This document shows, piece by piece, positions 1 to 64,000 of a stretch of DNA of 64,000 nt. A model generated the notes under the pieces. It searched no databases. It was given only the letters and a program-made list of their open reading frames with translations, and was not told where the DNA came from. The position numbers and the translations under genes were made by a program. How positions within the stretch are numbered: the first letter of the stretch is position 1; the number at the start of each line of letters is the position of its first letter. The stretch is from Escherichia phage vB_EcoM_E9, in sequence record PP886229. The stretch is one strand, 5' to 3'.

Positions 1-401
1 TCCTCTGCACAGACACCAATAATGATGAAATTCTTATTGAGCAGTCTGTGCTAGAGTGGTTCTATCTAGAATCTGGAAAGGATGAAAAGAAAGCAGCCAT
101 CAAAGCTCTTAAATATTTACTCTTTCAAGTAGCCAAGATGGGAGATGAGAAGGTTGGTGGTGTTTATTTACGTAACTCTTCCAGATTCAAATCTCTGAAA
201 GCTGTTTATGACGACCTTGTTAAAAGCTCTGTTTCAGGACTACCCTATGCAGGTGGTATTAATCAGTGCGACATTGACATGCGTCGTCAAAATCCTTGCT
301 CTGTCAAGAAATACACAGAATATGGTGATGCTGCCAGATACGAAGGCAGAGATTACTGCAACCGTGTTAATGGCGTATTTATTATCGAGCGAGATGAATA
401 A
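1..401 (+). CDS. hypothetical virion-module protein, 5' end outside window
   Basis: Frame of the 48..401 ORF stays open back to position 3, so the gene begins upstream; first gene of the co-oriented morphogenesis block. Confidence 0.4.
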   Translation, partial: LCTDTNNDEILIEQSVLEWFYLESGKDEKKAAIKALKYLLFQVAKMGDEKVGGVYLRNSSRFKSLKAVYDDLVKSSVSGLPYAGGINQCDIDMRRQNPCSVKKYTEYGDAARYEGRDYCNRVNGVFIIERDE

Positions 402-883
402 TGGTTAAAAGGGTTATTCACCCCGCTAGAGCAAAATTAGTCGGGGCTATGAAGAACTTGCAAACGGCTAATGCTCAAGTTGGGTATTTTCAAGAACAAG
501 GTCAACATAGCTCTGGTTTTTCTTATCCTGCTTTAATGTATTTACAAGAAGTTATTGGGGTTCCTTCAGCTTCTGGTAAAGTATATCGTAGGTTGTTTGA
601 AATCACTATGATGCTAAACAGACAGACCTTGTTAGAGCAGACTAAGAAGAATCTATATAAGCAACTTAGCAGTCTCAACACAGACCCTTCAAATACCTTA
701 GAAGCATTTGCAAAGAATGCTCAGAAGGCAATTAAAAGAGGTTTTGGTAATTCTGCTATCCTCCCCCCTAACGCACCTTCCACAGTCAAGAAAAAAGGCT
801 TTAATGCACCTCTTGTTGAGACAGGTGACTTAAGGGAGAACCTTGCTTATAAAATTTCTACTAAGAAGGGTATTAAAAAATGA
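401..883 (+). CDS. hypothetical head-tail joining/neck module protein
   Basis: 160 aa ORF, start overlaps upstream stop (ATGA), position upstream of sheath/tube genes; no motif recognised. Confidence 0.35.
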   Translation: MVKRVIHPARAKLVGAMKNLQTANAQVGYFQEQGQHSSGFSYPALMYLQEVIGVPSASGKVYRRLFEITMMLNRQTLLEQTKKNLYKQLSSLNTDPSNTLEAFAKNAQKAIKRGFGNSAILPPNAPSTVKKKGFNAPLVETGDLRENLAYKISTKKGIKK

Positions 884-1281
884 GACTCTTAAACAGACAC
901 AGCTTTGTAGTAAAGCGTAAAGTCTCTGAAGACGGTTATTATAATGATGATGGTGATTGGGTAGCTTCACAAGATATTGTAGAGGTTAACTGTAAAGGTA
1001 ATATCCAGCCATACATCAAAGGTTCTGTAAAGAACGGTACACAGATTGCTTTACCAGAAGGTATTAGACTCACTGATACGAGAATCTTGTATACCACATA
1101 TAAACTTAGAACTTCAGATGATGTAGAGTGGAATGAGTCTGACATTGTTATGATTGATGGTCATGAGTATGAAGTATTTATGACTATGGATTGGTCACAA
1201 CAATTAGCCCATACGTCCCATTATGAATATATCATTATTAGAAGGGATAAAATGAATGCAGTTAGAAACAGCAGAACTTGA
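880..1281 (+). CDS. hypothetical neck/tail completion module protein
   Basis: 133 aa ORF translationally coupled to neighbours; function by position only. Confidence 0.35.
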   Translation: MRLLNRHSFVVKRKVSEDGYYNDDGDWVASQDIVEVNCKGNIQPYIKGSVKNGTQIALPEGIRLTDTRILYTTYKLRTSDDVEWNESDIVMIDGHEYEVFMTMDWSQQLAHTSHYEYIIIRRDKMNAVRNSRT

Positions 1282-1855
1282 AAAAGGTCTAGTTAGAACC
1301 TTAGTGGATGTTATTGGTCACAGACTAGCTCGTGATAAAAATAATAGACCAAATGTAATTAGAGCTTACCCTTCTGATAACTCAAATGACAAAGGTTTAA
1401 AACCTGACCAACCATTTATTACCGTATATTGTCAAGATGCTGCAACACCTTATGGTTGGGTTCTTGATAAGTTTGTTGAGGATGATGTAGTTTGCTACAG
1501 AATTGCTTTTCAGATTCCTGTACTGATTACGGTAAATGGTAAAGGTGCTCACAGTATTATGCTGGAGCTTAAACAACGATTAGAGATGAGTTCAGTCAGA
1601 GATTTAATTCTTGAAGAGACAGGAGCTACAGTTTTAGACACTGGAGCTATCCCAAATGACTATACTTATCTTAATACAGATTTCGAAAATTCTGCACCTC
1701 TTGTTGTAACTCTTGTAAAAAATTCAGTCCTGAAAGATGAACGTGGAGGTATTATTGAACGTGTCATCATTGATGGTGGATTAGTTTACGAAGAAGGACA
1801 AGAGCCACCAGAATATACTATCCATCTAGATGTAGACTCCAAAGGGGTAAAATAA
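1256..1855 (+). CDS. hypothetical tail completion/sheath-proximal protein
   Basis: 199 aa ORF immediately upstream of putative sheath gene. Confidence 0.35.
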   Translation: MQLETAELEKGLVRTLVDVIGHRLARDKNNRPNVIRAYPSDNSNDKGLKPDQPFITVYCQDAATPYGWVLDKFVEDDVVCYRIAFQIPVLITVNGKGAHSIMLELKQRLEMSSVRDLILEETGATVLDTGAIPNDYTYLNTDFENSAPLVVTLVKNSVLKDERGGIIERVIIDGGLVYEEGQEPPEYTIHLDVDSKGVK

Positions 1856-3208
1856 ATGTGGAATCCAATTGTTAATGTAGATATTACATTGAACACCGCA
1901 GGAACTACAAGAGAAGGTTTTGGGCTACCACTATTTTTAGCTTCAACAGATAACTTTGAAGAAAGAGTCCGTGGTTACACTTCCTTAACTGAAGTTGCTG
2001 AAGATTTCGATGAAAATTCTGCTGCATATAAGGCTGCTAAACAACTTTGGAGTCAGACTCCTAAAGTAACCCAGCTTTATATTGGTAGACGTGCTATGCA
2101 GTACACTGTATCAATTCCTGACTCTGTTACTGAAAGTACAGATTACTCTTTAACTGTAGCTGTGAGCGGTGGAATCTCTCAGCCATTCCAGTACACTTCA
2201 CAGGCATCAGATACCGCTGAGAAGGTGCTACAGCAGCTTAAAACACAGATTGAAGCAGAACCTTCTGTAAAAGACCTTGTTACTGTCAATGTAACTGGTG
2301 CTGGCGGTTCAGCAACAATGGTAATCACCAAAGCTGGCGACAATGACTTCGTGAAGGTTACTACTACAGCACAAACAGTGTCAATTGCAAGCACAACTGC
2401 TGACACAGCATCGACTGCTCTGGCAGCTATTGAAGCTTATTCAACTGACTGGTATTTCATTGCAGCAGAAGACAGAACTCAACAGTTTGTCTTAGCAATG
2501 GCTTCTGAGATTCAAGCTCGTAAGAAGATTTTCTTTACAGCTAACTCTGATGTAGCAGCACTGCAAGGTACAGAATTAGCCAGTGCAAATGACGTTCCAG
2601 CACAACTTGCTAAGAATAAGTACACTCGTACAGTTTGCTTGTGGCATCACACAGCAGCAGAAGATTATCCAGAAATGGCATACATCGCTTATGGTGCTCC
2701 ATATGATGCAGGTTCAATTGCTTGGGGTAACGCACAGTTAACTGGTGTAGCTGCTTCTCTACAGCCATCTAATCAGAGACCTCTGACAAGTATTCAGAAG
2801 TCAGCTTTAGATGCACGTCACTGTAACTTTATTGACCTTGATGGTGGTGTTCCAGTGGTTCGTAGAGGGATTACTTCTGGTGGGGAATGGATTGATATCA
2901 TCCGTGGTGTTGACTGGTTAGAATCAGACCTGAAAACTTCTCTGAGAGACTTGCTAATTAACCAGAAGGGTGGTAAGATTACTTATGATGATACTGGTAT
3001 TACCCGTATTCGTCAAGTCATTGAAACCTCTCTGCAAAGAGCAGTCAACAGAAACTTCCTGTCATCTTACACAGTTAATGTTCCTAAAGCCTCTCAAGTT
3101 GCTTTGGCAGACAAGAAAGCTCGCATCCTGAAAGATGTTACCTTCGCAGGTATCTTAGCAGGGGCTATCTTGGATGTTGACTTGAAAGGTACAGTGGCTT
3201 ACGAATAA
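1856..3208 (+). CDS. putative tail sheath protein
   Basis: 450 aa ORF followed by a 148 aa ORF, a strong terminator, a frameshift-capable chaperone pair and the tape measure gene (P2/Mu-like order sheath-tube-G/GT-TMP); assignment by synteny only. Confidence 0.5.
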   Translation: MWNPIVNVDITLNTAGTTREGFGLPLFLASTDNFEERVRGYTSLTEVAEDFDENSAAYKAAKQLWSQTPKVTQLYIGRRAMQYTVSIPDSVTESTDYSLTVAVSGGISQPFQYTSQASDTAEKVLQQLKTQIEAEPSVKDLVTVNVTGAGGSATMVITKAGDNDFVKVTTTAQTVSIASTTADTASTALAAIEAYSTDWYFIAAEDRTQQFVLAMASEIQARKKIFFTANSDVAALQGTELASANDVPAQLAKNKYTRTVCLWHHTAAEDYPEMAYIAYGAPYDAGSIAWGNAQLTGVAASLQPSNQRPLTSIQKSALDARHCNFIDLDGGVPVVRRGITSGGEWIDIIRGVDWLESDLKTSLRDLLINQKGGKITYDDTGITRIRQVIETSLQRAVNRNFLSSYTVNVPKASQVALADKKARILKDVTFAGILAGAILDVDLKGTVAYE

Positions 3209-3223
3209 TAGAGGTAAATTGGA

Positions 3224-3670
3224 ATGGCTATGTATCAGCAATATTCCCCTAAAGACGTTGTGTGTAGCTGGAATGGTATTGCCATTGAAGGCTTTGCCCC
3301 AGACTCATTCTTACGTCTACAGAGAACATCACCACTTGTGACACCAGTTGTAGGTGCAGGTGGTCAAGTTGCTCTGACAAGAAATGCAGACAAGACAGGT
3401 ACTATTGAGATTGAGTTAATGCAGACTTCTCTCTCTAATCAGATGCTTTCTGCAATTCAAGCTAAACAAGACAATATGGAACTTGAAGAAGATATCTCTT
3501 CTAACTTCGTAATCTACGACCCATCAGGCTCTGTTCTGGCAACCGGTATTAATGCTTGGTTGCAGGAATTACCACAGATTGAACTTGGTCGTGACCAGAA
3601 CTCTAAAACTTGGATTTTTGGTTGTGAGAAGCTAGACTACACTTCTACAATTCCAGCGTCAAGTGTTTAA
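3224..3670 (+). CDS. putative tail tube protein
   Basis: 148 aa ORF between putative sheath and chaperone genes, followed by a strong rho-independent terminator. Confidence 0.5.
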   Translation: MAMYQQYSPKDVVCSWNGIAIEGFAPDSFLRLQRTSPLVTPVVGAGGQVALTRNADKTGTIEIELMQTSLSNQMLSAIQAKQDNMELEEDISSNFVIYDPSGSVLATGINAWLQELPQIELGRDQNSKTWIFGCEKLDYTSTIPASSV

Positions 3671-3682
3671 TAAATCCTATAA

Positions 3683-3716
3683 GGGGGAGACTTTAAAAGG
3701 TCTTCCCCTTTTTTGT
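3683..3716 (+). terminator. rho-independent terminator after tube gene
   Basis: GGGGGAGAC-tttaaaag-GTCTTCCCC stem-loop followed by TTTTTTG. Confidence 0.6.
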
Positions 3717-3743
3717 TTCTTTTAAAAGTATTAAGGAATCACA

Positions 3744-4142
3744 ATGAAAACAGAATCTAGAGTAATTAATGGTAAGAAAGTAAATATCGTTCTGCTTGGG
3801 GCAAGAGATGGTATTAAGATGTCTATGAAGTTGGGTAAAATTGTTGTTCCAACATTTGCACAGATGCTGTCAAGCCTGACTGATAAAGATAAGAAAGAAG
3901 CTCCGATGGTTCCGTTTAAAGAACTTGTTGAAGCTTGTTTTGACAGAATTGAAGAAATTAACCTTGAAGAAATGGCTACCCTGTTATTTCAAGGGGCAAC
4001 TGTTGATGACTTCCCACTTAATATTGATACATACTTCCAAGCAAACTATGGTGAATTTATTGATTACTTAGCATTTGCGCTGGAGGCAAACTTCGGAAGT
4101 TTTTTCGAAGCAAGCATTTTCAAAAGCCTAACTTCTCAGTAA
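3744..4142 (+). CDS. tail assembly chaperone (gpG-like, short form)
   Basis: 132 aa ORF directly upstream of tape measure gene; -1 frame open over its 3' end and continuous with the next ORF. Confidence 0.5.
   Translation: MKTESRVINGKKVNIVLLGARDGIKMSMKLGKIVVPTFAQMLSSLTDKDKKEAPMVPFKELVEACFDRIEEINLEEMATLLFQGATVDDFPLNIDTYFQANYGEFIDYLAFALEANFGSFFEASIFKSLTSQ
4099..4106 (+). other. candidate -1 programmed frameshift slippery site (T TTT TTC)
   Basis: Heptamer TTTTTTC in zero frame (..agt ttt ttc..) about 40 nt before the stop of 3744..4142; -1 frame open from about 4068 to 4384. Confidence 0.4.
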
Positions 4143-4144
4143 AC

Positions 4145-4383
4145 ATGGGTAATACTCTACAGACACCACTGACTGATGCTGCTGTAGAGGCAACCTATGA
4201 AGAAGCAGACGAGATGAAATTTGTGCTTGCTATTTATGGTATGGAAGGGTGTAAAGAAACACTTGACCAACTCTTTGCTATGACATTCTCTGATTTATTA
4301 TCATTGAGACAATTTCTTGAAATTCAGAGGTCGTATAAAGAGGAAATTGCTTACAACGAACTTAGAAGAGCAGGAAAAATGTA

Positions 4384-4384
<1 letters not shown>
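4145..4384 (+). CDS. tail assembly chaperone frameshift extension (gpGT-like C-terminal part)
   Basis: 79 aa ORF in -1 frame relative to 3744..4142; its stop overlaps the tape measure ATG (TAATG). Confidence 0.45.
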
Positions 4385-9768
<5,384 letters not shown>

Positions 9769-9769
<1 letters not shown>

Positions 9770-11238
9770 TGGCAGGACTAACTACAACAGGATTACAAAC
9801 TCTAAGATATCAGGAGATTTTTGATAATATCAAATCAAGACTTCTTAGAGATATTTCACCAAACCTTGACGTTTCTGAAGATAGTCAATTAGGACTCTTC
9901 CTAGCTTCAATTGCAAGGTCTTTAGCAGATACTCATGAGATTCTATCAGAAGTCTACGATGGGGGTACAATTGATAAGGCTGAAGGCTTTAACCTTGATG
10001 ATATTACAGCTTTAAATGCGGTATACAGATATGTTGCTCAGGCAACAAGAGGTCAAGTTGAGTTTACTGGAACGACTGGTGCTACCATTCCTTCAACAAC
10101 AAGATTAAGAAGTACTGCCGGAAACATCTTTTATCCAGTTAATAATATTACCCTTACTCCATCATATTGTGTTGAAGCTGTCCTTGAAGTTAACTCTTTA
10201 CGAACTGATGCAGATTATGTTATTATTATTGATAACGTCATTTTCTCATATAAACCAACCTCATCAGACACAATCACCACACTTCTAACAAAATTAGCAG
10301 AAGCTATTAATGGTGGTATTGTAGCAAAAGCAGAAGTTATTAATGATGGAGCCGCACTAAGAGTCTATAAAGACGAGGGTGATATCATTGCAAGAACAAA
10401 CCCTATGGTTGTCACTGCAACAACATTTCTGACCTTTACAAAAATTACAACTATTTCAGATGTAGTAGCTGAAGAGGTTGGTGCTACCCCTGCTTTGGCT
10501 GGTACGCTTATTGAGATTGAGACAACTGTTGATGGTCTTGACAGTATTTATAACAGGTATGACTTAACAACTGGTAGAAACGAAGAAACTGACACAGAAC
10601 TTAGACAGAGATATTTAGAGTCTTTAGCAGTTACTGGTGTAGGGACTTTGGATGCAATTGTAGCTGCTGTTAAAAGAGTTCAAGGTGTCTCAGATGCTTC
10701 AGGTGTTGAGAATGATACTGAAGAGACAAGCTCAGAAGGTCTTCCACCAAAATCTTTTAAGATTGTTGTAGTTGGTGGTCAAAATGATAATGTTGCTCAA
10801 GCAATCTGGGATACAAAACCTGCTGGTATTAGGGCTTATGGCTCAATTTTTGGTACAGCCCATGATTTAGGTGGTTTGGCACATAATATTTATTTTAGCA
10901 GACCAACACCAAAATACGCATTTGTTAAAGTCTCTTACTCTTTATATGATGAAGAAAGCTTGACAATCCCTGAAGAGGATATCAGAGACAGCATTGTACA
11001 AGGTATTAATGCCTACGGAAGAACTCTTAAGGTTGGTAATGATGTTATCCCTAACAGAATCTATGGACATATCTATGACGTAATTAAAGGTATTGAGATT
11101 AATGAAGTTAAAGTAGCATTATCAAATAGCCAATCAGTTCCACCTAGTGACGGGCAGTATACTACAGCAAGAATTACTGTTGACGGTGACCAATATACTG
11201 TTTGGGAAAGCAGTCAGTATACCATCACTAAGGAGTAA
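9769..11238 (+). CDS. putative baseplate J-like protein
   Basis: 489 aa ORF in the W-J-I-fibre positional series. Confidence 0.35.
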
Positions 11239-11240
11239 TA

Positions 11241-12095
11241 ATGTTTGAAAAGATTGATAGTGTTTATTACAAAACACTTGATGAAAGGACTGTAACACAG
11301 TTTAAAGATAAATTTATCTATACAAGTATCTTGAAAGCAATCACTGATGAGTTACAAACTCTAGAGGATGTTTGCTGGCAGATGCACACAGAGAGAAATA
11401 TCAGGACGTCAGTAGGCCAACAACTGGATAATATTGGCTCACTGATTAAAGTTCCTAGACCTTTAGGTGCAGATGATGAAACATATAGAGCTATGCTTTA
11501 TATCCAAATCTTCCTAAGACGCTCTGACACCACCCCAACATTCTTGCAAAAAGCAATTATGACACTATATGGTGCAACTTTCTCTCAGATTTTTGAGCAT
11601 ATTACTCCTAAGACTGGTGGTATCGTTATCCGTATCAACACTAGGAAAAGCGTTCTAGATGCTGCATATACACTGTCAAAGATTTCTGCAACAACTACTG
11701 GCTCCGCTGTTATCTTAAGAGATGTTACTTTAAAAGGAACTGCTTGGACTCCTGTAGAGGTTGCTGATTCATCACTTGCTATTGTTGATGATAAAGAGAA
11801 CTGGTTTGTAACTGACGCTAACAGAGGTCTTGTCACAAATAACACTGGTGGCTCTCTGGAGTCCAACCTAGTAGGGAGCCTTGCAGATGCTGGTGTTATT
11901 GATGGTTACTTTAAGGTTGACAGAACAGCAAACTCACAGAGTGATGATTATATGACTGTAGATAGGTCTAATAACAGTGGATATTTCATCGTTGGTAAAG
12001 AAGCTATCGCAGGTGGTGCATACGGAATCATGGCTGAGGTTGCACAAATTGTCAAAGGCAGAAAAGATAAATCACAACAAGAAGGAAATTCTTAA
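11241..12095 (+). CDS. putative baseplate/tail fibre attachment protein
   Basis: 284 aa ORF between J-like gene and tail fibre genes. Confidence 0.3.
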
Positions 12096-12397
12096 TGGCA
12101 GTTTTAAATTGGTCTACAAATGAAGTAGATACTGATGGTAACCAGTTAAAAGTTTTACCACCACCGGAAGTTCAAGAGACAGGTCTTTTAAAGGGTGAGC
12201 CTATGGGTAGACAGTGGTTCAACTATATTATCAACTACCTGCTTAATAAAGTAAACGGCACTGTTGGTGAAGTTCGCTCATATGCAACTGAGCAACCAGA
12301 TTTAGTGGCTAATGGCTGGAATCTGATTAAGTCTGAGACAGGGACTGCATCAACAAGTACAAGAAACCTTTACACATATGAATATGTAGGAGCTTAA
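12095..12397 (+). CDS. hypothetical tail protein
   Basis: 100 aa ORF, coupled to neighbours. Confidence 0.3.
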
Positions 12398-12399
12398 TA

Positions 12400-13575
12400 A
12401 TGGCAGTAGGTGAAATTCAAATCAGTGCCTTGCCACAAGCGGCCTTACCAGTTGATTTAAGTGATATCTTCCATCTTAAGCAAGGTGTTGAGGATAAAAG
12501 ATGTACGCTTGAACAGTTGTTAGCACCTCACGCATCTCTGAGGAATAACCCTCATGGTGTAACCAAATCACAAGTGGGTCTTGATAATGTTATTAACTCT
12601 CTTCAATTAGTTGCAGCTAATAACTTATCAGATATTGTGAATGTTGCTGAGGCAAGAGCAAATCTACAAATTATGTCGTCAGAGGAAGTGAATAACTTAA
12701 TTCAGCAACATATTGACGATAAAAGTAACCCACACAATACAACGAAAGCACAAGTTGGATTAAGTAATGTTCAGAACTGGACAACATCTAATCTGTACAA
12801 TGAAGATGCTGATAAGTATGCTACCGCGAAAGCAGTTAATAATTTATACAAAGCTATCCAAGCGTCATATCCAGTAGGGACTATTCATCTATCTGTTAAC
12901 TCTGCTAACCCATCCACTTACTTGCTTTGTGGAGGTACTTGGGAGTTAGTTTCTAAAGGTAGAGCACTAGTTGGTTATGATACAGATTCTAGACCTGTTG
13001 GTTCAACGTTTGGTTCTCAGACTGTAGCATTAACAAATAATAATTTACCAGCACATACCCACTCTATCTATCTAACAGGTGGTGGTCATACACACTCTGC
13101 AAGTGTATCTATCTCTAGTTTTGATTATGGTTCAAAAAGTACATCAACTTTTGATTACGGTACAAAAACGACTAATAGTGCTGGTGCTCACACTCACACG
13201 TTTAGTGGCACAACAAGTAATGCTGGTAACCACAACCATAGAGTCCCTATGAGGGGTAATGATAGGGGTGGCACAAACGCTATTACTGCATCTGCTGATG
13301 CTGGTGTTGGTAATGCTATGTATACTGATTTAGCTGGTGCTCACACCCATAGCTTCTCAGGTACAACTGCATCATCTGGTGCTCATAGCCATACTGTCGC
13401 AATTGGTGCTCACAGCCACACTGTTAATATTGGTTCGCACAGTCATACAGGAACTGTTACTGTTTCTAGCTCTGAGCATACACACTCAGGGACATCTGGT
13501 TCTGTTGGTGGTGGTCAAGCTTTCAGTGTTGAGCAGCCATCTTTTGTAGTGTATGTGTGGCAGAGAACAGCTTAA
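12400..13575 (+). CDS. tail fibre protein with His-x-His repeat tip
   Basis: 391 aa; repeated NPH..TK.QVGL.NV.N motifs N-terminally and many H-x-H motifs C-terminally (AHTHS, GHTHSAS, GAHTHTFSGTT, GNHNHRV, GAHSHTV x2, GSHSHTG), as in T4 gp37/gp12-type fibre tips. Confidence 0.65.
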   Translation: MAVGEIQISALPQAALPVDLSDIFHLKQGVEDKRCTLEQLLAPHASLRNNPHGVTKSQVGLDNVINSLQLVAANNLSDIVNVAEARANLQIMSSEEVNNLIQQHIDDKSNPHNTTKAQVGLSNVQNWTTSNLYNEDADKYATAKAVNNLYKAIQASYPVGTIHLSVNSANPSTYLLCGGTWELVSKGRALVGYDTDSRPVGSTFGSQTVALTNNNLPAHTHSIYLTGGGHTHSASVSISSFDYGSKSTSTFDYGTKTTNSAGAHTHTFSGTTSNAGNHNHRVPMRGNDRGGTNAITASADAGVGNAMYTDLAGAHTHSFSGTTASSGAHSHTVAIGAHSHTVNIGSHSHTGTVTVSSSEHTHSGTSGSVGGGQAFSVEQPSFVVYVWQRTA

Positions 13576-13585
13576 TTTCTTTACA

Positions 13586-13606
13586 GGGGCTATAAAGCCC
13601 CTTTTA
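13586..13606 (+). terminator. hairpin attenuator between the two tail fibre genes
   Basis: GGGGC-tataaa-GCCCC followed by TTTT, then RBS and ATG of the next fibre gene. Confidence 0.4.
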
Positions 13607-13621
13607 AGAGGAAAATTTATA

Positions 13622-16171
13622 ATGGCAGATTACAAATTGAGTCAATTAAACTCAATCGACACAATTCGTTCAGAAGACCTATTGCACATCAGAGTTAAGA
13701 AAAGACCTGAAATGTTGGGTGACGAAGACCGTAGAATGACCTATCAAGACTTCTTAGCTTCTTTCAAACTTGAAAGATTTGTTCAGATTGCTGGTAGTAC
13801 TATGACAGGTGACTTAGGTATTGTTAAGTTACTTTATGGTGGTAAGGCAGTATTTGACCCAACAGGCTCTTCTGAGGTTACTATTGGGGATGTTTTAAAG
13901 ACTTTTAAAATTAACGCAAATGGTCTTAAACTAGCTATTGCAGATGCTTCAAGGTCAGCAACTGTTTATCATACTCTGAATAAACCAAGTCCTAATGAGC
14001 TTGGGATGAGAACTAATGAAGAGAATGATGAAAGATATGCAAGGCTTGCTATCACAAATAACTTCAGCATTAGGCAAGCAATCGTAACTGATGGTGAGCA
14101 GTTAACTCTTAAGAAGGCAACCAATGCAGGTGCTTCATATATTCAAGGTAGAGATGCTAATAACCAGCAAACTTGGTATGTTGGACAGGGAAATGCAAAC
14201 AGCAATAATGTTTATTTGTACAATCATACTACTGGTGCAATGTTAACCCTTGATGCAACAGCAGCATTTAATAAGTCACTTAGAATTGCTGGTCAAGTTC
14301 AACCTTCGGATTTCTCTAACTTAGATGCCAGATACTTTACTCAGACAGTTGCTAATCAGAGATTTGCACAGTTAGCTGGTAATAACACTTTTACAGGTGC
14401 TAATACATTTAGGACTATGAGTATTATCTCAAATGCTGCTGCTATCACACTACAATGTGCATCAGCAAACGAATCCCTGTATCTACTTGCAAAAGATTAT
14501 CAAGGTGGTAACTTATGGTATGTTGGTAAAGGTAGCTCAGGTGATGGTGTAACTATCTACAACTATACCACTAACACCTCTTTGGTCTTAGATGCTGCTG
14601 GAGTATCAGCAAATAAAAATGTCAGAATCACTGGACAAGTTCAACCTTCAGATTGGGCTAACATTGACTCTAGATATATTCCGGCAGCAACATTAAGTAC
14701 AATTGCAAGAACTAATGCAAGGAATACTTTTAATGGTGTACAGACAGTTGTTACGGATAATGAAGGTCTGATTGTTAAAAACTCTACTCAGAATAGACCA
14801 TTATATATTCGTGGTGTGGACACTACTAATGTATCAAGATGGTGGATTGGTGTTGGTGGTGCTGATACGAATGATGTTACCCTAAATAACAGTTATTCTG
14901 GAACCCAATTGGTTCTCGGGAATACAACATCATACATTAACAAAACATTGACTATTGCTGGACAAGTTCAACCTTCAGATTTCTCTAACTTAGATGCTAG
15001 ATACTTTACGCAAAGTGCTAGTGATAGCAGATACCTAAGAATCAGAAGCACTAGCTTCAATGTGGGAAACACTGATAAGTGGGCTAAAATTGCCACTGTT
15101 GTTATGCCACAATCAGCATCCACTGCTGTTATTGAGGTATTTGGTGGGTCAGGTTTTAATATTAATACACCAAACCAAGCAGGTAAATGTGAAATTGTTC
15201 TGCGAACTTCAAATAACAACCCAAAGGGCTTAAATGTTGTTGCTTGGAGAACATCAGATAACACCATTGTCAGGGATATTGGTTATGTGAATACTTCTGG
15301 AGACACCTATGATATTTACTATCTTGCTGGTACGTATCAAAACGGCACAACGACAAGGGTTCAGTCTTCTAGTAATGCAAGTGTACAGTTGTTTGAAGTC
15401 CCACAGACATTTGATGATGCTCCACAAGGTATTGTGAAGGGTACAATTGCAAAATACTACACAAGTTTGCAAAAACCAACCCCTTCAGATATTGGTGCAT
15501 ACACTAAAGCAGAGACTGACCAGAAAATTGCAGATGCAATTAGTGACTCTACAGACCTGAATAAAATCTACCCAGTAGGTATTGTAACGTGGTTTAACAG
15601 CAATGTTAACCCTAATACAGCACTTCCTGGGTTAACTTGGACGTACCTGAACAATGGTGTGGGTAGAACTATTAGAATTGCAGCAGCAAATGGTTCAGAT
15701 GTTGCTACAACTGGTGGTTCAGACTCTGTAACGTTATCTGTTGGTAACTTACCTTCACACACGCATAGCTTCTCTGCTACCACTTCATCATTTGATTATG
15801 GTACTAAGACTTCTAGCACAACTGGTAACCATAACCACAACAGGGGGACTATGGAGATTACTGGTACAGTAGGTTACTTCAGAAGTGATTCTAGCAGCTT
15901 CTACACAGCAAGTGGTGCATTCACACTTGGTAGTTCAACTGCTTCTAAAGGTTTTACTGGTTCTAACTTCACTTATGGTATCCCTGCTAACTTCAATGCG
16001 TCAAGAACTTGGTCTGGTGTAACGAATACAACAGGTAACCACAGCCACACTGTTGGTATTGGTGCTCACAGCCACACAGTTAGCGGTAACACAGGTGGTA
16101 CTGGTTCTGGTTCAGCATTTAGTGTTACTAACCAGTTCTACAAGTTAATGGCTTGGGTAAGAACTGCTTAA
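13622..16171 (+). CDS. large tail fibre protein
   Basis: Start moved to ATG at 13622 (after hairpin, with RBS); internal triplicated segment (..IAGQVQPSDFSNLDARYFTQ.. x2, ..ITGQVQPSDWANIDSRYIP..); C-terminal H-x-H motifs and tail AFSVTNQFYKLMAWVRTA resembling the upstream fibre's AFSVEQPSFVVYVWQRTA. Confidence 0.65.
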   Translation: MADYKLSQLNSIDTIRSEDLLHIRVKKRPEMLGDEDRRMTYQDFLASFKLERFVQIAGSTMTGDLGIVKLLYGGKAVFDPTGSSEVTIGDVLKTFKINANGLKLAIADASRSATVYHTLNKPSPNELGMRTNEENDERYARLAITNNFSIRQAIVTDGEQLTLKKATNAGASYIQGRDANNQQTWYVGQGNANSNNVYLYNHTTGAMLTLDATAAFNKSLRIAGQVQPSDFSNLDARYFTQTVANQRFAQLAGNNTFTGANTFRTMSIISNAAAITLQCASANESLYLLAKDYQGGNLWYVGKGSSGDGVTIYNYTTNTSLVLDAAGVSANKNVRITGQVQPSDWANIDSRYIPAATLSTIARTNARNTFNGVQTVVTDNEGLIVKNSTQNRPLYIRGVDTTNVSRWWIGVGGADTNDVTLNNSYSGTQLVLGNTTSYINKTLTIAGQVQPSDFSNLDARYFTQSASDSRYLRIRSTSFNVGNTDKWAKIATVVMPQSASTAVIEVFGGSGFNINTPNQAGKCEIVLRTSNNNPKGLNVVAWRTSDNTIVRDIGYVNTSGDTYDIYYLAGTYQNGTTTRVQSSSNASVQLFEVPQTFDDAPQGIVKGTIAKYYTSLQKPTPSDIGAYTKAETDQKIADAISDSTDLNKIYPVGIVTWFNSNVNPNTALPGLTWTYLNNGVGRTIRIAAANGSDVATTGGSDSVTLSVGNLPSHTHSFSATTSSFDYGTKTSSTTGNHNHNRGTMEITGTVGYFRSDSSSFYTASGAFTLGSSTASKGFTGSNFTYGIPANFNASRTWSGVTNTTGNHSHTVGIGAHSHTVSGNTGGTGSGSAFSVTNQFYKLMAWVRTA

Positions 16172-16177
16172 TCACTT

Positions 16178-16206
16178 GTTGACTGATTGTTAAGATGGTG
16201 TTAATA
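16178..16206 (+). promoter_or_regulatory. sigma70-like promoter (TTGACT-N17-TAATAT)
   Basis: Hexamers with 17 nt spacer about 45 nt upstream of ORF 16251. Confidence 0.35.
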
Positions 16207-16250
16207 TTCTTTATGGGTATTCTCACCATCTTGGCTGATGAGGTGATTAA

Positions 16251-16448
16251 ATGCCTACAATCCTAGCAATTCTTCTAAAAAATCTAGGTAGCTTCTTCTG
16301 GAAACTCATTTTATCCCTTCTAAGTGAATACATGATTGAGAAAGTGTTCTTTAGGCTTGCAAGATACCTTGCGAGTAAAACAGACACACCTATTGATGAT
16401 GAGTTCGTAGATAACTTAGAAAAAGCTTTTAAGGGGGAAAATAAATGA
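16251..16448 (+). CDS. small hydrophobic protein
   Basis: 65 aa, hydrophobic N-terminal segment (ILAILLKNLGSFFWKLILSLL). Confidence 0.3.
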   Translation: MPTILAILLKNLGSFFWKLILSLLSEYMIEKVFFRLARYLASKTDTPIDDEFVDNLEKAFKGENK

Positions 16449-16816
16449 AGTGGCTAGAGGAAGCTTTTAAAAATAATATTGGTGCAATTGTAGTTGGTAT
16501 TTTTAGTGTTATTGGGATGTATACCACCATGCAAGTTTCAAGTGGTAAACAAGAAGTGTCTGTCACAACAAAGTTACAGCAGCTAGATAACTATTCCAAA
16601 AGTAATTATTCAGCTATTCGTGATTTACAGTCTGACATGAGATTGATTCAGCTAGGGATGGAGAACCAGAAAGTTCAGTTAGAGAATGTTAAGGGTGAGA
16701 ATGCAAAACTTACCAAAACTCTTGATAAGTTCTCTGATAGTGTGAACAATCTGGCTCAGTCAGTATCAGCCTTGCAAGCTATTACTGAAAAGAACACAAA
16801 GAATACTGAAAAATAA
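16445..16816 (+). CDS. membrane-anchored coiled-coil protein
   Basis: 123 aa, single N-terminal TM segment (IGAIVVGIFSVIGMY) then Gln/Leu-rich helical region. Confidence 0.35.
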   Translation: MKWLEEAFKNNIGAIVVGIFSVIGMYTTMQVSSGKQEVSVTTKLQQLDNYSKSNYSAIRDLQSDMRLIQLGMENQKVQLENVKGENAKLTKTLDKFSDSVNNLAQSVSALQAITEKNTKNTEK

Positions 16817-16823
16817 AATTTTA

Positions 16824-16852
16824 AGGCTCCTTTTTACGGGAGCCTTTTTTGT
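16824..16852. terminator. bidirectional rho-independent terminator at strand switch
   Basis: GGCTCC-tttttac-GGGAGCC flanked by T-runs on both strands, between convergent genes. Confidence 0.6.
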
Positions 16853-16853
16853 T

Positions 16854-17753
16854 TTATTTACCTACTGACAGAGGTGCTTCAATCTTTCCTGCATGTTGGT
16901 AGTTGTTAATGCCACCAACAAAGTCACTTGCAGTGAGATGTTTTAAGTCACTTAAAGTGTTAAGTGGGATACCAATCTCAAAAGTAGGTGCATGGAACTC
17001 TTCATTGTTCAGTAGTTCATAAACCTGTTTCATGTGGTTCTGATAAATCTGGGTATCTCCAAAGACACCTATCAAGTACCGTGGAGTGTATCCAGTCATC
17101 TTACAAAGAACTTCCAGAATAAAGCCATAAGATGCAATATTAAACGGAAGTCCTAAAAAGGTGTCTACAGAACGCTGATACCATTGTAAGTCAACTTCAC
17201 CCTCGTTAGTGATATAAATCTGAAACAGAACATGACAAGGTGCTAAAGCCATTGAGTTTGCTGCAATATCTGCTGCATTCCAAGCATTAACAAGCATGTA
17301 ACGGTCTGTGATATCACCCTTCATCTTTGTTACTAAGGTCTCTAACTGGTCTACAACACAACCATTATGACCTTCAAAGTTTCTCCACTGAACCCCGTAG
17401 ATTCTTCCACCTGCATCTTCTAACCAATCTTGTTCAGAAGAGTAATTAGAGCTTAACCAGCGTTTAAAATCATCTGACCAGATTGTCCAACGTTCTCCAT
17501 CATTTTCACCCCAAGTGCGGTAACGGAGTTCACCCAGCTTATTCTCACCATTCAGGAACCATAAAGCTTCCCCAATAACTTGCCGTGTAAACACCTGTTT
17601 AGATGTTAAGAGTGGGAAACCAGTTCGCATATCAAAACGAAACTTAGGTGGAGCAAATGCAGAGATAACATCTCCAGTTCGTGTAGTACGCAGTTCACCA
17701 ACGGATAAAACATGGTTCAGGATATTTTTGTAACTTGAGTCTGCTTGTGACAT
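16854..17753 (-). CDS. thyA: thymidylate synthase
   Basis: 299 aa with catalytic motif ..ALAPCHVLFQIY..; adjacent to DHFR. Confidence 0.85.
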   Translation of the reverse strand: MSQADSSYKNILNHVLSVGELRTTRTGDVISAFAPPKFRFDMRTGFPLLTSKQVFTRQVIGEALWFLNGENKLGELRYRTWGENDGERWTIWSDDFKRWLSSNYSSEQDWLEDAGGRIYGVQWRNFEGHNGCVVDQLETLVTKMKGDITDRYMLVNAWNAADIAANSMALAPCHVLFQIYITNEGEVDLQWYQRSVDTFLGLPFNIASYGFILEVLCKMTGYTPRYLIGVFGDTQIYQNHMKQVYELLNNEEFHAPTFEIGIPLNTLSDLKHLTASDFVGGINNYQHAGKIEAPLSVGK

Positions 17754-17754
17754 A

Positions 17755-18300
17755 TCAAAAGTGTCCTTTTACTTGTGGTGTATAGATATCAAAAGTTGCT
17801 TTTCCATCTGCTGATGGTCTTGACTGAATCTTAGCAAAAATTTTACGGTCATGCAACTTGTCAAAGAAGTTCTCAAAAGGTAGATACACAGTTGCCTCTT
17901 CAGTCACTTCATGGAAAACTGTATGAAACACTACATCAGCATACGGTAAAGCACTGACAAGAATACCTGCACCACCAATTACGAAAACATCTTCTTCAAT
18001 ATTACTGTCAAGATACTTTAAAAATGCTCCAAAAGAGTCTTGATGAGCTTTAGCAAACATAACATCATCTTTACTAAAATCTATACCATAATAAGGCACA
18101 GAGTTTGTTAAGATAAGGTTTTCACGTTCAGGTAAAGGATTACTTCCCAGAGTCTTGAAAGTCTCGTTACCCATTACTACTAAGTTATCTTTAGTGAGTC
18201 TCTTAAACTCTTGCATGTCCTCTTTATGTCGAGGCCACGGCATACCAGTTGGAGTACCAAACTCCCCATTTTCACCACTTGCAAAGATTAACTTAATCAT
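17755..18300 (-). CDS. folA: dihydrofolate reductase
   Basis: 181 aa, N-terminus MIKLIFASGENGEFGTPTGMPWP matches DHFR signature; coupled to thymidylate synthase. Confidence 0.75.
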   Translation of the reverse strand: MIKLIFASGENGEFGTPTGMPWPRHKEDMQEFKRLTKDNLVVMGNETFKTLGSNPLPERENLILTNSVPYYGIDFSKDDVMFAKAHQDSFGAFLKYLDSNIEEDVFVIGGAGILVSALPYADVVFHTVFHEVTEEATVYLPFENFFDKLHDRKIFAKIQSRPSADGKATFDIYTPQVKGHF

Positions 18301-18557
18301 TTTGTAAATCCTCTCTTAATGAACCAGTTGATAACATTCTTCACAGCTTTATTGCTATGGTAGATTAAGTGTGGGGTAGGTTGGTATGAACCATAAGCCC
18401 AGAAAGCAATAATTTCACTACACCCTGTACACCTTGTACTCTCTTCGGCAATATGACCGTTGACTATTTCACTCACCTCACCTTGTAAGTCTGTACACCC
18501 ACAATGTGGACAACGGATAGGTGTTCCATCAGACTCATAGCAGTGTTCAATTTTCAT
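18297..18557 (-). CDS. small Cys-rich (zinc-ribbon-like) protein
   Basis: 86 aa with CPHCGC...CTGC. Confidence 0.35.
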   Translation of the reverse strand: MKIEHCYESDGTPIRCPHCGCTDLQGEVSEIVNGHIAEESTRCTGCSEIIAFWAYGSYQPTPHLIYHSNKAVKNVINWFIKRGFTK

Positions 18558-19073
18558 TTATTTAACCTCAAAAACTGGCTCAAGAACCAATATAAAGTCT
18601 ACACAGTCATCTTCTTCATCCAGAATACCATCAAAGTTCTTAGGAACGAAGTCGAAGAGGCTCATAACAAAACAGTCAGAAGTAACCCTAATAGTGCCTC
18701 CCATATTCTCTACAGTCAACACTGTACGACTTTCTTTTACCTCTCGCAGAAGATTGTTCACAAAGTCATCTAAGAAGTGCTTCATCAGTGACTTAAAGCC
18801 TTTAGGGTAATCTGTACCAGAGTATGTTTCAATCTGGGGCACAAGCTTAACATTTATACTAGTCTTTGTTAAGAACGTGCTAGAGAACATACTATCAGGT
18901 AACTTACAAACAATCTTTCCAGTACCTTCATGTTCAATCTCAACAAAACCAGCTTCATCGCCACATGTAACTATTTTAAAAGATGCTTCATTCTCATACT
19001 GTGAAGCCATAAACTTTTTAAGCATTTCTTTAAGGAAATCTGCATGAGCATCTTGTAAGTAGATATCAATCAT
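18558..19073 (-). CDS. hypothetical protein
   Basis: 171 aa ORF in co-oriented block. Confidence 0.35.
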   Translation of the reverse strand: MIDIYLQDAHADFLKEMLKKFMASQYENEASFKIVTCGDEAGFVEIEHEGTGKIVCKLPDSMFSSTFLTKTSINVKLVPQIETYSGTDYPKGFKSLMKHFLDDFVNNLLREVKESRTVLTVENMGGTIRVTSDCFVMSLFDFVPKNFDGILDEEDDCVDFILVLEPVFEVK

Positions 19074-19086
19074 AATTCATCACCTA

Positions 19087-19446
19087 TTATGGGAACAGAC
19101 ACTTAATGTCATCGTTTTTGAAAACGAAGCTTGTGTAGTTGTGACCGTCAACATCCAGCCAAACAGCCTGAACATCTACACCATCAAGATTGTGGTAAAG
19201 CTCTTTGATGAAGTGGTCTTTCACAATCTGGCTGCTAGTTGTTTCCAGCTTAATGTTTGAGATTGCTGAACCTACAGCCATATAACCCATTACACGTTTC
19301 TTCTCAGTATGCTTAATCTTACCATCTTTGTAAGCCATAATGAGATTGGAAAGAATCTTCACACCATAATACTTTTCAAGGTGAGTAGGTACACCATAAA
19401 AGCCTAATGCGAAGTTTTCAGAGTGGATAATGTTTTCACGTTTCAT
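19087..19446 (-). CDS. hypothetical protein
   Basis: 119 aa ORF. Confidence 0.35.
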   Translation of the reverse strand: MKRENIIHSENFALGFYGVPTHLEKYYGVKILSNLIMAYKDGKIKHTEKKRVMGYMAVGSAISNIKLETTSSQIVKDHFIKELYHNLDGVDVQAVWLDVDGHNYTSFVFKNDDIKCLFP

Positions 19447-19447
19447 A

Positions 19448-19777
19448 TTAATCTGCCAGCCTTAAATTAAAGTTAACACCAAATTTTTCACATACTTCCA
19501 ACATAAACTCAAGGGAGACATTACCAGTGAGATTGATTATGTTGGATACACGAGCCTGAGAGATACCACAAATTTTAGCAACTTGCTCTTGAGAAAGACC
19601 TCTGGATTTAATCTCTCTCTTAAAACGATGTGCAACGAAGTCTCTCATTTCGTCTACATCCATTGGACAAATATAACTCTCCATTTCAGCTTCTCTGTCA
19701 GCCTCCCAATCATCTTGTGGAGCATAAGGGTCAAAAACCTCATTCATCTTTCTTCTTCCGTTTGCGTGAAGTGTCAA
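19448..19777 (-). CDS. HTH (XRE/Cro-like) DNA-binding protein
   Basis: ..RGLSQEQVAKICGISQARVSNIIN.. helix-turn-helix signature. Confidence 0.45.
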   Translation of the reverse strand: MTLHANGRRKMNEVFDPYAPQDDWEADREAEMESYICPMDVDEMRDFVAHRFKREIKSRGLSQEQVAKICGISQARVSNIINLTGNVSLEFMLEVCEKFGVNFNLRLAD

Positions 19778-19953
19778 TCAATGAATCTATGTTTGTAGCC
19801 CTAACCTTTTCACGTTCATCGTTAAGATAATCATCGAGAATCTTTTCAATCTGTGAATCATCTTGACAGATGACTGTAAAGACTGTAAAGCCGTCTGTAT
19901 CATCAATTATCTTACCATAACCGCTTCTGGGATGTAACTTTTTAAGAGCCATA

Positions 19954-20337
19954 TCAAATACCTGTGCAGCTTCTGTTTTCTAAGAAATACTCAACACCAT
20001 ACATAGCTTTTTGCATCAAATCTTCTTTAAACTGAATACGATGATTAAGCATAACCTGTACATCAATATCATCATGGTGCTTCTCTTTAATATTTGCAGA
20101 TTGCAGGAAATACTCTGCAAGAACACGATACTGATAGTCAGTTACCTTATCCGTCATCTCTGTCAAAGACTCTTCAGAGATTGGTTTAAGCAACTCACCA
20201 TTAGATAGAGCAACACCTTTAACAATCTGACAAGTGTCTTCTGGAACACCTGATAAGTCCACATTTGGAAGTTCTGTTGCATTGACTGGTAAATTTATTG
20301 CCATAACCATTGCAGCAGCTAATAAAATCTTTTTCAT
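19954..20337 (-). CDS. secreted/periplasmic protein
   Basis: N-terminal signal peptide MKKILLAAAMVMAINLPVNA. Confidence 0.4.
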   Translation of the reverse strand: MKKILLAAAMVMAINLPVNATELPNVDLSGVPEDTCQIVKGVALSNGELLKPISEESLTEMTDKVTDYQYRVLAEYFLQSANIKEKHHDDIDVQVMLNHRIQFKEDLMQKAMYGVEYFLENRSCTGI

Positions 20338-20445
20338 AATGACCTCAAAGTTATATTAAATTTTGTATTACGTTGAGTATAAAAATAAGCTATAACACCT
20401 GACTTGTCAACAGATTTTATAGCTTATTTGGCAGATTTTTTATAA

Positions 20446-20697
20446 GGCTACTGCCATCCTTCCATACATTACCTCACCTGACCTGACCTGACCCTACCTA
20501 ACATTACCGTGCCACACCTCACTTAAAAACCCTCTTAAAAGACTCTTAAGTGATGTAATCGAATTTTTATGTAGCTCCGATTAACTACCCATACCTCACC
20601 TCATCCAACCATACCATGCCTTACCAGACCGCACCTTACCTTACTAAAAGACCCTGTTTAAAGACCTTTTAAAAAGGAGCCTCCGAAGAGGCTACCT
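20446..20697. repeat. composite G-depleted pentamer-periodic repeat, copy pair 1
   Basis: Two tandem units of about 110 nt, each with a 50-60 nt (ACCNN)n-like tract almost devoid of G on the + strand, joined by a hairpin linker; ends in conserved ..aaaaccctcttaaaagactcttaagtgatg / ..aaagaccttttaaaaagg. Confidence 0.7.
20676..20697 (-). terminator. hairpin terminator after gene 20705..21145
   Basis: AGCCTC-ttcg-GAGGCT hairpin directly downstream (minus strand) of the stop codon. Confidence 0.45.
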
Positions 20698-20704
20698 AGT
20701 CAAC

Positions 20705-21145
20705 TTAGAAAGGTTTTCTACGTTGCTTGTTAATGTTAGCTTTCATAGCAGCTAAATGGTTTTGCTGTTCAATCAGTCGTGAACGTTCTTGATGACTAAG
20801 TGCCATAGTGTTCACATTCTCAATCGCTTGAGTGGCTTGCTTTAAAGCTCGACCAATCTTGCCAGACATTTTACGTTTTGCAATAGTTGCTTGATGCTTA
20901 GGTTCAACCACACGATAACCAACACCCATTGAAGCAACCAGATAAATCTTCTCTTCTTTAAGAAGCTTCTCAATAAACTTCTCAAGTCGGTTTAGACGTG
21001 TAAGCGCATAAGCCTTCATTTCATCTTCGTACTTAACAATGTCACCTTGATAAGTTGGCTTCACAATACCTAAGAAGGTATCCATCTCAGAATGTGATAC
21101 AGTGTCACCGTAACTAAACTTTGCTGCTAATGCTTTTGTATTCAT
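20705..21145 (-). CDS. hypothetical protein in repeat-flanked module
   Basis: 146 aa ORF, basic C-terminus; no motif recognised. Confidence 0.45.
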   Translation of the reverse strand: MNTKALAAKFSYGDTVSHSEMDTFLGIVKPTYQGDIVKYEDEMKAYALTRLNRLEKFIEKLLKEEKIYLVASMGVGYRVVEPKHQATIAKRKMSGKIGRALKQATQAIENVNTMALSHQERSRLIEQQNHLAAMKANINKQRRKPF

Positions 21146-21147
21146 AA

Positions 21148-21753
<606 letters not shown>

Positions 21754-21827
21754 TTAGTTGATTGTTAAGTTGTTTGTAAAGAACCCTCAACAGAAGACTC
21801 TTTAGAAACTTGGTAGATTTTTAATGT

Positions 21828-22095
21828 GGCTACTACCATCCACCCATACCTCACAACACCATGCCATACCCGACCGGACAAGACCAGACCCTACCGCGCC
21901 AGACCTCATTAAAAGACCCTCTTTAAAGACCTTTTAAAAAGGTAAGTCTCATTTTAATGTAGCTGAGACTAACTACCCATACCCTACTTTACCTTACCGT
22001 ACCGTACTTTACCCGACCGTACCGGACAATACTTAACCCTACCTCACCCGACCGGACATCACTTAAAAACCCTCTTAAAAGACTCTTAAGTGATG
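21828..22095. repeat. composite G-depleted pentamer-periodic repeat, copy pair 2
   Basis: Second tandem pair of the same family with (NNACC)n-like tracts (..taccgtaccgtactttacccgaccgtaccggac..), linker hairpin with compensatory stem changes, same conserved ends. Confidence 0.7.
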
Positions 22096-22125
22096 CTGGT
22101 GAGTACCCGTTGGTTTATGCTGCTC

Positions 22126-22153
22126 AGTATACTCACCAAATTTTCTATGTCAA
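22126..22153 (-). promoter_or_regulatory. sigma70-like promoter reading into the repeat region (minus strand)
   Basis: Minus-strand TTGACA-N16-TATACT just downstream of the ligase stop; transcript would carry the G-rich repeat as a leader of about 350 nt. Confidence 0.4.
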
Positions 22154-22159
22154 CAACTT

Positions 22160-23263
22160 TTATTCATAATCTCGTATAACCAGCCCAACAGGGAACTGTA
22201 AAGACCCCTTACGAGTCATCTTCTGGAACTGAACCGTTAAAGGCTTCCCGATAAACTCTTCAGGATGCTCAGCAAGATACTGTTTCTTCTCATGAGTAGT
22301 CTTCCATGAGACATCTACAAAGACGTTAGGAAGAGTCTCTACAACGAACTTGCCATGACCACGTTTATCGGTCTTTACACCAGTCACTTTAAACTCTTCA
22401 GTGTGCATCTTCTTGTGTTTAATCAAGAAGTATGAACGGTGACAACACTCGTAGAAGGAGTCTTCAGAGATTGAACGGTACATTGCACCTTCAAACTTAG
22501 CTTCAACCCACTTATCATGAGCTTCATCGAACTCTTCCCAAGAATTTACACGACGAGACTTAACAGGGACAACTTTACAGCCATCTCTAAAGTCATTCAA
22601 TGGTGAAGTCTCAATAATATCTCTACGCTCAGGCCACGTCTTAGTACTGTCACAGATATCGTACCAGTAAAACTTGAGCAAGTGTCTGTCAGGATTGTCT
22701 TCATTTTTAATCATAGAGACAATATCTTCTAAGTCCCACCCATGAGCATAAATCTCTCCATCAAATTCATCAACATCTTTGTGGAGCCTTAACATTGCCA
22801 TAATGTCAGGTATTAGTTCAGTAGGGATTTTGTAAACAGTATTTTCACGAGAATATGCTGTGAATACACTGCCAATACTTAAGTGCCTTGAAATCCTACA
22901 ACGGACACCATCAAGTTTCGGTTGAGCATCAGCAGGGAACTTCAGATACTTCGCATGACTAACCTTTGCAGCATCATGAGCAAGCTGTACACCTACCTTC
23001 TCAGTATTCTGTGCAGACTCTTTTGTGTAAGCATAACCTTTGCGGTCAACTTGTTTTTTATACTTAGCAGCAACTTCAAAGAGAGCTTGCTGTTCAGCGT
23101 TACGCTCGTTCTTTTTACCGATGTTTTTAGGTTCTGCTGTATACTCTTCAAACATCATCTTGCCATTTTCTTTACCGTAGGTTGTAATAACTTTGTCACC
23201 TACAGCGACACATGACCAGACGTTAAAAGAGCCATCTTTATTTTGTTTGTATAGAGTTGTCAT
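22160..23263 (-). CDS. ATP-dependent DNA ligase
   Basis: Adenylation motif ..PKLDGVRCRI.. (KxDG); start set to internal ATG at 23263 with RBS agagga, overlapping the upstream stop. Confidence 0.75.
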   Translation of the reverse strand: MTTLYKQNKDGSFNVWSCVAVGDKVITTYGKENGKMMFEEYTAEPKNIGKKNERNAEQQALFEVAAKYKKQVDRKGYAYTKESAQNTEKVGVQLAHDAAKVSHAKYLKFPADAQPKLDGVRCRISRHLSIGSVFTAYSRENTVYKIPTELIPDIMAMLRLHKDVDEFDGEIYAHGWDLEDIVSMIKNEDNPDRHLLKFYWYDICDSTKTWPERRDIIETSPLNDFRDGCKVVPVKSRRVNSWEEFDEAHDKWVEAKFEGAMYRSISEDSFYECCHRSYFLIKHKKMHTEEFKVTGVKTDKRGHGKFVVETLPNVFVDVSWKTTHEKKQYLAEHPEEFIGKPLTVQFQKMTRKGSLQFPVGLVIRDYE

Positions 23264-23264
23264 T

Positions 23265-23456
23265 TTATTCCTCTGAGTGATACCAAGTGTTGCAAGCATT
23301 ACATGCGTAAAGCTCTAAGTCATTTTTATCTGGTTTATGAAAACAGTTTGCTCCGCAGTGGCAACGAAACGGCTTTCCACCAACTGTCAGGATGAAAGAT
23401 TGAACCTTTCCATCAGGAGTTCGTACAGCATTTTTATGCTTATCTTCTTTGTTCAT
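23265..23456 (-). CDS. small zinc-ribbon protein
   Basis: 63 aa with CHC...C and CNAC Cys pairs. Confidence 0.35.
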   Translation of the reverse strand: MNKEDKHKNAVRTPDGKVQSFILTVGGKPFRCHCGANCFHKPDKNDLELYACNACNTWYHSEE

Positions 23457-23659
23457 TTTCTCTTACCACCAATCTCTACGTCAATAACCTGAACATCACC
23501 AGCAACATCAAACTTGTGAATGATGCTTTCCACAGTGTAAGTCCAACCATCGATGCGAACCAATTCACCTTCTCGTGGGACTATTGGGTTACGTTGAGCT
23601 ACGGTTGTAGTGGAGTGAACAACATCATAACAATAGGTATAGTTTACTAGGACTTCCAT
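23453..23659 (-). CDS. hypothetical protein
   Basis: Start trimmed to ATG at 23659 (RBS gagg) so it follows rather than overlaps the lipoprotein gene. Confidence 0.3.
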   Translation of the reverse strand: MEVLVNYTYCYDVVHSTTTVAQRNPIVPREGELVRIDGWTYTVESIIHKFDVAGDVQVIDVEIGGKRK

Positions 23660-23669
23660 CGTGAAAACC

Positions 23670-23906
23670 TCACTCAATAACCGTAGTATGTGATTGACCA
23701 TTTTTGCCATAGCTATAAGATGTTGTTGTTTGAGAGTTTGGACATCTGACAACAACAATATCTCTGCTTATGGCATCGCCATGTAACTTGTAGACTTTGC
23801 AATCTTGCATCTCTGGTGGGAGGCTATAAGAAGCATTTTTATCCTCGTAAGAGGGATTGCAGCCAGCTAGAAAAATAACACCAAGCACAATTACTGCTTT
23901 CCACAT
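23670..23906 (-). CDS. putative lipoprotein
   Basis: N-terminus MWKAVIVLGVIFLAGC: signal peptide with lipobox LAGC. Confidence 0.4.
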   Translation of the reverse strand: MWKAVIVLGVIFLAGCNPSYEDKNASYSLPPEMQDCKVYKLHGDAISRDIVVVRCPNSQTTTSYSYGKNGQSHTTVIE

Positions 23907-24093
23907 AGCACTTCTCCTATTTACTGTTCACGATGTTCTACTTCTCTATATGTACGCCGGTAGTATATGATGAGCTGTGCTAATTCGCTACTTTTAACAT
24001 CTGAGCGTAACAGTTGCCAATCAAAACCTTTACCGACCCTTCCATATAAACTAAAGAATTTTACTTTGCGTTTCATTTTGGTGTTCCCAATAC

Positions 24094-24321
24094 TCAGAGG
24101 TCAATGCTAATACGTTCACCCTTAAGGACTCCTGTACGGTCTCTTGCAATCTTACCGTCAACAATAAGGATATGCGCAGACTTTAAAGATTCACTATTAA
24201 AACCTTTTACGAACTTACTAGGCATCACCACAATAAGCATCTCTTGAATCAACTCTGGAGTGTAGCAATTATCGTGAAGTTGCTGAATAACGTCTGAAAG
24301 TGTCATTTTTGATGTCTCCAA
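24094..24321 (-). CDS. hypothetical protein
   Basis: 75 aa ORF in co-oriented block. Confidence 0.3.
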   Translation of the reverse strand: METSKMTLSDVIQQLHDNCYTPELIQEMLIVVMPSKFVKGFNSESLKSAHILIVDGKIARDRTGVLKGERISIDL

Positions 24322-24512
24322 TACTCAATATCAATAAGTTCTTGTGCAATACTTTTCATATTACCTTTCAAGAAAACCTTCTCAGAACCTGAAAGAGATG
24401 AATTGTCAATCAACCTGTTTATTCTCTCAAACAACTTCTGCTTACGATTCTTGATAGTTTCCTTTGAAGCACCTTTCATCATTGCTGCATGGGTTCTTCC
24501 ACGGTGGCTCAT
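24303..24512 (-). CDS. hypothetical small basic protein
   Basis: 69 aa ORF. Confidence 0.3.
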   Translation of the reverse strand: MSHRGRTHAAMMKGASKETIKNRKQKLFERINRLIDNSSLSGSEKVFLKGNMKSIAQELIDIEYWRHQK

Positions 24513-24573
24513 AATCGCTCCTATATAAGATATTGTATAAGGTACTCTTCCATGAGCACCTTGTCAATACTAA

Positions 24574-27273
24574 TTAGTGAACCTCAAGCCAGCTTTTACC
24601 AACCTTACCAGTACCTGTAACAAGTGTTTCTTTCTTAAGACCTAAGTTCTTAGAAGCTTGTCCATAATACCAGTCAGTAACTGCTTTCACTTCTGCCGTC
24701 ATACTTTCTGGACATTCCCAGCTTGTTTCATCGTGATATGCGCAGAGCAAACGAGCACCAATAGCTGGTTGACGACCATTCAACTTCATCAAACCTTCGT
24801 CAATCATACGACGACAAGCAAGGTTAATTGCCTCGTTTTGAATCTGAGCCTCCGAACCCATAAGCAAATAATTCAATAGCTTATGTGGAGATTTACACCA
24901 TAACCAAGCTCCAGCAACCTTTACAAAACCCCCTTTAGAGATTGCAGCAGTCTTACCAAAAACCTCTTCAAGTGCCTTTTTAGTCGCTTTGTAGTCAGCT
25001 TCTAAGTCATCCAGCAGCTTCTTAATTTTAGGCAAACGAATAAAGTAAGTCTGTTTGGTCAGTGCACCTTCCTGAGTAGTTGCAGCTTTAATCGTCTTAG
25101 CAAACTTCTCATCACCTGCACCGAACAGCAGTGCATAGATACCATTCTTAGCTTTCTTACGACCCTTACTAATCTCATGAAGAAGATTCTCATCCTGAGT
25201 AGCTCGGCAAGTCAAGATATCCTGCTCATCATTCAAGCTAAAGTAAATACTGTTCAGTGTGTGTGCATCAGTCCCTGAATAGACAACGTAAAGGTCATTC
25301 TCAGAGTCATAGCGTAGGTACTTATCAATCTCTGGATTGAGGTACTCATCAAAGTGTTTGCAGTAATAGCATCCATCTTCTTGACGAATAAACTCAATCT
25401 CTTCTTTACCTTGCGTTACCGCTTTGGTGAAGTCTTTGTCACCCATAAAGTTACAAAGAAGAACTAGCTGGGCTGAGTTCATGTCTACAGAGACAACGTT
25501 AGTACCTTCTTCACAAATCCACACTGCCCTCATTGGTTCCCCATAGACAGCAGCACCAGACGGTACGTTTACAATACCATACTGTGTCATACGTCCAGTT
25601 GAAGTACCAAATACCATTGCACCAGCACTAAGGCGACCATCAGGACGAATCTGGTTCAGCCAACCTTTTTCATCATCCTTTGAGTTCTCAATAGTTCTGC
25701 GTCGGTGCATCAAAGTATAGTACTTAGCAATCTTCTGTCCAAGCTCACCTTCAATCGTATCATAAGATGATTCAGTAAGTTTTGGTGAAGTACGGATTAA
25801 GCAAGGCTCAAGCAAATCTGTGTACTTCTTCACAGACCAGTTATGTTCAATGTACTGGACACCTTCATGTTCAACATAACTCAAACCACACCGTTCCACC
25901 ATCTCATCCCACTTAGGATGTTTTGTAATCATCTTTTTGTTGTCTTTGAAGCGACAAACCTTAACAGGACGACCATCAGAGTCTTTCTTATAGTTCCAGT
26001 CATCTGGAATCCAACCAACTGATTTCAAGTAGTCTTTAACAACTGCTACCTGAGTCATACGAGAAACTTCGAACTCAATTGGTGTATATGGTGCATCAAT
26101 CAAACCTGTGTAGCGACTTGACTCAAGCTTAAAGTGGTTAACAACATGACTGTTATAGTACTTCACAGTTTTAACTGTTTTTACTGGCTTCCAGTCTTTG
26201 CACTTCTTACCAATCTTTGCATTCAACTCATTGCAAATTGCACGAGCATCCTTCATTGCTACAAAGCCTTCCTTGTGCTCTTCGCCAGTTACAGAGTTGG
26301 TTGGTGTATAGCAATTCCGCTTTTCAATGTTAAAAATCTTTGTAGTTGGCTTACCAAATGGCTTGATTTCATATGTCTGCATCTCACCGTTACGTACCTG
26401 CTGACGATACTTTGTCTTAGGGTACTTGGTAATTCTCTTCAGTCCATCTGCATGACCTAATGCTTCAACATACTCATTCCAAGCTTTTGCAAATTCTTCT
26501 CCAGTGACTTTACCTTTGGTCTTAATAGTTGGAGGAAGATGTGGTTCAACTTCTGAAGCAAGCTCATTAGTCAACTTGTCAAGTTCCTTTACATGGAACT
26601 CCATAAGTTCTTTATCAGCTTTCCAACCATTGATAGCTTGTTGACTCATCCAGAAAGATGTTTCTTTAGCTCGCATGTAGGTTTCATAAGTATCTACGCC
26701 ACACTTCTTCAGCTTGAGATATTCATTATCCAGTGCGCGTTTAGTTTTGGCGTTAATACGGATATCTTCCACAACACGAGTGAAGATTTCTGCATTCCAC
26801 ACACCCCAATGTTCAATCTCTGGTTTACGTACACCAACACGAGCACCCCATGCAGCCAAGCCATGAGCACCTTTATAACCTTTTGGAGTTGGTCTATCCA
26901 TCCACTGAACACGGGACTGGATAAGAGAATCCTGAAAGAAATTACTCCACGGCTTACACTTTGGATTATCAAAGTTCCACAAATCAGGTGCAATGTGATT
27001 GAAAACCCACCAGTCATACCCTAGACCATTATGGATGCAAAGCCGTTTTGCCTTTAACGCAAACTCAACACCTTCACGCAAACCACCCTTAATGTACTTG
27101 GTATACTTGTGACCGAGGATAGGCTCATCTGTAAAGACCCATACAGGTGGCTCTTCATCGTCAGATTTATAGTCTGCGAAAGCCATTACGTGTACTTTAG
27201 TGAACTCAAGGAGTAAACCATCAGTTTCTGTATCACCAACTAAATGTAAGTTTTTAAAATCTACGTTTTCCAT
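24574..27273 (-). CDS. DNA polymerase (family A)
   Basis: N-terminal exonuclease-type motif ..VGDTETDGLL..; polymerase motifs ..VDMNSAQL.. (A), ..KNGIYALLFGAG.. (B), ..AYHDE.. (C); start set to ATG 27273 with RBS gggag. Confidence 0.8.
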   Translation of the reverse strand: MENVDFKNLHLVGDTETDGLLLEFTKVHVMAFADYKSDDEEPPVWVFTDEPILGHKYTKYIKGGLREGVEFALKAKRLCIHNGLGYDWWVFNHIAPDLWNFDNPKCKPWSNFFQDSLIQSRVQWMDRPTPKGYKGAHGLAAWGARVGVRKPEIEHWGVWNAEIFTRVVEDIRINAKTKRALDNEYLKLKKCGVDTYETYMRAKETSFWMSQQAINGWKADKELMEFHVKELDKLTNELASEVEPHLPPTIKTKGKVTGEEFAKAWNEYVEALGHADGLKRITKYPKTKYRQQVRNGEMQTYEIKPFGKPTTKIFNIEKRNCYTPTNSVTGEEHKEGFVAMKDARAICNELNAKIGKKCKDWKPVKTVKTVKYYNSHVVNHFKLESSRYTGLIDAPYTPIEFEVSRMTQVAVVKDYLKSVGWIPDDWNYKKDSDGRPVKVCRFKDNKKMITKHPKWDEMVERCGLSYVEHEGVQYIEHNWSVKKYTDLLEPCLIRTSPKLTESSYDTIEGELGQKIAKYYTLMHRRRTIENSKDDEKGWLNQIRPDGRLSAGAMVFGTSTGRMTQYGIVNVPSGAAVYGEPMRAVWICEEGTNVVSVDMNSAQLVLLCNFMGDKDFTKAVTQGKEEIEFIRQEDGCYYCKHFDEYLNPEIDKYLRYDSENDLYVVYSGTDAHTLNSIYFSLNDEQDILTCRATQDENLLHEISKGRKKAKNGIYALLFGAGDEKFAKTIKAATTQEGALTKQTYFIRLPKIKKLLDDLEADYKATKKALEEVFGKTAAISKGGFVKVAGAWLWCKSPHKLLNYLLMGSEAQIQNEAINLACRRMIDEGLMKLNGRQPAIGARLLCAYHDETSWECPESMTAEVKAVTDWYYGQASKNLGLKKETLVTGTGKVGKSWLEVH

Positions 27274-27303
27274 TTTTACTCCCTCTAAAATCATTAACCT
27301 CAT

Positions 27304-27530
27304 ACATTACTGCAAAAAATTATAAAAAGCAAGTTGACAATGTACTTGACAAGGTGTTAATCTTTGCGAAGTGGGTTTTTACTTAAAAGGTTACTTAACA
27401 GTTTAACTATACAGATACTTTAAAACTCTTAAAAGATTATTTAATAGCTTTTAAAAAGCTTTAAAGTATAACGTATAGAATACGTTAAGATAAAAGATTA
27501 AAACTTAATAGTTACTTAAAAGAGGCTTAC
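27304..27530. promoter_or_regulatory. divergent AT-rich promoter region
   Basis: 227 nt intergenic between divergently transcribed blocks; TTGACA-like hexamers (..caagttgacaatgtacttgacaagg..) and AT-rich tract. Confidence 0.35.
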
Positions 27531-27953
27531 ATGCAGAAAATGTTTGTTCACCCAGACATAGCTGACTTTGTTAGGGCTTTGCAGAAGTTGGAAGAACTTG
27601 ACATTGCTGCTCAACGGGAATATGCTCACCATCACAGGAGAATGGTTGATATACAACATGAAATAGAGTTGTCTGAAAACTATGAAGATGACTTAAAATG
27701 CTCTGTATTTGAGCATATGAAAGATGTTGCTACAGCGAGACGTAAAGCTAAAGATACAGTTGCTTTACTAGATTCTCTTAAAAAGAGGTTGCAAAGTGGT
27801 ACAGACCTGTGTAATCTAGCGTCACTGATTAACGATGTTGAAACTTCTTGGGATAGACATTACTATCCACGTTCTGAAAAGACACTTGACTTTTCTTCAT
27901 CAGAAAACTTAAAATATTCTAGAAAGAAACTTAACCAACTGAGAGAGAAATAA
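27531..27953 (+). CDS. hypothetical protein
   Basis: 140 aa ORF, first gene of the + strand block. Confidence 0.35.
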   Translation: MQKMFVHPDIADFVRALQKLEELDIAAQREYAHHHRRMVDIQHEIELSENYEDDLKCSVFEHMKDVATARRKAKDTVALLDSLKKRLQSGTDLCNLASLINDVETSWDRHYYPRSEKTLDFSSSENLKYSRKKLNQLREK

Positions 27954-27954
27954 T

Positions 27955-28767
27955 ATGAATACTACTGTAGACCAGATGCTTGAAGAAAAAGGTATTGACG
28001 AAGCATTCTTAATCAATGCCGTAGAAAGCATGGCTATGATTCTTCGTGGAAACAACTACACAGAACAGTTTATGCCTGCAAGCTATAACTTGCCTAAAGA
28101 CAAGTCTGATAACGGTGCTTTTGCAGAACAGGTTAATATGATGCTGTGTGACAAAACGCTTGCTTTAGCATCTATCGTTGTAGGTGTTGATGCTCTTGCA
28201 GAGTTAATTTTTTATGAGATGCAGAAAAATGACTATATTGCCATGACCTCTGAAGAAAAAGACTCGCTACTGCTCTTAGATAATAATGAGCTAGTTGACC
28301 TGTTAATTTCGTCAACGAGTGCTGTTATGGCTGCTCTTGAGAAGCGCATGGAAGAGAAGCTGTCACGATATGAAAAACTTGATTGGGGTGTAGAAGAGTT
28401 AAACCCACGAATCAAAGAGATTATCCAGCAAACTAAAGACTCTTTAGCAGAAGCTGTGAAAGATGATTCTGTAGCTGATGTAGAACCACTACAGGTGAAG
28501 GTCGCTCTGATGATTCCAGCTATTTCTACAATGATGAATATCGTTGCACTAATCCAACTTTCTCAGATGTTGGGTGTCACCATTGAGTTCGTTGAGGAGA
28601 TGACTGGTGGTGTAAGTATGCAAGCAATCAATGATGTTTTGGTAAACATTGGTGCTTCAATCATTGAAGAGAAGCTGCGTATTAACTTCGGTGATGATTT
28701 TGTGAAGCAAATCTCAGCTATGGCTGAAAAAGAACACTCACAGATTAATACTGACCGACTGCACTAA
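27955..28767 (+). CDS. hypothetical protein
   Basis: 270 aa ORF. Confidence 0.35.
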   Translation: MNTTVDQMLEEKGIDEAFLINAVESMAMILRGNNYTEQFMPASYNLPKDKSDNGAFAEQVNMMLCDKTLALASIVVGVDALAELIFYEMQKNDYIAMTSEEKDSLLLLDNNELVDLLISSTSAVMAALEKRMEEKLSRYEKLDWGVEELNPRIKEIIQQTKDSLAEAVKDDSVADVEPLQVKVALMIPAISTMMNIVALIQLSQMLGVTIEFVEEMTGGVSMQAINDVLVNIGASIIEEKLRINFGDDFVKQISAMAEKEHSQINTDRLH

Positions 28768-28828
28768 GTCTTTATAAACCTTACAAGCCTCCTTAGTTGG
28801 GGGCTTTTTAGTAATTAAGGGAGACAAA

Positions 28829-29572
28829 ATGAGTAATATTATTGCATTTACTGGAAAGGCACGTTCTGGAAAAGACACCTCATGTTCTATTGTTAAGAAT
28901 ATCTTAGAAGATGAGTATGGCTACAATGTTGCAGTAATGGCATATGCAGACAACCTTAAGCTATCTGCATCAAAGATATTTGACCTGACTTGGAATGACC
29001 TATACGGTGAAACTAAAGAGACTCCACAGGTTTTTGATTTATCATACTCTGAACTAATGTTCAAAGTTACAGAAGCTATGGAGTTCACCTTCAGAGATGA
29101 ACGTTACCATATGGACTTTAAGCTTATGTCGGAGTTAACCGGACGATTAATCATGGAACTTAAGAAGGTCGCTAAACCGACTCTATTGACACGTCTGGGG
29201 TTTAGTAAAAAGTATAAATTCTCATCAAGGCAAATTCAACAGATTTGGGGCACTGAAGTTATCCGTAAAGTTATGGGTGACAAATTCTGGGCTAAAGACC
29301 TCGAAACACGGATGGTTCGCTTCTTTGAATCTTGTTCACTAAGGAATCAAGAGGGTGTTGTTTTAATCAGTGACTTAAGGTTTGACTCTGAAGCTGAGTG
29401 GCTGAGTAGATTTGCACACCAAACTATTGAAGTAAAAAGAGACAATGTGGATAAGGTTTCATCACATGTTTCAGAAAATGGGATTTCTACCAAATATGCG
29501 CGTGACATTATCCATAATAATGGTACTCTTGAAGACCTTGAAAGCAAGCTAAGAGCTATCCTGAAAATTTAA
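28829..29572 (+). CDS. deoxynucleoside monophosphate kinase
   Basis: P-loop at N-terminus ..IIAFTGKARSGKDTS.. and C-terminal similarity to T4 gp1 dNMP kinase (recollection). Confidence 0.65.
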   Translation: MSNIIAFTGKARSGKDTSCSIVKNILEDEYGYNVAVMAYADNLKLSASKIFDLTWNDLYGETKETPQVFDLSYSELMFKVTEAMEFTFRDERYHMDFKLMSELTGRLIMELKKVAKPTLLTRLGFSKKYKFSSRQIQQIWGTEVIRKVMGDKFWAKDLETRMVRFFESCSLRNQEGVVLISDLRFDSEAEWLSRFAHQTIEVKRDNVDKVSSHVSENGISTKYARDIIHNNGTLEDLESKLRAILKI

Positions 29573-29580
29573 AATGGAGA

Positions 29581-29781
29581 ATGAAGATGAGAGTAAAAGA
29601 TAATTTTAAGGTTATTGACCATCGTTTAGTGGAACTCTCATCTCTTTCCAATGAGGTAATGATTGAACGTCTTAAGAGAGTTGAATCACGAAGGAAAGAG
29701 ATTGCAGATGAGATTCATGAACTGGACAAGATTGAAAATGGATTGAAGGCAGAACTACAACGAAGAGGTGCTAATGTCTAA
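29581..29781 (+). CDS. hypothetical small coiled-coil protein
   Basis: 66 aa ORF. Confidence 0.3.
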   Translation: MKMRVKDNFKVIDHRLVELSSLSNEVMIERLKRVESRRKEIADEIHELDKIENGLKAELQRRGANV

Positions 29782-31759
29782 AGGTCGTAAATTGAAAGAG
29801 GCTGGTCAGTTTATTGGTCATTGTGCATGTCCACGTTGTGGTTCATCAGATGCTGGTTCAATCTACCATCATGACGATGATTCTTATTCGATGACTTGCT
29901 TTAGTTGTAACAAAGGTTTCCCAGAGTGGGATTTTGATAAAGGACAAATCGTGAGCACTTATTCTACCGGTTCAGATAATAAAAACCGTACTTTCCGTGG
30001 AATGGATTTAGATGACGTAAAAGAAAACCTAGAAGCAATGGACTTGAAAGACAGGAAGATTCCTGCAAAAGTCCTTGAACGTTTGGGTATCAAGGTTGAC
30101 ATTGACAGTGATGGTGAAATTGACGCACATTTCTACCCAACTTACAAACGTAATGAAGATGGCAAGCTAGAACATGTTGGCTACCGTGTTCGTCACCGTT
30201 ACCCAGAAGACCACCCAAAAGAACACCTACGTGGTAAGCTAAAAGACTTTTCAGGTGGTGTTGGAGATATTAAAGGCGAACTGGCAATGTTCGGTTCATG
30301 GATTGCTCCAGAAGGTGGGAACAGACTGTTCATCTGGGAAGGTGAGATGGAATGTGCGACAGCTATCTACATGACTTCTTTGGCGATTAAAGATAAGTCT
30401 CGTCGTAAGAATTACTGTCACGTATCTGTTCCATCAGGTGCAAACATTAAGTCTATTAAGGACAACTATCAGTACATCACATCATTTGATGAGATTTACT
30501 TGTGCTTTGATAACGATGAAGCAGGTGCTAAAGCTACCAAAGAGGCTGCTGGTATCCTACCTATTGAGAAGGTTCGTTTGTTCCAGTATCCAGAAGGTGT
30601 AAAAGACCTTAACGAATGGTGGACAAAGTTCTATAAAGAGAAAGACACAGTTCTGGAAGGATTTAAACAGCGTATCTACAACGCACCTCGTTACTGCCCT
30701 GCTGGTATCAAGAACTTCGCAGATGGTTTTGAGGCAATGAAGAATCGTGGTCAGATTCCATTGATTCCTTTCCCAGAATCTTTCGGGGATTTGAATAGGT
30801 TGACTTATGGTGGTTACGGTTTAGGTGAGATTACAACTCTGGCAGCACCATCTTCAGTAGGTAAATCAGCATACACCCGTGAAATGATTTACACTGCTTG
30901 GAAGGAAACCGATTACAATATTGGTGTAATTCCAGTTGAAGATACCTATGAAGAGTTGATGGAGATGCTATGTGCAATCCACCTGAGCAAGCAGATTTCT
31001 GAGATTCCTTATGACGAACGTGATTGGGATGAATTAAAGGAAGCACACGCAGAACTATCTAAAGGTCGTCGTATCCACATCGTAGACCATCAAGGGGCAA
31101 TTGACCAAGATAACCTGCTGGAATTTGTTGACTATCTTGTTAACAGTTTAGACTGTAAGATTATTATTCTTGACCCTATTACGTTGGCTCTGTCACGTTC
31201 AGATACGGATGAAGAGGAAGTTTTGTCTGAACTATTGCGTCGTTGCAAACGCTATCAGTATGCACAGGTTAACGTCTGTCACGTTCGTAAGAGTGCAGGT
31301 GGTCAGAAAGCCAACTCTGAAGGTGGAGATATCTCTGAAGAGGATATTAAGGGTTCTGGTGCATACTTCCAGATTTCCATGAACAACATTCTGTTAATGC
31401 GTAACAAGGTTGACCCAGACCCTGTTAAGAAAAACTTGACAAAAATCAAGTTAACTAAGTGTCGTCGTCATGGTAAGTCAACAGGTATTGCTGGTCATAC
31501 TTGGTACAATCCAGACACAGGACGTCTTATCAAAGCTTCTGGGTGTGGTGTTGACATTGATGGTGCAGCAGAAAATATTCGTCAACAGTTTGGTATTGGT
31601 GAAGCTGAAGACCATTATGATGACTCTTTACCTCATTATGAGGATGAAGTGTTTGACCGTGAGGCTGGTGAAGTTTATACTGAAGAACAGCGTCAAAGCT
31701 CAACGATTCCACCTGTATTAAGTGAGGATGCAGATGACTGCCCGTTTGAAACTGAGTGA
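29774..31759 (+). CDS. DNA primase-helicase (T7 gp4-like)
   Basis: N-terminal zinc ribbon CACPRCG...CFSCNKG, TOPRIM-like acidic motifs, Walker A ..APSSVGKSAYT.., Walker B ..IIILDPITL..; start at ATG 29774 with RBS. Confidence 0.8.
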   Translation: MSKGRKLKEAGQFIGHCACPRCGSSDAGSIYHHDDDSYSMTCFSCNKGFPEWDFDKGQIVSTYSTGSDNKNRTFRGMDLDDVKENLEAMDLKDRKIPAKVLERLGIKVDIDSDGEIDAHFYPTYKRNEDGKLEHVGYRVRHRYPEDHPKEHLRGKLKDFSGGVGDIKGELAMFGSWIAPEGGNRLFIWEGEMECATAIYMTSLAIKDKSRRKNYCHVSVPSGANIKSIKDNYQYITSFDEIYLCFDNDEAGAKATKEAAGILPIEKVRLFQYPEGVKDLNEWWTKFYKEKDTVLEGFKQRIYNAPRYCPAGIKNFADGFEAMKNRGQIPLIPFPESFGDLNRLTYGGYGLGEITTLAAPSSVGKSAYTREMIYTAWKETDYNIGVIPVEDTYEELMEMLCAIHLSKQISEIPYDERDWDELKEAHAELSKGRRIHIVDHQGAIDQDNLLEFVDYLVNSLDCKIIILDPITLALSRSDTDEEEVLSELLRRCKRYQYAQVNVCHVRKSAGGQKANSEGGDISEEDIKGSGAYFQISMNNILLMRNKVDPDPVKKNLTKIKLTKCRRHGKSTGIAGHTWYNPDTGRLIKASGCGVDIDGAAENIRQQFGIGEAEDHYDDSLPHYEDEVFDREAGEVYTEEQRQSSTIPPVLSEDADDCPFETE

Positions 31760-31828
31760 TAGTTATAAAAGAGAGGGGTTCATACCCTTCTTTGAAGAAA
31801 AAAGTTTAAATAAATTTCAGGAAGAGTG

Positions 31829-31857
31829 TTTGACAAAGATTGATAGGTTCTATAGAA
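31829..31857 (+). promoter_or_regulatory. sigma70-like promoter (TTGACA-N17-TAGAAT)
   Basis: Canonical hexamers with 17 nt spacer downstream of primase-helicase stop. Confidence 0.45.
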
Positions 31858-32011
31858 TGCTCTACATGAAATGTGATGGAGGCGTTGAGGTAGAAGAAAA
31901 GTTCCATCACAGTATGATAACAGTCACTATTACTATACCTCGACATAATATTGGTTGGTTGTTTATAATTAAAGAAAATGTGTTTGAATATCAAGTATAT
32001 CGGAGAATATC

Positions 32012-32161
32012 ATGAAACACTCTAAAGCATTTGAAAAAGTTTTTGGGGATTCCTTAAAAGCCACTGCTGGCAAACCAGCAAAATACTATGAAGAGAAGCG
32101 TGTAAGAACTGGAAAAACTGCACGTAAAGCAGCTTCTAAAGATAAGCACAACTTCCAGTAA
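32012..32161 (+). CDS. small Lys-rich basic protein (49 aa)
   Basis: ORF below the 60 aa track cut-off, RBS ggag 8 nt upstream; MKHSKAFEKVFGDSLKATAGKPAKYYEEKRVRTGKTARKAASKDKHNFQ. Confidence 0.3.
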   Translation: MKHSKAFEKVFGDSLKATAGKPAKYYEEKRVRTGKTARKAASKDKHNFQ

Positions 32162-32168
32162 TTAATGT

Positions 32169-32197
32169 TTGACAATAGAGTATCAACAAATTAGAAT
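32169..32197 (+). promoter_or_regulatory. sigma70-like promoter (TTGACA-N17-TAGAAT)
   Basis: Canonical hexamers about 40 nt upstream of the SSB-like gene. Confidence 0.45.
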
Positions 32198-32233
32198 TGG
32201 TACTCTTCATAAATTGAGATAGAGGTTTAAATA

Positions 32234-33091
32234 ATGTCTAAAGTTGTTAAAATGAAAGCTCCGGTAGAGAAGTACAATGGTACTGAACGTCAAACTCTGC
32301 GTTACCTGCTGAAAGATGTCTGGTTTTATTACCTGAACACTTCACCACGTCCGGGAAAAGGTAAATCAATTGATAAGAAATTCCCAGGAAAAGACTGCAA
32401 CTACAGTGTTTCAATTCTGGCAGAAGATGGTAACAAGCTGTTTAAAGAGTTCACTAAGTCTAAGAAAAACCCAGAAGGTTGGGATAAAGTTACTACTGAA
32501 GCAGTTGATGCAGATGACTTCGAAGAGAAGTTTGGTTGCAAACCACCATTTGAAGCAGATACTTACTACATCTTGAAAGTAAGTCGCGCAGCAGCTTATA
32601 AGGATGGTGCTGTGTGGACAGCTAAACAGTCATTCCCTGTAATGCTGATTGAAGAAGTAAATGGTAAACGTGTAGCTGTTAAACAGCCGATGAAGAAAAT
32701 CAAAGCTCAAGCATCTGACAAACACGAAGATGACAAGAACTATGATGTAATCCATCCAGATATTGCAGTCGGTAACGGTTCTTTTGGTAGTGTGATTCTT
32801 TCTACTCACTTCTACACTTTTGAAAACAATGTTCTGACAAAACCTATTCAGGAACAGTTTATCATTGATACTCTTGTACCTTACACTGGTGGTAACGGTG
32901 CTAATGGCGAACCTGAACTGGATGAAGACGAACTGGCTATGCTTGGTCTTGACGGTGTCGAAGATAACGGTGAAATCACTGAAGAAGACGCAAAAGACCA
33001 CAAACCTTCGAATGATTCTGATGATGGTGACGATGAAGACTTGCCAGACCCAGATGACGAAGGAGATGAAGACTTCGATACAGAAGACTAA
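32234..33091 (+). CDS. putative single-stranded DNA-binding protein with acidic C-terminal tail
   Basis: 285 aa, extremely acidic C-terminus (..DDGDDEDLPDPDDEGDEDFDTED) as in T7 gp2.5-type SSBs; own promoter and terminator. Confidence 0.45.
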   Translation: MSKVVKMKAPVEKYNGTERQTLRYLLKDVWFYYLNTSPRPGKGKSIDKKFPGKDCNYSVSILAEDGNKLFKEFTKSKKNPEGWDKVTTEAVDADDFEEKFGCKPPFEADTYYILKVSRAAAYKDGAVWTAKQSFPVMLIEEVNGKRVAVKQPMKKIKAQASDKHEDDKNYDVIHPDIAVGNGSFGSVILSTHFYTFENNVLTKPIQEQFIIDTLVPYTGGNGANGEPELDEDELAMLGLDGVEDNGEITEEDAKDHKPSNDSDDGDDEDLPDPDDEGDEDFDTED

Positions 33092-33110
33092 TCTCTAAAA
33101 GTTACTTTAA

Positions 33111-33135
33111 AGCCCTGTACTTAGTATGGGGCTTT
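33111..33135 (+). terminator. rho-independent terminator
   Basis: AGCCC...GGGGCT hairpin followed by TTTTT. Confidence 0.45.
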
Positions 33136-33153
33136 TTCATATGGAGAGTCACA

Positions 33154-34194
33154 ATGGAGAAGTATACGCTAACAAAACTTCCCGATTCAGTTACACATGT
33201 CTTTATTGACTCTGATAGTATTGCCTATAAAGGTGCTTGTGTAGTTGAGAAAGCAAAATATAAATATGTCAATAAACTCACAGCAGAAGAATCTGAACCA
33301 TTTGATAATGCAAAAGACGCTGCAAGATGGTTAGCAGACCAGAGAATCTTTGTGGAAGAACTTGGCCTGACATTTGATGAAGATGAATGGGAAAGACAGA
33401 CTTGGAAAGAAGCTAAGAGTGAAAAAGAAGCTATCATGGCTACTCAGCAGGTTCTTCAGGAATGGCTTAAGGTTGTTGGTAAAGAAAGAACTTGGGTAGG
33501 TTATCTAACAGAGAAGGGTGTACATAAACATAAAGACATTAAAGGTCTTGAGCACCAATATCAAGGTAACCGTAAAGAGGCTGTCACACCAACACACTTA
33601 GTCGCTTGTCGTGAATATCTTTTATCCAGACCAGAGTTCAAACTCTTAAAGGGTGGCTTCGAAGCAGACTCAATCGTAATTGCTAAAGCTGAAAAGATGG
33701 GTAAGAAGGCTGCTCTTATGAGTATTGACAAAGACCTTCGACAAGCTGAAGGGACTTATTGTATTGATATGACTTATGAAAAGTCACCACTAATTTTTAT
33801 TGCTGACAATAATGTTGGTAATATCTGGGATTGTCCTATCAAATCAAAACCAAAAGCTGCAAAAACAGTTGGTGTAGGTTTTAAATTTTTGTGCTATCAG
33901 GCTGTTGCTGGAGACAATGCAGACAACTACTTCGGACTTAAAGGTGCTGGCAAAGTAGCTGTGATGAATGCTTTAGATGGTAAAGAGACATACAAAGAGT
34001 GTCTTGATGCTATCTATGAACTCTATGCTAAAAAAGACTCTTATACCTATGTGTCATGGGATGGACAGACCGTTACAAAGACACCGTTAGAGTTAATGGA
34101 ACAGCATTTCTGGATAGCATATCAAGAGAGAAATCCAAAAGATAATTTCTCTTTTAAGAAATATAATTGGGAGCCGTGTATGAATGAAGATTAA
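33154..34194 (+). CDS. 5'-3' exonuclease / RNase H (FEN family)
   Basis: N-terminal acidic motif ..VFIDSDSIAYKGA.. and ..YQGNRKE.. resembling the YKGNR motif of T5 D15/T4 RNase H (recollection). Confidence 0.5.
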   Translation: MEKYTLTKLPDSVTHVFIDSDSIAYKGACVVEKAKYKYVNKLTAEESEPFDNAKDAARWLADQRIFVEELGLTFDEDEWERQTWKEAKSEKEAIMATQQVLQEWLKVVGKERTWVGYLTEKGVHKHKDIKGLEHQYQGNRKEAVTPTHLVACREYLLSRPEFKLLKGGFEADSIVIAKAEKMGKKAALMSIDKDLRQAEGTYCIDMTYEKSPLIFIADNNVGNIWDCPIKSKPKAAKTVGVGFKFLCYQAVAGDNADNYFGLKGAGKVAVMNALDGKETYKECLDAIYELYAKKDSYTYVSWDGQTVTKTPLELMEQHFWIAYQERNPKDNFSFKKYNWEPCMNED

Positions 34195-34681
34195 AGGATT
34201 TGGCAATTGTCCTACCTATGGTCATTGGGTATCTTTATGTGGGGAAGTTGACCCCACTAAACATTTTGGTTTTGTCTATTTAGTACACTGTAAGAAAACC
34301 GGACAATATTATATTGGAAAGAAACAGCTTAATAGCGTGACCAAAAGAAAAGTTGCTGGCAAGACTCGGAAGAAGGTAGTCACTAAGGAGAGTGATTGGA
34401 TGACTTATGAGACTTCTTCTGAGTATATTAAAAAAGATATTGAGAGCTTTGGAAAAGAATTTTTTGACTTTTACATTATCCAAACCTACTACACGAAAGG
34501 TGGTCTAGTTTATGGTGAAGCAAACCTCCAACATAAATTCGATGTAATGACAAAAAGGATTGACTCTAAGCTCAGACTCTTCTACAATGCCAATATTGCA
34601 GCAATTAAGTTTATCACTAAAGAAACTTATGAAGATGCTGAAAAAAGAATCCATAAGGTAATGAAAGCAAATTGTGCTTGA
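34184..34681 (+). CDS. GIY-YIG domain nuclease (possible homing endonuclease)
   Basis: ..FVYLVHCKKTGQYYIGKK.. fits the GIY-(9-11)-YIG pattern. Confidence 0.4.
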   Translation: MKIKGFGNCPTYGHWVSLCGEVDPTKHFGFVYLVHCKKTGQYYIGKKQLNSVTKRKVAGKTRKKVVTKESDWMTYETSSEYIKKDIESFGKEFFDFYIIQTYYTKGGLVYGEANLQHKFDVMTKRIDSKLRLFYNANIAAIKFITKETYEDAEKRIHKVMKANCA

Positions 34682-34687
34682 TAACTA

Positions 34688-34933
34688 TTGAGAGAGAATA
34701 AAATGTTTAACAAAAGTAAAGCTGTGAGTCATGTAGCAAAGGTTGACAGCAAGATTGAAGAACTTGAGCGCATTCTTGCAAATGCCAGAGAGTCAATAAT
34801 TAAAGAAGTTGAAGCTGTTGAATCTCAAATGCAGCACCTAATGCTTAAACGTCAAGAGTTACGTGAGCATCTGGAATATATTGAAACACGAGAGCTAAAA
34901 GTTAACAGATTTTTAAGGAGTCCGAATGTTTAA
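34688..34933 (+). CDS. hypothetical coiled-coil protein
   Basis: 81 aa ORF. Confidence 0.3.
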   Translation: MRENKMFNKSKAVSHVAKVDSKIEELERILANARESIIKEVEAVESQMQHLMLKRQELREHLEYIETRELKVNRFLRSPNV

Positions 34934-35681
34934 CTCAAGAGAATCAGTAAAAAACTGGAATCTTCGTTGCGGAAACACCCAAAAGCAACCTTACAGTGAT
35001 GAGTATTGGGAATCTTTGAAATCCCAGTCTCTGTGTATGCTTGAAGAAGCAAAAGAGCTTGTAAAAGCAATTGAAGAGAAAGACCCCATTGAGACACTGG
35101 ATGCTCAGGCAGATTTGCAATATGTTCTTGACGGTCTAATTTATCTGTCACAACATGACCACAATGGCGCTATGGAAGCTGTTTGCCATAATAATGACCT
35201 GAAGTATACAGACGACTATGAAGAAGCTTTAAAGCGTCTTGCAGATGTTGAGAAGCGTACTGGTCAAGAGTGTATTATCAGAATGTCAGTGGTTGATGGT
35301 AAAGAGTGGTATGCGATTGTCCGTGCAGCCGATGGGAAGATTATGAAGCAATCAAATCTCCCTAAAGTTCAACTTGGTGAATACATTGTAGAACTTGAAA
35401 GCCAAGAACTTTTTGTGGTAGTATCTGAGACATGCGTTATCTGCAAAGGTATTGTAGGTAGCTTAAAGGATTTGGGTGTAGATGGTTTTGTAGAAGTTAA
35501 TCCAATTACCTCTAAAGCAGATAAAGATTTCTGTAAAGAGAATGGACTATGGATTGCAGATATTGTCTACTACGATGGTGAGCAGTTCCATGTAACCTCA
35601 TACCCGAAACTGAATTATGATGCTAATAACCTGAAGTGCTGGTTAAAAGGGGTTGGTTATAATGGATTCACAGAACATTAA
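34926..35681 (+). CDS. hypothetical protein with MazG-like acidic helix motif
   Basis: ..LEEAKELVKAIEEKDPIETLDAQADLQYVLDGL.. resembles the EExxE...ExxD motif of all-alpha NTP pyrophosphohydrolases; weak. Confidence 0.3.
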   Translation: MFNSRESVKNWNLRCGNTQKQPYSDEYWESLKSQSLCMLEEAKELVKAIEEKDPIETLDAQADLQYVLDGLIYLSQHDHNGAMEAVCHNNDLKYTDDYEEALKRLADVEKRTGQECIIRMSVVDGKEWYAIVRAADGKIMKQSNLPKVQLGEYIVELESQELFVVVSETCVICKGIVGSLKDLGVDGFVEVNPITSKADKDFCKENGLWIADIVYYDGEQFHVTSYPKLNYDANNLKCWLKGVGYNGFTEH

Positions 35682-35985
35682 TAAAGAAGGTGTGGCTCAG
35701 AAGAGCCACTTCTCAAACTACAATATTTCTATGACGGTGTTTATGAATGACCCGTTACTTGAGAAGTATGGTGAGACTCCAGATACACTTCTGGATAATG
35801 AACAAGTTTTAAAAGCAGTCCTGTACAAATATGGGATTGATATTGAGAAAGAGTATTCCTTTGAAATCTGCCAACACAGAAATACTTTTGGTAAAGTTGT
35901 GATGGCTCCACTCTTCATGGGTGTAGAAAGAACCGACTATGGTTGGTTATATCTAAAAAGAAACTTGGAGAAATACCGTGTCTAA
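35653..35985 (+). CDS. hypothetical protein
   Basis: 110 aa ORF. Confidence 0.3.
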   Translation: MVIMDSQNINKEGVAQKSHFSNYNISMTVFMNDPLLEKYGETPDTLLDNEQVLKAVLYKYGIDIEKEYSFEICQHRNTFGKVVMAPLFMGVERTDYGWLYLKRNLEKYRV

Positions 35986-36313
35986 AGCAAAAAAGTTATC
36001 TTATGATGACATTATCTCAGGTACTAAGTTAGGTGTTGACAGTATCGGACAAGACGTTAAGCACGGTGACACAGTTATGTACTGTGACGACCGAAGAGGC
36101 AGAAGTGCAATCTTGTTTGGAAGAATTGTTTGCAAAATGCGAGGCAATTACGTTGTTGCAGACATGGATGTGAACGTTACACAAAAACTTGAAACAATTA
36201 TGGATACTAGTACACCATCATGGTTCCTGAATTGTATGCACACTTCTTCAGTCACAAAAGTAAGTGATAAGTTTTACGATATGTGGCAGAATGAGCAAAT
36301 TTTCAAGATTTAA
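35978..36313 (+). CDS. hypothetical protein
   Basis: 111 aa ORF. Confidence 0.3.
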   Translation: MSKAKKLSYDDIISGTKLGVDSIGQDVKHGDTVMYCDDRRGRSAILFGRIVCKMRGNYVVADMDVNVTQKLETIMDTSTPSWFLNCMHTSSVTKVSDKFYDMWQNEQIFKI

Positions 36314-36317
36314 ACTA

Positions 36318-36343
36318 GGGAGCCTCTTCGGAGGCTCTTTTCA
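36318..36343 (+). terminator. rho-independent terminator
   Basis: GGGAGCCTC-ttcg-GAGGCTC followed by TTTT. Confidence 0.6.
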
Positions 36344-36359
36344 TCTGTAGGATTTAAAA

Positions 36360-38594
36360 ATGATTAAGACAATTAAAAAATCAAACGGTACAGTAGTAAA
36401 CTTTGACCCAGAAAGACTGAATAAGTGGGCATCATGGGCAGACAAGCGTGGAATTATCTGGTCAGAAGTCACTATGGAAGCCATGAAGCGTGTCTATGAG
36501 GGTTGCACTACAAAAGAGATGCACCAAGCCATGATTGATGTTTGTGTTGATAAACAAACTCAAGAGTACTCAGATATGGCTGGACGGCTACTTCTAGGAA
36601 TTATCTACAAAGAAGCCTTTGGAGGCTTTACTAAGGTTCCTACGCTGGTTACCTTCGTTAAAAATATGGAGAGAGCAGGACTTTGGGAGAAGATGGACTA
36701 TTCTCAGGAAGAGCTTGAATACCTGCAAGGGTACATTGTGCACTCAAAAGATATCTCTTACGGTTATGCAGTCCTGAAACAGTTTAGAGACAAGTATGGT
36801 ATCCGTGATATTAAAACGGGAAGACTTTTTGAGTCACCGCAGTTTATGTTTATGGGTATGGCTATGAAAGCCTTCGAGAAGCAACCAAAGCACCGTAGAC
36901 TGCAAGATGTTATCAAGCTGTACACTTACCTATCTGACCTGAAGATTAATGCTCCTACGCCTTATCTGAATGGTTTAAGAGCTACTAAATCAGGTTATGC
37001 GTCATGCTGTTTGATTAAGGCAAATGATACTGCTGAATCACTTGGTATTGCTGCAAAGGTTGCTTATGATATGACTACAAAGCAAGCTGGTATTGGGATG
37101 CTGATGGAGACTCGTACTATTGGTGATGGTATCCGTCAAAATACTATTGAGCACATGGGTAAACTACCTTATTACAAGCTTGTACGTTCATCTGTAGAGG
37201 CAAACAAACAGAAGAGTCGTGGTGGTTCAGCTAACAACTTCTACACCGCTCTAGACCCGCAGATTGAAGATTTACTGCGTTTGAAGCACCCTACAACGGT
37301 TCCTTCGAAACGTATTAACGAGATGGACTACTCATTTGGTACAAATGATTATTTCTGGCAGTGTGTTCAATATGATACAGACTGGTTGCTATTCTCTTAC
37401 AAGGATGCGCCAAAACTCTATGACATGTTCTACACAGCATCTGCTGATGAGTTTGCTATGGCAGTTGGTCACGCAGTACATTCAGGTGTTAAGCACAGAC
37501 GAGTAAAGGCTCGTGAAATTGCTAAACTGTTTATCCAGCAGCGTTATGCAACAGGTCGTGTGTATCCATTCTTCACAAATAATGCAAACACACATACACC
37601 ATTTAAAGAGCCTTTGAAGATGTCAAATCTTTGTATGGAAATTGTGTTGCCAGTGTACGGCTTTGAGAAAGAGACAGACCTTTACAGAGATGATGCTGTG
37701 AAAGAGGATGGTGAGGTAGCTCTTTGCTTCCTAGCTAGTTTGGTTGCAGGGAGAATTTCAGAAGATGAATACGCTGACGTTGCTTATTATGCTCTTGCAA
37801 TGGTTGACTCCGTTATTGACCTTATGGATTATCCGTATCCGTCGATGCGTAACCATGTTCAGAAGCGTCGTTCTGTTGGTATTGGCCTTACAAATGTGGC
37901 TCATTACCTTGCAAAAAATTACGTGAACTACTCTTCAAGAGCAGGTAAGACGAAGCTTCATGAGCTTGCTGAAATGCACTCTTACTACTTACACGAAGCT
38001 TCTTTAAGACTTGCTAAAGAACGTGGTGTACCTGAGTATATGCAGTTCACTAAGTATCCTGAAGGTTGGGTTCCTCCGAAGACAGCTAACAGGAAGATTG
38101 ATGAGAAGCATGATGCAAAACTTCGTTATGATTGGGATGACTTAGCACAACGTATTAAAGAAAATGGTGGAATCCGTAACTCTGTATTAGAAGCTTACAT
38201 GCCTAATGAGAGTTCTTCACTGGCAACTAATACGACAAACGGCTTGTACCCAATTCGTGACTTTATTTTAACTAAAAAGTCTGCAACTGGTAACGTACTG
38301 TTTATTGTTCCAGATTACGAAGAGTTGAAGTATGTCTATGAAATTGCTTGGGATATTGATACCTTTGACCTGATTGATTGTTATGCAATTGTTCAAAAGT
38401 TCACTGGTCAAGCTATCTCTTCAGATTTCTATGTTGACTACGCAAAAGCTAAGAAGGTATCATTGTCTCAAGCTTTGAAGTACATGATTTATGCCAACTC
38501 AGTAGGTATGAAAACCATGTATTACCTTAACAGTCGCATTGGTGTAGGTAAATCTGCACTGCAAGATGCTTATTGCGAGGGTTGTGGTGTTTAG
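36360..38594 (+). CDS. nrdA: ribonucleotide reductase class Ia large subunit
   Basis: 744 aa; N-terminal ATP-cone-like region, active-site motif ..SNLCMEI.., C-terminal Cys pair ..CEGCGV. Confidence 0.85.
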   Translation: MIKTIKKSNGTVVNFDPERLNKWASWADKRGIIWSEVTMEAMKRVYEGCTTKEMHQAMIDVCVDKQTQEYSDMAGRLLLGIIYKEAFGGFTKVPTLVTFVKNMERAGLWEKMDYSQEELEYLQGYIVHSKDISYGYAVLKQFRDKYGIRDIKTGRLFESPQFMFMGMAMKAFEKQPKHRRLQDVIKLYTYLSDLKINAPTPYLNGLRATKSGYASCCLIKANDTAESLGIAAKVAYDMTTKQAGIGMLMETRTIGDGIRQNTIEHMGKLPYYKLVRSSVEANKQKSRGGSANNFYTALDPQIEDLLRLKHPTTVPSKRINEMDYSFGTNDYFWQCVQYDTDWLLFSYKDAPKLYDMFYTASADEFAMAVGHAVHSGVKHRRVKAREIAKLFIQQRYATGRVYPFFTNNANTHTPFKEPLKMSNLCMEIVLPVYGFEKETDLYRDDAVKEDGEVALCFLASLVAGRISEDEYADVAYYALAMVDSVIDLMDYPYPSMRNHVQKRRSVGIGLTNVAHYLAKNYVNYSSRAGKTKLHELAEMHSYYLHEASLRLAKERGVPEYMQFTKYPEGWVPPKTANRKIDEKHDAKLRYDWDDLAQRIKENGGIRNSVLEAYMPNESSSLATNTTNGLYPIRDFILTKKSATGNVLFIVPDYEELKYVYEIAWDIDTFDLIDCYAIVQKFTGQAISSDFYVDYAKAKKVSLSQALKYMIYANSVGMKTMYYLNSRIGVGKSALQDAYCEGCGV

Positions 38595-38649
38595 TTTTAA
38601 TAACTATGAGGGTCGTAAAAGACCCTCTAAAATTAACTTTGGAGGGTCT

Positions 38650-38919
38650 ATGAAAGATTTAATCAGAGAAGCAAGAAAGCAATTTGACAGCCCTTTGTAC
38701 TTACTATATAAACCACGCAACACCCTGTACTACATTAACAACTCACCAATAATGGTTAAACAGCCAGATGGTTCTTGGTCTGAAGGACTTCATTATATTG
38801 ATGTGAGAGATGGTAAAAATTATGTAAGGCCATTTGACCTGTTTAAAAAAGAAAAATGGGAAGTGCTTGGTAAGCCACAAGCCTTAGAGATGATAAAGAA
38901 AGGAGAAATCACACTATGA
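38650..38919 (+). CDS. hypothetical small protein
   Basis: Start trimmed to ATG 38650 (MKDLIRE..) downstream of nrdA stop. Confidence 0.3.
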   Translation: MKDLIREARKQFDSPLYLLYKPRNTLYYINNSPIMVKQPDGSWSEGLHYIDVRDGKNYVRPFDLFKKEKWEVLGKPQALEMIKKGEITL

Positions 38920-39989
38920 TTAACCAACACCCAATCTTTTTAGGTGGTGAGAGAAAGACGTTTGACTCACTTAATAAACACTACCCAAAAATCTTTGAAC
39001 TATATAAACAACAAAAAGCACAAGACTGGTCAGAAGATGAGTTCCCTTTTGAACAATCACGTCTTGATTTTGAGAGTGTACCAGCATCAATGTCAGGTGT
39101 AATGCTTGAGATTCTTAAGTGGCAGTGGGAAGCAGATACCCAAGTTGCTAAGAGTTTAGCATTTTCCTTTGCACCATTCATCTCTGATGACATTTATGCA
39201 ACTGCAATTGTGAAGCAGACTGAGATTGAAAACCTACACGCTCTCACTTACTCGGAGATTGTAAGGCAATGTATTAAAAATCCTGAAACAATCTTAGATG
39301 AGATTAACCAGAACATTGCTGTACAAGACCGATTAAAAACTGTGAACCGTGTTCTTGAAGAATTGCTGGACGAAGGTATAAACTATCGGCTGAGTTATGT
39401 CCGTGACTCACTTCTGGATAAAGACCCTTTACACTTCCATAAAGTAATTCTAAAAGGTCTATTTGCAGTTACTGCACTTGAAGGTATTTCTTTTATGGCA
39501 TCCTTTGCATGTACTTTTGCACTTGATGCTCAAGATAAATTTCAAGGTATTGCTCAAGCTGTCCAGAAAATTATGCTTGATGAAATCCTTCACACTAAAA
39601 TTGATATTGAAGTTTTAAAAGAAACTTTAAGAGATGATGGGTGGCAAAAAGCTTTCCAACAAATTCTTCCAGAGATTAAAGTAATCTTAGATGAAGTAGT
39701 TGAAAGTGAAGAGAAATGGTCGTATTATATCTTCTCCGAAGGACGTGCTGTAGTTGGGTTAAATACAAAGCTTCTTCATGAGTGGGTTTACTATAATGCT
39801 GCCCCACTGTATGATATGTTTGGCATTCCCAGAGATTTTGTAGCTCCTAAAGAACCACCTTTGAAGTATATGATTAAGAAGATGGAAATTGATAAAGAGC
39901 AGAATGCTAATCAGGAGCAACAGAACGGTGCGTATTTATTGAATACTGTTGTAGATGATTTGAATAGTGGATTTTTAGAGGTTCATTAA
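38916..39989 (+). CDS. nrdB: ribonucleotide reductase class Ia small subunit
   Basis: 357 aa ORF in nrdA-nrdB-glutaredoxin synteny; motifs not individually verified. Confidence 0.7.
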   Translation: MINQHPIFLGGERKTFDSLNKHYPKIFELYKQQKAQDWSEDEFPFEQSRLDFESVPASMSGVMLEILKWQWEADTQVAKSLAFSFAPFISDDIYATAIVKQTEIENLHALTYSEIVRQCIKNPETILDEINQNIAVQDRLKTVNRVLEELLDEGINYRLSYVRDSLLDKDPLHFHKVILKGLFAVTALEGISFMASFACTFALDAQDKFQGIAQAVQKIMLDEILHTKIDIEVLKETLRDDGWQKAFQQILPEIKVILDEVVESEEKWSYYIFSEGRAVVGLNTKLLHEWVYYNAAPLYDMFGIPRDFVAPKEPPLKYMIKKMEIDKEQNANQEQQNGAYLLNTVVDDLNSGFLEVH

Positions 39990-40231
39990 TGACTTATGTA
40001 ATTTACTCCAAAACTGGATGCCCTCAGTGTGAGACTGCAAAGAATTTTGCGAAAGCTCGTGGTATTGACCATGTTGTGAGAATGTTAGGGCAGGATTATG
40101 AACTGTCAGACCTGATGGATATTGCACAGATGCCAGTTCGTCAGATGCCATTCATCATGAAAACTGACGGTCAAAACCTAAAACCTGTTGGAACGCTACA
40201 GAATTTTATGGCAGAGGTGAACAATGCTTAA
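39989..40231 (+). CDS. glutaredoxin/NrdH-like redoxin
   Basis: 80 aa with CPQC active-site motif near N-terminus, coupled to nrdB. Confidence 0.6.
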   Translation: MTYVIYSKTGCPQCETAKNFAKARGIDHVVRMLGQDYELSDLMDIAQMPVRQMPFIMKTDGQNLKPVGTLQNFMAEVNNA

Positions 40232-40430
40232 ACGCCTTTGGGAAGGTTTGGTTGTTGATGCACCAGCTATTGTGATTGGTATGCTTGTTGTTAACCTATT
40301 TACTGATTTTGAACAAGGTTCATTGTTTGGAGCCATGTTACTATGGGTTATCTTTGAAATATTAGAGATACAGCTAGGCATTACTGAAAAACTAAGAAAA
40401 CTTGTTTCGAAGTTTTCTAAAAAGATTTAA
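40224..40430 (+). CDS. small membrane protein
   Basis: 68 aa, two hydrophobic segments. Confidence 0.3.
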   Translation: MLKRLWEGLVVDAPAIVIGMLVVNLFTDFEQGSLFGAMLLWVIFEILEIQLGITEKLRKLVSKFSKKI

Positions 40431-40437
40431 AATGAAA

Positions 40438-40460
40438 GGGTCTCTTCGGAGACCTTTTTA
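40438..40460 (+). terminator. rho-independent terminator
   Basis: GGGTCTC-ttcg-GAGACC followed by TTTTT. Confidence 0.6.
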
Positions 40461-40478
40461 GCATGTAAAGGGGCAATA

Positions 40479-42623
40479 ATGAACAAAGTACAGATTATTA
40501 AAAAGAATGGCTCACTTGAAGAACCTGATATCAAAAAAGTTTTAGCAGCAGTAACTAAGTCAGCTAACAGGGTTGGATATAAAGAACTCCCACCAGATGT
40601 TACCCAAGCTCTTGAGTCAGCATTTATGAGGATTCTGGTAAAGTCCACTAAGCAGAATAATTTGCTCATCTCGGTAAATGATATTCACAGCATCGTTGAA
40701 GGTGCTTTGGCAGAAGTTAATCACGAGATTTATGAGTCTTACTCAACATACAGAAATTACCGTAAAGAGGTTGCTCAAAATTGGGATGAGCTTTACCAAA
40801 AGACCAGAGACACACTCTTCTTAGGTGACCGTGAAAATGCTAACTTTGACAGTAGTTTAATTTCTACAAAAGGTTCAATTATTCGTGGTTATCTGACTAA
40901 AGAAATCTTTAAACAGTACCATTTAACACCAGAGGAACTCGAAGCCATTGAAAAAGGGTTTATCTACATACATGACTTAAGAGACCTAATTTTTGGTGGG
41001 ATTAACTGTTGCCTGTTTGACATTGGTAAAGTACTGAAAGGCGGCTTTGAAATGTCTGGCATCGAATACTGTGAACCAAAATCTGTACTGTCAGCCTTAC
41101 AAGTTATTGGTGATGTAGTTCTTTCAGCAACTGCACAGCAATTTGGTGGTTTTACTTTAGCAGAGATTGATAAGGTGCTTGTACCGTATGCTAAGAAGTC
41201 TCTACGCTATCATGCTGAGAAAGCAGCATCTTATGGTATTCCTAAAGAACATTACCATAACTATGTCATGGAGCAGCTACAGATTGAATTAACTCAAGGC
41301 TTCCAGTCACTAGAGATGAAACTAAATACTGTACCTTGCAGCCGTGGTGATTTTGCATTCACAACTTTAACATTTGGTTTACTTGACTCAGACATGTCTA
41401 ATGAAGACAACCGACTACAATACATGATTGCAAACACTATTCTTGATGTTCGCATGAATGGACAAGGTAAGAGTAAGAAGCCTGTTGTATTCCCTAAGCT
41501 GGTTTATATTCATGACCAGAAGAGACACGATGAGAATATCTGTCAAGGTCAACTGTACAGTAAAGCTATTGAGTGTTGCTCTAAAGCTATGTATCCAGAT
41601 TTCTTAAGTGTATCTGGTCATGGTGCTGTAGCAGAGGCTTTTGAGCGTTCTGGCAAGGTAATTTCACCGATGGGTTGCAGAGCTTTCTTATCCCCATATC
41701 TTAACGAGAATGGAGAAGAGTTCTACGTTGGTCGTGCTAACATTGGTGCTGTATCTTTGAACTTACCAATGATTTACCAGTATTCTAAAGAGAATGGCTT
41801 AGATTTCTGGAAAGAGCTTGATAAGTACCTAGAGATGATTCGCAGCTTCCACAAGAAACGCTACGAAATGATTGCTAATATGCCAGCAAGCTCTAACCCT
41901 CTTGCATTCACACAAGGTGGTCTGTACAAAGGGACTAAGAAACCTACTGACAAGGTTGGCTGGGATATTGTGAAGTCTTTCACAGCTTCTTTTGGGGTTA
42001 CTGCGCTTGATGAGTTATCTGTTCTTGCTGAGGGTAAACGACTTCATGAAGCTGGAAGCTATAGTTTTGCATACGATGTTCTGGCATACATTAACATGAA
42101 AACTGAAGAGTTTAAAAATGAAGATGGCTTCTTATATGCTGTCTATGGTACTCCAGCAGAATCACTTTGTGGAACTCAGCTAAAACAGTTCAGAGATATG
42201 TTTGGCGTTATTAAAGGCGTTTCTGACAAGGAATACTTTACAAACAGTTTCCACATGAATGTTGCAGCAGACATCTCACCATTTGAGAAGCAGGACTTAG
42301 AAGAGCCATTCTTCCATATCTGTAGAGGCGGTAGAATCCAGTATGTAAGGGTAGCTAACCCAGAAAACTTAACAGCACTTAAAAGTTGTATTACAAGAGG
42401 GATGTTGAAAGGTTTTTATCAGGGACTTAACTTTGACTTAGCAATCTGTGAACATTGTGGTAACAGACCAAAGGCTGATGTTGAAGAATGTGAGGTTTGC
42501 CATTCACATGATATCTCTGTGATTAACAGGGTGTGTGGGTATCTTGGATGGACTAAGATTAAAGGCGAATCCCGAATGAACGATGCAAAAATTGCTGAGA
42601 TTCGTGACAGAGTTTCTATGTAA
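40479..42623 (+). CDS. nrdD: anaerobic ribonucleoside-triphosphate reductase
   Basis: 714 aa; C-terminal zinc ribbon CEHCG...CEVCHS and glycyl-radical motif ..RVCGYLG.. Confidence 0.85.
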   Translation: MNKVQIIKKNGSLEEPDIKKVLAAVTKSANRVGYKELPPDVTQALESAFMRILVKSTKQNNLLISVNDIHSIVEGALAEVNHEIYESYSTYRNYRKEVAQNWDELYQKTRDTLFLGDRENANFDSSLISTKGSIIRGYLTKEIFKQYHLTPEELEAIEKGFIYIHDLRDLIFGGINCCLFDIGKVLKGGFEMSGIEYCEPKSVLSALQVIGDVVLSATAQQFGGFTLAEIDKVLVPYAKKSLRYHAEKAASYGIPKEHYHNYVMEQLQIELTQGFQSLEMKLNTVPCSRGDFAFTTLTFGLLDSDMSNEDNRLQYMIANTILDVRMNGQGKSKKPVVFPKLVYIHDQKRHDENICQGQLYSKAIECCSKAMYPDFLSVSGHGAVAEAFERSGKVISPMGCRAFLSPYLNENGEEFYVGRANIGAVSLNLPMIYQYSKENGLDFWKELDKYLEMIRSFHKKRYEMIANMPASSNPLAFTQGGLYKGTKKPTDKVGWDIVKSFTASFGVTALDELSVLAEGKRLHEAGSYSFAYDVLAYINMKTEEFKNEDGFLYAVYGTPAESLCGTQLKQFRDMFGVIKGVSDKEYFTNSFHMNVAADISPFEKQDLEEPFFHICRGGRIQYVRVANPENLTALKSCITRGMLKGFYQGLNFDLAICEHCGNRPKADVEECEVCHSHDISVINRVCGYLGWTKIKGESRMNDAKIAEIRDRVSM

Positions 42624-42631
42624 AACTTGAC

Positions 42632-42680
42632 AAGGTGATGTGGGTCTTGATAGGCTTACATCACCTTTTTTTATTGGATG
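42632..42680 (+). terminator. rho-independent terminator after nrdD
   Basis: AAGGTGATGTG...ACATCACCTT stem followed by TTTTTTT. Confidence 0.6.
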
Positions 42681-42778
42681 TTAGACATGGCAGAGAGTAT
42701 TATTGGGTTGTTCATAGGTTCTGTCTTACTAGGGTTCTTTTTAGGACTCTCTTATTGTGGATTGAGAGATAAGTTAAA

Positions 42779-42979
42779 ATGTTTAAAATACCAAAAACGT
42801 TGATATACATACTCCATATTCTAATCTTCTTCTTTGGGGTTAGTGTTATGGTATGGGGTTTTTCAGACCCACAATGGGGTTTCTCATATCATGGTCAGAT
42901 GGATTTATGGTCATGCTTCAAACCATTTTTAGGGTTAGCTATAGCATTCAGCGCATTGCCAACTAAGGTGAAATTATGA
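42779..42979 (+). CDS. small membrane protein
   Basis: 66 aa with hydrophobic helices (IYILHILIFFFGVSVMVWGF). Confidence 0.3.
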   Translation: MFKIPKTLIYILHILIFFFGVSVMVWGFSDPQWGFSYHGQMDLWSCFKPFLGLAIAFSALPTKVKL

Positions 42980-43371
42980 TTAAGTTGAACCAAAAACAGT
43001 TAGAGTGGATTAAAGATTACGCTTCAGAGTGTGGCTCTTGTGAAAAGAATCACGTAAGATACTCAACATTCCGCACGACCTTTACATTGTACATCAGTGA
43101 CAACGTTCTAAGTGATTCCGTAGAAGATGGTGCAGCGTTGCCTAATGAGTTGCTTGACAAATTAGTTGTAGTCACTGGAACCTGGTCTGAAGAAGACGGT
43201 CACGAATTATCTAACGATGTTGTCTTCTACAGTATTGAAAACATTATGAATCCAGAGTACATTATGTTAATGACTTGTGCACAAGACTGTGTGCCATTGC
43301 AAAACTTCATTAAAGAGCACTGTGAAGAGTTTATTACTAAACTGGTTCCTTATCAGGTGGTGTTTGAATGA
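42976..43371 (+). CDS. hypothetical protein
   Basis: 131 aa ORF between nrdD and nrdG. Confidence 0.3.
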   Translation: MIKLNQKQLEWIKDYASECGSCEKNHVRYSTFRTTFTLYISDNVLSDSVEDGAALPNELLDKLVVVTGTWSEEDGHELSNDVVFYSIENIMNPEYIMLMTCAQDCVPLQNFIKEHCEEFITKLVPYQVVFE

Positions 43372-43430
43372 GTAAAACAATTCGAAGAAAAGGTTTAAAT
43401 AATATTTATATGTATTGGTGAGGTGACTAG

Positions 43431-43916
43431 ATGAATTACATGGAGATTAGACCATTTGACACAGCCAATGGCGAAGGGGTTCGTGTAAGCCTCTTTGTAG
43501 CTGGTTGTAAGCATCACTGTGAAGGCTGCTTTAACAGGGAGTCTTGGAAGTTTAATGCTGGTAAAGTGTTTACTTATGCAAACCTCTACGGCATTATTAA
43601 GTTAATGGATGATGAGGCCATCAGTGGGTTGTCAATACTTGGTGGAGAACCTCTGGATGATAGAAATATTCAAGAGGTTACCAACATATGCAAACGTATT
43701 AAAACTGTTTACCCAGAAAAATCTATCTGGCTCTGGACAGGTTTTCAGTTACACGAAAAAATCCACCTAGATGTGATGAAATATGTTGACGTGGTGGTTG
43801 ATGGTAAGTATGATTCATCTAAACCAACAGTTAAACCATATCGTGGTTCTGATAACCAAAACCTCTGGAGAAAAGAGTATGGGTGGCAAGGTGATTGTCA
43901 ATGGCGAGCAGAATAA
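43431..43916 (+). CDS. nrdG: anaerobic ribonucleotide reductase activating protein (radical SAM)
   Basis: ..GCKHHCEGCFN.. Cys cluster near N-terminus, 161 aa, downstream of nrdD. Confidence 0.8.
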   Translation: MNYMEIRPFDTANGEGVRVSLFVAGCKHHCEGCFNRESWKFNAGKVFTYANLYGIIKLMDDEAISGLSILGGEPLDDRNIQEVTNICKRIKTVYPEKSIWLWTGFQLHEKIHLDVMKYVDVVVDGKYDSSKPTVKPYRGSDNQNLWRKEYGWQGDCQWRAE

Positions 43917-43953
43917 ATCTCGCCGTAAAATTGGCTACGGAAAAGGTGAGATA

Positions 43954-44247
43954 ATGATTATCTCTTTCAACAGTGCCCTATTAGGCACTTATAAGGTTAA
44001 GACCGAACTCCTTGATGAGTGGAAAAAGTATACAAACTCACTCTTCGGTAATGTTGGAATGGAAGCCTTAGCAGAGATTGAGAAGGCTGGAACATTTGAA
44101 GTGATTGGTAAAGGCCACTTTACAATGTTCTATAGAACAAATTTAAACGTTGGTGACAGTGTTGTTGGTGTCACTGAAGAAGAACTTAAAACATTTTGTG
44201 AAAAGATTGAGAGAGAGATAAGAAATGGGAATCTGGAACAGTTTTAA
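43954..44247 (+). CDS. hypothetical protein
   Basis: Track ORF 43783..44247 overlaps nrdG; start trimmed to ATG 43954 with RBS aaggtgag. Confidence 0.3.
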   Translation: MIISFNSALLGTYKVKTELLDEWKKYTNSLFGNVGMEALAEIEKAGTFEVIGKGHFTMFYRTNLNVGDSVVGVTEEELKTFCEKIEREIRNGNLEQF

Positions 44248-44482
44248 ATCAAAAGTAAAAGCAGCACTGGCATCACTAGGTATGCTCACTGGTGTTGATG
44301 TGACTCATCTCATGCAGAACTTCAAGATGGATGAGAAGTTGGCTAATGAGATTATGAAAAGTATCTATGTAGGCCGTGGTAAAGGTGGTAAGAAACAAGC
44401 ACATCGACCAACTGGTGCAGCAGCTATTAAACGGGCAGCTAAAAAAGCTCGTAACCGTAAACGTAATAAGAAGGCTAAATAA
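44225..44482 (+). CDS. small protein with Lys/Arg-rich C-terminal tail
   Basis: 85 aa ending ..GKGGKKQAHRPTGAAAIKRAAKKARNRKRNKKAK. Confidence 0.35.
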   Translation: MGIWNSFKSKVKAALASLGMLTGVDVTHLMQNFKMDEKLANEIMKSIYVGRGKGGKKQAHRPTGAAAIKRAAKKARNRKRNKKAK

Positions 44483-44484
44483 TC

Positions 44485-44805
44485 ATGAGCAAAGTTTATA
44501 ACACTCGTAAATTACAAATTTTCGTACTGTGCCAGTTTATGGCTAAAGAGTATAACTACTACTACTGTGGTACAGGGTTCATTAGTGACAATGACGGCTC
44601 ATATCTACCATTCAAAGAGGCTGTAAAACTCTTCAATGAAGAAGTAAGCTCTAAGAAAGATATCGAAAAGGTTAAGCTAACCTACAGTAAGAAAGATAAG
44701 AAGATTATCTGCCTAGATAACTTTGTAAAAGTTACTGGAGAAGCAAAAGAGTTTATGGATGAGAGTGAGATTTCATTCACAAGCATCTTGAAAGTAGCTC
44801 AGTAA
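44485..44805 (+). CDS. hypothetical protein
   Basis: 106 aa ORF followed by a terminator. Confidence 0.3.
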   Translation: MSKVYNTRKLQIFVLCQFMAKEYNYYYCGTGFISDNDGSYLPFKEAVKLFNEEVSSKKDIEKVKLTYSKKDKKIICLDNFVKVTGEAKEFMDESEISFTSILKVAQ

Positions 44806-44817
44806 ACAGATACTATA

Positions 44818-44842
44818 AGGGAACTGTAAAGGTTCCCTTTTT
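44818..44842 (+). terminator. rho-independent terminator
   Basis: GGGAAC-tgtaaa-GGTTCCC followed by TTTTT. Confidence 0.6.
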
Positions 44843-44856
44843 ATTTTGGAGATAAC

Positions 44857-45372
44857 ATGTATCTGTCAAATCTGAAACGTTCGGCTACAATGTCAGTGCT
44901 AAGACTCAGCTTTGAGGAACGTCAAGAGTTCATTGACTCCCACCAATACGACCCTTCTAACTCCAATCACATGATTCTCTGGAATCGTGATAGTACTCGT
45001 GAAAGAGCACTATTCCTCTATTACCCACACTACACCATAGACAACCTGTATGAATGTTTTGTTGTGAAGAACACCATTACAGTGCTCAATAAACTTTGTA
45101 GATACACAGGTAACCAGTCCTTCACATTAGGTCACCACAAACCTGTTACAAAAGGTGGCGAACATCACTGCGCAAACTGGTTTATCCAGACTAAACTTGA
45201 TAACCAGAAGCAAGGCGATAGTCTTCTAAGTACTCCTAAGATGACCTATGAAGAGCAAGAGAGATATATCAAAAATAATATGCCAGATGTGCTTGACAAC
45301 AACTATACAGATTTGGCAATATCTCTCCTGTTGAAGTTCGAGACAGTTTATAGGGCAACTTACAATGGCTAA
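44857..45372 (+). CDS. putative HNH endonuclease
   Basis: ..LGHHKPVTKGGEHHCANWFIQTKLDNQKQG.. fits an HNH beta-beta-alpha core (His pair, GG, Asn). Confidence 0.4.
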   Translation: MYLSNLKRSATMSVLRLSFEERQEFIDSHQYDPSNSNHMILWNRDSTRERALFLYYPHYTIDNLYECFVVKNTITVLNKLCRYTGNQSFTLGHHKPVTKGGEHHCANWFIQTKLDNQKQGDSLLSTPKMTYEEQERYIKNNMPDVLDNNYTDLAISLLLKFETVYRATYNG

Positions 45373-45643
45373 AGAGAAGTGGGAGATTTTACCACTAGTC
45401 AGTGAGGGTGGTAATGGTTGTGAAATGTACATGATACGTGGTCATGTCCCAGAACCAATTGCACTTGAGATGGTGAACAATTTTACAGATGGCTCTTACA
45501 AAGACTTAGGAGAACCAACTGTCAAGCAACAATGGGTTAAACCTGTACCAGACAGCACAGGTAACTGTAGTGTACTTTATCACGTTGTAGACCCTGCAAA
45601 ATGCAAATCTGCAATGGCAGTAACAAACGTAACTTTTGATTGA
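45365..45643 (+). CDS. hypothetical protein
   Basis: 92 aa ORF. Confidence 0.3.
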   Translation: MAKEKWEILPLVSEGGNGCEMYMIRGHVPEPIALEMVNNFTDGSYKDLGEPTVKQQWVKPVPDSTGNCSVLYHVVDPAKCKSAMAVTNVTFD

Positions 45644-46536
45644 GAGAGAAAATTATGAAAACTATTATTGAAGCCGTTGTCACCGCACAAGAGAAATTCT
45701 TCCACACAGAAAAATTTAATATCATCCAATTTCCATCTGGAGAAATTGGTGGAAACTTCTCTGAAGACTTTGTTAAGTTTACTGAGCGTAATGCTGGTAA
45801 GATTGACAATGTTATATTGACTGTGCAGGGATATGATAAAGATACACTGTTTGCATTAGCTTTGGCTAAGGATGCCGTTGACAGTCTTGTTCCATACAAA
45901 TCAGCGATGAAAACCGTTGTTTTCGGGTTCTTACCAAATGCTCGATATGACCGACATATGTTCAAAGGTGATTCAGCAGCACTGAAAGCTTTTGCCAACC
46001 TCGTTAATGCAATGGGCTTTGATGCAGTGTGTGCTCTTGACCCTCACAGTAATGTGGCAGAAAACTTATTCAAGTGCTTTCAGAGCATGAAGCAAAAAGA
46101 TGTAGCAGCACACTTTGCAAGTGACCCACGCATTGATTTCTTGGTAGCCCCAGATGCAGGTGCAGCTAAGAAGACTGAAGAGACTGCTAAAGAGGTAGAT
46201 AAGCCATACATCACAATGTCTAAAGTACGTAACCTTAAGACTGGTGAAATTACTGGTATGCGAATCCTTGATGATGTTGATTTGACAGATAAAACCGTCA
46301 TGATTCTTGATGATATTTGCGATGGGGGCCGAACCTTCATAGAAGCAGCTAAACATCTTCGTGAAGCAGGTGCAAAACGTGTGGAACTCTATGTAACTCA
46401 TGGTATTTTCTCTAAAGGTGTTGAAAGCTTACTTGACAATGGTATTGACCATATCTACACTACAAACACTTTAGGTGAAGCTAAAGACCGTGGCTTAACA
46501 CATTATGGTCAGGTTACTGTAGCAACAATTGATTAA
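45640..46536 (+). CDS. ribose-phosphate pyrophosphokinase family protein (Prs-like; candidate ADP-ribose pyrophosphokinase)
   Basis: 298 aa with phosphoribosyl-binding loop ..VMILDDICDGGRTF..; immediately upstream of a NAMPT-like gene. Confidence 0.65.
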   Translation: MREKIMKTIIEAVVTAQEKFFHTEKFNIIQFPSGEIGGNFSEDFVKFTERNAGKIDNVILTVQGYDKDTLFALALAKDAVDSLVPYKSAMKTVVFGFLPNARYDRHMFKGDSAALKAFANLVNAMGFDAVCALDPHSNVAENLFKCFQSMKQKDVAAHFASDPRIDFLVAPDAGAAKKTEETAKEVDKPYITMSKVRNLKTGEITGMRILDDVDLTDKTVMILDDICDGGRTFIEAAKHLREAGAKRVELYVTHGIFSKGVESLLDNGIDHIYTTNTLGEAKDRGLTHYGQVTVATID

Positions 46537-46545
46537 AACTTTATA

Positions 46546-46568
46546 GGGGCTTGTAAGCCCCATTTTGA
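46546..46568 (+). terminator. hairpin terminator/attenuator
   Basis: GGGGCTT-gt-AAGCCCC followed by ATTTTG. Confidence 0.4.
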
Positions 46569-46581
46569 GAGAGATTAAAAG

Positions 46582-48363
46582 ATGACTAAATCACTTTATG
46601 CAGTACCAGCAGGTTTAAACGCAGATGCTTACAAATCTGGTCACATCTACCAGTATCCTAGCGCAACAGAGTACTTGATGTTCAACCTGACACCACGTAG
46701 TGACAAATGGTTTAACAGCCCCTTAGCAATTGATGGTGTAGTTGCTTTCGGTATTCAACGTTTTGTTAAAGATTACCTGATAGACCACTGGAACGCCACA
46801 TTCTTCGAACGTGACAAAAAAGAAGCAATTGACGAAATCTTAGAAGTCATGAACGGTGTTCTGGGTAAAGATGCTATTGGTCGAGAACATTGGGAAGCAC
46901 TCCACGACTTAGGTTATCTACCAGTCGAAGTCTACGCTGTAGAAGAAGGTACAGTTGTCCCTATGCGTGTGCCAATGATTGTCTTCCAGAACACTGTTTC
47001 AGGTTTCCATTGGGTAGCGGGGTATCTGGAAGATGCTTTCTCTGCTGAGATTTGGAAGGCTTGTACCATTGCAACTATTGCATTGCACTACAAACGTATC
47101 TGTAAGAAGTGGGCTGACCTTACTTGTGACAACGACTTGCATTTACCTTATCAGTGCCATGACTTTGCTATGCGTGGTATGTCTGGCTTTACTGATGACG
47201 CATTTAACGCTGTAGGCCACTTAACCAGCTTTAAAGGGACTGATAGCTTCCCTGCTGTGTATACAGCTAAACGCATCTATGGACAGTCCTACCCAATCTC
47301 TGATATTGGTAGTTCTGTACCAGCCACTGAACATTCTGTAATGTGTGCAAACATTGCTTGGGAAGGTGGTAACGAGTTGATTGAAGAAGAAAGACGCTTT
47401 AAAGGTGAGTTACAAACCTTCCGTCGTTTCTTAACAGAAACTTACCCAACTGGTATTGCAAGTGTTGTTTCAGATACTTATAACTTCTGGAGAACTGTAT
47501 CAGTCATATTGCCAGAACTCCGTAAAGAGATTATGGAACGTGATGGCAAACTGGTAATTCGTCCTGATTCTGGAGACCCTGTACATATTGTCACAGGATA
47601 CAAAGCAATCCATTTAGAGTGTGCTAAAAAGGCTTATTACGAACACCTAAGTAAGCTGGAAGCCAGCGACACAATGCTGAATGCTGTTCTGAACATGAAG
47701 CTTGAAAACATCAATTATGGTATTGCTGGATGGCTACTGTCAGAAGGTTACGAAATGGTTGTTGACAGAGAAGACTTTGAAGTTGCTGATACAGTGCTGT
47801 TGAAAAATGCTTATGTGGTTGGTTCTGCAAACGTTGTAACACGTCCTGTAGCGGAGATTGATGGAGCTATCAAGACACTGTATAACATCTTTGGAGGAAC
47901 TATCAACTCTAAAGGTTTTAAAGTACTGGATGAGCACATTGGCCTTATTTATGGTGACTCTATCACGTTGGAACGTGCAAACGAAATCCTAAAGCGTTTG
48001 TATGAAATGGGTTTTGCAAGCTCTAACGTAGTGTTTGGTGTAGGTTCTTACACTTACCAGTACATGACTCGTGACACCTTTGCATTTGCTGTCAAAGCAA
48101 CTCTTGCAAGCATTGGTGGTAAAGAGATTATGCTCGCAAAAGACCCTAAAACAGATAGTGGTGTTAAGAAGTCTGCTTTTGGTGGTGTAGCACCTATGTG
48201 GGATGGTGAAAATCTGAAAGCTGTAGATGGCTATGGGTTCCAGAGCTTTGCAGATGCACTTGAACACCCAGCTTGTGCTTTACGCCTAGTCTTTAGTGAC
48301 TCTGAGCAGTTCGGCTACACAACTCTTGGTGATATTCGAAATAATATTGACAAGCAGCTTTAA
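46582..48363 (+). CDS. nicotinamide phosphoribosyltransferase family protein (NAMPT-like)
   Basis: 593 aa; N-terminal ..DAYKSGHIYQYP.. resembles the NAMPT DSYK.THY.QYP motif (recollection). Confidence 0.75.
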   Translation: MTKSLYAVPAGLNADAYKSGHIYQYPSATEYLMFNLTPRSDKWFNSPLAIDGVVAFGIQRFVKDYLIDHWNATFFERDKKEAIDEILEVMNGVLGKDAIGREHWEALHDLGYLPVEVYAVEEGTVVPMRVPMIVFQNTVSGFHWVAGYLEDAFSAEIWKACTIATIALHYKRICKKWADLTCDNDLHLPYQCHDFAMRGMSGFTDDAFNAVGHLTSFKGTDSFPAVYTAKRIYGQSYPISDIGSSVPATEHSVMCANIAWEGGNELIEEERRFKGELQTFRRFLTETYPTGIASVVSDTYNFWRTVSVILPELRKEIMERDGKLVIRPDSGDPVHIVTGYKAIHLECAKKAYYEHLSKLEASDTMLNAVLNMKLENINYGIAGWLLSEGYEMVVDREDFEVADTVLLKNAYVVGSANVVTRPVAEIDGAIKTLYNIFGGTINSKGFKVLDEHIGLIYGDSITLERANEILKRLYEMGFASSNVVFGVGSYTYQYMTRDTFAFAVKATLASIGGKEIMLAKDPKTDSGVKKSAFGGVAPMWDGENLKAVDGYGFQSFADALEHPACALRLVFSDSEQFGYTTLGDIRNNIDKQL

Positions 48364-48378
48364 AAGTATATGATAAGA

Positions 48379-48399
48379 GGCTCCTACGGGAGCCTTTTT
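48379..48399 (+). terminator. rho-independent terminator
   Basis: GGCTCC-tac-GGGAGCC followed by TTTTT. Confidence 0.6.
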
Positions 48400-48416
48400 A
48401 ATTTCTGGAGAAGATT

Positions 48417-48752
48417 ATGAAAATCAAAGAGATGAACATCAACATTGTCTTAGAAGAACGTTGGGAGAACATCAAGAAGCCTGAAAATGGTCATAAGTTC
48501 CTCAACAAAATCTTAGTAGCAGCTAAAGAAGAACTGACTGGCAAGATTGCAGCAGCAATCACAATAAAGGTCTGTGTAAAAGGTCTTCCAGACAATCACC
48601 AATTTGCACTTGACGAGTTTAAAGAAAGCTTCTACAATCCAAACAAACAGATGCTTGAAAGTAACTTTGCAGTATCTACAAGTATCGTCCATGACAGAAG
48701 CTTTATCCTTTACAAGAATATGAGAGGTGAGTCATGCAAGCATATTGGATAG
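48417..48752 (+). CDS. hypothetical protein
   Basis: 111 aa ORF. Confidence 0.3.
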   Translation: MKIKEMNINIVLEERWENIKKPENGHKFLNKILVAAKEELTGKIAAAITIKVCVKGLPDNHQFALDEFKESFYNPNKQMLESNFAVSTSIVHDRSFILYKNMRGESCKHIG

Positions 48753-48910
48753 AAATTTTACTGTCACTTGGTAGTGTAGCAGTATTTGTTTACCTTCTTT
48801 GCAAGTACTATGCAGAGCACAAAAAATGTGACTACTGTAATGGGGAAGGTTATACAAGAGCAGGTTGTTGCCCTATGTGTGGCGGTTCTGGTAAAATGTT
48901 TAATAAGTAA
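48734..48910 (+). CDS. small membrane-anchored zinc-finger protein (58 aa, absent from ORF track)
   Basis: ATG 48734 with RBS gaggtg; MQAYWIEILLSLGSVAVFVYLLCKYYAEHKKCDYCNGEGYTRAGCCPMCGGSGKMFNK: one TM helix plus two CxxCxGxG motifs. Confidence 0.4.
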   Translation: MQAYWIEILLSLGSVAVFVYLLCKYYAEHKKCDYCNGEGYTRAGCCPMCGGSGKMFNK

Positions 48911-48938
48911 TTTAACAGTAAACTAAGAGGAAAGTATT

Positions 48939-51305
48939 ATGCGCATGGTAAACGACCACGCAGAAGTGATTAAGAGTTCAACTTCTTTAGAGACGTCTCA
49001 AGCACAGATTACAATGACACCCGAAATGTTCAGCCTTTTGAGTTCTGGTGTATATACCTTTAAAGAAAGGGCAGTGATTCGTGAACTGTCATGTAACGCA
49101 GTAGATGCTCAGAAAGAAGCTGGAAAAGAGAACATCCCGTTCCATGTGCATTTACCTACTCGTTTTGAGCCTTACTTTGAAGTCCGTGATTTTGGAACTG
49201 GATTGACTCATGATAAAGTTATGAGTTTGTACCTAAACTACGGGGCTTCTACGAAGAATGACTCTAATGACTACATTGGTGCAATGGGTATCGGCTCAAA
49301 ATCCCCATTTGCAATTGCTCAGTCATTCACAGTGTCTAGTTATGTTGATGGTGTTGTTAATAAGTACTCTGTTTACCTTGAGAATGGTATCCCTCAAGTA
49401 ACTAAGCTAACCACCAACCCAACGAATGAACCTAATGGTTTAGCTGTACGTGTAGCAGTTGCTGACCATCGTATTTCAAAGTTCTTTGAAGAGGCTGGTA
49501 ATGTATACTCATACTTTGCTGTAAAACCAGAAAGTAATATCGAGTATGACGATGTATTAGCAGATATGAACGTCATTGCCCGTGAAGAAGGTGTTTATGA
49601 TGCCATGATTCATAAGCAAAGCTGGCGTTCTAGTGGTAACAGGACAGAGTTTAATGTGGTGATGGGTAACATTGCCTACCCTGTTAACATGGAAGCATTA
49701 CTTGGTGATGATTTCTTCAAAGTATTGCCAGAATTTTTCCGTAGGAGCGTAGACCTTGTAAACATCTACATGCCTATTGGTTCAGTTGCTATTGCAGCTT
49801 CTCGTGAAGCATTGCAGATGAATGACACGACAAAAAATGTTATCATTGAGGCTACTAAAAAGATAACTGAAGCCATTACAAAGGATGTTATCAAGAAAGT
49901 TAATAGTCAACCTACACTCATGGATGCTGCACAGGCTTATGCTGAGTTACGTTTGAACTCACGAGAGATGTTTAATGCTGTGTGTCCAAAGCTAGAGTGG
50001 GGTGGTGTTAAGCTTGATTCTCTGGAAGAAGAATTACTAAACATTCGTCGTGGAATTATCTACGCAGAAGACGGCTCAGTCATTTACGAACGTGACGGTA
50101 AAGGTAATATTAAGGTTGATAGGAACGGGAACAATATCCCTAAAGTAGATTATCTTTATGACCCAGTTGCTTATGTCAAGTTCAACTCTTTAGAGAGTAA
50201 GATTCGTGCAACATCGCTTTCCTACACTCAAGAGGCAAGCATGTTCAATATCTTTGGCGCAATGCGTAAAAGTCAAATTGAACAGTTTTTGTTTGTTATA
50301 AATGACCGTCGAAATAAAAACGGTACTGAGAAGACTGTAGGACGCAACCAAATCTTGCGTGGTGCATGTCGAGACTATGCCAGTGAGTCAAGTCTGTTTC
50401 ACAGATACAATGGTATTGTCTTTGTATTCTCTACAGAGAAAGAGCTAGACGACTTAATCAATCTGCACAAACTTGATAAAAGCTTGTTAAAGATTGTGAA
50501 GATGTCTGATAAGGAACACCATTATCAGCGTAAAGAAGCTGTAAGAGGCGTTGTAAAACTTTGGAAAGCTGTTCCAGCAGAAGGTGTGGCTTCCTATAAA
50601 GAGGTTTCAGAGGACTTTGATACAATTGAAGAACCTCAGCTTTACATTAAGGCAGTCGGTGACACAGTTGATGGTGAATGTTTTTGCTCATCTCCAGAAG
50701 ATGTAGCTAAGTCAGTTGCTAATGTTACAGGTAAGACAGTCTATGTTTTCCGAAAAGCAAATTGGAAAAAGATACCAGAAGACTGGATTGAAGTAGATGA
50801 GAAACTCTTGAATGACAGCTTAACTGATGTTCATTGGATTAATCATAACAGGTATATGACACGTATCTATATGAATGGTGTCCTTGACCTTACAAGCAGT
50901 TGGATTATTGCCAGAAACTTTACGTTCAATAACAGGAAGATTTCTCGTGGCTATTGTTATTCACGGGATACAAACAAAACTATCTTCTTAGAAGGTAATG
51001 AAGATGCTGTAGAGGCAATGTTTGGTAAAATCCAATACGTTGCTGCACCGTTTGCATATACTTACACTATTAGTAGGCTGCAAACTTTGAAAGACTGCCT
51101 TGACAATGATACAAAGCTGTACAAGAAAATTAAGAAAGCTGGTGACCGCATGGTCATTAAGGTGACAAACTACCTTTCAAAAAGAAAACAAGAAAACTTC
51201 TTGCTTTCTCATTTAGATTGGAATAAAGTGTCACCCATCGAAGTGAGTAAGTTCTTAGGCTTTGATGTGAAGTGTGTTCCAGAAGGGACTACAATTTACG
51301 ATTAA
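48939..51305 (+). CDS. rIIA: rIIA-like protein
   Basis: 788 aa; N-terminal GHKL-type ATPase motifs ..RAVIRELSCNAVDA.., ..RDFGTGLT.., ..GAMGIGSKSPFAIA.., ..PIGSVAIAASREALQMNDTTKNVI.. closely paralleling T4 rIIA (recollection). Confidence 0.8.
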   Translation: MRMVNDHAEVIKSSTSLETSQAQITMTPEMFSLLSSGVYTFKERAVIRELSCNAVDAQKEAGKENIPFHVHLPTRFEPYFEVRDFGTGLTHDKVMSLYLNYGASTKNDSNDYIGAMGIGSKSPFAIAQSFTVSSYVDGVVNKYSVYLENGIPQVTKLTTNPTNEPNGLAVRVAVADHRISKFFEEAGNVYSYFAVKPESNIEYDDVLADMNVIAREEGVYDAMIHKQSWRSSGNRTEFNVVMGNIAYPVNMEALLGDDFFKVLPEFFRRSVDLVNIYMPIGSVAIAASREALQMNDTTKNVIIEATKKITEAITKDVIKKVNSQPTLMDAAQAYAELRLNSREMFNAVCPKLEWGGVKLDSLEEELLNIRRGIIYAEDGSVIYERDGKGNIKVDRNGNNIPKVDYLYDPVAYVKFNSLESKIRATSLSYTQEASMFNIFGAMRKSQIEQFLFVINDRRNKNGTEKTVGRNQILRGACRDYASESSLFHRYNGIVFVFSTEKELDDLINLHKLDKSLLKIVKMSDKEHHYQRKEAVRGVVKLWKAVPAEGVASYKEVSEDFDTIEEPQLYIKAVGDTVDGECFCSSPEDVAKSVANVTGKTVYVFRKANWKKIPEDWIEVDEKLLNDSLTDVHWINHNRYMTRIYMNGVLDLTSSWIIARNFTFNNRKISRGYCYSRDTNKTIFLEGNEDAVEAMFGKIQYVAAPFAYTYTISRLQTLKDCLDNDTKLYKKIKKAGDRMVIKVTNYLSKRKQENFLLSHLDWNKVSPIEVSKFLGFDVKCVPEGTTIYD

Positions 51306-51310
51306 AGTGT

Positions 51311-51340
51311 TTGACAAGGGGCTTTGAAGCCCCTTAGAAT
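51311..51340 (+). promoter_or_regulatory. sigma70-like promoter (TTGACA-N18-TAGAAT) overlapping a hairpin
   Basis: Hexamers flank GGGGCTTtgAAGCCCC hairpin between rIIA and rIIB. Confidence 0.35.
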
Positions 51341-51384
51341 AGCCTTACAAAATGATTTATTAACTAACAAGAGAGAGTAATAAG

Positions 51385-52494
51385 ATGACTACTAAAACTA
51401 AAGCACAGATTGACGCAGAAATTTACGAACTGGTTAAAGAAGGTAAGCTGACTAAAACAGCTATTGCACAGAAGTTCAATACTTCAACCCGTTCAGTTGG
51501 TCGTGCTGTAGAGCGTCATGAAGCAACCTTAAAAGGTAAGAAGAAGGCGACTTCTACACCAGCTAAGAAGACCCTAAAGCAAGTTGCTAAGTCAGTTAAA
51601 AAGAAAGCTGACAAACCAGTTGAAAAGGCCGTTAAAGACTCTGTACAGAAAGCTCCAGTAAATAAACTGCATGAAGCTATGCAGAAAGATGACAAGATTG
51701 AGTACATGATTACTGGTGACTCTGTAATTATGACTTACGGTTCAGAATCTGAAATTGTTGAGTCTACTCATCCGAACTATCAAGAGATTGTAGTTCATGT
51801 TGTGAAAGGTGAGTTCAAGAAAGCATTTGAACTGATGAACATTCGTAAGTCTATCGAAAACTTCACTCAGGGTGCTATCACAATCAAAGGTGACAAGCTC
51901 TTCTACGGTGCTGTTGAGATGCGTTCTACTCTGGTTGACCGTATTCTTCACATGATGAAAACTGGTGATAAAGGTTTTGAACGACTTGTAATGTTCTTCG
52001 AAAAACTGATGGAAAACCCATCTAAAGATTCTGTAGAACAACTTTGGGGATTTGTATCACACCTTGATGTTGAAATTGATGAAGAAGGCTACATCATTGG
52101 TTGGAAGAAAGTCTCTACTCGTGAAGGCAAGCTGGTTGACTCTCACACCTACAAAGTGCCTAATGATTTGGGTAACATTGTAGAGATGCCACGTTGGATG
52201 GTTGATAACAACCGTAACGTAACTTGCTCTCAAGGTCTTCATGTTGGTGCTTGGGATTATGTTCGTTGCTTCTCAGGTGATACCATCCTGAAGGTTCGTG
52301 TCCATCCACGAGATGTTGTATCTGTTCCAACTGATTACAACGATATGAAGATGCGTTCCTCTCGTTATGAAGTTGCAGCAATCGTTGATAATCAACGTAA
52401 AGTGCTGAAAGCATGGGATGGTAAGACTGAAGCTTTGCATGTCATCGTTGGTACTGCTGGTGAACTCATCTCTCAACGTAAACGTGAAATCTAA
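51385..52494 (+). CDS. rIIB: rIIB-like protein
   Basis: 369 aa; ..LFYGAVEMRSTLVDRIL.., ..CSQGLHVG.., ..VRVHPRDVVSVPTDYNDMKMRSSRYEV.. parallel T4 rIIB (recollection); directly after rIIA. Confidence 0.8.
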   Translation: MTTKTKAQIDAEIYELVKEGKLTKTAIAQKFNTSTRSVGRAVERHEATLKGKKKATSTPAKKTLKQVAKSVKKKADKPVEKAVKDSVQKAPVNKLHEAMQKDDKIEYMITGDSVIMTYGSESEIVESTHPNYQEIVVHVVKGEFKKAFELMNIRKSIENFTQGAITIKGDKLFYGAVEMRSTLVDRILHMMKTGDKGFERLVMFFEKLMENPSKDSVEQLWGFVSHLDVEIDEEGYIIGWKKVSTREGKLVDSHTYKVPNDLGNIVEMPRWMVDNNRNVTCSQGLHVGAWDYVRCFSGDTILKVRVHPRDVVSVPTDYNDMKMRSSRYEVAAIVDNQRKVLKAWDGKTEALHVIVGTAGELISQRKREI

Positions 52495-52508
52495 TAAGTA
52501 ATTTCTTA

Positions 52509-52534
52509 AAAGGCTGCTTCGGCGGCCTTTTTTA
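52509..52534 (+). terminator. rho-independent terminator
   Basis: GGCTGC-ttcg-GCGGCC followed by TTTTTT. Confidence 0.6.
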
Positions 52535-52594
52535 TTTGTATTTTGTGCAGAGTGCTGTATAATTGTTGTCACGATAAACTAAACAGGAGAACCA

Positions 52595-53143
52595 ATGAAG
52601 AAATTGATTCTAGGATTGTGCTTAATGTTTACAGCACATTTATCTTATGCAGTTGACTGCCCAGAGCTATCAATTAGCCAAAAAGTTAACATGTTAAAAG
52701 CTTACCAGTATGGTGAGAACAACATGGGGAAAGGCTGGGGTATTACTCTAGCAGCTATAGCCTTACAAGAGTCAGAGTTAGGTCTGAAGGTAGAGAATAA
52801 AAAGACCCATGACTATGGTATTTTCCAGAATCACTTGAAGACTGTTGTAAAGCGTAACAAAATTAGTCCTAATGTGGCTAAAAAGAAACTCTTAAAAGAT
52901 TTTGACTATGCAGCAAAAGAGACACATAAAGAGCTTGAGTTTTGGACTAAGGTACATGGTCACCCGAAGTCAAAGAAGACTTTACAAAAAGTTTTAGCAT
53001 CATATAATGCTGGGTATTCGTACAAAATTCCTAAAGCTAAGAAATACTCTCAAGATGTCTATAACAATATGAAAGTTATTGCTCAATGTGAATTTGCAAC
53101 AAACATTTCTAAGGTAAATCATGAAAAAATTAAGAAAGTCTGA
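52595..53143 (+). CDS. secreted lytic transglycosylase-like protein (endolysin candidate)
   Basis: Signal peptide MKKLILGLCLMFTAHLSYA then ..IALQESELG.. resembling the SLT-domain catalytic Glu-Ser motif. Confidence 0.4.
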   Translation: MKKLILGLCLMFTAHLSYAVDCPELSISQKVNMLKAYQYGENNMGKGWGITLAAIALQESELGLKVENKKTHDYGIFQNHLKTVVKRNKISPNVAKKKLLKDFDYAAKETHKELEFWTKVHGHPKSKKTLQKVLASYNAGYSYKIPKAKKYSQDVYNNMKVIAQCEFATNISKVNHEKIKKV

Positions 53144-53816
53144 TGAAGTCCTGTGCCACGCTTATGACTTGCATCCTCATGAGTTAGGTCTTGATTCCTG
53201 TGTATGGACTCCAGAACAGTGCAGGGATTTTGAAGACACTGCAAGAGAAGTTGTATGTTCACTTGAAGAGTTCCACACATCAGAACCAATTGTGAACGTT
53301 GTGGATAAAGAAACTGGACAAGCTATAGGTGTAAGTCGTGACAGTTTAGTCATAGTCAATAAAGACCTTGTAGAAAAAGGTAACCTCATCTTAGCAGATA
53401 TTGATGGTGTTCTTACAAATTTTAATCACGAAGATTGCTCAACGGAATTGACTGATGGGTCATTCTCACAATACACTAATCTTCTTGACTCTGTAAGAGC
53501 AAAACCAACATATGTTTTTAGTATTATTGATGCAATTGCTAATCATGCTGCCATTGGACTCTTGACAGCGAGAGGTGAATCTCAGAGAATACCTACTGAG
53601 ATGTTCTTAAGGCATAACATAGAGCATGACTACATGCTTTTTATGCGTGGTTTTGGAACTAACTCTATAAGTGCAGAAAGTTTGAAAGTGAGGATGATTC
53701 AGTCTTGCATTCTTCCTTATTTTAATATAGTATGCTTTATAGAAGATACAGAGAAGAATGTTCAGAAGGTTAACAGAATCCTTCCACACATTAAAACCAT
53801 GTTAGTTAAACATTGA
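53121..53816 (+). CDS. putative HAD-superfamily hydrolase
   Basis: ..ILADIDGVLTN.. resembles HAD motif I (DxDG[T/V]); weak. Confidence 0.3.
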   Translation: MKKLRKSDEVLCHAYDLHPHELGLDSCVWTPEQCRDFEDTAREVVCSLEEFHTSEPIVNVVDKETGQAIGVSRDSLVIVNKDLVEKGNLILADIDGVLTNFNHEDCSTELTDGSFSQYTNLLDSVRAKPTYVFSIIDAIANHAAIGLLTARGESQRIPTEMFLRHNIEHDYMLFMRGFGTNSISAESLKVRMIQSCILPYFNIVCFIEDTEKNVQKVNRILPHIKTMLVKH

Positions 53817-54292
53817 GAGAAAAACTTATGAACAATATCATTACGGTAGCACTGGACGATACGGCAAACAAATCTGAAGTAGTTCGTAAAATGATTCAAG
53901 GCAACTTTGAAGGTAAAATTTTCCGTGCTGTTAATGTAAAAGCTGATGGCAGCATTCGTGAATATCGTGCATTGTTGAATGTTAAAAAGCACGTAAAAGG
54001 TGCTGGTTCAACGACTGCACACAAAGAAAACCTGATGACTATCTACGATATGGGTAAGGCTTCAGAGTTAGGTGCTGAAGGTATCGTTAAAGAAGGTGCT
54101 CCGTATCGCTCTTTCAATCTGGAAACTACTCTTATGCTTTCCTTTACAAGTGGTTCTAAAACAATCACTTATCTCTTTACTGATGCTGCAACGGTATCTG
54201 CTATTAAGGATGGCACTGTCAAAGCTGGCGTAGTTGCTGCTGCAAAAGCTTCTTCGATGGCTGCGAATATCCTTGCTAAAGTCCTCAGTTAA
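53813..54292 (+). CDS. hypothetical protein
   Basis: 159 aa ORF followed by a terminator. Confidence 0.3.
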   Translation: MREKLMNNIITVALDDTANKSEVVRKMIQGNFEGKIFRAVNVKADGSIREYRALLNVKKHVKGAGSTTAHKENLMTIYDMGKASELGAEGIVKEGAPYRSFNLETTLMLSFTSGSKTITYLFTDAATVSAIKDGTVKAGVVAAAKASSMAANILAKVLS

Positions 54293-54304
54293 GGTTAAGA
54301 TACA

Positions 54305-54325
54305 GGCTCCTTCGGGAGCCTTTTT
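54305..54325 (+). terminator. rho-independent terminator
   Basis: GGCTCC-ttcg-GGAGCC followed by TTTTT. Confidence 0.6.
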
Positions 54326-54344
54326 CATTTCAGGAGATTGTTAA

Positions 54345-54692
54345 ATGACATTTAAAGAGTTCTGCCAAGCTACTTTCATAATTGTTTTCTTAGTTGGAGC
54401 AGGTGTCTGGGGAGGATACTCTTACAGAGACTACCAAGTTGCTGAGACTGAGCTAAATAATGAGAAACTAATAAGTGTTGCTAAAGATGCTTATCAGGAA
54501 GGTTTAGCCACACTCAGCACCAATTACAAAAATGATTTGAAAGATGTGCTTGCTAAGAATAAGCATACAAAAGAGGTACTAACATATGAAAAGACTAAGC
54601 CAGAGTTTTATAATGTTTGTGTTACTGATAATTATGTCAGGGTGTTCAACGAACAAAGCGAACAGTACATTCAAAAACTACCAAGTAAGTGA
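54345..54692 (+). CDS. i-spanin-like protein (Rz-like)
   Basis: 115 aa; N-terminal TM segment (FIIVFLVGAGVWGGY) then helical periplasmic region; 3' end overlaps a lipoprotein ORF in another frame. Confidence 0.4.
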   Translation: MTFKEFCQATFIIVFLVGAGVWGGYSYRDYQVAETELNNEKLISVAKDAYQEGLATLSTNYKNDLKDVLAKNKHTKEVLTYEKTKPEFYNVCVTDNYVRVFNEQSEQYIQKLPSK

Positions 54693-54855
54693 GAGTGACA
54701 AGTACACTCAAGAAGAATCAAGATTCACTGTCAAAGGTAATACTGGTAGTGATGTGGCAGCAGCCCTTGAATTTTATCGTGATGGTTTTTACCAGTGCAC
54801 AATAAAAGCTAATAACCTTATTGATATGATTTTATTAGGGAACAAACAGCAATGA
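54586..54855 (+). CDS. o-spanin-like lipoprotein (Rz1-like)
   Basis: 89 aa; MKRLSQSFIMFVLLIIMSGC signal peptide with lipobox; start embedded in the 3' end of the preceding gene. Confidence 0.4.
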   Translation: MKRLSQSFIMFVLLIIMSGCSTNKANSTFKNYQVSESDKYTQEESRFTVKGNTGSDVAAALEFYRDGFYQCTIKANNLIDMILLGNKQQ

Positions 54856-55121
54856 CAGAGAATGAAGATACTTTCTATGTAGAAGGGTACTTACTGCTAC
54901 CACGACCAAAAGAAACTTATATGCGGGTTGATTTCTCACCAACCATTATGGATAACGTGATGTGTCATATCTTTATGCAAGGTGTCACAGCACAGCTTAA
55001 GCATGTTGGTAAAGAGTGCAAAATAAAGGTTGACACTCATCCAGAAATCAAAGAGAATCACTACACATGGTTCTTACCAGACTCTAAAGAAATCTTAGCA
55101 GTTCTTAAAACGAGGAAATGA
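54852..55121 (+). CDS. hypothetical protein
   Basis: 89 aa ORF. Confidence 0.3.
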   Translation: MTENEDTFYVEGYLLLPRPKETYMRVDFSPTIMDNVMCHIFMQGVTAQLKHVGKECKIKVDTHPEIKENHYTWFLPDSKEILAVLKTRK

Positions 55122-55432
55122 TTATGCAATTCCAGCCAACAAATCGCGGATTTTCTTATGCAGAATTTAAAGATGCTAAAGGGGAAATTTGTACTTTACA
55201 AGAGAGTTCATCATATGAACCATGTATCTGGTTAGGTGCTAAAGAGGTCTCTGTTCAGTACCTAGATGGTGGCTGGAAAACACTTGATATCCCAGCATTA
55301 GTAGGCAAAGATTTTGTAGGTAACCAAAGAATGAAACTCAACCAAGAACAGGTGAAAGAGTTATTGCCATACCTTCAGTACTTTGCTGAAAATGGTGAAT
55401 TACCAACAGAGGAACTTACAAATGCAGATTAA
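55118..55432 (+). CDS. hypothetical protein
   Basis: 104 aa ORF. Confidence 0.3.
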   Translation: MIMQFQPTNRGFSYAEFKDAKGEICTLQESSSYEPCIWLGAKEVSVQYLDGGWKTLDIPALVGKDFVGNQRMKLNQEQVKELLPYLQYFAENGELPTEELTNAD

Positions 55433-55748
55433 TGGAAGAGACTTTGTAGCCGTTTACTACGAGAAAGATAAAGAAGTTGGCGTAGCACAAGTATCTTATG
55501 GTAATGGTAAGTGGTTATATGGCACAATCGCAGTAGTAGGAACAAGAAGTGATACAAAAACTTTTAAAGACTGTGTTGACCTTCTTGAAGAATCCATCCA
55601 CAATCATTGGTGTCTGATATGGATGACTGACAACGAAGTGATAGAACGCTTCAAAAAGATTGGTATCAACATTGATAGCATTGAGCATGTTGACTTGTAT
55701 GAGCTAACTGAGAAGGTAAATTATGAAAGTAATACTAGCCAGAGATAA
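55422..55748 (+). CDS. hypothetical protein
   Basis: Start trimmed to ATG 55422 (MQINGRDF..). Confidence 0.3.
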   Translation: MQINGRDFVAVYYEKDKEVGVAQVSYGNGKWLYGTIAVVGTRSDTKTFKDCVDLLEESIHNHWCLIWMTDNEVIERFKKIGINIDSIEHVDLYELTEKVNYESNTSQR

Positions 55749-55950
55749 AAAGACACGGAAAATTATCCGGTCAGCAGTATTCATTGGAAGAAATAAAGTG
55801 ATTCCATTTACAGCAAATGATGTGATAGCTTACCGGAAGAACTTAGTATTCACTGACTGTTTACGTGGCTTCATCTCTGAACCATTAGAAGACTTTAAAA
55901 GTCGTTGTGGTAAAGGTATCATCATTCAAGAGGCAATTATTCATGGCTGA
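55723..55950 (+). CDS. hypothetical protein
   Basis: 75 aa ORF. Confidence 0.3.
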   Translation: MKVILARDKKTRKIIRSAVFIGRNKVIPFTANDVIAYRKNLVFTDCLRGFISEPLEDFKSRCGKGIIIQEAIIHG

Positions 55951-56143
55951 CTTCTGTAAAGACTGTGCTATTGAAATGTTCGGACGTGATACAGGTGACT
56001 TAAAAGGTCTTATCACTGAAGATGACTTTAAAGCTGGCTATGCAATGCCAGTAATCTGTGAAGGTTGTGGATGTATCTGGGTAGACCATGAAGGACAGCG
56101 TGTAAAACCTTCAGAAGATAAAGAATCTTGGGAGAGATGCTAA
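55943..56143 (+). CDS. small Cys-rich protein
   Basis: Start trimmed to MADFCKDC..; Cys pairs CKDC and CEGCGC. Confidence 0.3.
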   Translation: MADFCKDCAIEMFGRDTGDLKGLITEDDFKAGYAMPVICEGCGCIWVDHEGQRVKPSEDKESWERC

Positions 56144-56929
56144 ATGGGTATTGTAAAAATCATCAATGGGGATATCTTCTCAGCATTTGATAAAGGTAAG
56201 TTTGATATTATTGGTCACGGTTGCAACTGTATGAACTTAATGGGTGCAGGTATCGCTGACAAGATTTCTAAACTTTACCCAAAAGCATATGAGACTGATA
56301 CAGAAGTTTATCTGTATGCAGGTGGTATAGGTCACAAACCCTGTGAAAATTTACTAGGTAATTTCTCTGTAGCACGTTTAAAACAAGGTCGTATAGCTAA
56401 TCTTTACACTCAGCTTAAGACTGGTAAAGATGCCCGATACAGTGCTTTAGAGTCATCTTTGAAACAGCTTAACAGATACTGTGAAGTCAATCAGTTGAAG
56501 AAAGTCGGGTTACCTATGATTGGTGCAGGTATCGGTGGGCTAGACCCTCAAGCCATCACAGTTATCATTAATCAGGTGATGAAGAGTGTAGATGTTTATC
56601 TGTATGTCTACGAAGGAGAGATGTACCACAAGTTACGCTCAGGTTGGAAGAACTACTGTGAGCCAGAATACTTTGCAGGTGTAGTAACGTTCACAGATGA
56701 TGCAGTTACCCTCTTCAGACGAAGAAAAGGTAAGATACATCAAAGTAACCCTCCGGTTGAGAAGATGTCTCTAAGTAACGCTCTAGTTACCCACATGTCG
56801 AAGGGCAATCACAGGATAGCCGTAACATTTGGCAGTGATGCAGATACATATATCTATGCAAGAACTGATGAGGATATCGAGGAAATTTTCTCATCATCAG
56901 AAGTTACCTTCTTAGACGCAAAGAGCTAA
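56144..56929 (+). CDS. macro-domain protein (ADP-ribose-binding/processing)
   Basis: ..INGDIFSAFDKGKFDIIGHGCNCMNLMGAGIADKI.. and ..KVGLPMIGAGIGGLD.. match the two glycine-rich macro-domain signatures (recollection). Confidence 0.5.
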   Translation: MGIVKIINGDIFSAFDKGKFDIIGHGCNCMNLMGAGIADKISKLYPKAYETDTEVYLYAGGIGHKPCENLLGNFSVARLKQGRIANLYTQLKTGKDARYSALESSLKQLNRYCEVNQLKKVGLPMIGAGIGGLDPQAITVIINQVMKSVDVYLYVYEGEMYHKLRSGWKNYCEPEYFAGVVTFTDDAVTLFRRRKGKIHQSNPPVEKMSLSNALVTHMSKGNHRIAVTFGSDADTYIYARTDEDIEEIFSSSEVTFLDAKS

Positions 56930-56995
56930 GAAACTCTGTAGAATATTCACAATAGGTTAAGCCTTTCTTATCTGGTAAATTTTTCAGGTAAGGAG

Positions 56996-57190
56996 GGCTT
57001 TTTCATTTCAGGATTGTGCAGGTAGAGTTCTGTAGAGAAATCTGTAGAGAGAATTTTGAACTCCAAAGAGAAAATTCATTTTCAAACTGTGCAGATAATC
57101 TCCAAAGAGCTTTTTCATTTTCAAAACGTGCAGACCCCGCTAAGGTCGGGCAAGAAAAATCATTTTCGAATTGTGCAGGTAGGTGGGTAC
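56996..57190. repeat. four direct iteron-like repeats (TTTTCATTTYCRAAAYTGTGCAG)
   Basis: Copies at about 56996, 57069, 57107 and 57155; ctccaaagag also duplicated; upstream of the first early promoter. Confidence 0.55.
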
Positions 57191-57356
57191 AGGTGGGAAT
57201 GTCGCCGTTTCTCACAAGGCTACCACATATGAAAAGAAAAGTCAACAGAAAAATTTGTAGCGGATTGAAAAATAATTCTTGATTGTAGTTCTGTTTTGTG
57301 GTAGTCGCGCGCCCGTTTCATTACAGTTTTTTGCAAAAATATTTTTAAAATTTTTC

Positions 57357-57445
57357 TTGACTCTCTGACTATGGTTATTTAATATTTGCATCAACGGGGG
57401 GCGATGACCTCCCAGCTAACTAACCTTAAACTAGGAGATTCAAAA
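57357..57445 (+). promoter_or_regulatory. early promoter plus conserved leader (type B variant)
   Basis: TTGACT-N17-TAATAT, leader hairpin GGGGGGCGATGACCTCCC, conserved RBS context ..ccttaaactaggagattcaaaaATG. Confidence 0.5.
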
Positions 57446-57826
57446 ATGGCTTATCGTGCACCTAAATTCATCAACAAAGACAACTTTCGCAACGTACTGG
57501 AGAAGGCACTTGATGAAAAATTTAACGGTAAAATAATTGTTGTTCATGCGTTCAATTTCAAGTATGATATCAACGGGAATAAAATCAACCATTACACGGC
57601 AACCATGTTAGATGGTACGCTATCAAGTGAAAAAGCCGTACTGAATGCACTGGCAGGACGCGGAAAAGTATTAGTAAGATGCGATAAGAGACGTTATCAG
57701 GGTGGCGCATATGGTTACGATGATGCTGTTTACCATCTTGAAAATATGGGCTATTCAGTGGAAAAAGCTGGAGCGTCTCAAATAATTGGCAGTGACGGCT
57801 ATGTGACAATTTTCAAAATTAACTGA
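57446..57826 (+). CDS. early small protein E1
   Basis: Start at ATG 57446 behind the conserved RBS; 126 aa. Confidence 0.5.
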   Translation: MAYRAPKFINKDNFRNVLEKALDEKFNGKIIVVHAFNFKYDINGNKINHYTATMLDGTLSSEKAVLNALAGRGKVLVRCDKRRYQGGAYGYDDAVYHLENMGYSVEKAGASQIIGSDGYVTIFKIN

Positions 57827-57991
57827 TAAAGTACTTTACAAGGGGCTTATAGTTCGATAAAGTAAGCCCCAGATAAAGAGCTTTACCACTCAATCCTAAA
57901 TTATAAAGTACTTTACAAGGGGCTTATAGTTCGATAAAGTAAGCCCCAGATAAAGAGCTTTACCACTCAATCCTAAATTGGAGATTCTAAA
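57827..57991 (+). promoter_or_regulatory. type A intercistronic element, tandem duplicate
   Basis: Two consecutive copies of aaagtactttacaaGGGGCTTAtagttcgataaagTAAGCCCCagataaagagctttaccactcaatcctaaatt, the second ending in RBS plus ATG. Confidence 0.55.
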
Positions 57992-58285
57992 ATGGCTATT
58001 ATCAAAAACGTTGTAATTACTGCAAAAACTCGCGATGACGCTCGCATCATGGCGAAAAAGTTAGGCGGGAAAGTTGTTGACAACGGAAAACAATCTGCTG
58101 TAAGATGGGGCGTGAAGACTGATAAACAGTTGAAGTTAAAAAATTCACCAATAAACCTTTTTACATGTGTAAACACTATCGGGAAGACAAATGTATACAC
58201 GAAAAAGGCATATATCAGACGCGTAGCCATGACATCACCTATTCGCACAATGAGAAGTCATGCAAAGCTGAAAATTAATCGTTAA
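57992..58285 (+). CDS. early small protein E2
   Basis: 97 aa, basic; conserved RBS. Confidence 0.5.
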   Translation: MAIIKNVVITAKTRDDARIMAKKLGGKVVDNGKQSAVRWGVKTDKQLKLKNSPINLFTCVNTIGKTNVYTKKAYIRRVAMTSPIRTMRSHAKLKINR

Positions 58286-58371
58286 AGTACTTTACAGGGG
58301 GCTTAAAAGCTGATATCTTAAGCCCCAGATAAAGAGCTTTACCACATTAATCCTAAACTGGAGATTCAAAA
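58286..58371 (+). promoter_or_regulatory. type A intercistronic element (covarying hairpin variant)
   Basis: Same flanks as other type A copies; hairpin is GGGGCTTAA-aagctgatatc-TTAAGCCCC, stem kept with a different loop. Confidence 0.55.
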
Positions 58372-58668
58372 ATGAAGTTAACAAATAAAGTCCGTGAAAA
58401 TTTAAGCAAGTTGCTCAACAAAATCAATTTTATTGAGACATCAAGAAATAGTCATGATGTTATGGAATGGTTACACGGAAAAATCAAAGGCCGTCGTGTA
58501 GTGATTTGCTTATGGAATAGTTGCAGGGAATATAAAAAACCTGTATTACAAGTCAATATCTATGATGATACTTTTAAAAGCCCTGTAAAGTCTAAAAGTG
58601 ATTTATTAGAATCCTATGAGATAACTGTAAATGGCAAAGTATCACGTAAAGAGGAAACACCATGTTAA
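58372..58668 (+). CDS. early small protein E3
   Basis: 98 aa. Confidence 0.5.
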   Translation: MKLTNKVRENLSKLLNKINFIETSRNSHDVMEWLHGKIKGRRVVICLWNSCREYKKPVLQVNIYDDTFKSPVKSKSDLLESYEITVNGKVSRKEETPC

Positions 58669-58994
58669 TGACTGGTATCACTGCAATCATTGCCATTTTC
58701 GCGCTATATAAGGCATATAAAGCCTATAATCTAGCAAATAAGGCAATCACACAGCAGGTTAGCAATAGCCTTGTAGAAAGCTTTCTAGGGCGTCTCAGTG
58801 ATGAGCAAATAAAGCGGTTAGAAATGAGCTTCAGATTCAAAGCGAAAACCTATCAGATAAGTGACATCTTCAAGGATGATTTCCAGTTAGTCGATGATTA
58901 TAATTCTCTGATAAATGCTTTAAATATCAGTGACTTAAAAGACTACTACGCTGTAATTGTTCAAGAATTGAGCAAACGAAAAAATTTCTCTTGA
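58662..58994 (+). CDS. early small membrane protein E4
   Basis: 110 aa, N-terminal TM helix (GITAIIAIFALYKAY); overlaps E3 stop. Confidence 0.45.
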   Translation: MLMTGITAIIAIFALYKAYKAYNLANKAITQQVSNSLVESFLGRLSDEQIKRLEMSFRFKAKTYQISDIFKDDFQLVDDYNSLINALNISDLKDYYAVIVQELSKRKNFS

Positions 58995-59084
58995 TTTTGG
59001 TTTTCAAAACAAGTAAATTACTAATCAACGGGGAGGGAATGACCTTCCCCACTAAGTAAAGTCCTTAAACTAGGAGATTCAAAA
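58991..59084 (+). promoter_or_regulatory. type B promoter-leader module
   Basis: TTGATT-N17-TAAATT (-35 overlaps the E4 stop codon), leader hairpin GGGAA-tgacc-TTCCC, conserved RBS context. Confidence 0.55.
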
Positions 59085-59357
59085 ATGTACACTACTAACA
59101 ACGGTCGCACCTTAAACGTAACACTGCGCCACTATGTGAACGGTGTAATGCACTTCGAGGATTTACAAGCTGAACAGCACATCTTAGATTGGCAACTTGC
59201 AGGACTCCAAAAAGCTGCTACCGGATACGGGAAAAAGATTCCAACTAGCTGGAAAGTATACTACGAAGGACGTTTGCGCAGAATTTATCAAGATGTATGC
59301 AGCAATAGCGCATCAAGTTACATCATAGTAAAAGGTAAAAAGCTGCATTTAGCATAA
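59085..59357 (+). CDS. early small protein E5
   Basis: 90 aa. Confidence 0.5.
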   Translation: MYTTNNGRTLNVTLRHYVNGVMHFEDLQAEQHILDWQLAGLQKAATGYGKKIPTSWKVYYEGRLRRIYQDVCSNSASSYIIVKGKKLHLA

Positions 59358-59442
59358 AGTACTTTACAAGGGGCTTATAGTTCGATAAAGTAAGCCCCAG
59401 ATAAAGAGCTTTACCACTCAATCCTAAATTGGAGATTCAAAA
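59358..59442 (+). promoter_or_regulatory. type A intercistronic element
   Basis: Identical to copy at 57827. Confidence 0.55.
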
Positions 59443-59847
59443 ATGACTATTAATAATCGTGAGTTATCAATCTTAAAAGCACGTTTGACCGTTAACCGGA
59501 TTAATGTTATTACATCATCAGCACCGGATGAGACATTGCACAACATTATCGGGAAGATTCAAAGTGTTATCTTAGACGTTGAAAGCGTAAAAAACTCACT
59601 GGCTGACGTTGCAGCAGGTATCACGCTAGACGGTGCACAATATGAAATGGCTGACATGTTAGGCAAATCTAAGGTAATGAATAAAGAGCTTGATTTAAAA
59701 ATGTTCCGCTTTGCCGTGAAAGTGTGGCTATCTGTCGAGTATGACGCAAATTTTGCAATCGCTGACTTTTTCGCAACATGGTTGCAACGTAATTTAACAA
59801 ATCATGATTTTCGTGATATCTGCGACGTAATTTACGCAGAACTTTAA
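59443..59847 (+). CDS. early small protein E6
   Basis: 134 aa. Confidence 0.5.
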   Translation: MTINNRELSILKARLTVNRINVITSSAPDETLHNIIGKIQSVILDVESVKNSLADVAAGITLDGAQYEMADMLGKSKVMNKELDLKMFRFAVKVWLSVEYDANFAIADFFATWLQRNLTNHDFRDICDVIYAEL

Positions 59848-59856
59848 AAATTTCTC

Positions 59857-59950
59857 TTGATTTTGGTTTTCAAAACAAGTAAATTACTAATCAACGGGGA
59901 GGGAATGACCTTCCCCACTAAGTAAAGTCCTTAAACTAGGAGATTCAAAA
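59857..59950 (+). promoter_or_regulatory. type B promoter-leader module
   Basis: Near-identical to 58991..59084. Confidence 0.55.
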
Positions 59951-60154
59951 ATGGCTACTATTAACGGCTTAAACATTGAAACTACTCACATCAAAGATAT
60001 CAAAGTTGGCGATATAGTCCTTTTTCACGGCGTAGAAAAAACCGTCACTGAAAAGGATATCAAGGAGGATTCATTCATGGGCCGGACTCTCTTCGGTGAT
60101 TCTTATTGCTTAGGTTACCTTGCAGTTTTAAAAGTTGTCAAAAATAACCGTTAA
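59951..60154 (+). CDS. early small protein E7
   Basis: 67 aa. Confidence 0.45.
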   Translation: MATINGLNIETTHIKDIKVGDIVLFHGVEKTVTEKDIKEDSFMGRTLFGDSYCLGYLAVLKVVKNNR

Positions 60155-60240
60155 AGTACTTTACAAGGGGCTTATAGTTCGATAAAGTAAGCCCCAGATA
60201 AAGAGCTTTACCACATTAATCCTAAACTGGAGATTCAAAA
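60155..60240 (+). promoter_or_regulatory. type A intercistronic element
   Basis: Same hairpin and flanks as 57827 copy, ..cacattaatcctaaactggagattcaaaaATG 3' end. Confidence 0.55.
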
Positions 60241-60783
60241 ATGAAATGCTTTCACGGTACTACTCAAGAAAACTTCGTCAACCTGATTAATAACGGTGAT
60301 AAACCATCAGGCGCATGGAATTGTTCGGATATGGATGGCAATTTTTACGTTTATCCAGAAAATAAAATCTATGGCGACGATGAGGAAGAAATAATCTCTG
60401 AAGGCATTCAACAAGCTTTAGGTAATGCCACTATAACGGCAGCTTTTCAGATGAAAACTCAAAACATTGTTATCTTGGAACTTGATATTCCAGAAGATGA
60501 GTTGAATGATGATTATTCTTGTGATAATATGTCGAGTGTGGCAAGTTTTACAGAGTATTTTGATATAAGCTGGATTAAAAAGGTTTATATCACTGAATTT
60601 AATGCTATGTTTTCACCTTTTTGTCTTCCTTCACTGGATAACCCGAACTTAAACTATCTTGATGAGTCTCTGGAACTTCTCGCTAAAAGTGTTCAGCAAT
60701 CGGACAGTATTCAGGTTTTTTGTGACATCATGGATACACTAACAGGAAACATTGCAGAAGAGGATTTGAAGAGTTTTTTCTAA
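60241..60783 (+). CDS. early acidic protein E8
   Basis: 180 aa, strongly acidic (..GDDEEEIISEG.., ..LDIPEDELNDDYSCDN..). Confidence 0.5.
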   Translation: MKCFHGTTQENFVNLINNGDKPSGAWNCSDMDGNFYVYPENKIYGDDEEEIISEGIQQALGNATITAAFQMKTQNIVILELDIPEDELNDDYSCDNMSSVASFTEYFDISWIKKVYITEFNAMFSPFCLPSLDNPNLNYLDESLELLAKSVQQSDSIQVFCDIMDTLTGNIAEEDLKSFF

Positions 60784-60849
60784 AAACCTATGCAATCACC
60801 TTATAAACACTGATTAGCCCCTCACAGGGGCTTTTAGGAGGCTTTAATC

Positions 60850-61083
60850 ATGCTTACAACCATTTACCTCATCCTTTCTATCTGTAATGGTCATTCGTGT
60901 GACTTTAAAGGGCTTGAAGAGTTTACAGGAAGTAAAGAAAATGCTATTCAAGTGTGCCAGATAGCAAGGCAAGACTATCCCGCCAGTGATGATATACAAT
61001 GTTACTTTAAGACAGAAGATGAAGACGGTGTCTATTTTGACAGCGTAGACGGTCAATATGAAATTATCATTGAAAAAGACTAG
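60850..61083 (+). CDS. early small protein E9
   Basis: 77 aa, preceded by hairpin AGCCCCtcacaGGGGCT and RBS aggagg. Confidence 0.45.
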   Translation: MLTTIYLILSICNGHSCDFKGLEEFTGSKENAIQVCQIARQDYPASDDIQCYFKTEDEDGVYFDSVDGQYEIIIEKD

Positions 61084-61172
61084 ACAAGCCTGATAAAAGT
61101 CTGTAAATTGTCAATCAACGGGAGGTAATAACCTCCCCACTAAGTAAAGTCCTTAAACTAGGAGATTCAAAA
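61081..61172 (+). promoter_or_regulatory. type B promoter-leader module (variant)
   Basis: TAGACA-N17-TAAATT; leader hairpin GGGAGG-taataa-CCTCCC (stem and loop differ, pairing kept). Confidence 0.5.
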
Positions 61173-61514
61173 ATGGCTTATGTAACCGTAATTACCGACA
61201 AAGCTGGCTCATCTTGGTCAACTCAAGTAAGCGATAAGATGTCACCTATGCAGTGCCTAAAATACTTTGAGCAATGGAACAAAGGCGAGGGTGTCAGCCC
61301 CTTTCAAGTGATGCAGATTATCCATACAGATAACGAAGGGAATAAAACTGTTTTGAATAGTGAGTACTACGCAACCAGATTTGAAACGAGATGTAAAGCG
61401 ATGAAGATATTACGCGAGTCTGGCTATTCTCATATTGCCTCACTAATCTGGGATGACCTGCTAAAAAATCAGCGTATCAGCTATGTAAAACCTGAAAAAA
61501 TATTCATCAGTTAA
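61173..61514 (+). CDS. early small protein E10
   Basis: 113 aa. Confidence 0.5.
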   Translation: MAYVTVITDKAGSSWSTQVSDKMSPMQCLKYFEQWNKGEGVSPFQVMQIIHTDNEGNKTVLNSEYYATRFETRCKAMKILRESGYSHIASLIWDDLLKNQRISYVKPEKIFIS

Positions 61515-61643
61515 TCAACAACTTACAAAAAACTTTTAAAAAGATGTTGACAATCCCTCTTGACATTGGTAACTTTGTTCGAGGGGGTTTATCTAAAAGG
61601 GATTAACTTAAAAGATTCTTTATAGATAAGCTTAAAAAATTGC

Positions 61644-61735
61644 TTGCAATCAGATATCAAAACAAGTAAATTACTAATCAACGGGGAGGGATGACCTCCC
61701 TACTAAATAAAGTCCTTAAACTAGGAGATTCAAAA
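61644..61735 (+). promoter_or_regulatory. type B promoter-leader module
   Basis: TTGCAA-N17-TAAATT, leader hairpin GGGAGG-gatga-CCTCCC; extra TTGACA hexamers and a hairpin in the 220 nt spacer upstream. Confidence 0.5.
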
Positions 61736-62266
61736 ATGAACAAGTTCAAAGCTATCAACTACATTCGCTCAAATAGTGTCATGTCTAAGCCTGTTAAGGA
61801 TACCTACGAATTCCGTTGCAATGGTGAACACTTTGCTACCATCACCAAATCAAACAACGGGGCTTATTATATCCATCGTCGTAATGTTTCTACGGTTGTA
61901 GTTTCTAACTTTATGCAAGCTGTAGCGGAACTCCTCCCGCTCTTCTTAGAAAAGTATGCCGTACAGTGTGAAAGTGTTCGTGAATGCACTAAAACAGTGT
62001 TAAACGGTTATCGTATGGCTTACGAGCGCTCTTTAAAGAGTCTCAATAAATACTACAAAGCACCGGAAGGCACTTCATCCACAGCCTACGGGGTAGGGGG
62101 CTTCAATGTCAGCCTTTACGAAGTGGAAGAAATCGAGCTTTATGACCATCGCCCAAATGGTTACGCTAAGACACTGGGAGAGGGGTTAATGCTGAATATC
62201 AAGAACTTAGAAAAAACTTTAAGAGAAATTGAAAAAGATATTGACGAGACAATCAAAAGTCTGTAA
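61736..62266 (+). CDS. early protein E11
   Basis: Start at ATG 61736 behind conserved RBS; 176 aa. Confidence 0.5.
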   Translation: MNKFKAINYIRSNSVMSKPVKDTYEFRCNGEHFATITKSNNGAYYIHRRNVSTVVVSNFMQAVAELLPLFLEKYAVQCESVRECTKTVLNGYRMAYERSLKSLNKYYKAPEGTSSTAYGVGGFNVSLYEVEEIELYDHRPNGYAKTLGEGLMLNIKNLEKTLREIEKDIDETIKSL

Positions 62267-62331
62267 ATTGTCAATCAACGGGGAGGGAATGACCTTCCCC
62301 ACTAAGTAAAGTCCTAAACTGGAGATTCAAA
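62241..62331 (+). promoter_or_regulatory. type B promoter-leader module embedded in the 3' end of E11
   Basis: TTGACG-N17-TAAATT with the -35 inside the E11 coding sequence; leader hairpin GGGAA-tgacc-TTCCC. Confidence 0.5.
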
Positions 62332-62595
62332 ATGGAACACGTAGAACTGACCACACTCTTACAAATCGCAACCGACAAGGAAGACGTAGCATTATTTCAC
62401 CGTATCGAAAGTGATTTGTTCAATGGTGAAATCATCAAAGAGTCTTACGAGGTTGTCGGATTCAAAGACGGTAAAGCATTTGGCTTTTTTGACCTCGACA
62501 AAAGCAAAGCGGTTACAAAGTACGATGTTCTATCTTGTGAGATTCTTACAAAATACAACGAAAAAAGGCTTGCAACATACGCCAACATGCAGTAA
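62332..62595 (+). CDS. early small protein E12
   Basis: 87 aa. Confidence 0.5.
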   Translation: MEHVELTTLLQIATDKEDVALFHRIESDLFNGEIIKESYEVVGFKDGKAFGFFDLDKSKAVTKYDVLSCEILTKYNEKRLATYANMQ

Positions 62596-62660
62596 ATTAC
62601 TAATCAACGGGGAGGGATGACCTCCCTACTAAATAAAACCTTAAACTAGGAGATTCTAAA
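62570..62660 (+). promoter_or_regulatory. type B promoter-leader module
   Basis: TTGCAA-N18-TAAATT overlapping E12 stop; leader hairpin GGGAGG-gatga-CCTCCC. Confidence 0.5.
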
Positions 62661-62909
62661 ATGGCTACTATCCGCGCAACTGTTAACGAATTCGGCTTTT
62701 GCTCTCTGGATGTTAAATTTGACCTTGTAGGTACTGATAACGCCTTTGAGATGGTGAAAGGTCTTATCAATCAGACCATAAAAGACTATAAACCTTCTGA
62801 TGAGTTCTGGGAGGAAACAAAACAGGAAGTTCTTACGCATGGTCACACTTATCACTATTGGGGAGAAAAAATCGTCTCCCTGTACTACGACAAAGAAGGC
62901 ACTAACTAA
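62661..62909 (+). CDS. early small protein E13
   Basis: 82 aa; last gene before a terminator and a long non-coding region. Confidence 0.5.
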   Translation: MATIRATVNEFGFCSLDVKFDLVGTDNAFEMVKGLINQTIKDYKPSDEFWEETKQEVLTHGHTYHYWGEKIVSLYYDKEGTN

Positions 62910-62947
62910 ACGCCGCAACGGGGCTAAATAGCCCCAGATACCTTTAC

Positions 62948-62972
62948 AGCCCCTTAAATGGGGCTTTTTTAC
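62948..62972 (+). terminator. rho-independent terminator closing the early gene array
   Basis: AGCCCC-ttaaat-GGGGCT followed by TTTTTT; preceded by hairpin GGGGCTaaatAGCCCC. Confidence 0.6.
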
Positions 62973-63009
62973 GTCTTATCAAAGCTCTATACAATCCCTT
63001 TCCTTCCCT

Positions 63010-63065
63010 TTCCAGAATCTATCCCACTAATTCGACAGAATCTATCCCACTAATTCGACAGAATC
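63010..63065. repeat. tandem direct repeat cagaatctatcccactaattcga (2.5 copies)
   Basis: Two perfect 25 nt units plus a partial third. Confidence 0.6.
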
Positions 63066-63359
63066 TATCTCGTACCTTAAAAGCAATAACTCTATAGCTT
63101 ACTCTATAGCCCCTTATCAAATCAACTTAAATAAAAGCCAATAACCCCCAGAAAGGGGATGGCCCATTTAAACGCTCTATAAAGCTCTATAACAGCCTTA
63201 TCAACCTAACTTAAGGGATTGCATTAACCCACTCTAAAAAGCCCTTTATAAAGCTTCCTATAGCCTCAAAAGAATCTTATAAGGGTGTAAGCTTTATCAT
63301 CTCGTTAGCTATCTTGTGAATAACTCAATAACCCTTGATAGTCTCTAAAAAGTATGTTA

Positions 63360-64000
63360 TAGGGGCTGTTAAGTTACTTTGAAGTTACGTAAAAGAGGCT
63401 ACAAAGTTACGTAAATGCTAGCCCCCTTAACATTCTCTTAACAATTTCTTAACAATCCCTACATAGTTATGCTTGTTAGAGACTTGTTAGCCCCTTGTTA
63501 AATCTCTGTTAAGACCACGTAAAAGCCTTGTAAGAGTCTTTAGCATAGCCTTTAAAGCCTCTGTAAAGCCCTATAAAGAGGTGTCTACATAGTTGGGGTG
63601 TAATTACTAGGAAGAGACTTAAAAGAGCTTACAAAGAGCTATAGAGAACTTTTAAGAGGTATGTTTAGAGAATCACTAAGAAAGAGAGGGAACTATAGAC
63701 CAAGAGATAGTGACCATGTTAATAGCTTGTTAAAAAGATTAAACACTTGTTAGGAATTTGTTAATTATCTTAACAAAATAACTCTTAAAAATTAACTTGT
63801 TAGCTCTTATTAGTCATCTGTTAAGACTCTGTAAAACCTATGTATCAACTGTTAAGAAACTGTTACACCCTTGTTAGCTCTGTTAAGAATCTGTTAAGAC
63901 CTCTGAAGAGATGTTAAGAGGTTGTAAGAACTGTTAAGAGATTGTTAAGGATATTTTAAAATTTTGCAAAGGGGATGTTACAGGGATGTTAAGGGCTACC
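63360..64000. repeat. array of YTGTTARG motifs, helically phased at the 3' end
   Basis: At least 15 copies of (c/t)tgtta(a/g)g(a); from about 63849 to 63945 ten copies recur every 9-11 bp; no ORF of 60 aa or more; array runs to the window edge. Confidence 0.6.

What the first reader, a model, noticed from the sequence alone, without database searches (positions are those of the whole stretch)
3744..4384. Candidate -1 programmed frameshift in the tail assembly chaperone pair
Between the putative tube gene and the tape measure gene, the 132 aa ORF contains T TTT TTC about 40 nt before its stop, and the -1 frame is open from about 4068 through the 79 aa ORF to 4384. A -1 slip there would yield a G/GT-like fusion, the conserved arrangement in tailed phages. 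Absolute coordinates of the heptamer are uncertain by 1 nt.
Basis: partly seen in the sequence, partly recalled or inferred. Interest (0 to 1): 0.45.

Follow-up and report, generated by a model that had tools for sequence, protein, structure and literature searches.

The report
Phage tail chaperone programmed frameshift site
This is the usual programmed ribosome slip by which a tailed phage (here a Felix O1-like coliphage) makes a short and a long tail-assembly chaperone from one gene start; it looks real, but it is already recognised in sister phages and is ordinary.

Summary
The window is a Felixounavirus, 99% identical to published coliphages. Between the tube gene (3224-3670) and the tape measure gene (4384-6612) lies a 132-aa tail assembly chaperone ORF (3744-4142; Pfam Phage_TAC_15). 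It holds an in-phase T_TTT_TTC at 4100-4106, 40 nt before its stop. The -1 frame is open from 4064 to 4384. A -1 slip would give a 213-aa fusion, join(3744..4106,4106..4384).

Comparative evidence is strong. T_TTT_TT[C/T] sits at the homologous site in all 86 related loci checked. These form 21 lineages below 50% identity, with GC from 37 to 65%, and include Vequintavirinae. The Ser/Cys codon before it switches between AGT, TCT and TGT but always ends in T. Every complete locus has a -1 extension of 76-123 codons (one locus is cut by a contig end), and in most sampled lineages it ends at or near the tape measure start. It usually has no early start codon. ATG 4145 has no Shine-Dalgarno sequence.

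No stimulatory RNA structure follows the site. A strong internal Shine-Dalgarno-like GGAGG lies 13 nt upstream and is enriched across the family.

The frameshift is already annotated or stated for sister Felix O1-like phages (Maleficent, Moogle, Mijalis), though not in any of the Felixounavirus records I inspected. Nobody has shown it experimentally in this family. Verdict: real, well supported, already known, low interest.

The parts
3224..3670 (+). Tail tube protein gene (context: upstream boundary of the chaperone pair)
   Evidence: phrog_280 and Pfam KPP10_Orf10. Matches PDB 9mt4_P 'Tube protein' at E = 2.9e-96. Bas63 gp14 tube protein, per PMC12609058.
3744..4142 (+). Tail assembly (tape measure) chaperone ORF, 132 aa: the zero-frame 'G-like' product
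   Evidence: Pfam PF21822 Phage_TAC_15, 71.5 bits against a cut-off of 22. phrog_1613, E = 8e-49. SD-like AAGGA upstream of the start, duplex energy -6.1 kcal/mol.
4082..4086 (+). Internal Shine-Dalgarno-like GGAGG, 13 nt 5' of the heptamer: candidate 5' stimulator (inferred)
   Evidence: Anti-SD duplex energy -9.3 kcal/mol, within the top 0.3% of windows in the locus. GAG, which yields GAGG, occurs in 17 of 21 lineages against 8.9 expected, P about 1.6e-4. The spacing falls within the 9-14 nt reported for -1 stimulators (PMC5009743).
4100..4106 (+). Slippery heptamer T_TTT_TTC in X_XXY_YYZ phase: the site of the -1 shift
   Evidence: Conserved in 86 of 86 related loci. Probability about 1e-18 from codon usage alone over 21 lineages.
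4064..4142 (+). Overlap zone where both the zero and -1 frames are open (dual coding downstream of 4100)
   Evidence: Third-codon-position identity to the Hafnia, Erwinia and Pectobacterium phages is 0.77 in the block just after the slip, against 0.17-0.53 in all other blocks.
4106..4384 (+). -1 frame extension ('T-like' part, 92 aa plus stop). The fusion CDS is join(3744..4106,4106..4384), 213 aa
   Evidence: phrog_4963, E = 3e-55. The fusion matches phrog_3840 continuously across the junction, residues 1-151. The stop overlaps the tape measure ATG (TAATG).
4145..4147 (+). ATG that makes the extension look like a separate 79-aa gene; probably not a real independent start
   Evidence: No SD: duplex energy +0.7 kcal/mol, rank 85 of 90 ORF starts in the window. 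This ATG is not conserved: in 20 other lineages the first ATG in the extension is at codon 28-74 or absent.
4384..6612 (+). Tape measure protein gene (context: downstream boundary)
   Evidence: phrog_4036, E = 0; Pfam TMP_3.

Best explanation

Most ribosomes that start at ATG 3744 read through to TAA 4140-4142 and make the 132-aa chaperone. A minority slip back one nucleotide. The slip happens while tRNA-Phe molecules occupy UUU (4101-4103, P site) and UUC (4104-4106, A site); they re-pair with UUU/UUU at 4100-4105. Those ribosomes continue with CGA (Arg) in the -1 frame to TAA 4382-4384. The result is a 213-aa fusion that shares its first 121 residues with the short form.

By analogy with lambda G/GT and P2 E/E+E', the shared N-terminal part would coat the tape measure protein. 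The frameshift-only C-terminal part would recruit the tube protein, so a fixed low ratio of long to short form is set by the slip frequency.

The slip is probably helped by pairing of the 16S rRNA 3' end with GGAGG (4082-4086), 13 nt upstream. It is not helped by a downstream RNA structure.

Shown: the gene identities, the sequence anatomy and its conservation. Inferred: that the slip occurs, its frequency, the role of the SD-like element and the roles of the two proteins.
For: 1. Anatomy. An in-phase T_TTT_TTC lies 40 nt before the stop. The -1 frame is open from 4064 to 4384 and ends on the tape measure start.

2. Identity. The gene order is sheath, tube, TAC, TMP, with Pfam Phage_TAC_15 and PHROG TAC hits. 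The conceptual fusion aligns continuously across the junction to phrog_3840.

3. Deep conservation at synonymous sites.
- All 79 IMG/VR loci plus 7 GenBank/window loci keep T_TTT_TT[C/T].
- The codon before it is AGT, TCT or TGT, but always ends in T.
- Over 21 lineages below 50% identity and 37-65% GC, codon usage alone gives P about 1e-18.

4. Frame structure. The -1 frame stays open for 76-123 codons after the site in every complete locus (L038 is cut by the contig end at 80 codons). The zero frame stops after 9-44 codons. In most of the 21 sampled lineages the extension ends within a few nt of the tape measure start; in some the start lies up to 65 nt away, and in one none was found.

5. 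No independent start. ATG 4145 has the fifth-weakest SD of 90 ORF starts. In other lineages there is no ATG until codon 28-74 of the extension, or none at all.

6. Suppressed third-position variation just after the slip site.

7. Of 79 in-phase heptamers in the window, this is the only one with a long -1 continuation.

8. SD-like element. It is in the top 5% of anti-SD affinity in 17 of 21 lineages, at a fixed 13-nt spacing. The literature range for -1 stimulation is 9-14 nt.

9. UUY A-site codons and all-pyrimidine heptamers are shift-prone in E. coli (PMC4066793).

10. The orthologous pair is deposited as a joined CDS in phage Maleficent. The frameshift is stated for Moogle and Mijalis.
Against: - I found no experimental detection of the fusion for any Ounavirinae phage. 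The Bas63 cryo-EM and PhageMaP papers do not address it.
- There is no stimulatory structure 3-52 nt downstream: z = +0.8 in the window and mean z = -0.6 over 21 lineages.
- The SD-like element is missing in 4 of 21 lineages (Hafnia phage, Erwinia phage, CR8, L064), so it cannot be essential.
- In this genus the ATG at 4145 lies 2 nt after the zero-frame stop, so termination-reinitiation could also yield a free 79-aa protein.
- The lineages are phylogenetically related, so the P-values overstate independence.
Confidence: 0.87

Rival explanations
1. Transcriptional slippage. RNA polymerase adds one extra U while copying the T6 run (4100-4105). Standard translation of that minority of mRNAs then gives the same 213-aa fusion without any ribosomal slip.
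For: The site is a homopolymer run. One extra T gives exactly the fusion frame, as seen in the deposited sequence of phage CL1, which has T7 and a single 213-aa CDS. Some lineages have runs of 7-8 T. A weak hairpin followed by the T-run was flagged as terminator-like at 4080-4106 and could pause the polymerase.
Against: Productive slippage in bacteria is described for runs of about 9 A or T (PMC5009743). Here 71 of 79 loci cap the run at exactly six with a C; selection for slippage would favour longer runs. The conserved SD-like element at the spacing typical of -1 ribosomal stimulators has no role in transcription. The sequence data cannot formally separate the two mechanisms.
Confidence: 0.06
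2. Two separate genes with no recoding. The 79-aa ORF is translated on its own from ATG 4145, for example by termination-reinitiation 2 nt after the TAA of the upstream ORF. The heptamer is a by-product of a conserved Phe-Phe dipeptide.
For: This is how every Felixounavirus record I inspected annotates the region. The stop and ATG are only 2 nt apart. In-phase slippery heptamers are frequent by chance.
Against: There is no SD before 4145. The ATG is absent in other lineages, while the conserved part of the extension lies upstream of any start codon there. Phe-Phe conservation does not explain why the preceding codon always ends in T and the first Phe is always TTT, even in genomes of 60-65% GC. 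The -1 frame is open and conserved upstream of 4145.
Confidence: 0.04
3. Sequencing or assembly indel. The true gene is a single 213-aa ORF, and the T6 run in the window is a homopolymer miscall of T7.
For: Phage CL1 is deposited with T7 and one continuous ORF.
Against: The split arrangement with T6 (or an equivalent in-phase run) is found in 85 of 86 independent loci from many laboratories, platforms and metagenomes, across 21 divergent lineages. CL1 is the outlier.
Confidence: 0.01

Closest known systems
Tape measure chaperone frameshift of Mooglevirus phages (Citrobacter phages Moogle, Mijalis, Maleficent; Felix O1-like, subfamily Ounavirinae)
   Same: The gene pair is orthologous, about 70% identical to the fusion. 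The heptamer and flanks are identical (AAG TTTTTTC GA). The position between tube and tape measure genes is the same. Maleficent is deposited as a joined CDS, and the frameshift is stated in PMC4319497 and PMC5543628.
   Different: They belong to a different genus. The zero-frame tail is 3 codons longer, and the internal ATG sits elsewhere. None of the Felixounavirus records I inspected carries the join.
Bacteriophage P2 E / E+E' (Christie et al. 2002, as summarised in PMC3091744)
   Same: P2 is also a contractile-tailed phage. It uses a -1 shift on a T-run heptamer (TTTTTTG) near the end of the gene upstream of the tape measure gene. Two products share an N-terminus (91 and 142 aa), and there is no downstream RNA structure.
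   Different: There is no detectable sequence relationship: no P2 GpE family hit at E <= 0.01. The last base of the heptamer is C, not G. The proteins here are larger (132 and 213 aa). Only P2 has experimental proof.
Bacteriophage lambda G / GT (Levin et al. 1993; Xu, Hendrix and Duda 2004; described in PMC5009743)
   Same: The gene position, the -1 direction, the small proportion of long product and the proposed division of labour are the same: the shared part binds the tape measure protein and the extension binds the tube protein.
   Different: Lambda is a siphovirus. Its heptamer is G_GGA_AAG (from my own knowledge), and its chaperone belongs to a different protein family.
E. coli dnaX and IS-element -1 frameshift cassettes
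   Same: They have an internal Shine-Dalgarno-like sequence 9-14 nt 5' of an X_XXY_YYZ heptamer, acting through the anti-SD of the translating ribosome. Here GGAGG lies 13 nt upstream.
   Different: dnaX also has a strong 3' stem-loop and reaches about 50% efficiency. No 3' structure is present here, so a low efficiency is expected. The SD role here is inferred only.

Membership tests
G/GT-type tail assembly chaperone frameshift pair (Xu, Hendrix and Duda 2004 definition) | Two ORFs located between the major tail (tube) gene and the tape measure gene | tested here: met
   The order is tube 3224-3670, ORFs 3744-4142 and 4145-4384, then TMP 4384-6612.
G/GT-type tail assembly chaperone frameshift pair (Xu, Hendrix and Duda 2004 definition) | The second ORF overlaps the end of the first in the -1 frame, with an in-phase slippery sequence inside the overlap | tested here: met
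   The -1 frame is open from 4064. T_TTT_TTC lies at 4100-4106 in X_XXY_YYZ phase. The zero-frame stop is at 4140.
G/GT-type tail assembly chaperone frameshift pair (Xu, Hendrix and Duda 2004 definition) | The arrangement is conserved among relatives even where the sequence has diverged | tested here: met
   Seen in 86 of 86 loci and 21 lineages below 50% identity. Synonymous positions of the heptamer are invariant.
G/GT-type tail assembly chaperone frameshift pair (Xu, Hendrix and Duda 2004 definition) | The second ORF lacks its own translation start | tested here: met
   ATG 4145 has no SD, rank 85 of 90. In other lineages the first ATG is at codon 28-74 of the extension or absent. Reinitiation at 4145 in this genus is not excluded.
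G/GT-type tail assembly chaperone frameshift pair (Xu, Hendrix and Duda 2004 definition) | Both a short and a long product are made from one start in a fixed ratio; both are needed for tail assembly and absent from virions | not testable with these tools
   This needs protein detection and genetics. I found no such data for Ounavirinae.
Pfam PF21822 Phage_TAC_15 | Score above the curated gathering threshold | tested here: met
   71.5 bits against a cut-off of 22, covering residues 9-124.
P2 gpE / E+E' protein family | Sequence homology to P2 gpE | tested here: not met
   The only Pfam hit at E <= 0.01 is Phage_TAC_15. The site works like P2 E/E+E' but is not a member of that protein family.
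dnaX-type SD-stimulated -1 frameshift cassette | SD-like sequence 9-14 nt 5' of the heptamer | tested here: met
   GGAGG at 4082-4086, spacing 13 nt, duplex energy -9.3 kcal/mol. Its function is not tested.
dnaX-type SD-stimulated -1 frameshift cassette | Stable stem-loop or pseudoknot 5-9 nt 3' of the heptamer | tested here: not met
   For 4107-4150 the MFE is -2.5 kcal/mol, z = +1.1. Mean z over the family is -0.6. The nearest hairpin starts 38 nt or more downstream.

The most novel reading that the evidence does not exclude
The signal may be more than the heptamer. It could be a structure-independent cassette, GAGG-N13-U_UUU_UUY, embedded in the most conserved peptide of the protein (L-E-[A/V]-N-[F/Y]-[G/S]-S-F-F). 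This cassette is shared by Ounavirinae, Vequintavirinae and many uncultivated myophages with GC from 37 to 65%. The internal Shine-Dalgarno-like element would be a conserved 5' stimulator that sets the chaperone ratio. As far as I know, such a stimulator has not been described for phage tail chaperone frameshifts. It would also imply that the frameshift is systematically unannotated in rV5-like and most Felix O1-like genomes.
Probability: 0.35. Interest if true: 0.3.

Novelty: already known. Interest (0 to 1): 0.15.

Why it matters
The practical value is for annotation. None of the Felixounavirus records I inspected, nor the Vequintavirinae record (CR8), carries the join: they list two separate chaperone genes, or miss the second ORF altogether. 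The correct feature here is join(3744..4106,4106..4384).

Biologically it adds one more well-conserved example of the G/GT strategy in contractile-tailed phages. It also offers a clean natural test case for an SD-stimulated, structure-free -1 frameshift on U_UUU_UUC in E. coli. It does not open a new question.

Tried and rejected
Folding 4107-4150 and 4107-4200 shows nothing near the site. The same is true in 21 lineages. A hairpin at about 4144-4199 is conserved in three genera, but it starts 38 nt or more after the heptamer, so I rejected it as a classical stimulator.
- **Rfam scan of 3650-4450.** Only sub-threshold chance hits.
- **PDB sequence search with the chaperone profile.** Only spurious coronavirus nsp8 hits at E about 0.06, so there is no solved relative.
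- **tRNA scan of the window**, looking for a phage tRNA-Phe that might affect slippage. None lies in this window.
- **Literature search for experimental proof in Felix O1-like phages.** None found. The PhageMaP supplements and Christie et al. 2002 are not held.
- **The weak hairpin 4080-4096 plus T-run**, flagged as terminator-like. I judged it a by-product of the Leu-Glu...Phe-Gly codons. It would lie inside the ribosome during the slip, and I kept it only as a point for the transcriptional-slippage rival.
- **Not run.** I did not run the large protein-database searches or structure prediction. The family assignment was already unambiguous, and the result would not change the verdict.

Full report
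**What the window is.** The region 3200-4700 is 95-99% identical to more than 200 deposited Felix O1-like phages. The best match is Escherichia phage HMD-P10 at 99.3%. The records that carry a full taxonomy are placed in genus Felixounavirus, subfamily Ounavirinae. The local gene order on the + strand is as follows.
- Tail sheath, 1856-3208: phrog_205 and DUF3383.
- Tail tube, 3224-3670: phrog_280 and KPP10_Orf10. It is nearly identical to the solved 'Tube protein' chains 9mt4_P and 9c39_G at E about 1e-96, and corresponds to Bas63 gp14 in PMC12609058.
- A 132-aa ORF, 3744-4142.
- A 79-aa ORF, 4145-4384.
- The tape measure protein, 4384-6612: phrog_4036 at E = 0, and Pfam TMP_3.

**Checking the observation.**
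- The 132-aa ORF starts at ATG 3744 and ends at TAA 4140-4142.
- Its zero-frame codons around the site are AGT 4098-4100, TTT 4101-4103 and TTC 4104-4106. The heptamer T_TTT_TTC therefore sits at 4100-4106 in exact X_XXY_YYZ phase, 40 nt before the stop.
- The -1 frame is open from 4064 to TAA 4382-4384. The final A of that stop is the A of the tape measure ATG. The +1 frame is closed.
- A -1 slip gives join(3744..4106,4106..4384): 121 + 92 = 213 aa, reading ...LEANFGSFF|RSKHFQKPNFSVNMGNTLQ....
The 1-nt uncertainty is resolved.

**Is it more than chance?** The heptamer alone is not remarkable. I counted 79 in-phase X_XXY_YYZ heptamers in 19,390 codons of 90 ORFs in the window. That gives roughly a 10% chance of one falling in a 26-codon overlap. 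What is unusual is the combination. Among those 79, only the site at 4100 leads into a -1 frame that continues far beyond the zero-frame stop: 81 codons, against 22 for the runner-up.

**Protein identity.** The 132-aa ORF scores 71.5 bits on Pfam Phage_TAC_15 (cut-off 22) and E = 8e-49 on phrog_1613, 'tail assembly chaperone'. The 79-aa ORF matches phrog_4963, also 'tail assembly chaperone'. The conceptual fusion aligns without a break across the junction (residues 1-151) to phrog_3840, and scores better than the unshifted protein (8e-48 against 6e-43). Proteins continuous through this junction are therefore already in the phage protein families.

**Comparative test in GenBank phages.** I fetched the locus from progressively more distant phages:
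- Mooglevirus (Maleficent, KMM4; about 70% identity to the fusion);
- Suspvirus (EcSzw_1; 81%);
- Hafnia phage SarahDanielle (44%);
- Erwinia phage Tian (Kolesnikvirus; 43%);
- Pectobacterium phage Wc4-1 (41%);
- Cronobacter phage CR8 (subfamily Vequintavirinae; 26%).

All carry T_TTT_TTC in phase at the homologous position, in the motif NFGSFF or NYGCFF. In all of them the -1 frame runs on for 92-123 codons.

**Comparative test in IMG/VR.** A scan with the peptide pattern E[AKV]N[FY][GS][SC]FF does not constrain codon choice. It returned 79 loci. The results were:
- all 79 have T_TTT_TT[C/T], with C in 71 and T in 8;
- the preceding Ser codon is AGT in 66 and TCT in 13, never a codon ending in another base;
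- the first Phe is always TTT;
- the zero frame stops 9-44 codons later;
- the -1 frame stays open for 76-116 codons.

**Statistics on the comparative set.** Together with the GenBank loci, the sequences form 21 clusters at 50% identity, with locus GC from 0.37 to 0.65. Using each locus's own codon usage, the chance that all 21 have NNT + TTT is about 1e-18. The lineages are related, so this overstates independence. Even so, the switch between Ser codon families and the persistence of the T-run in GC-rich genomes show selection on the nucleotides themselves.

**The second ORF is not an independent gene.** ATG 4145 has no Shine-Dalgarno sequence. Its anti-SD duplex energy is +0.7 kcal/mol, rank 85 of 90 ORF starts, where the median is -5.9. 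This ATG is peculiar to the genus and its close relatives. In the other 20 lineages the first ATG in the extension is at codon 28-74 of 76-123, or absent in three of them. Residues conserved with the window's extension (for example P.T.AAV...Y and CKET) lie upstream of any start codon in the Hafnia and Erwinia phages. In most of the 21 sampled lineages the extension ends within a few nucleotides of the tape measure start; in some the start lies up to 65 nt away, and in one none was found. Third-codon-position identity between the window and the three distant Ounavirinae is 0.77 in the ten codons after the slip. Elsewhere it is 0.17-0.53. That is the expected signature of dual coding.

**How it probably works.** tRNA-Phe on UUU (P site) and UUC (A site) can re-pair with UUU/UUU one base back. 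UUY A-site codons and all-pyrimidine heptamers are shift-prone in E. coli (PMC4066793). I looked for stimulators.
- *Downstream.* There is none at the usual distance. For 4107-4150 the MFE is -2.5 kcal/mol with z = +1.1. Over 21 lineages the 50 nt after the site have a mean z of -0.6. P2 E/E+E' likewise has no downstream structure (PMC3091744).
- *Upstream.* GGAGG at 4082-4086 lies 13 nt before the heptamer. Its predicted pairing with the 16S 3' end is -9.3 kcal/mol. That is stronger than most real ribosome-binding sites in the window and within the top 0.3% of windows in the locus.
- *Conservation of the upstream element.* The Glu codon that creates it is GAG in 17 of 21 lineages against 8.9 expected from codon usage (P about 1.6e-4). 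In those 17 lineages the element is in the top 5% of anti-SD affinity.
- *Literature.* Internal SD sequences 9-14 nt upstream stimulate -1 shifts in dnaX and many IS elements (PMC5009743).

I therefore infer an SD-assisted, structure-free, low-efficiency -1 shift. The SD element is absent from four lineages, so it can only be a modulator.

**Rivals.**
- *Transcriptional slippage on the T-run* would give the same protein and cannot be formally excluded from sequence. But a run capped at six T in 71 of 79 loci is short for that mechanism, since runs of about 9 are cited in PMC5009743. The SD-like element would also have no role in transcription.
- *Separate translation of the 79-aa ORF* by reinitiation 2 nt after the stop may occur in this genus in addition. 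It cannot explain the family-wide pattern.
- *A homopolymer sequencing error in the window* is ruled out by the 85 other loci with the same arrangement. The outlier is phage CL1, deposited with T7 and a single 213-aa CDS. That is more likely a miscall in that record, or a rare mutant.

**Comparison with what is known.** The arrangement meets every sequence-level criterion of the conserved tail chaperone frameshift described by Xu, Hendrix and Duda (2004). The criteria that need protein detection and genetics cannot be tested here.
- The closest experimentally proven analogue is P2 E/E+E'. It is a myovirus, uses TTTTTTG, gives 91-aa and 142-aa products and has no 3' structure. There is no sequence homology to it.
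- The feature is already recognised for this phage group. Citrobacter phage Maleficent (Mooglevirus) carries the orthologous pair as a joined CDS with the same heptamer. [quoted passage not shown]
- None of the Felixounavirus records I inspected carries a join: HMD-P10, Shy, VpaE1_ev78, ekra, Felix O1 itself, Pr103Blw, ESCO49 and SUT_S720 list two separate CDS, and CL1 lists a single 213-aa CDS.
- The Erwinia, Pectobacterium and CR8 records either miss the second ORF or call only a fragment of it.

**Verdict.** Confidence that a -1 ribosomal frameshift produces a 213-aa fusion is about 0.87. It is an already known, textbook kind of feature, already annotated in sister phages, so interest is low.

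The only mildly new points are the family-wide conserved SD-like element at a fixed 13-nt spacing, and the fact that the same cassette extends unannotated into Vequintavirinae and many uncultivated phages.

Noticed in passing
window 3681-3720: A strong intrinsic-terminator-like hairpin (13-bp stem AAGGGGGAGAC...GTCTTCCCCTT followed by TTTTTGTTT) lies in the 73-nt gap between the tube gene and the chaperone gene. It may attenuate transcription, so the chaperones and tape measure would be made at lower levels than sheath and tube.
   Followed up: no
window 4144-4199 (main stem about 4155-4189): A hairpin inside the -1 extension has an MFE of about -20 kcal/mol. The 94-nt segment has z = -2.3. 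It is conserved in Felixounavirus, Mooglevirus and Suspvirus, with compensatory changes at 4 of 16 pairs. It begins 38 nt or more after the slip site, too far for a classical stimulator, and its outer stem covers ATG 4145. It does not appear conserved in the Hafnia or Erwinia phage sequences (by eye).
   Followed up: partly
L004 (Escherichia phage CL1, OK040806.1) 957-963: This record has seven T instead of six at the slip site, so the chaperone is deposited as one in-frame 213-aa CDS. It is probably a homopolymer miscall. If it is real, the phage would make only the long form by standard decoding.
   Followed up: partly
L011 (Cronobacter phage CR8, NC_024354.1) 1848-1854: The same in-phase T_TTT_TTC sits in the homologous NYGCFF motif of a Vequintavirinae (rV5-like) phage. 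Its -1 extension is 123 codons long and runs almost to the tape measure gene. The record annotates a 158-aa chaperone and a separate 60-aa hypothetical protein. The frameshift seems unannotated in that subfamily.
   Followed up: partly
window 4080-4106: A weak 6-bp hairpin (CTGGAG/CTTCGG, with two G-T pairs) directly precedes the T-run and was flagged as terminator-like. It overlaps the SD-like GGAGG. It is probably a by-product of the conserved Leu-Glu...Phe-Gly codons.
   Followed up: no
window 58979-58988 and 60774-60780: Other in-phase slippery heptamers lie close to gene ends. AAAAAAT and AAATTTC at the end of ORF 58662-58994 have -1 continuations about 22 codons past the stop. TTTTTTC at the end of ORF 60241-60783 has 8 codons past the stop. 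These are probably chance.
   Followed up: no
L003 (Escherichia phage VpaE1_ev78, LR597663.1): Product names in this record look displaced along the gene order. The sheath is labelled 'Ad1 adapter protein', the tube 'Ne1 neck protein', the chaperone ORFs 'Hc1 head closure' and 'Tc1 tail completion', and the tape measure 'Tail sheath protein'. This is an annotation artefact in the public record.
   Followed up: no

Follow-up and report, generated by a model that had tools for sequence, protein, structure and literature searches.

The stretch of DNA analysed here, referred to as the window (64,000 nucleotides of Escherichia phage vB_EcoM_E9, record PP886229), comes from a Felixounavirus. It holds two adjacent genes on the + strand, as an earlier note made from the sequence alone had claimed. 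The first, adps (45655..46536, +; ATG start, 882 nt, 293 aa), codes for a Prs-family protein, which we assign as the ADP-ribose pyrophosphokinase of the NARP1 pathway, and the second, namat (46582..48363, +; 593 aa), codes for a NAMPT-family protein, assigned as the NARP1 nicotinamide ADP-ribose transferase. A TTG at position 45640 is only the mechanical start of the first open reading frame (45640..46536, 298 aa); the ATG at 45655 is preceded by GAGAGAGA and the same start is annotated in Bas63, AYO145A and FelixO1. The namat gene begins 45 nt downstream of adps on the same strand, within the vicinity expected of a NARP1 pair. The two genes are kept together in 251 phage records, are conserved in all Felixounavirus records, and lie in a neighbourhood of nucleotide-metabolism genes (NrdAB, NrdDG, thymidylate synthase and DHFR). 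The characterised NARP1 system of Bas63 (JohannRWettstein; bas63_0079/0080) is from the same genus and agrees with the window in gene order, in neighbouring genes and in the lengths of the two proteins (293 and 593 aa), with 93.7% nucleotide identity over the pair. The selectivity-clamp residues and an inserted subdomain of Namat are common to both phages, and the differences amount to 10 substitutions in Adps and 14 in Namat, none at catalytic or clamp positions, and to one additional small ORF downstream in Bas63 (bas63_0081), unlike the window.

Upstream of the pair, the terminator scan found a terminator-like hairpin (44817..44839, +; 9-bp stem followed by a T-run), and the equivalent site in AYO145A is annotated as a terminator. 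This hairpin is the probable 5' boundary of a transcription unit comprising two small ORFs together with adps and namat. Each of the two genes had been credited with a terminator of its own. For namat this stands: an intrinsic terminator follows the gene (48375..48398, +; 10-bp stem with 5 GC pairs and a T-run, U5) and is strong (-17.2 kcal/mol, z -3.1). For adps it is less clear. The spacer of 45 nt contains a GC hairpin (GGGGCU/AGCCCC + AUUUU; 46546..46566, +), the 6-bp stem of which (46546..46561; -12.6 kcal/mol, z -2.9) is followed by only four U, and it was not called by the scan, failing the T-tail rule. In the AYO145A record, however, it was marked by the depositors as a terminator, and in FelixO1 an HNH endonuclease gene is found at this position instead. 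It may be a weak or partial terminator or an RNA-stability element. A division of adps and namat into two independent units at this hairpin was considered and not adopted: with the weak U-tract the evidence is equivocal, and published work treats the two Bas63 genes as one operon (bioRxiv 10.1101/2024.02.11.579819).

Adps is identical to Bas63 gp79 at 283 of 293 positions (97%), without gaps. The protein matches the Pribosyltran (PF00156) and Pribosyl_synth (PF14572) families (E 2.6e-12 and 5e-10, respectively), and the PRPP-binding loop quoted for it previously, VMILDDICDGGRTF, is found at aa 215-228. Only the broad subfamily model TIGR01251 was passed (E 5.5e-40); Adps falls below the cut-off of every NCBIfam Prs equivalog, the best being NF002095 with 112.5 bits versus the 296 required, which sets it apart from the cellular Prs enzymes. 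These scores, and its identity to the Bas63 protein, a seed of the published clade, place it within the Adps clade. The catalytic lysine, K190, aligns with K192 of the Gary/Athena Adps, the K192A mutant of which served as an inactive control (bioRxiv 10.64898/2026.01.28.702374).

Namat is likewise collinear with its Bas63 counterpart, gp80 (579 of 593 residues identical, 98%, gap-free). It matches NAPRTase (E 2.1e-34) and NF006629 (E 3.1e-140), and the NAMPT-like motif DAYKSGHIYQYP is present at aa 15-26, as had been noted. The core residues D15, Y17, F195, R198, D221, H251 and R327 are invariant in the alignment of homologues, so that the catalytic residues looked for in a NARP1 pair (K190 in Adps; H251, R327, D221 and F195 in Namat) are all in place. 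H251 is the counterpart of H243 of Gary Namat, which, with K192 of Adps, was mutated to inactivate the Gary system (bioRxiv 10.64898/2026.01.28.702374). Moreover, Namat has the helix motif of the selectivity clamp, GSYTYQYMTRD (G488 to D498; 48043..48075, +), as described for Bas63 Namat, with the aromatic residues Y490 and Y494; the phi3 position is Met, versus the usual Asn or Val, as it is in Bas63. The clamp loop (SCL) is expected to have Arg at position 3, or else Lys or Tyr with the stacking residue next to it, at position 4. In the window it reads S40-D41-K42-W43, identical to Bas63, the loop of which is cited as a case of Lys followed by stacking at the fourth residue (PMC12774641), and it would likewise provide a residue for adenine stacking. 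The structure prediction called for earlier gave an AF2 model with pLDDT 92, for which the crystal structures of Namat are the best match, at the level of sequence (9w5w/9w5x, E 4e-128) and of fold (target TM 0.94 against 9w5x, ahead of HdNadV and human NAMPT). The crystallised enzyme, SpbetaL1 Namat (PMC12774641), is only about 38% identical to the window protein and differs from it in the clamp loop (Arg40 instead of Lys42-Trp43, the window loop being 4 residues longer) and in lacking both the 88-aa insertion described below and a smaller one at about aa 258-272. However, the two share the fold, the catalytic core and the SCH signature, and for SpbetaL1 Namat the formation of NAD+ from ADPR-PP and nicotinamide is biochemically proven (PMC12774641).

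The earlier note had seen no NMN adenylyltransferase or Nudix gene, and had proposed a search of the rest of the genome. Neither family (PF01467, PF00293) was matched in 81 window ORFs, a set apart from about 11 large, well-annotated ones (polymerase, RNR, tail proteins) that the scan for fused domains passed over, nor in the 25 Bas63 ORFs that fall outside the window, and the Bas63 annotation contains no NMNAT, Nudix or RyR family. The RyR/R12 glycosidase domain (PF02026) that would denote NARP1 + RyDEP is also absent from the scanned ORFs. In the ten ORFs flanking the pair, Macro, RyR, Nudix and NMNAT domains are all missing, and the matches are limited to DUFs and a faint HNH-like one. NARP2 (Nampt + Nmnat/Nudix; NadV/NatV in Vibrio phage KVP40) likewise restores NAD+ with a NAMPT-family phage enzyme; however, it starts at PRPP and requires an NMN adenylyltransferase, often fused to Nudix, of which none was found here, and, in contrast to NARP2, the enzyme of the window bears the Namat clamp.

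Because of the near-identity to the Bas63 pair, the catalytic and clamp residues, the fold of Namat and the lack of NMNAT and Nudix domains in the scanned ORFs, the NARP1 reading (Adps plus Namat) put forward earlier is supported, and we are highly confident that the locus is the NARP1 counter-defence module of a Felixounavirus. Judging from their sequences, Adps and Namat of the window would rebuild NAD+ as the characterised homologs do. A host defence NADase, of the SIR2, TIR or SEFIR type, would split NAD+ into ADP-ribose and nicotinamide; Adps would then use ATP to pyrophosphorylate ADP-ribose to ADPR-PP, and Namat would combine ADPR-PP with nicotinamide to yield NAD+ directly, bypassing NMN adenylyltransferase. 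NARP1 was discovered through the deletion of genes 79-80 of Bas63, the mutant showing a roughly 20-fold reduction in plaques on hosts with SIR2-HerA, in which NAD+ drops further (bioRxiv 10.1101/2024.02.11.579819). The in vitro chemistry comes from the SpbetaL1 homologs, of about 38% identity, because the Bas63 enzymes "did not purify well" (bioRxiv 10.1101/2024.02.11.579819); NARP1-type enzymology has been shown for the SpbetaL1, Gary and DyoEdafos homologs.

The labels given in Pfam, NCBIfam and GenBank point to a different route, canonical salvage, in which the Prs-like protein makes PRPP from ribose-5-phosphate, the NAMPT-like protein makes NMN and the NadR/PncC route of the host completes the synthesis of NAD+; the databases still speak of a "ribose-phosphate pyrophosphokinase" and a "nicotinate/nicotinamide phosphoribosyltransferase". 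Since Namat homologs do convert PRPP and nicotinamide into NMN in vitro, about half as fast as human Nampt (PMC12774641), some flux through canonical salvage is possible. However, Bas63 overcame SIR2-HerA, and the effect of its NARP1 genes persisted, in a host lacking both pncC and nadR; SpbetaL1 Adps formed ADPR-PP from ADPR and ATP, yet gave no product in a Prs-type control reaction; and Namat favours ADPR-PP over PRPP (bioRxiv 10.1101/2024.02.11.579819). The adenine clamp of the window Namat and the failure of its Adps to reach any Prs equivalog cut-off also argue against this route, which is largely refuted for Bas63 and which we consider very unlikely to account for the locus. A housekeeping role, in which the pair would only boost NAD+ for the metabolism of the phage irrespective of any active defence, is suggested by its place among nucleotide-metabolism genes and its presence throughout the Felixounavirus records but is extremely improbable. 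ADPR-PP was detected only with wild-type Bas63 and a defence system together, and no loss of plating on system-free hosts was reported for the Bas63 deletion (bioRxiv 10.1101/2024.02.11.579819). NARP1 also requires free ADP-ribose, of which there is little unless an NADase is active, and the DNA of the phage encodes a ligase of the ATP-dependent type (PF01068), which leaves no evident particular demand for NAD+. The NARP1 module is itself already known, having been published in 2024 from the same phage genus with essentially the same proteins; the discovery value is small, and the use of the present assignment is to validate the reading of a recently described counter-defence pathway from raw sequence.

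A modest lead remains in a Macro-domain protein of 261 aa (56144..56929, +; PF01661, 30.4 bits versus a cut-off of 22), encoded by the sole Macro gene found, 7.8 kb and about 15 genes downstream of the NARP1 pair. It consists of a Macro domain (aa 1-157) and a C-terminal extension of about 105 aa, and is assigned to phrog_335, "phosphatase". Adpp is the Macro phosphatase of an extended pathway, NARP1-AP (bioRxiv 10.64898/2026.01.28.702374), found in Vibrio phages Gary/Athena as Adps-Adpp-Namat; Adps and Namat of these phages are homologous to those of the window, which also encodes this homolog of Adpp (27% identity and E 2e-13 to Gary Adpp; 29% and E 3e-21 to PAK_P1 Adpp), with H25 as the counterpart of H24, the mutated His of Gary Adpp. 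However, the protein is 35% identical to T4-like Tk.4 and groups with T4 Tk.4/AdfM, an anti-DarTG2 factor, and not with Gary Adpp, from which it also differs in its extension. It is a candidate for an Adpp-like accessory or an AdfM-like anti-DarT2 factor. The published criterion for NARP1-AP places the gene of the Macro phosphatase no more than two genes away from the pair, and we did not classify the locus as NARP1-AP: the gene lies beyond that limit and outside the NARP1 operon, and its nearest characterised relative, Tk.4/AdfM, has another role. Felixounavirus is also absent from Table S1 of the NARP1-AP paper (bioRxiv 10.64898/2026.01.28.702374), although the published survey, which scanned only two genes on either side of NARP1, would have missed a "split" arrangement. 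It is conceivable, if rather unlikely, that Felixounaviruses, and Ounavirinae generally, run such a split NARP1-AP, in which the Macro protein would dephosphorylate ADPR-1''-phosphate to ADP-ribose, feeding Adps and Namat; if so, these phages would be resistant to aRES. The protein may serve NARP1, as Adpp does, DarT2 evasion, as AdfM does, or both.

The other modest lead is an undescribed insertion in the Namat of Ounavirinae. Namat, at 593 aa, had been thought longer than a typical NAMPT and suspected of carrying an extra domain. Both points were correct: SpbetaL1 Namat has about 490 aa, and the window protein contains an inserted alpha/beta subdomain of about 88 aa (aa 340-427; 47599..47862, +), confidently folded in the AF2 model and located at a variable site. 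The subdomain is present in Bas63 Namat and missing from SpbetaL1 Namat, the bacterial homologs and human NAMPT; it matched no known fold and is not discussed in the NARP1 papers compared. Possibly, it could act as a lineage-specific regulatory or interaction module. A homolog of 843 aa, P0064, and phrog_12872 raised the separate prospect of an Adps-Namat fusion, which was rejected: P0064 is a Namat with an intein-like element of about 320 aa, which splits the protein inside the RPDSG motif, between RPD and SG.

Two ORFs lie side by side on the plus strand in the ORF listing of the window, and their families are unambiguous: the Prs-like protein matches Pribosyltran and Pribosyl_synth, as well as the broad model TIGR01251 (137 bits against a cut-off of 113), and the NAMPT-like protein matches NAPRTase, NAMPT_N and NF006629 (468 bits against 405). 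These are the families that the earlier note had assigned, and both peptide motifs that it quoted are found in the encoded proteins. The mechanical start of the first ORF, adps, is a TTG at 45640; the ATG at 45655, directly preceded by GAGAGAGA and annotated as the start in three related phages, gives a protein of 293 aa. The second ORF, namat (46582..48363, plus strand), encodes 593 aa. The Prs-like protein misses every Prs equivalog cut-off by a wide margin (for example, 112.5 against 296 bits), and thus belongs to a divergent subfamily and is not an ordinary Prs. By megablast, the segment is assigned to the genus Felixounavirus and the pair is carried by 251 phage records at 80-97% nucleotide identity, under the labels 'ribose-phosphate pyrophosphokinase' and 'nicotinamide/nicotinate phosphoribosyltransferase'. 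Among them is Escherichia phage JohannRWettstein (Bas63, MZ501086.1; bas63_0079 and bas63_0080), which matches along all 2724 bases with 93.7% nucleotide identity.

We are highly confident that the pair works by the published NARP1 mechanism, in which Adps and Namat rebuild NAD+ from ADP-ribose (ADPR) and nicotinamide; as NARP1, the pair is already known. The earlier note had favoured this reading, which is supported by the near identity to the Bas63 proteins, the clamp motif and the catalytic residues. In direct, gapless BLASTP alignments, Bas63 gp79 is identical to the window Adps at 283/293 positions (97%), and gp80 to the window Namat at 579/593 (98%). NARP1 was discovered via deletion of the Bas63 'operon 79-80' (Osterman et al., bioRxiv 10.1101/2024.02.11.579819). 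On SIR2-HerA cells the plaque count of the mutant is lower by about 20-fold, with a further drop in NAD+, and ADPR-pyrophosphate (ADPR-PP) is found solely when wild-type phage infects defence-positive cells. Moreover, rescue is still seen when the host lacks both pncC and nadR, so that a path via NMN and host enzymes is ruled out. As the Bas63 protein 'did not purify well', the reactions were worked out on SpbetaL1 homologs: Adps converts ADPR and ATP to ADPR-PP, and Namat, which uses ADPR-PP in preference to PRPP, forms NAD+ directly (10.1101/2024.02.11.579819).

Namat is defined by a Nampt-like catalytic core together with an adenine 'selectivity clamp' (2026 structural paper, PMC12774641). 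The window protein carries the clamp helix motif, G488-S-Y-T-Y-Q-Y-M-T-R-D498, and its clamp loop, S40-D41-K42-W43, is the same as that of Bas63, the cited case of a Lys followed by the stacking residue (PMC12774641). An alignment of 26 sequences shows no variation at core residues D15, Y17, F195, R198, D221, H251 and R327. Compared with the enzymes of Vibrio phages Gary and Athena, Adps K190 aligns with K192 and Namat H251 with H243, the residues mutated to inactivate the Gary/Athena operon. Structure prediction, which the earlier note had proposed, points the same way: the AlphaFold2 model of Namat (pLDDT 92.1, pTM 0.90) is best matched by the SpbetaL1 Namat crystals 9w5x/9w5w (target TM 0.94), with Haemophilus NadV and human NAMPT ranking behind. 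The absence of a visible NMNAT or Nudix gene also held: profiles for CTP_transf_like, NUDIX and RyR have no match in 81 window ORFs, a set outside which fall about 11 large ORFs with good annotation (polymerase, primase-helicase, RNR subunits, tail proteins), nor in 25 ORFs from about 23 kb of the Bas63 genome outside the window, and the Bas63 annotation lists none of the three. With the clamp, the catalytic residues and no NMNAT found, the locus shows those features of NARP1 that are accessible to in silico tests, and lacks the defining feature of NARP2 (Nampt with Nmnat/Nudix). Canonical salvage, through PRPP and an NMN adenylyltransferase, is very improbable, as both the published Bas63 experiments and the clamp motif speak against it; on the same evidence, so is a housekeeping boost of NAD+.

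Two leads remain, one in the orphan segment inserted into Namat and the other in what an unlinked Macro protein does. The NAMPT-like protein had been described as longer than usual, and in its alignment to SpbetaL1 Namat the query indeed leaps from 350 to 428 where the target advances by a single residue, from 334 to 335. The multiple alignment has two variable sites, a small one at about aa 258-272 and the main one, flanked by the invariant RPDSGDP strand and the 'IFGGT' helix. There, the 495-aa bacterial forms and SpbetaL1 Namat have no extra residues, whereas Athena Namat has about 40 aa, Ounavirinae Namat 75-100 aa and two metagenomic proteins an unrelated segment of ~85 aa. In P0064, an 843-aa metagenomic homolog, ~320 aa split the catalytic RPD|SG motif; with a Cys at its start and GN|SG at its end, this segment resembles an active-site intein.

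A Pfam sweep found one Macro-domain protein, of 261 aa (56144..56929, plus strand), which scores 30.4 bits where the cut-off is 22. It is orthologous to bas63_0095, a 'putative phosphatase', and has a C-terminal extension of about 105 aa. The gene is relevant here because aRES, a RES-domain defence system, yields ADPR-1''-phosphate, which NARP1 cannot use, and because 15% of NARP1 phages carry in the operon a Macro phosphatase, Adpp, that restores ADPR (NARP1-AP; Osterman et al. 2026, bioRxiv 10.64898/2026.01.28.702374). That survey covered two genes on each side of NARP1, with no Felixounavirus in its table, and would have missed a Macro gene lying 7.8 kb away. The window protein aligns across the whole of Adpp; it is 27% identical to that of Gary (E 2e-13) and 29-36% identical to other operon Adpps, which themselves share only 27-38% with the Gary reference. 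His25 is kept, corresponding to Gary His24, and H24A is the inactive control for Gary Adpp (10.64898/2026.01.28.702374). In a neighbour-joining tree the Ounavirinae Macro proteins fall inside the operon-Adpp spread and cluster with T4 Tk.4 (35% identity), which is AdfM, an anti-DarTG2 factor (2025 preprint, 10.1101/2025.11.20.689424). The order NARP1, rIIA/B, PNK, spanins, Macro gene is also kept in Erwinia Kolesnikvirus, where Gln replaces the His. Given this clustering and substitution, the Macro gene is a lead outside the established module, and a 'split NARP1-AP' that includes it seems to us rather unlikely.

Of the terminators that the earlier note had given to each gene of the pair, the one 3' of namat stands, as a strong terminator at 48375..48398. 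The one between the genes is weak: the intergenic GC hairpin (46546..46566; -12.6 kcal/mol, z -2.9) has 6 bp and only four U and was not called by the terminator scan; the depositors of AYO145A annotated it as a terminator. The spacer (46537..46581) is just 45 nt, whereas FelixO1 has an HNH homing endonuclease gene at the same position (ORF128, L006:2406-2897), as do BPS15Q2, ekra, LinBro, ECML-1 and TH10 between adps and namat. Upstream, a terminator at 44817..44839 is the apparent 5' limit of the transcription unit, which seems to take in two small, conserved plus-strand ORFs, 44857..45372 (171 aa, phrog_3500, with a weak HNH-like signal) and 45365..45643 (92 aa, phrog_4726); lying between that terminator and adps, both are probably co-transcribed with NARP1. 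A near-consensus sigma-70-like promoter on the plus strand (TTGACA-16-TATGAT, 48347..48374; 11/12 matches) lies across the final codons of namat, immediately ahead of the terminator hairpin, at a site that carries a promoter annotation in AYO145A, and would serve the genes downstream.

This Felixounavirus segment is also matched by two 'Campylobacter' records and by GU169904.1, 'Staphylococcus phage SA1' (147 kb; 116990-119713, 94% identity), all of which look chimeric or contaminated. The annotation of Bas63 NrdD (L002:1-2786) joins two pieces around a homing endonuclease gene; at that position the window has a single unbroken 714-aa ORF (40479..42623), so that this phage appears to be without the intervening element. 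In the chromosome of Klebsiella michiganensis (L010:3211-6491), an Adps-like gene (289 aa; 48% identity to the window Adps over 188 aligned residues) precedes a Namat-like gene (496 aa) with an aromatic clamp helix motif, in a core-genome context, making the pair a candidate chromosomal NARP1. The pair and an NrtR-type regulator (Nudix plus WHD_NrtR) are divergently oriented; since NrtR is an ADP-ribose-responsive repressor of NAD salvage, this pair may be under ADP-ribose-responsive control.

Follow-up and report, generated by a model that had tools for sequence, protein, structure and literature searches.

The 64,000-nucleotide stretch of Escherichia phage vB_EcoM_E9 DNA analysed here (sequence record PP886229; 'the window') comes from a Felixounavirus, a Felix O1-like myovirus, and shares 98.7% DNA identity with phages KEP1 and vB_EcoM-Pr103Blw. 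The locus of interest comprises two adjacent genes on the plus strand, together with small open reading frames (ORFs) and putative transcription signals:

48347..48398, plus strand: promoter-like site (TTGACA, 16 nt, TATGAT) and terminator-like hairpin, located where the NAMPT gene ends
48417-48752 and 48734-48910: two small ORFs before rIIA
48939..51305, plus strand: rIIA gene, ATG start, 788 aa; matches phrog_612, resembles T4 RIIA and is annotated rIIA in relatives
51311..51340, plus strand: promoter-like site between rIIA and rIIB (TTGACA, 18 nt, TAGAAT), with 11 of 12 consensus matches
51385..52494, plus strand: rIIB gene, ATG start, 369 aa; matches phrog_609 and resembles T4 RIIB
52508..52541, plus strand: intrinsic-terminator-like hairpin and T-run, 14 nt past the rIIB stop

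The rIIA gene lies directly upstream of rIIB, separated from it by a spacer of 79 bp, and a Shine-Dalgarno-like sequence precedes the ATG of each gene (AAGAGGAAAGTATT for rIIA and AAGAGAGAGTAATAAG for rIIB). A previous sequence-only reading of this DNA had placed an rIIA/rIIB-like pair at 48939-52494, exactly where the two ORFs are found, and had situated it between an NAD+ module and candidate lysis genes. The neighbourhood bears this out, with a PRPP-synthetase-like gene and NAMPT (45640-48363) upstream of rIIA and an i-spanin/o-spanin pair (54345-54855) downstream of rIIB, three other genes intervening. Judging from spacing alone, the two small ORFs and rIIA may form a single transcription unit, with the signals at the NAMPT end as its probable upstream limit. 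In the promoter-like site between rIIA and rIIB, the 18 nt separating the hexamers form a 7-bp hairpin (51317-51334); the hexamers and the stem are kept in vB_EcoM-Pr103Blw, Bas63 and SUSP1, with a variable loop, and we regard the site as a putative promoter on the strength of its sequence. The terminator-like hairpin past rIIB consists of a 10-bp stem (five G-C pairs) and a TTCG loop, followed by TTATTTGTAT.

Identity of the pair and its relatives

Profile searches place both proteins in rII families, as the sequence-only reading had anticipated. RIIA matches phrog_612 ('RIIA') with E=1.1e-189, residues 1-770 falling on profile positions 1-716 of 725, and RIIB matches phrog_609 ('RIIB') with E=2.5e-89 at profile positions 755-1048. 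The founding members of the families, T4 RIIA (NP_049616) and RIIB (NP_049889), likewise have phrog_612 (E=9e-250) and phrog_609 (E=6.6e-111, positions 751-1049) as their best PHROG matches. BLASTP confirmed the homology to T4 directly, aligning RIIA residues 24-317 with T4 RIIA 22-307 (32% identity, E=6e-37) and RIIB residues 127-339 with T4 RIIB 102-312 (43% identity, E=3e-60). The earlier description of a motif-by-motif alignment with T4 thus applies to RIIA over its N-terminal ~40% and to RIIB over its C-terminal ~60%, but not to the rest: the remaining ~470 aa of RIIA escape BLASTP and align with T4 only at the profile level, and the first 126 aa of RIIB have no T4 alignment by BLASTP. 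In the hhalign comparison, the RIIA family profile matched T4 RIIA with a probability of 100% (E=3.5e-57), the 543 aligned columns extending as far as residue 586 of the T4 protein.

Database homologues number 1073 for RIIA and 248 for RIIB. More than 200 GenBank records contain the rIIA-rIIB pair, most of the annotated ones under the label rIIA/rIIB, and in Felixounavirus and Suspvirus records the corresponding genes carry these names and have matching neighbours; the arrangement of the two genes is identical in Bas63, SUSP1, vB_EcoM-Pr103Blw and T4. We estimate at roughly 90% the probability that the gene pair is the rIIA-rIIB of a Felixounavirus, homologous to T4 rIIA/rIIB and near-identical to hundreds of annotated pairs. 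Since the pair is already annotated in related phages, there is nothing new in the finding, and the E9 pair is an ordinary, already known one. Although a Pfam-A scan, using a copy without any rII family, returned sub-threshold matches only (HATPase_c, E=0.12; HTH_Tnp_ISL3, E=8e-4), the notion that these ORFs are chance frames, pseudogenes or other, mis-assigned GHKL proteins is ruled out with near certainty by the PHROG and T4 matches, the numbers of homologues, the gene order kept across genera and the confident structure models.

As in E9, the T4 genes are adjacent and on the same strand, with rIIA first, and the two phages have in common the PHROG families, the GHKL module of RIIA (32%) and the core of RIIB (43%). 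They differ in their flanks, which are topoisomerase, denB and ndd in T4 and NAD+ salvage genes and spanins in E9, and in the length of RIIB, which is 57 aa longer in E9. The 126 aa of E9 RIIB that BLASTP leaves unaligned with T4 take in a helix-turn-helix (HTH) domain, a linker rich in lysine and the first part of the core.

Much closer is Bas63 (Escherichia phage JohannRWettstein, MZ501086), a member of the same genus whose gp84 and gp85 are annotated 'membrane integrity protector rIIA/rIIB'. Bas63 and E9 present the same order of PRPP-synthetase-like gene, NAMPT, small ORFs (three in Bas63, two in E9), rIIA, rIIB, a phrog_600 protein, polynucleotide kinase and spanins. Identity to E9 reaches 98% over 788 aa for gp84 and 84% for gp85, the C-terminal third of RIIB being less similar (79-82% at residues 233-340 and 34% at 341-369) and, in E9, nearer to the SUSP1 type than to Bas63. 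SUSP1 (NC_028808; Ounavirinae, Suspvirus) shares the subfamily and gene order of E9 but not its genus, as well as the intergenic promoter-like site with its hairpin; full-length identities are 63% for RIIA, falling to 49-61% in the C-terminal region, and 80% for RIIB.

Domain architecture of RIIA and RIIB

The two proteins divide into the following regions:

49020..49928, plus strand: RIIA residues ~28-330, GHKL (Bergerat-fold) ATP-binding domain and adjoining transducer-like domain
49929..51302, plus strand: RIIA residues 331-788, C-terminal region, poorly conserved but confidently modelled
51385..51543, plus strand: RIIB residues 1-53, three-helix helix-turn-helix domain
51544..51663, plus strand: RIIB residues 54-93, lysine-rich linker, probably disordered (pLDDT <50 at 55-87)
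51664..52491, plus strand: RIIB residues 94-369, conserved core, common to T4 RIIB

RIIA starts with an intact predicted GHKL ATPase module of the HSP90/MORC/MutL/topoisomerase II type in which all nucleotide-binding motifs are conserved, in agreement with the GHKL ATPase-like N-terminus proposed before. These motifs are an N-box (E49-x3-N53-x2-D56; ExxxNxxD), a G1 motif (D84-F-G86-T-G88; DxGxG) and a G2 motif (G114-A-M-G117-I-G119; GxxGxG), and they predict ATP binding and hydrolysis; among 60 homologues, seven of the residues are invariant and G88 is kept in at least 90%. The module has the Bergerat alpha/beta sandwich fold (the alignment for the structure model was built without T4 sequence). 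Nearly all proteins matched by the RIIA profile among PDB sequences belong to the HSP90 family, which a single-sequence phmmer search of the PDB did not reach, yielding no match, and HMMER aligns the RIIA motifs with IRELISNGSDA and IQDTGVGM of TRAP1. The kinship is distant, with identities of only 11-16% to the ATPase domains of HSP90/TRAP1, MORC, SMCHD1, MutL and type II topoisomerases, proteins in which the rest of RIIA has no counterpart. RIIA lies outside the HSP90, MORC, SMCHD1, MutL and topoisomerase subfamilies (its NCBIfam HSP90 score is 42.7 against a cutoff of 455).

E9 RIIA has the layout described for the RIIA family (PMC7824862), a GHKL ATPase domain at the N-terminus with a variable C-terminal region after it, and a search for solved structural relatives of residues 331-788 returned none. 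Homopolymer 'contingency loci' have been described for T4 rIIA; in E9 rIIA, the search for such loci turned up only one A6 run (49832-49837), homopolymers being less dense here than on average in the window, and the gene is unremarkable in this respect.

RIIB opens with a helix-turn-helix, continues with a lysine-rich, probably disordered linker and ends in a conserved core that has no solved relative. Conservation is lowest in the linker (52% identity to SUSP1), and residues 49-100 are 31% lysine with a net charge of +12. Against the PDB, the RIIB profile gave weak HTH matches only (E of at least 0.098) and single-sequence phmmer only noise. Of the 120 RIIB homologues listed, 118 have a precomputed assignment to Pfam family PF26926, P0121 (97% identity) among them. 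The family profile phrog_609 is 1055 positions long, its N-terminus matching RIIA and its C-terminus RIIB. When natural RIIA-RIIB fusions were sought, an RIIB domain was found in 0 of 120 retrieved RIIA homologues, and phrog_609 therefore probably merges two families or holds rare fusions. One 274-aa metagenomic protein (P0176) joins a middle piece of RIIA to the C-terminus of RIIB; we treat it as a deletion or assembly artefact.

Counter-defence function in relatives and candidate mechanisms

In related phages, rIIA and rIIB are dispensable on naive hosts and needed against particular defences: Bas63 requires them against QatABCD, SUSP1 and T4 against lambda RexAB (PMC11482910, PMC11879866). 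When g84 or g85 is deleted, Bas63 plates 1e4-1e5 times less well on QatABCD, a defect that complementation corrects in large part (PMC11482910). The conditional requirement for rII against lambda RexAB is established for T4, and knocking down rII in SUSP1, N4, EdH4, MM02 and T4 makes plating less efficient on RexAB hosts alone (PMC11879866). By analogy with these published phenotypes, the E9 genes would be counter-defence genes. The QatABCD phenotype may not carry over exactly to E9, because the C-terminal third of RIIB diverges from that of Bas63 (34-82% by segment). A review places rIIA/rIIB outside the T4 lysis-inhibition mechanism of RI, RIII and holin T (PMC6832632); the 'lysis inhibitor' label in databases is a legacy name. 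For E9, the value of the analysis lies in the correct annotation of an rII counter-defence module, a point relevant to host range on lysogens and QatABCD-type strains, for example when Felix O1-like phages are selected for therapy or biocontrol.

The question of how the two proteins act is some 70 years old. The models offer small, checkable pointers, namely an intact GHL/MORC-type ATPase module, an HTH of DNA-binding type with a basic linker, the lack of transmembrane segments and the want of any solved relative for the RIIB core, features that are largely in the literature already and not specific to the E9 sequence. One possible mechanism, which we put forward tentatively, is that RIIA would be an ATP-driven dimerising clamp or chaperone and RIIB its DNA-binding partner. 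Both would work in the cytoplasm, on DNA or a DNA-protein complex, and would keep an infection signal from defence sensors, rather than directly plugging a membrane channel. The papers searched gave no DNA-binding, ATPase or RIIA-RIIB interaction result. Annotation notes that call T4 RIIA and RIIB membrane-associated 'membrane integrity protectors' run against this cytoplasmic mechanism, as does the membrane-level model of the PhageMaP authors (PMC11482910).

Under that opposing model, RIIA and RIIB would sit peripherally on the inner membrane and directly prevent or repair depolarisation by channels of the RexB type and possibly by QatB. RexAB does work through membrane depolarisation (PMC11879866), the annotation notes of both T4 and Bas63 use the term 'membrane integrity protectors', and the PhageMaP authors suggest a depolarising action of QatB against which rII would protect, although this is a proposal rather than a result (PMC11482910). 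Neither protein, however, has a hydrophobic segment of transmembrane strength: the top 19-residue Kyte-Doolittle means are 1.29 for RIIA and 0.69 for RIIB. The HTH of RIIB is of a DNA-binding type and is followed by a basic linker, and the RIIA module is similar to clamps and chaperones that are soluble and driven by ATP, so that we consider direct action at the membrane unlikely.

Quite improbable, in our assessment, is a role of RIIB mainly as a transcription factor tuning phage expression to host physiology, with RIIA as its ATP-dependent partner and counter-defence as an indirect outcome. On defence-free hosts, knock-down and deletion leave fitness unaffected, which is not what one would expect if RIIB regulated the phage programme. 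Expressed by itself, with no phage present, T6 RIIB is toxic and sets off a gasdermin system, an observation suggesting that it affects the cell directly.

Extending the cytoplasmic clamp mechanism to the whole family is doubtful as yet: rII would then be no membrane protector but a cytoplasmic, DNA-directed machine in which a MORC/MutL-like, ATP-driven clamp, RIIA, and the HTH protein RIIB hide a common infection signal from unrelated sensors such as RexA and QatABCD. The mosaic, fast-diverging C-terminus of RIIB in Ounavirinae would, in the same scheme, reflect an arms race with host defences recognising RIIB itself, much as the gasdermin/CARD system recognises T6 RIIB.

Identity of the rII pair

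Inspection of the sequence alone had placed an rIIA/rIIB-like pair at 48939-52494, and two consecutive plus-strand ORFs, each preceded by a purine-rich ribosome-binding sequence, occupy exactly these positions:

48939-51305, plus strand, rIIA, 788 aa
51385-52494, plus strand, rIIB, 369 aa

In direct BLASTP comparison with the fetched T4 reference genes, RIIA residues 24-317 aligned with T4 RIIA 22-307 (32% identity, E=6e-37), with no further significant segment outside this region, and RIIB residues 127-339 aligned with T4 RIIB 102-312 (43% identity, E=3e-60). PHROG searches matched RIIA to phrog_612 'RIIA' (E=1.1e-189, residues 1-770) and RIIB to phrog_609 'RIIB' (E=2.5e-89), families that are also the top matches of the T4 proteins, and a profile of 60 RIIA homologues aligned with T4 RIIA over 543 columns, to T4 residue 586 (probability 100%, E=3.5e-57). 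Profile similarity to rIIA/rIIB is therefore clear and the identification stands; the further claim of a 'motif-by-motif' alignment with T4 holds in RIIA for the first ~40% of the protein and in RIIB for the last ~60%, and is not literally true elsewhere. For gp84 and gp85 of phage JohannRWettstein (Bas63, same genus), which are 98% and 84% identical to RIIA and RIIB, respectively, the PhageMaP preprint gives '>80% homology' to T4 RIIA/B (PMC11482910), higher than the identities that we measured between the window proteins and T4 (RIIA, 32% over 294 residues of the window protein; RIIB, 43% over 213).

The 3.6-kb rII stretch shares 98.7% DNA identity with Escherichia phages KEP1 and vB_EcoM-Pr103Blw and matched 270 phage records (210 with at least 80% of the stretch covered); in nearly every case the phage is a Felix O1-like myovirus (a Felixounavirus or a relative) of Escherichia, Salmonella, Shigella or Citrobacter. 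Most annotated matching records use the labels rIIA and rIIB, and several Felix O1-like phage genome papers mention both genes, so the annotation is already public: the pair is a known feature, annotated in hundreds of genomes and experimentally characterised in close relatives.

Neighbouring genes and expression signals

Features surrounding the rII pair

45640-46536, PRPP-synthetase-like gene, upstream of rIIA
46582-48363, nicotinamide phosphoribosyltransferase (NAMPT), upstream of rIIA
48375-48398, terminator-like hairpin after NAMPT
48417-48910, two small conserved ORFs of unassigned function, between the NAMPT terminator and rIIA, directly upstream of the latter: one of 111 aa (phrog_4262), one of 58 aa (phrog_3931; hydrophobic N-terminus, CxxC...CxxC motif)
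51311-51316 (TTGACA) and 51335-51340 (TAGAAT), near-consensus promoter-like site in the rIIA-rIIB spacer
52508-52531, terminator-like hairpin after rIIB
52595-53143, phrog_600 protein of unassigned function, 182 aa, directly after the rIIB terminator
53121-53816, polynucleotide kinase, downstream of rIIB
Between the polynucleotide kinase and the spanin pair, gene without assigned function
54345-54692, i-spanin (phrog_1152, E=8e-42), overlapping the o-spanin ORF
54586-54855, o-spanin, 89-aa ORF with lipobox-like LLIIMSGC, so labelled in relatives
56144-56929, macro-domain protein (Pfam Macro E=4.2e-7; phrog_335 'phosphatase'), downstream

With NAMPT upstream and spanins downstream, the pair does sit between an NAD+ module and lysis candidates, as the sequence-only reading had it, and the adjacency of the spanins is no evidence for a lysis role of rII. 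The same gene order recurs in Pr103Blw, Bas63 and SUSP1 (a Suspvirus), except that an extra HNH endonuclease gene separates the PRPP-synthetase-like gene from NAMPT in SUSP1. These two genes (45640-48363) are the counterparts of Bas63 g79 and g80, reported as co-essential counters of Sir2-HerA (PhageMaP preprint, PMC11482910), so that two anti-defence modules lie side by side. The macro-domain protein could be a further player in NAD+ or ADP-ribose conflicts. The two small ORFs may be co-transcribed with rIIA; the phrog_600 gene has its own promoter-like TATAAT just 5', and its product combines a signal-peptide-like N-terminus with a sub-threshold Pfam SLT (lytic transglycosylase) match (E=0.0012).

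Within the 79-bp rIIA-rIIB spacer (51306-51384), the 18 nt separating the two promoter-like hexamers (51317-51334) form a G+C-rich hairpin of 7 bp. Hexamers and stem are kept in Pr103Blw, Bas63 and SUSP1 while the loop varies (TTGA, TCAA, GAAA), a constant stem with a changing loop that suggests selection on the hairpin structure.

Protein architecture and anti-defence function

The predicted GHKL ATPase-like N-terminus of RIIA is well supported. HATPase_c is sub-threshold in the Pfam scan (E=0.12), and many of the 1073 RIIA homologues found by database search carry precomputed PF13589 (HATPase_c_3). Across an alignment of 60 diverse homologues, E49, N53 and D56 of the N-box (ExxxNxxD), D84 and G86 of G1 (DxGxG) and G114, G117 and G119 of G2 (GxxGxG) are invariant, with G88 kept in at least 90%. 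Nearly all matches of the RIIA profile to PDB sequences are HSP90-family proteins, among them TRAP1 (E=2.3e-5) and HtpG, and these alignments span the N-box and G1. The GHL/MORC-type ATPase module is thus intact. An AlphaFold model built from the same alignment is confident (mean pLDDT 87.6); the last ~450 residues are modelled well and conserved poorly (mean column conservation 0.21-0.29, against 0.70 at residues 29-130), and no structural match reaches into them.

The RIIB model (mean pLDDT 86.1) has three parts:

Residues 1-53, three-helix bundle
Residues 55-87, low-confidence segment (pLDDT <50), inside a region with 31% lysine and net charge +12
Residues 94-366, folded alpha/beta core

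Among 248 RIIB homologues, Pfam family PF26926 is precomputed on 118 of the 120 listed and HTH families on some. In RIIB, a basic linker thus connects an HTH to the conserved core.

Experiments on relatives indicate what the pair does. Bas63 lacking either rII gene plates 1e4-1e5 less efficiently on a QatABCD host, and complementation largely restores plating (PMC11482910). SUSP1 (whose proteins are 63% and 80% identical to RIIA and RIIB), T4, MM02, EdH4 and N4 are unaffected on naive E. coli when rIIA or rIIB is knocked down, but plate less well where the host expresses lambda RexAB (PMC11879866). T6 RIIB by itself is toxic and triggers a Lysobacter gasdermin/CARD system (PMC10312443). Both genes are described in relatives as needed together, against particular defence systems only. 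According to a specialist review, rIIA/rIIB do not belong to the RI/RIII/holin mechanism of lysis inhibition (PMC6832632), which makes 'lysis inhibitor' a legacy label.

Tentatively, with a probability of roughly 35%, we propose that RIIA would act in the cytoplasm as an ATP-driven clamp or chaperone partnered with a DNA-binding RIIB, the two jointly keeping the infection signal from defence sensors. This proposal fits the DNA-binding nature of the RexA sensor, the ability of rII-type pairs to counter systems with unrelated effectors, and the closest structural relatives of the RIIA module, which are mostly DNA-acting clamps. Direct action at the membrane, the traditional view and the proposal of the PhageMaP authors, is the main alternative and somewhat less probable: nothing in the RIIA or RIIB sequences supports it, and a 19-residue Kyte-Doolittle scan found no hydrophobic segment of transmembrane strength in either protein (top means 1.29 and 0.69, respectively). 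A purely transcriptional role for RIIB would agree with its HTH but clashes with the absent phenotype on naive hosts and is improbable.

Sequence variation within the pair

Homopolymers of at least 6 bases are sparser in the rII genes than in the whole window (0.29 versus 0.83 per kb), and hence nothing points to an enrichment in 'contingency loci' such as that put forward for T-even rIIA. An A6 run at 49832-49837 is the sole one within the two genes.

RIIA is Bas63-like throughout (95-100% identity), as are the RIIB N-terminus and residues 161-232 (97-100%), whereas RIIB residues 233-369 (window 52081-52491) are 79-88% identical to SUSP1 and 34-82% to Bas63. The C-terminal third of RIIB is therefore nearer the type of a phage from a different genus than that of a congener, a mosaic pattern that points to probable recombination or diversifying selection, and the Bas63 phenotype may accordingly not transfer exactly. 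In a metagenomic protein of 274 aa (P0176), sequence from the middle of RIIA (profile positions 294-435) is fused to a RIIB C-terminus 99% identical to that of the window; this protein represents a natural deletion fusion resembling r1589, or else an artefact of assembly.

Follow-up and report, generated by a model that had tools for sequence, protein, structure and literature searches.

The overlapping genes at the downstream end of the region described here very probably encode a known spanin pair of the overlapped class, accompanied by a separate SLT-like protein of the T4 Vs.1 family that is not an endolysin, in a phage whose lysis genes are scattered. The window, which here means the whole 64-kb stretch of DNA analyzed, shares 96–97% nucleotide identity with Felixounavirus genomes (known coliphages), and its source is assigned on sequence grounds to Felixounavirus, as a Felix O1-like myophage. 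The corresponding region of the relative Pr103Blw spans positions 23672–88421 and, judged from relatives, the window leaves ∼23 kb of the genome uncovered. A sequence-only reading had proposed a lysis cassette here, made up of a secreted SLT-like protein and an Rz/Rz1-like pair. The coordinates it gave for the SLT-like, inner-membrane (i-spanin), and outer-membrane (o-spanin) ORFs are all exact, and its call of an overlapping pair holds to the exact start codon of the lipoprotein, in agreement both with how experts annotated phage Moogle and with the catalogue of spanins in the literature, where Felix O1 falls in the overlapped class (Kongari et al. 2018, PMC6139136). The pair is thus already catalogued for Felix O1-like phages.

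Table 1. Predicted features of the region and the candidate holin gene, in window coordinates
Feature	Position	Strand	Basis and details
Gene named "putative holin" in relatives (Pr103Blw_00076), 123 aa	16445..16816	+	phrog_4038, unknown function
Intrinsic terminator hairpin, after rIIB, upstream of SLT-like gene	52508..52531	+	10-bp stem with 5 GC pairs, then T-run
Sec-signal GH23/SLT-fold protein, T4 Vs.1 family (phrog_600), 182 aa	52595..53143	+	phrog_600 E=1.3e-57, residues 1–170
Polynucleotide kinase (PseT-like)	53121..53816	+	phrog_3970 E=2e-134; same annotation in relatives
Conserved soluble protein, phrog_2267	53828..54292	+	Start taken from public annotations
Intrinsic terminator hairpin between SLT-pnk-ORF block and i-spanin gene	54304..54321	+	AGGCTCCTTCGGGAGCCT, then TTTTT
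i-spanin (inner-membrane spanin subunit), 115 aa: N-terminal TM segment, then periplasmic domain	54345..54692	+	phrog_1152 "Rz-like spanin" E=8e-42
Shine-Dalgarno AAGAGG of o-spanin, within i-spanin coding sequence	54571..54576	+	9 nt upstream of o-spanin start
o-spanin (outer-membrane lipoprotein subunit), 89 aa: signal peptide, lipobox IMSG/C20, Ser at +2	54586..54855	+	phrog_4180 E=2e-49

The i-spanin is annotated as such at the same gene in the relatives dune, EcoM2, Pr103Blw, and Moogle. Its single hydrophobic segment lies at the N terminus (residues 6–24, Kyte-Doolittle value 1.75 in a 19-residue window), in keeping with the membrane-anchored topology expected by the sequence-only reading, and this segment is conserved in six lineages. 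Residues E82, K83, C92, Y97, F101, and N102 are invariant in the family alignment. The periplasmic domain is all-helical in a single-sequence AF2 model of low confidence (pLDDT 48.7), which is too low to back a coiled coil.

The o-spanin ORF opens in the +1 frame, 107 nt ahead of the i-spanin stop, and ends beyond the i-spanin gene. Its N terminus, MKRLSQSFIMFVLLIIMSG followed by C, has the layout MKR, hydrophobic core, and then IMSG/C20, and residues C20, S21, T22, C71, N76, and L78 are invariant across the six lineages; Ser21 and Thr22 thus occupy the +2 and +3 positions of the mature protein, with no Asp at +2. Under the Lol sorting rule of Escherichia coli, lipoproteins without Asp at +2 go to the outer membrane. 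The Shine-Dalgarno region, AAAGAGGT, is conserved in all 31 relatives compared, and the Moogle record also marks a ribosome-binding site there. Of four GenBank records inspected, three (dune, EcoM2, and Pr103Blw) begin the o-spanin at the internal Met17, and because the start is placed there the signal peptide is lost from these models. The longer ORF in the window is the better gene model and is to be preferred in the many GenBank Felixounavirus records that use the internal Met.

Substitutions were analyzed in a sample of 31 distinct related sequences. Variable sites in the single-coding parts of the two genes are mostly third codon positions (59/80 and 46/55), whereas within the overlap the third-position share falls to 12/36 in the i-spanin frame and 9/35 in the o-spanin frame, a pattern that indicates dual coding. 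All 31 sequences keep the ATG at 54586 with its ribosome-binding site, the Cys codon, and both stops. A scan for lipobox ORFs over both strands of the entire window gave two candidates, as compared with a mean of 0.5 in mononucleotide shuffles. Overlapped pairs are also found in Mooglevirus, Kolesnikvirus, Yersinia phage P778, Kuravirus SGF2, and Proteus Gorganvirus, where the equivalent overlap is 107–155 nt; a scan with the o-spanin as a single protein returned only Felixounavirus- and Mooglevirus-level relatives. Across the six lineages Cys-Ser-Thr at the lipobox never varies, and neither does a single periplasmic Cys in each subunit (C92 in the i-spanin and C71 in the o-spanin). The conserved C-terminal motifs read E-K...C-x-x-x-x-Y...F-N in the i-spanin and E-x-Y-R-D...C...N-x-L in the o-spanin. 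The pair of the Proteus phage directly follows a holin, a hypothetical gene, and an endolysin, and that of the Yersinia phage follows an endolysin.

These data bear on the possibility that the genes are not spanins at all, being instead another kind of envelope pair, with for example a superinfection-exclusion lipoprotein, or a gene with a second ORF overlapping it by chance. The best PHROG of the o-spanin has no assigned function and its secondary match, to phrog_456 ("Rz-like spanin"), is weak (E=9e-5), no similarity to T4 PseT.3/PseT.2 is detectable, and the mature o-spanin is without proline, unlike lambda Rz1; all of this would suit such an interpretation. A chance ORF is, however, ruled out by the substitution pattern together with the conserved start, ribosome-binding site, Cys, and stops, and the two genes stay paired in six lineages, in two of which it sits right after the endolysin as in a classic lysis cassette. 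Given also the curated spanin annotation of Moogle and the catalogue of Kongari et al. 2018 (PMC6139136), a non-spanin identity is exceedingly improbable, and the two ORFs are identified, from their sequence features and relatives, as a predicted two-component spanin pair of the overlapped class.

By analogy with work on lambda and T4, the i-spanin would be anchored in the inner membrane through its N-terminal TM segment and the o-spanin, once exported, would receive its lipid at Cys20 and, having Ser at +2, would end up in the outer membrane, on its inner leaflet. The subunits would bind via their periplasmic C-terminal regions, giving a complex that spans the periplasm through the peptidoglycan mesh. 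Destruction of the peptidoglycan by an endolysin encoded elsewhere in the genome would free these complexes to disrupt the outer membrane, probably via fusion with the inner membrane. The SLT-like protein, encoded 1.2 kb upstream, would stand outside this spanin/endolysin machinery. With its ordinary cleavable Sec signal it would enter the periplasm independently of a holin, most probably well ahead of lysis, and would there carry out at most limited remodeling or nicking of peptidoglycan. No experimental study of a Felix O1-type spanin or of a Vs.1-family protein was found in the literature; the functions given here are therefore drawn from homology, from context, and from features of the sequences.

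The SLT-like gene adjoins rIIA/rIIB and has a ribosome-binding site, AGGAG, at 52585–52589. The N terminus of its product consists of MKK, a 13-residue hydrophobic core, and SYA/VD, with a Kyte-Doolittle peak of 1.64 (19-residue window) at residues 4–22 and a predicted cleavage after Ala19 that would leave residues 20–182 as the mature protein, and the LQESELG motif occupies residues 57–63; this signal, and the motif with its invariant E59, uphold the secreted SLT-like protein recognized in the sequence-only reading. Across 15 homologues E59, Q78, Y137, N138, and G140 never vary and conservation of S60 is ≥90%, the catalytic motifs Glu-Ser, G-x-x-Q, and Y-N-x-G being kept down to ∼30% identity. 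The AF2 model (pLDDT 84.6) has as its top Foldseek matches in the PDB g-type lysozyme, a GH23 chitinase, EtgA, and Slt Cj0843 (probability 1.0, TM ∼0.5), and viral SLT proteins match it at TM 0.7–0.8. The protein misses the cutoff of Pfam SLT (PF01464) with 18.8 versus 21.3 bits; the T4 homologue, at 25.1 bits, is above it, and so are four distant homologues among the precomputed Pfam hits. Matches to the protein by tblastn come from 2,142 phage records, T4-like for the most part. It is identified as a member of the T4 Vs.1 family with a predicted GH23 fold, and is probably a lytic transglycosylase. Some records name it "putative lysin," and in several records the Vs.1 family is mislabeled as RegB endoribonuclease.

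Were the SLT-like protein a secreted endolysin, it and the spanins, which lie two genes further downstream, would make up a compact lysis cassette missing only its holin. Consistent with this are the GH23 fold and conserved catalytic Glu, the Sec-type signal, the location of the gene on the same strand as the spanins and only 1.2 kb away, the synteny maintained in Moogle and Erwinia phage Panisse, the "putative lysin" label, and the lack of a visible promoter from the terminator to the i-spanin. Relatives have, however, a separate canonical endolysin, located at 5866–6330 in Pr103Blw (phrog_7, E=5e-58), and the endolysin of Felix O1-like phages is described as a soluble lysozyme (Moogle paper). 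The Pr103Blw endolysin has no homologue within the window, and from relatives at 96% identity the endolysin of this phage is predicted to lie in the ∼23 kb beyond it. Mutants of T4 gene e fail to lyse despite the presence of vs.1, which counts against the SLT-like protein being an endolysin. Moreover, T4 vs.1 has early RNA, with a middle protein profile, and sits 73 kb from the T4 spanins, and Vs.1 is left out of the count of that phage's lysozymes. An endolysin cassette is therefore highly improbable on this evidence; the SLT-like protein is not the endolysin of the phage, and the labels "lysin" and "endolysin" are inappropriate for this member of a widespread T4 family.

The arrangement of the intervening DNA also speaks against a cassette. 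The terminator hairpin that separates the spanins from the SLT-pnk-ORF block is kept in 29/31 related sequences (27 identical and two with one loop change), and the intervening genes encode a polynucleotide kinase and a soluble protein, with no membrane ORF nearby. The latter product (53828..54292) has zero hydrophobic segments in the Kyte-Doolittle analysis and is therefore not a holin. Indeed, between 48.9 and 57 kb the same analysis finds no hydrophobic segment in any ORF besides those of the SLT-like protein, i-spanin, and o-spanin, in agreement with the earlier statement that no holin is adjacent. The two small membrane ORFs offered as alternative holins fared differently: 16445–16816 is a "putative holin" in public records, a name that comes from annotation, whereas 42779–42979 is a generic small membrane protein only. 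The putative product of 16445–16816 has one TM segment (residues 11–29), a C-terminal tail with weak coiled-coil-type Pfam matches, and a weak match to phrog_739 (E=0.009). It was also considered as a second i-spanin-like protein and set aside, as the lipobox scan gave no accompanying lipoprotein ORF.

A promoter scan found no sigma-70-like promoter between the 54304–54321 terminator and the i-spanin start, and the spanins may for this reason be transcribed by read-through from the SLT-pnk unit, and might be co-expressed with the SLT gene. The order SLT-pnk...spanin is conserved in Ounavirinae, including Moogle and Erwinia phage Panisse, and this synteny could reflect a functional link. The SLT gene itself has no convincing sigma-70 promoter, a perfect TATAAT at 52558–52563 being paired with a poor −35 and unflagged by the scan. 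The T4 late-promoter motif TATAAATA occurs no more often in the window than expected (3 matches versus 3.8), with none near the spanins.

Lysis genes in Felix O1-like phages are scattered and form no cassette (Moogle paper), and those of the phage studied here are likewise scattered around the genome in a T4-like layout. Because they are scattered as in T4, the term "cassette" is unsupported: the SLT-like protein belongs to the Vs.1 family, the endolysin of relatives lies elsewhere, a terminator intervenes, and the scattered layout is already published. In this respect the region is an ordinary one, and with the spanin pair catalogued and the layout published it brings little new biology. Experimental work might be worthwhile for the Vs.1 family alone.

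The SLT-like protein might alternatively be no working enzyme and serve as a periplasmic peptidoglycan-binding or regulatory protein, for instance one that acts in controlling superinfection or in timing lysis. In T4 the homologue is produced early with no premature lysis, the gene in the window neighbors rIIA/rIIB, the Pfam SLT score is under the cutoff, and EtgA, the closest solved relative by sequence, was crystallized fused to EscI, its partner in type III secretion. The activity of EtgA depends on this partner, which counts in the same direction. The catalytic motifs are nevertheless invariant, or nearly so, to ∼30% identity, the pattern of a retained active site, and a loss of enzymatic function is improbable. 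Returning to the protein as a probable lytic transglycosylase, it is possible, although not likely, that Vs.1-family members are active enzymes, Sec-exported without a holin and present in the periplasm long before lysis in a role distinct from endolysis. Such pre-lysis roles could include the conditioning of the sacculus, either for rapid rupture by spanins or for enlargement of the cell in prolonged infection, or interference with superinfecting phages. If true, the Vs.1 family would give T4-type infections a third muralytic activity, so far overlooked, in large virulent phages (T4-like and Felix O1-like, >2,000 genomes).

The spanins of the window are, among known systems, closest to those of Felix O1, whose o-spanin is an orthologue with 92% identity (tblastn), and of Moogle, whose spanins (CPT_Moogle122/121) are orthologues with identities of 77% (i-spanin) and 80% (o-spanin). 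The ORF lengths (348 and 270 nt), the 107-nt overlap, and the neighbors are the same in Moogle/Felix O1, and nothing substantive differs. The T4 pair PseT.3/PseT.2, with early transcripts, is similarly two-component, far from the holin and endolysin among non-structural genes, and one gene apart from the polynucleotide kinase gene. Complementation of lambda Rz-am Rz1-am is the assay that was applied to this T4 pair (Kongari et al. 2018, PMC6139136). The T4 genes, however, have a separated architecture in the order i-o-x-pnk, as compared with overlapping genes in the order pnk-x-i-o, and the periplasmic cysteines number 0+2 in T4 (Kongari et al. 2018, PMC6139136) and 1+1 in the window. BLASTP of the window spanins against PseT.3 and PseT.2 gave no similarity, so that the resemblance to T4 is one of layout only. 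Lambda Rz/Rz1 likewise combines a type II inner-membrane protein with an outer-membrane lipoprotein in another frame of the same DNA, and has periplasmic cysteines, but Rz1 is wholly embedded in Rz whereas the o-spanin of the window extends past the i-spanin. Lambda Rz1 is also short and proline-rich, in contrast to the mature o-spanin of 70 aa and zero proline.

T4 Vs.1 (UniProt P13311) matches phrog_600 at 2.1e-68 and shares with the SLT-like protein an N-terminal signal, a similar length (181 versus 182 aa), and the motifs E-S, G-x-F-Q-N, and S-Y-N-x-G, at 32% identity (E=2e-16). The neighbors differ, T4 vs.1 lying with regB and vs and the SLT-like gene with rIIB and pnk. The SLT similarity of vs.1 was already remarked upon by Nolan et al. 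2006, and the T4 vs.1 literature found consists of this bioinformatic remark, with no experimental work. Among solved structures the best sequence matches to the SLT-like protein are EtgA (fusion 8urn, E=7e-4) and goose lysozyme (E=7e-3). Identity to EtgA and the goose-type enzymes is just ∼15–18%, with TM ∼0.5, and the SLT-like protein differs from them in being phage-encoded and without a known partner structure. Like EtgA, the IagB/IpgF type, and the goose-type lysozymes (GH23), it is small and has a Glu-Ser catalytic motif, and the secretion-system lytic transglycosylases are Sec-exported, as is predicted for the SLT-like protein.

The overlapping ORFs at 54345–54692 (i-spanin) and 54586–54855 (o-spanin) form, as judged from their sequence, a genuine, conserved and dual-coding spanin pair. 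All of the ORFs named in an earlier sequence-only reading are present, with the same coordinates. The o-spanin ORF starts 107 nt ahead of the i-spanin stop codon, with a ribosome-binding site (AAGAGG) 9 nt upstream and the N terminus MKRLSQSFIMFVLLIIMSG/C, and is one of only two lipobox ORFs on both strands of the whole window (shuffled-sequence mean 0.5). The i-spanin ORF matches PHROG 1152, 'Rz-like spanin' (E = 8e-42), and the o-spanin ORF matches phrog_4180 (no assigned function, E = 2e-49) and, weakly, a spanin PHROG (E = 9e-5). Codon-position variability was determined over 31 distinct Felixounavirus/Mooglevirus sequences. Variable sites at positions 1, 2 and 3 number 22/81, 14/80 and 59/80 in the i-only part, 15/54, 8/54 and 46/55 in the o-only part, and 9/35, 7/36 and 12/36 in the overlap (i frame), such that the excess variation at third positions vanishes precisely in the doubly read stretch. 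All 31 sequences keep the ATG at 54586 and the o-spanin ribosome-binding site, as well as the Cys codon and the two stops. Together with the PHROG matches and dual coding, a published listing and a genome annotation show that the Rz/Rz1-like reading of the pair was correct and already known: '(Felix01, FO1a, UAB_phi87)' are placed among overlapped two-component spanins by Kongari et al. 2018 (PMC6139136), and the Moogle annotation of the Texas A&M phage centre (i-spanin 348 nt, o-spanin 270 nt, ribosome-binding site annotated) is equivalent to the present coordinates transposed. The pair itself being known, its identification here adds little that is new.

Features of the window discussed in the text
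Feature	Coordinates	Description
Long tail-fibre gene	13553–16171	
Small ORF	16251–16448	65 aa; phrog_402 (no function attached); N terminus hydrophobic or amphipathic
Putative holin	16445–16816	123 aa; one transmembrane segment; C-terminal tail with weak coiled-coil-type Pfam matches
Second lipobox ORF, the only one besides o-spanin	23670–23906	minus strand; 78 aa; N terminus MWKAVIVLGVIFLAG/CNPSYEDK
Small membrane proteins	42779–42979 and adjoining 42678–42803	PHROGs category 'moron/host takeover'
Intrinsic terminator	52508–52531	after rIIB
SLT-like gene	52595–53143	182 aa; ribosome-binding site AGGAG
Polynucleotide kinase gene (pnk)	53121–53816	
Soluble-protein ORF	53828–54292	
Intrinsic terminator	54304–54321	hairpin kept in 29/31 relatives
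i-spanin	54345–54692	115 aa; one hydrophobic segment, N-terminal (residues 6–24)
o-spanin	54586–54855	89 aa; +1 frame
Macro-domain gene (Appr-1-p processing/phosphatase)	56144–56929	five small ORFs beyond the spanin pair

In the records of phages dune (locus L001, 5634–5855), EcoM2 (L002, 3634–3855) and Pr103Blw (L004, 4878–5099), o-spanin is a 222-nt ORF ('MSGC...') beginning at an internal Met17, the ATG of which lies at 54634 in the window; a start at this position deletes the signal peptide. The internal ATG is lost (ATA) in two of the 31 relatives, and the upstream ATG and ribosome-binding site are retained in every one. The start at 54586 chosen in the sequence-only reading, which preserves the signal peptide, is therefore better than that of the three records.

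Full-length relatives of both spanins were found by tblastn beyond Felixounavirus, among others in Mooglevirus, Erwinia Kolesnikvirus and a Yersinia myophage, as well as in Kuravirus podophages and in Proteus and Klebsiella siphophages. In all five of the non-Felixounavirus lineages inspected, a lipoprotein ORF overlaps the 3' end of a membrane-anchored ORF, by 107–155 nt. Invariant positions in the family alignments are Cys20-Ser21-Thr22, C71, N76 and L78 of o-spanin, with Cys20 the predicted lipidated residue and a non-Asp residue at +2, and E82, K83, C92, Y97, F101 and N102 of i-spanin, so that the invariant periplasmic cysteines number one per subunit. The pair follows a holin, a hypothetical gene and an endolysin in Proteus phage PM-CJR, and comes after the endolysin in Yersinia phage P778, positions that lend independent contextual support to a lysis role. 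A full Gram-negative-type pair is also present in OK283618.1, 'Listeria phage LPML1' (classified Ounavirinae), as an ORF at 2474–2821 of its locus and an overlapping, unannotated +1-frame ORF with lipobox IMSG/C. Spanins serve no purpose in a Gram-positive host, and so the Listeria host label of this record looks doubtful.

The product of the SLT-like gene has a signal-like N terminus, comprised of MKK, a 13-residue hydrophobic core and SYA/VD, with LQESELG at residues 57–63. It scores 18.8 bits against Pfam SLT, under the 21.3 cutoff. Among 15 homologues, with identity down to about 30%, E59, Q78, Y137, N138 and G140 are invariant and S60 nearly so, and these conserved residues correspond to the three signature motifs of family-1 lytic transglycosylases. 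The AlphaFold model (pLDDT 84.6) matches goose-type lysozymes, a GH23 chitinase, EtgA and Slt Cj0843 in the PDB (probability 1.0, TM about 0.5) and phage 'SLT domain' proteins (TM 0.7–0.8); the top profile match among PDB sequences is the type III secretion transglycosylase EtgA (E = 7e-4). "Secreted SLT-like protein" was thus the correct description. The protein shares phrog_600 with T4 Vs.1; the two align over 174 residues with 32% identity (E = 2e-16) and have equal length and a similar signal-like N terminus. The family occurs in 2,142 phage records (tblastn), for the most part T4-like. Several of the matched genes are annotated 'RegB endoribonuclease' (e.g. MN342150.1, OL964736.1, MH807820.1, MN895438.1 and, in Erwinia phage Panisse, L010 1–74), probably an annotation error spread from the neighbouring T4 gene regB.

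The 4-kb region surrounding the spanin and SLT-like genes is 96–97% identical to many genomes of Felixounavirus, a group of Felix O1-like myophages that infect E. coli and Salmonella; the matching phage records total 259. The whole window aligns with 23672–88421 of Escherichia phage Pr103Blw, a span extending from the capsid/tail genes as far as the terminal repeat on the right. Its last ∼580 bases (63421–64000) match both Pr103Blw genome ends, annotated as a 581-bp direct terminal repeat, and the window therefore reaches the physical chromosome end of the phage. Three stretches (14058–15473, 20555–22159 and 23265–23452), taking in part of the long tail-fibre gene, align poorly or not at all to the otherwise collinear Pr103Blw; these variable regions may reflect indels or mobile genes.

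The proposal of a lysis cassette, with the SLT-like protein as its enzyme, is unsupported. In T4, vs.1 is flanked by vs and regB, at a distance of 73 kb from the spanins, and is classed as early RNA and middle protein in a time-resolved omics study; its SLT similarity was a bioinformatic remark by Nolan et al. 2006. The canonical Felixounavirus endolysin (phrog_7, E = 5e-58; Pr103Blw 5866–6330) lies within the 23 kb outside the window, and no homologue of it was found in the window. Moreover, the two intrinsic terminators bracket the block formed by the SLT-like gene, pnk and the soluble-protein ORF. Taken together, the position and timing of vs.1 in T4, the separate endolysin and the terminators indicate that the SLT-like protein does not serve as lysis enzyme in a cassette. 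No promoter was found between the second terminator and the i-spanin start, and it is therefore possible that the spanins are co-transcribed by read-through.

The absence of a holin beside the pair holds, since, apart from the SLT-like gene and the two spanin genes, no ORF at 48.9–57 kb encodes a hydrophobic segment. The putative holin is the counterpart of a Pr103Blw gene so annotated, and its family match is uninformative (phrog_4038, no function attached). It overlaps the small ORF before it by 4 nt, directly after the tail-fibre genes, and on position the two could be a holin/antiholin-like pair. The second lipobox ORF (phrog_902, no function attached, E = 4e-17), with other small genes around it and the genes for DNA ligase and polymerase close by, could encode a superinfection-exclusion type lipoprotein.

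By analogy with work on lambda and T4, i-spanin would be anchored in the inner membrane and o-spanin would be lipidated on Cys20, with Ser at +2 directing it to the outer membrane. Binding between the subunits would span the periplasm and pass through the peptidoglycan mesh, probably with intermolecular disulfides via the invariant cysteines, and the complexes would disrupt the outer membrane once peptidoglycan had been removed by the lysozyme-type endolysin. For the SLT-like protein, Sec is the most likely route into the periplasm, with no need of a holin; if active at all, the protein would be a limited peptidoglycan-remodelling enzyme.

A macro-domain gene lies downstream of the spanin pair in the window, directly after o-spanin in the unrelated Kuravirus podophage SGF2 (L012 3439–3879) and, as tk.4, two genes from vs.1 in T4, which may be recurrent linkage or coincidence.

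The T4 spanin genes pseT.3 and pseT.2 come one gene before pseT, which encodes polynucleotide kinase, are transcribed early and are far from t and e, whereas the window spanins sit one gene downstream of pnk, amid non-structural genes; the order is thus opposite in T4 (L009 8003–9782) and the window, with one gene between in both. The T4 spanin genes are separated and those of the window overlapped, and no similarity between their proteins was detectable. The likeness between T4 and the window is therefore one of genome layout and not of shared family.
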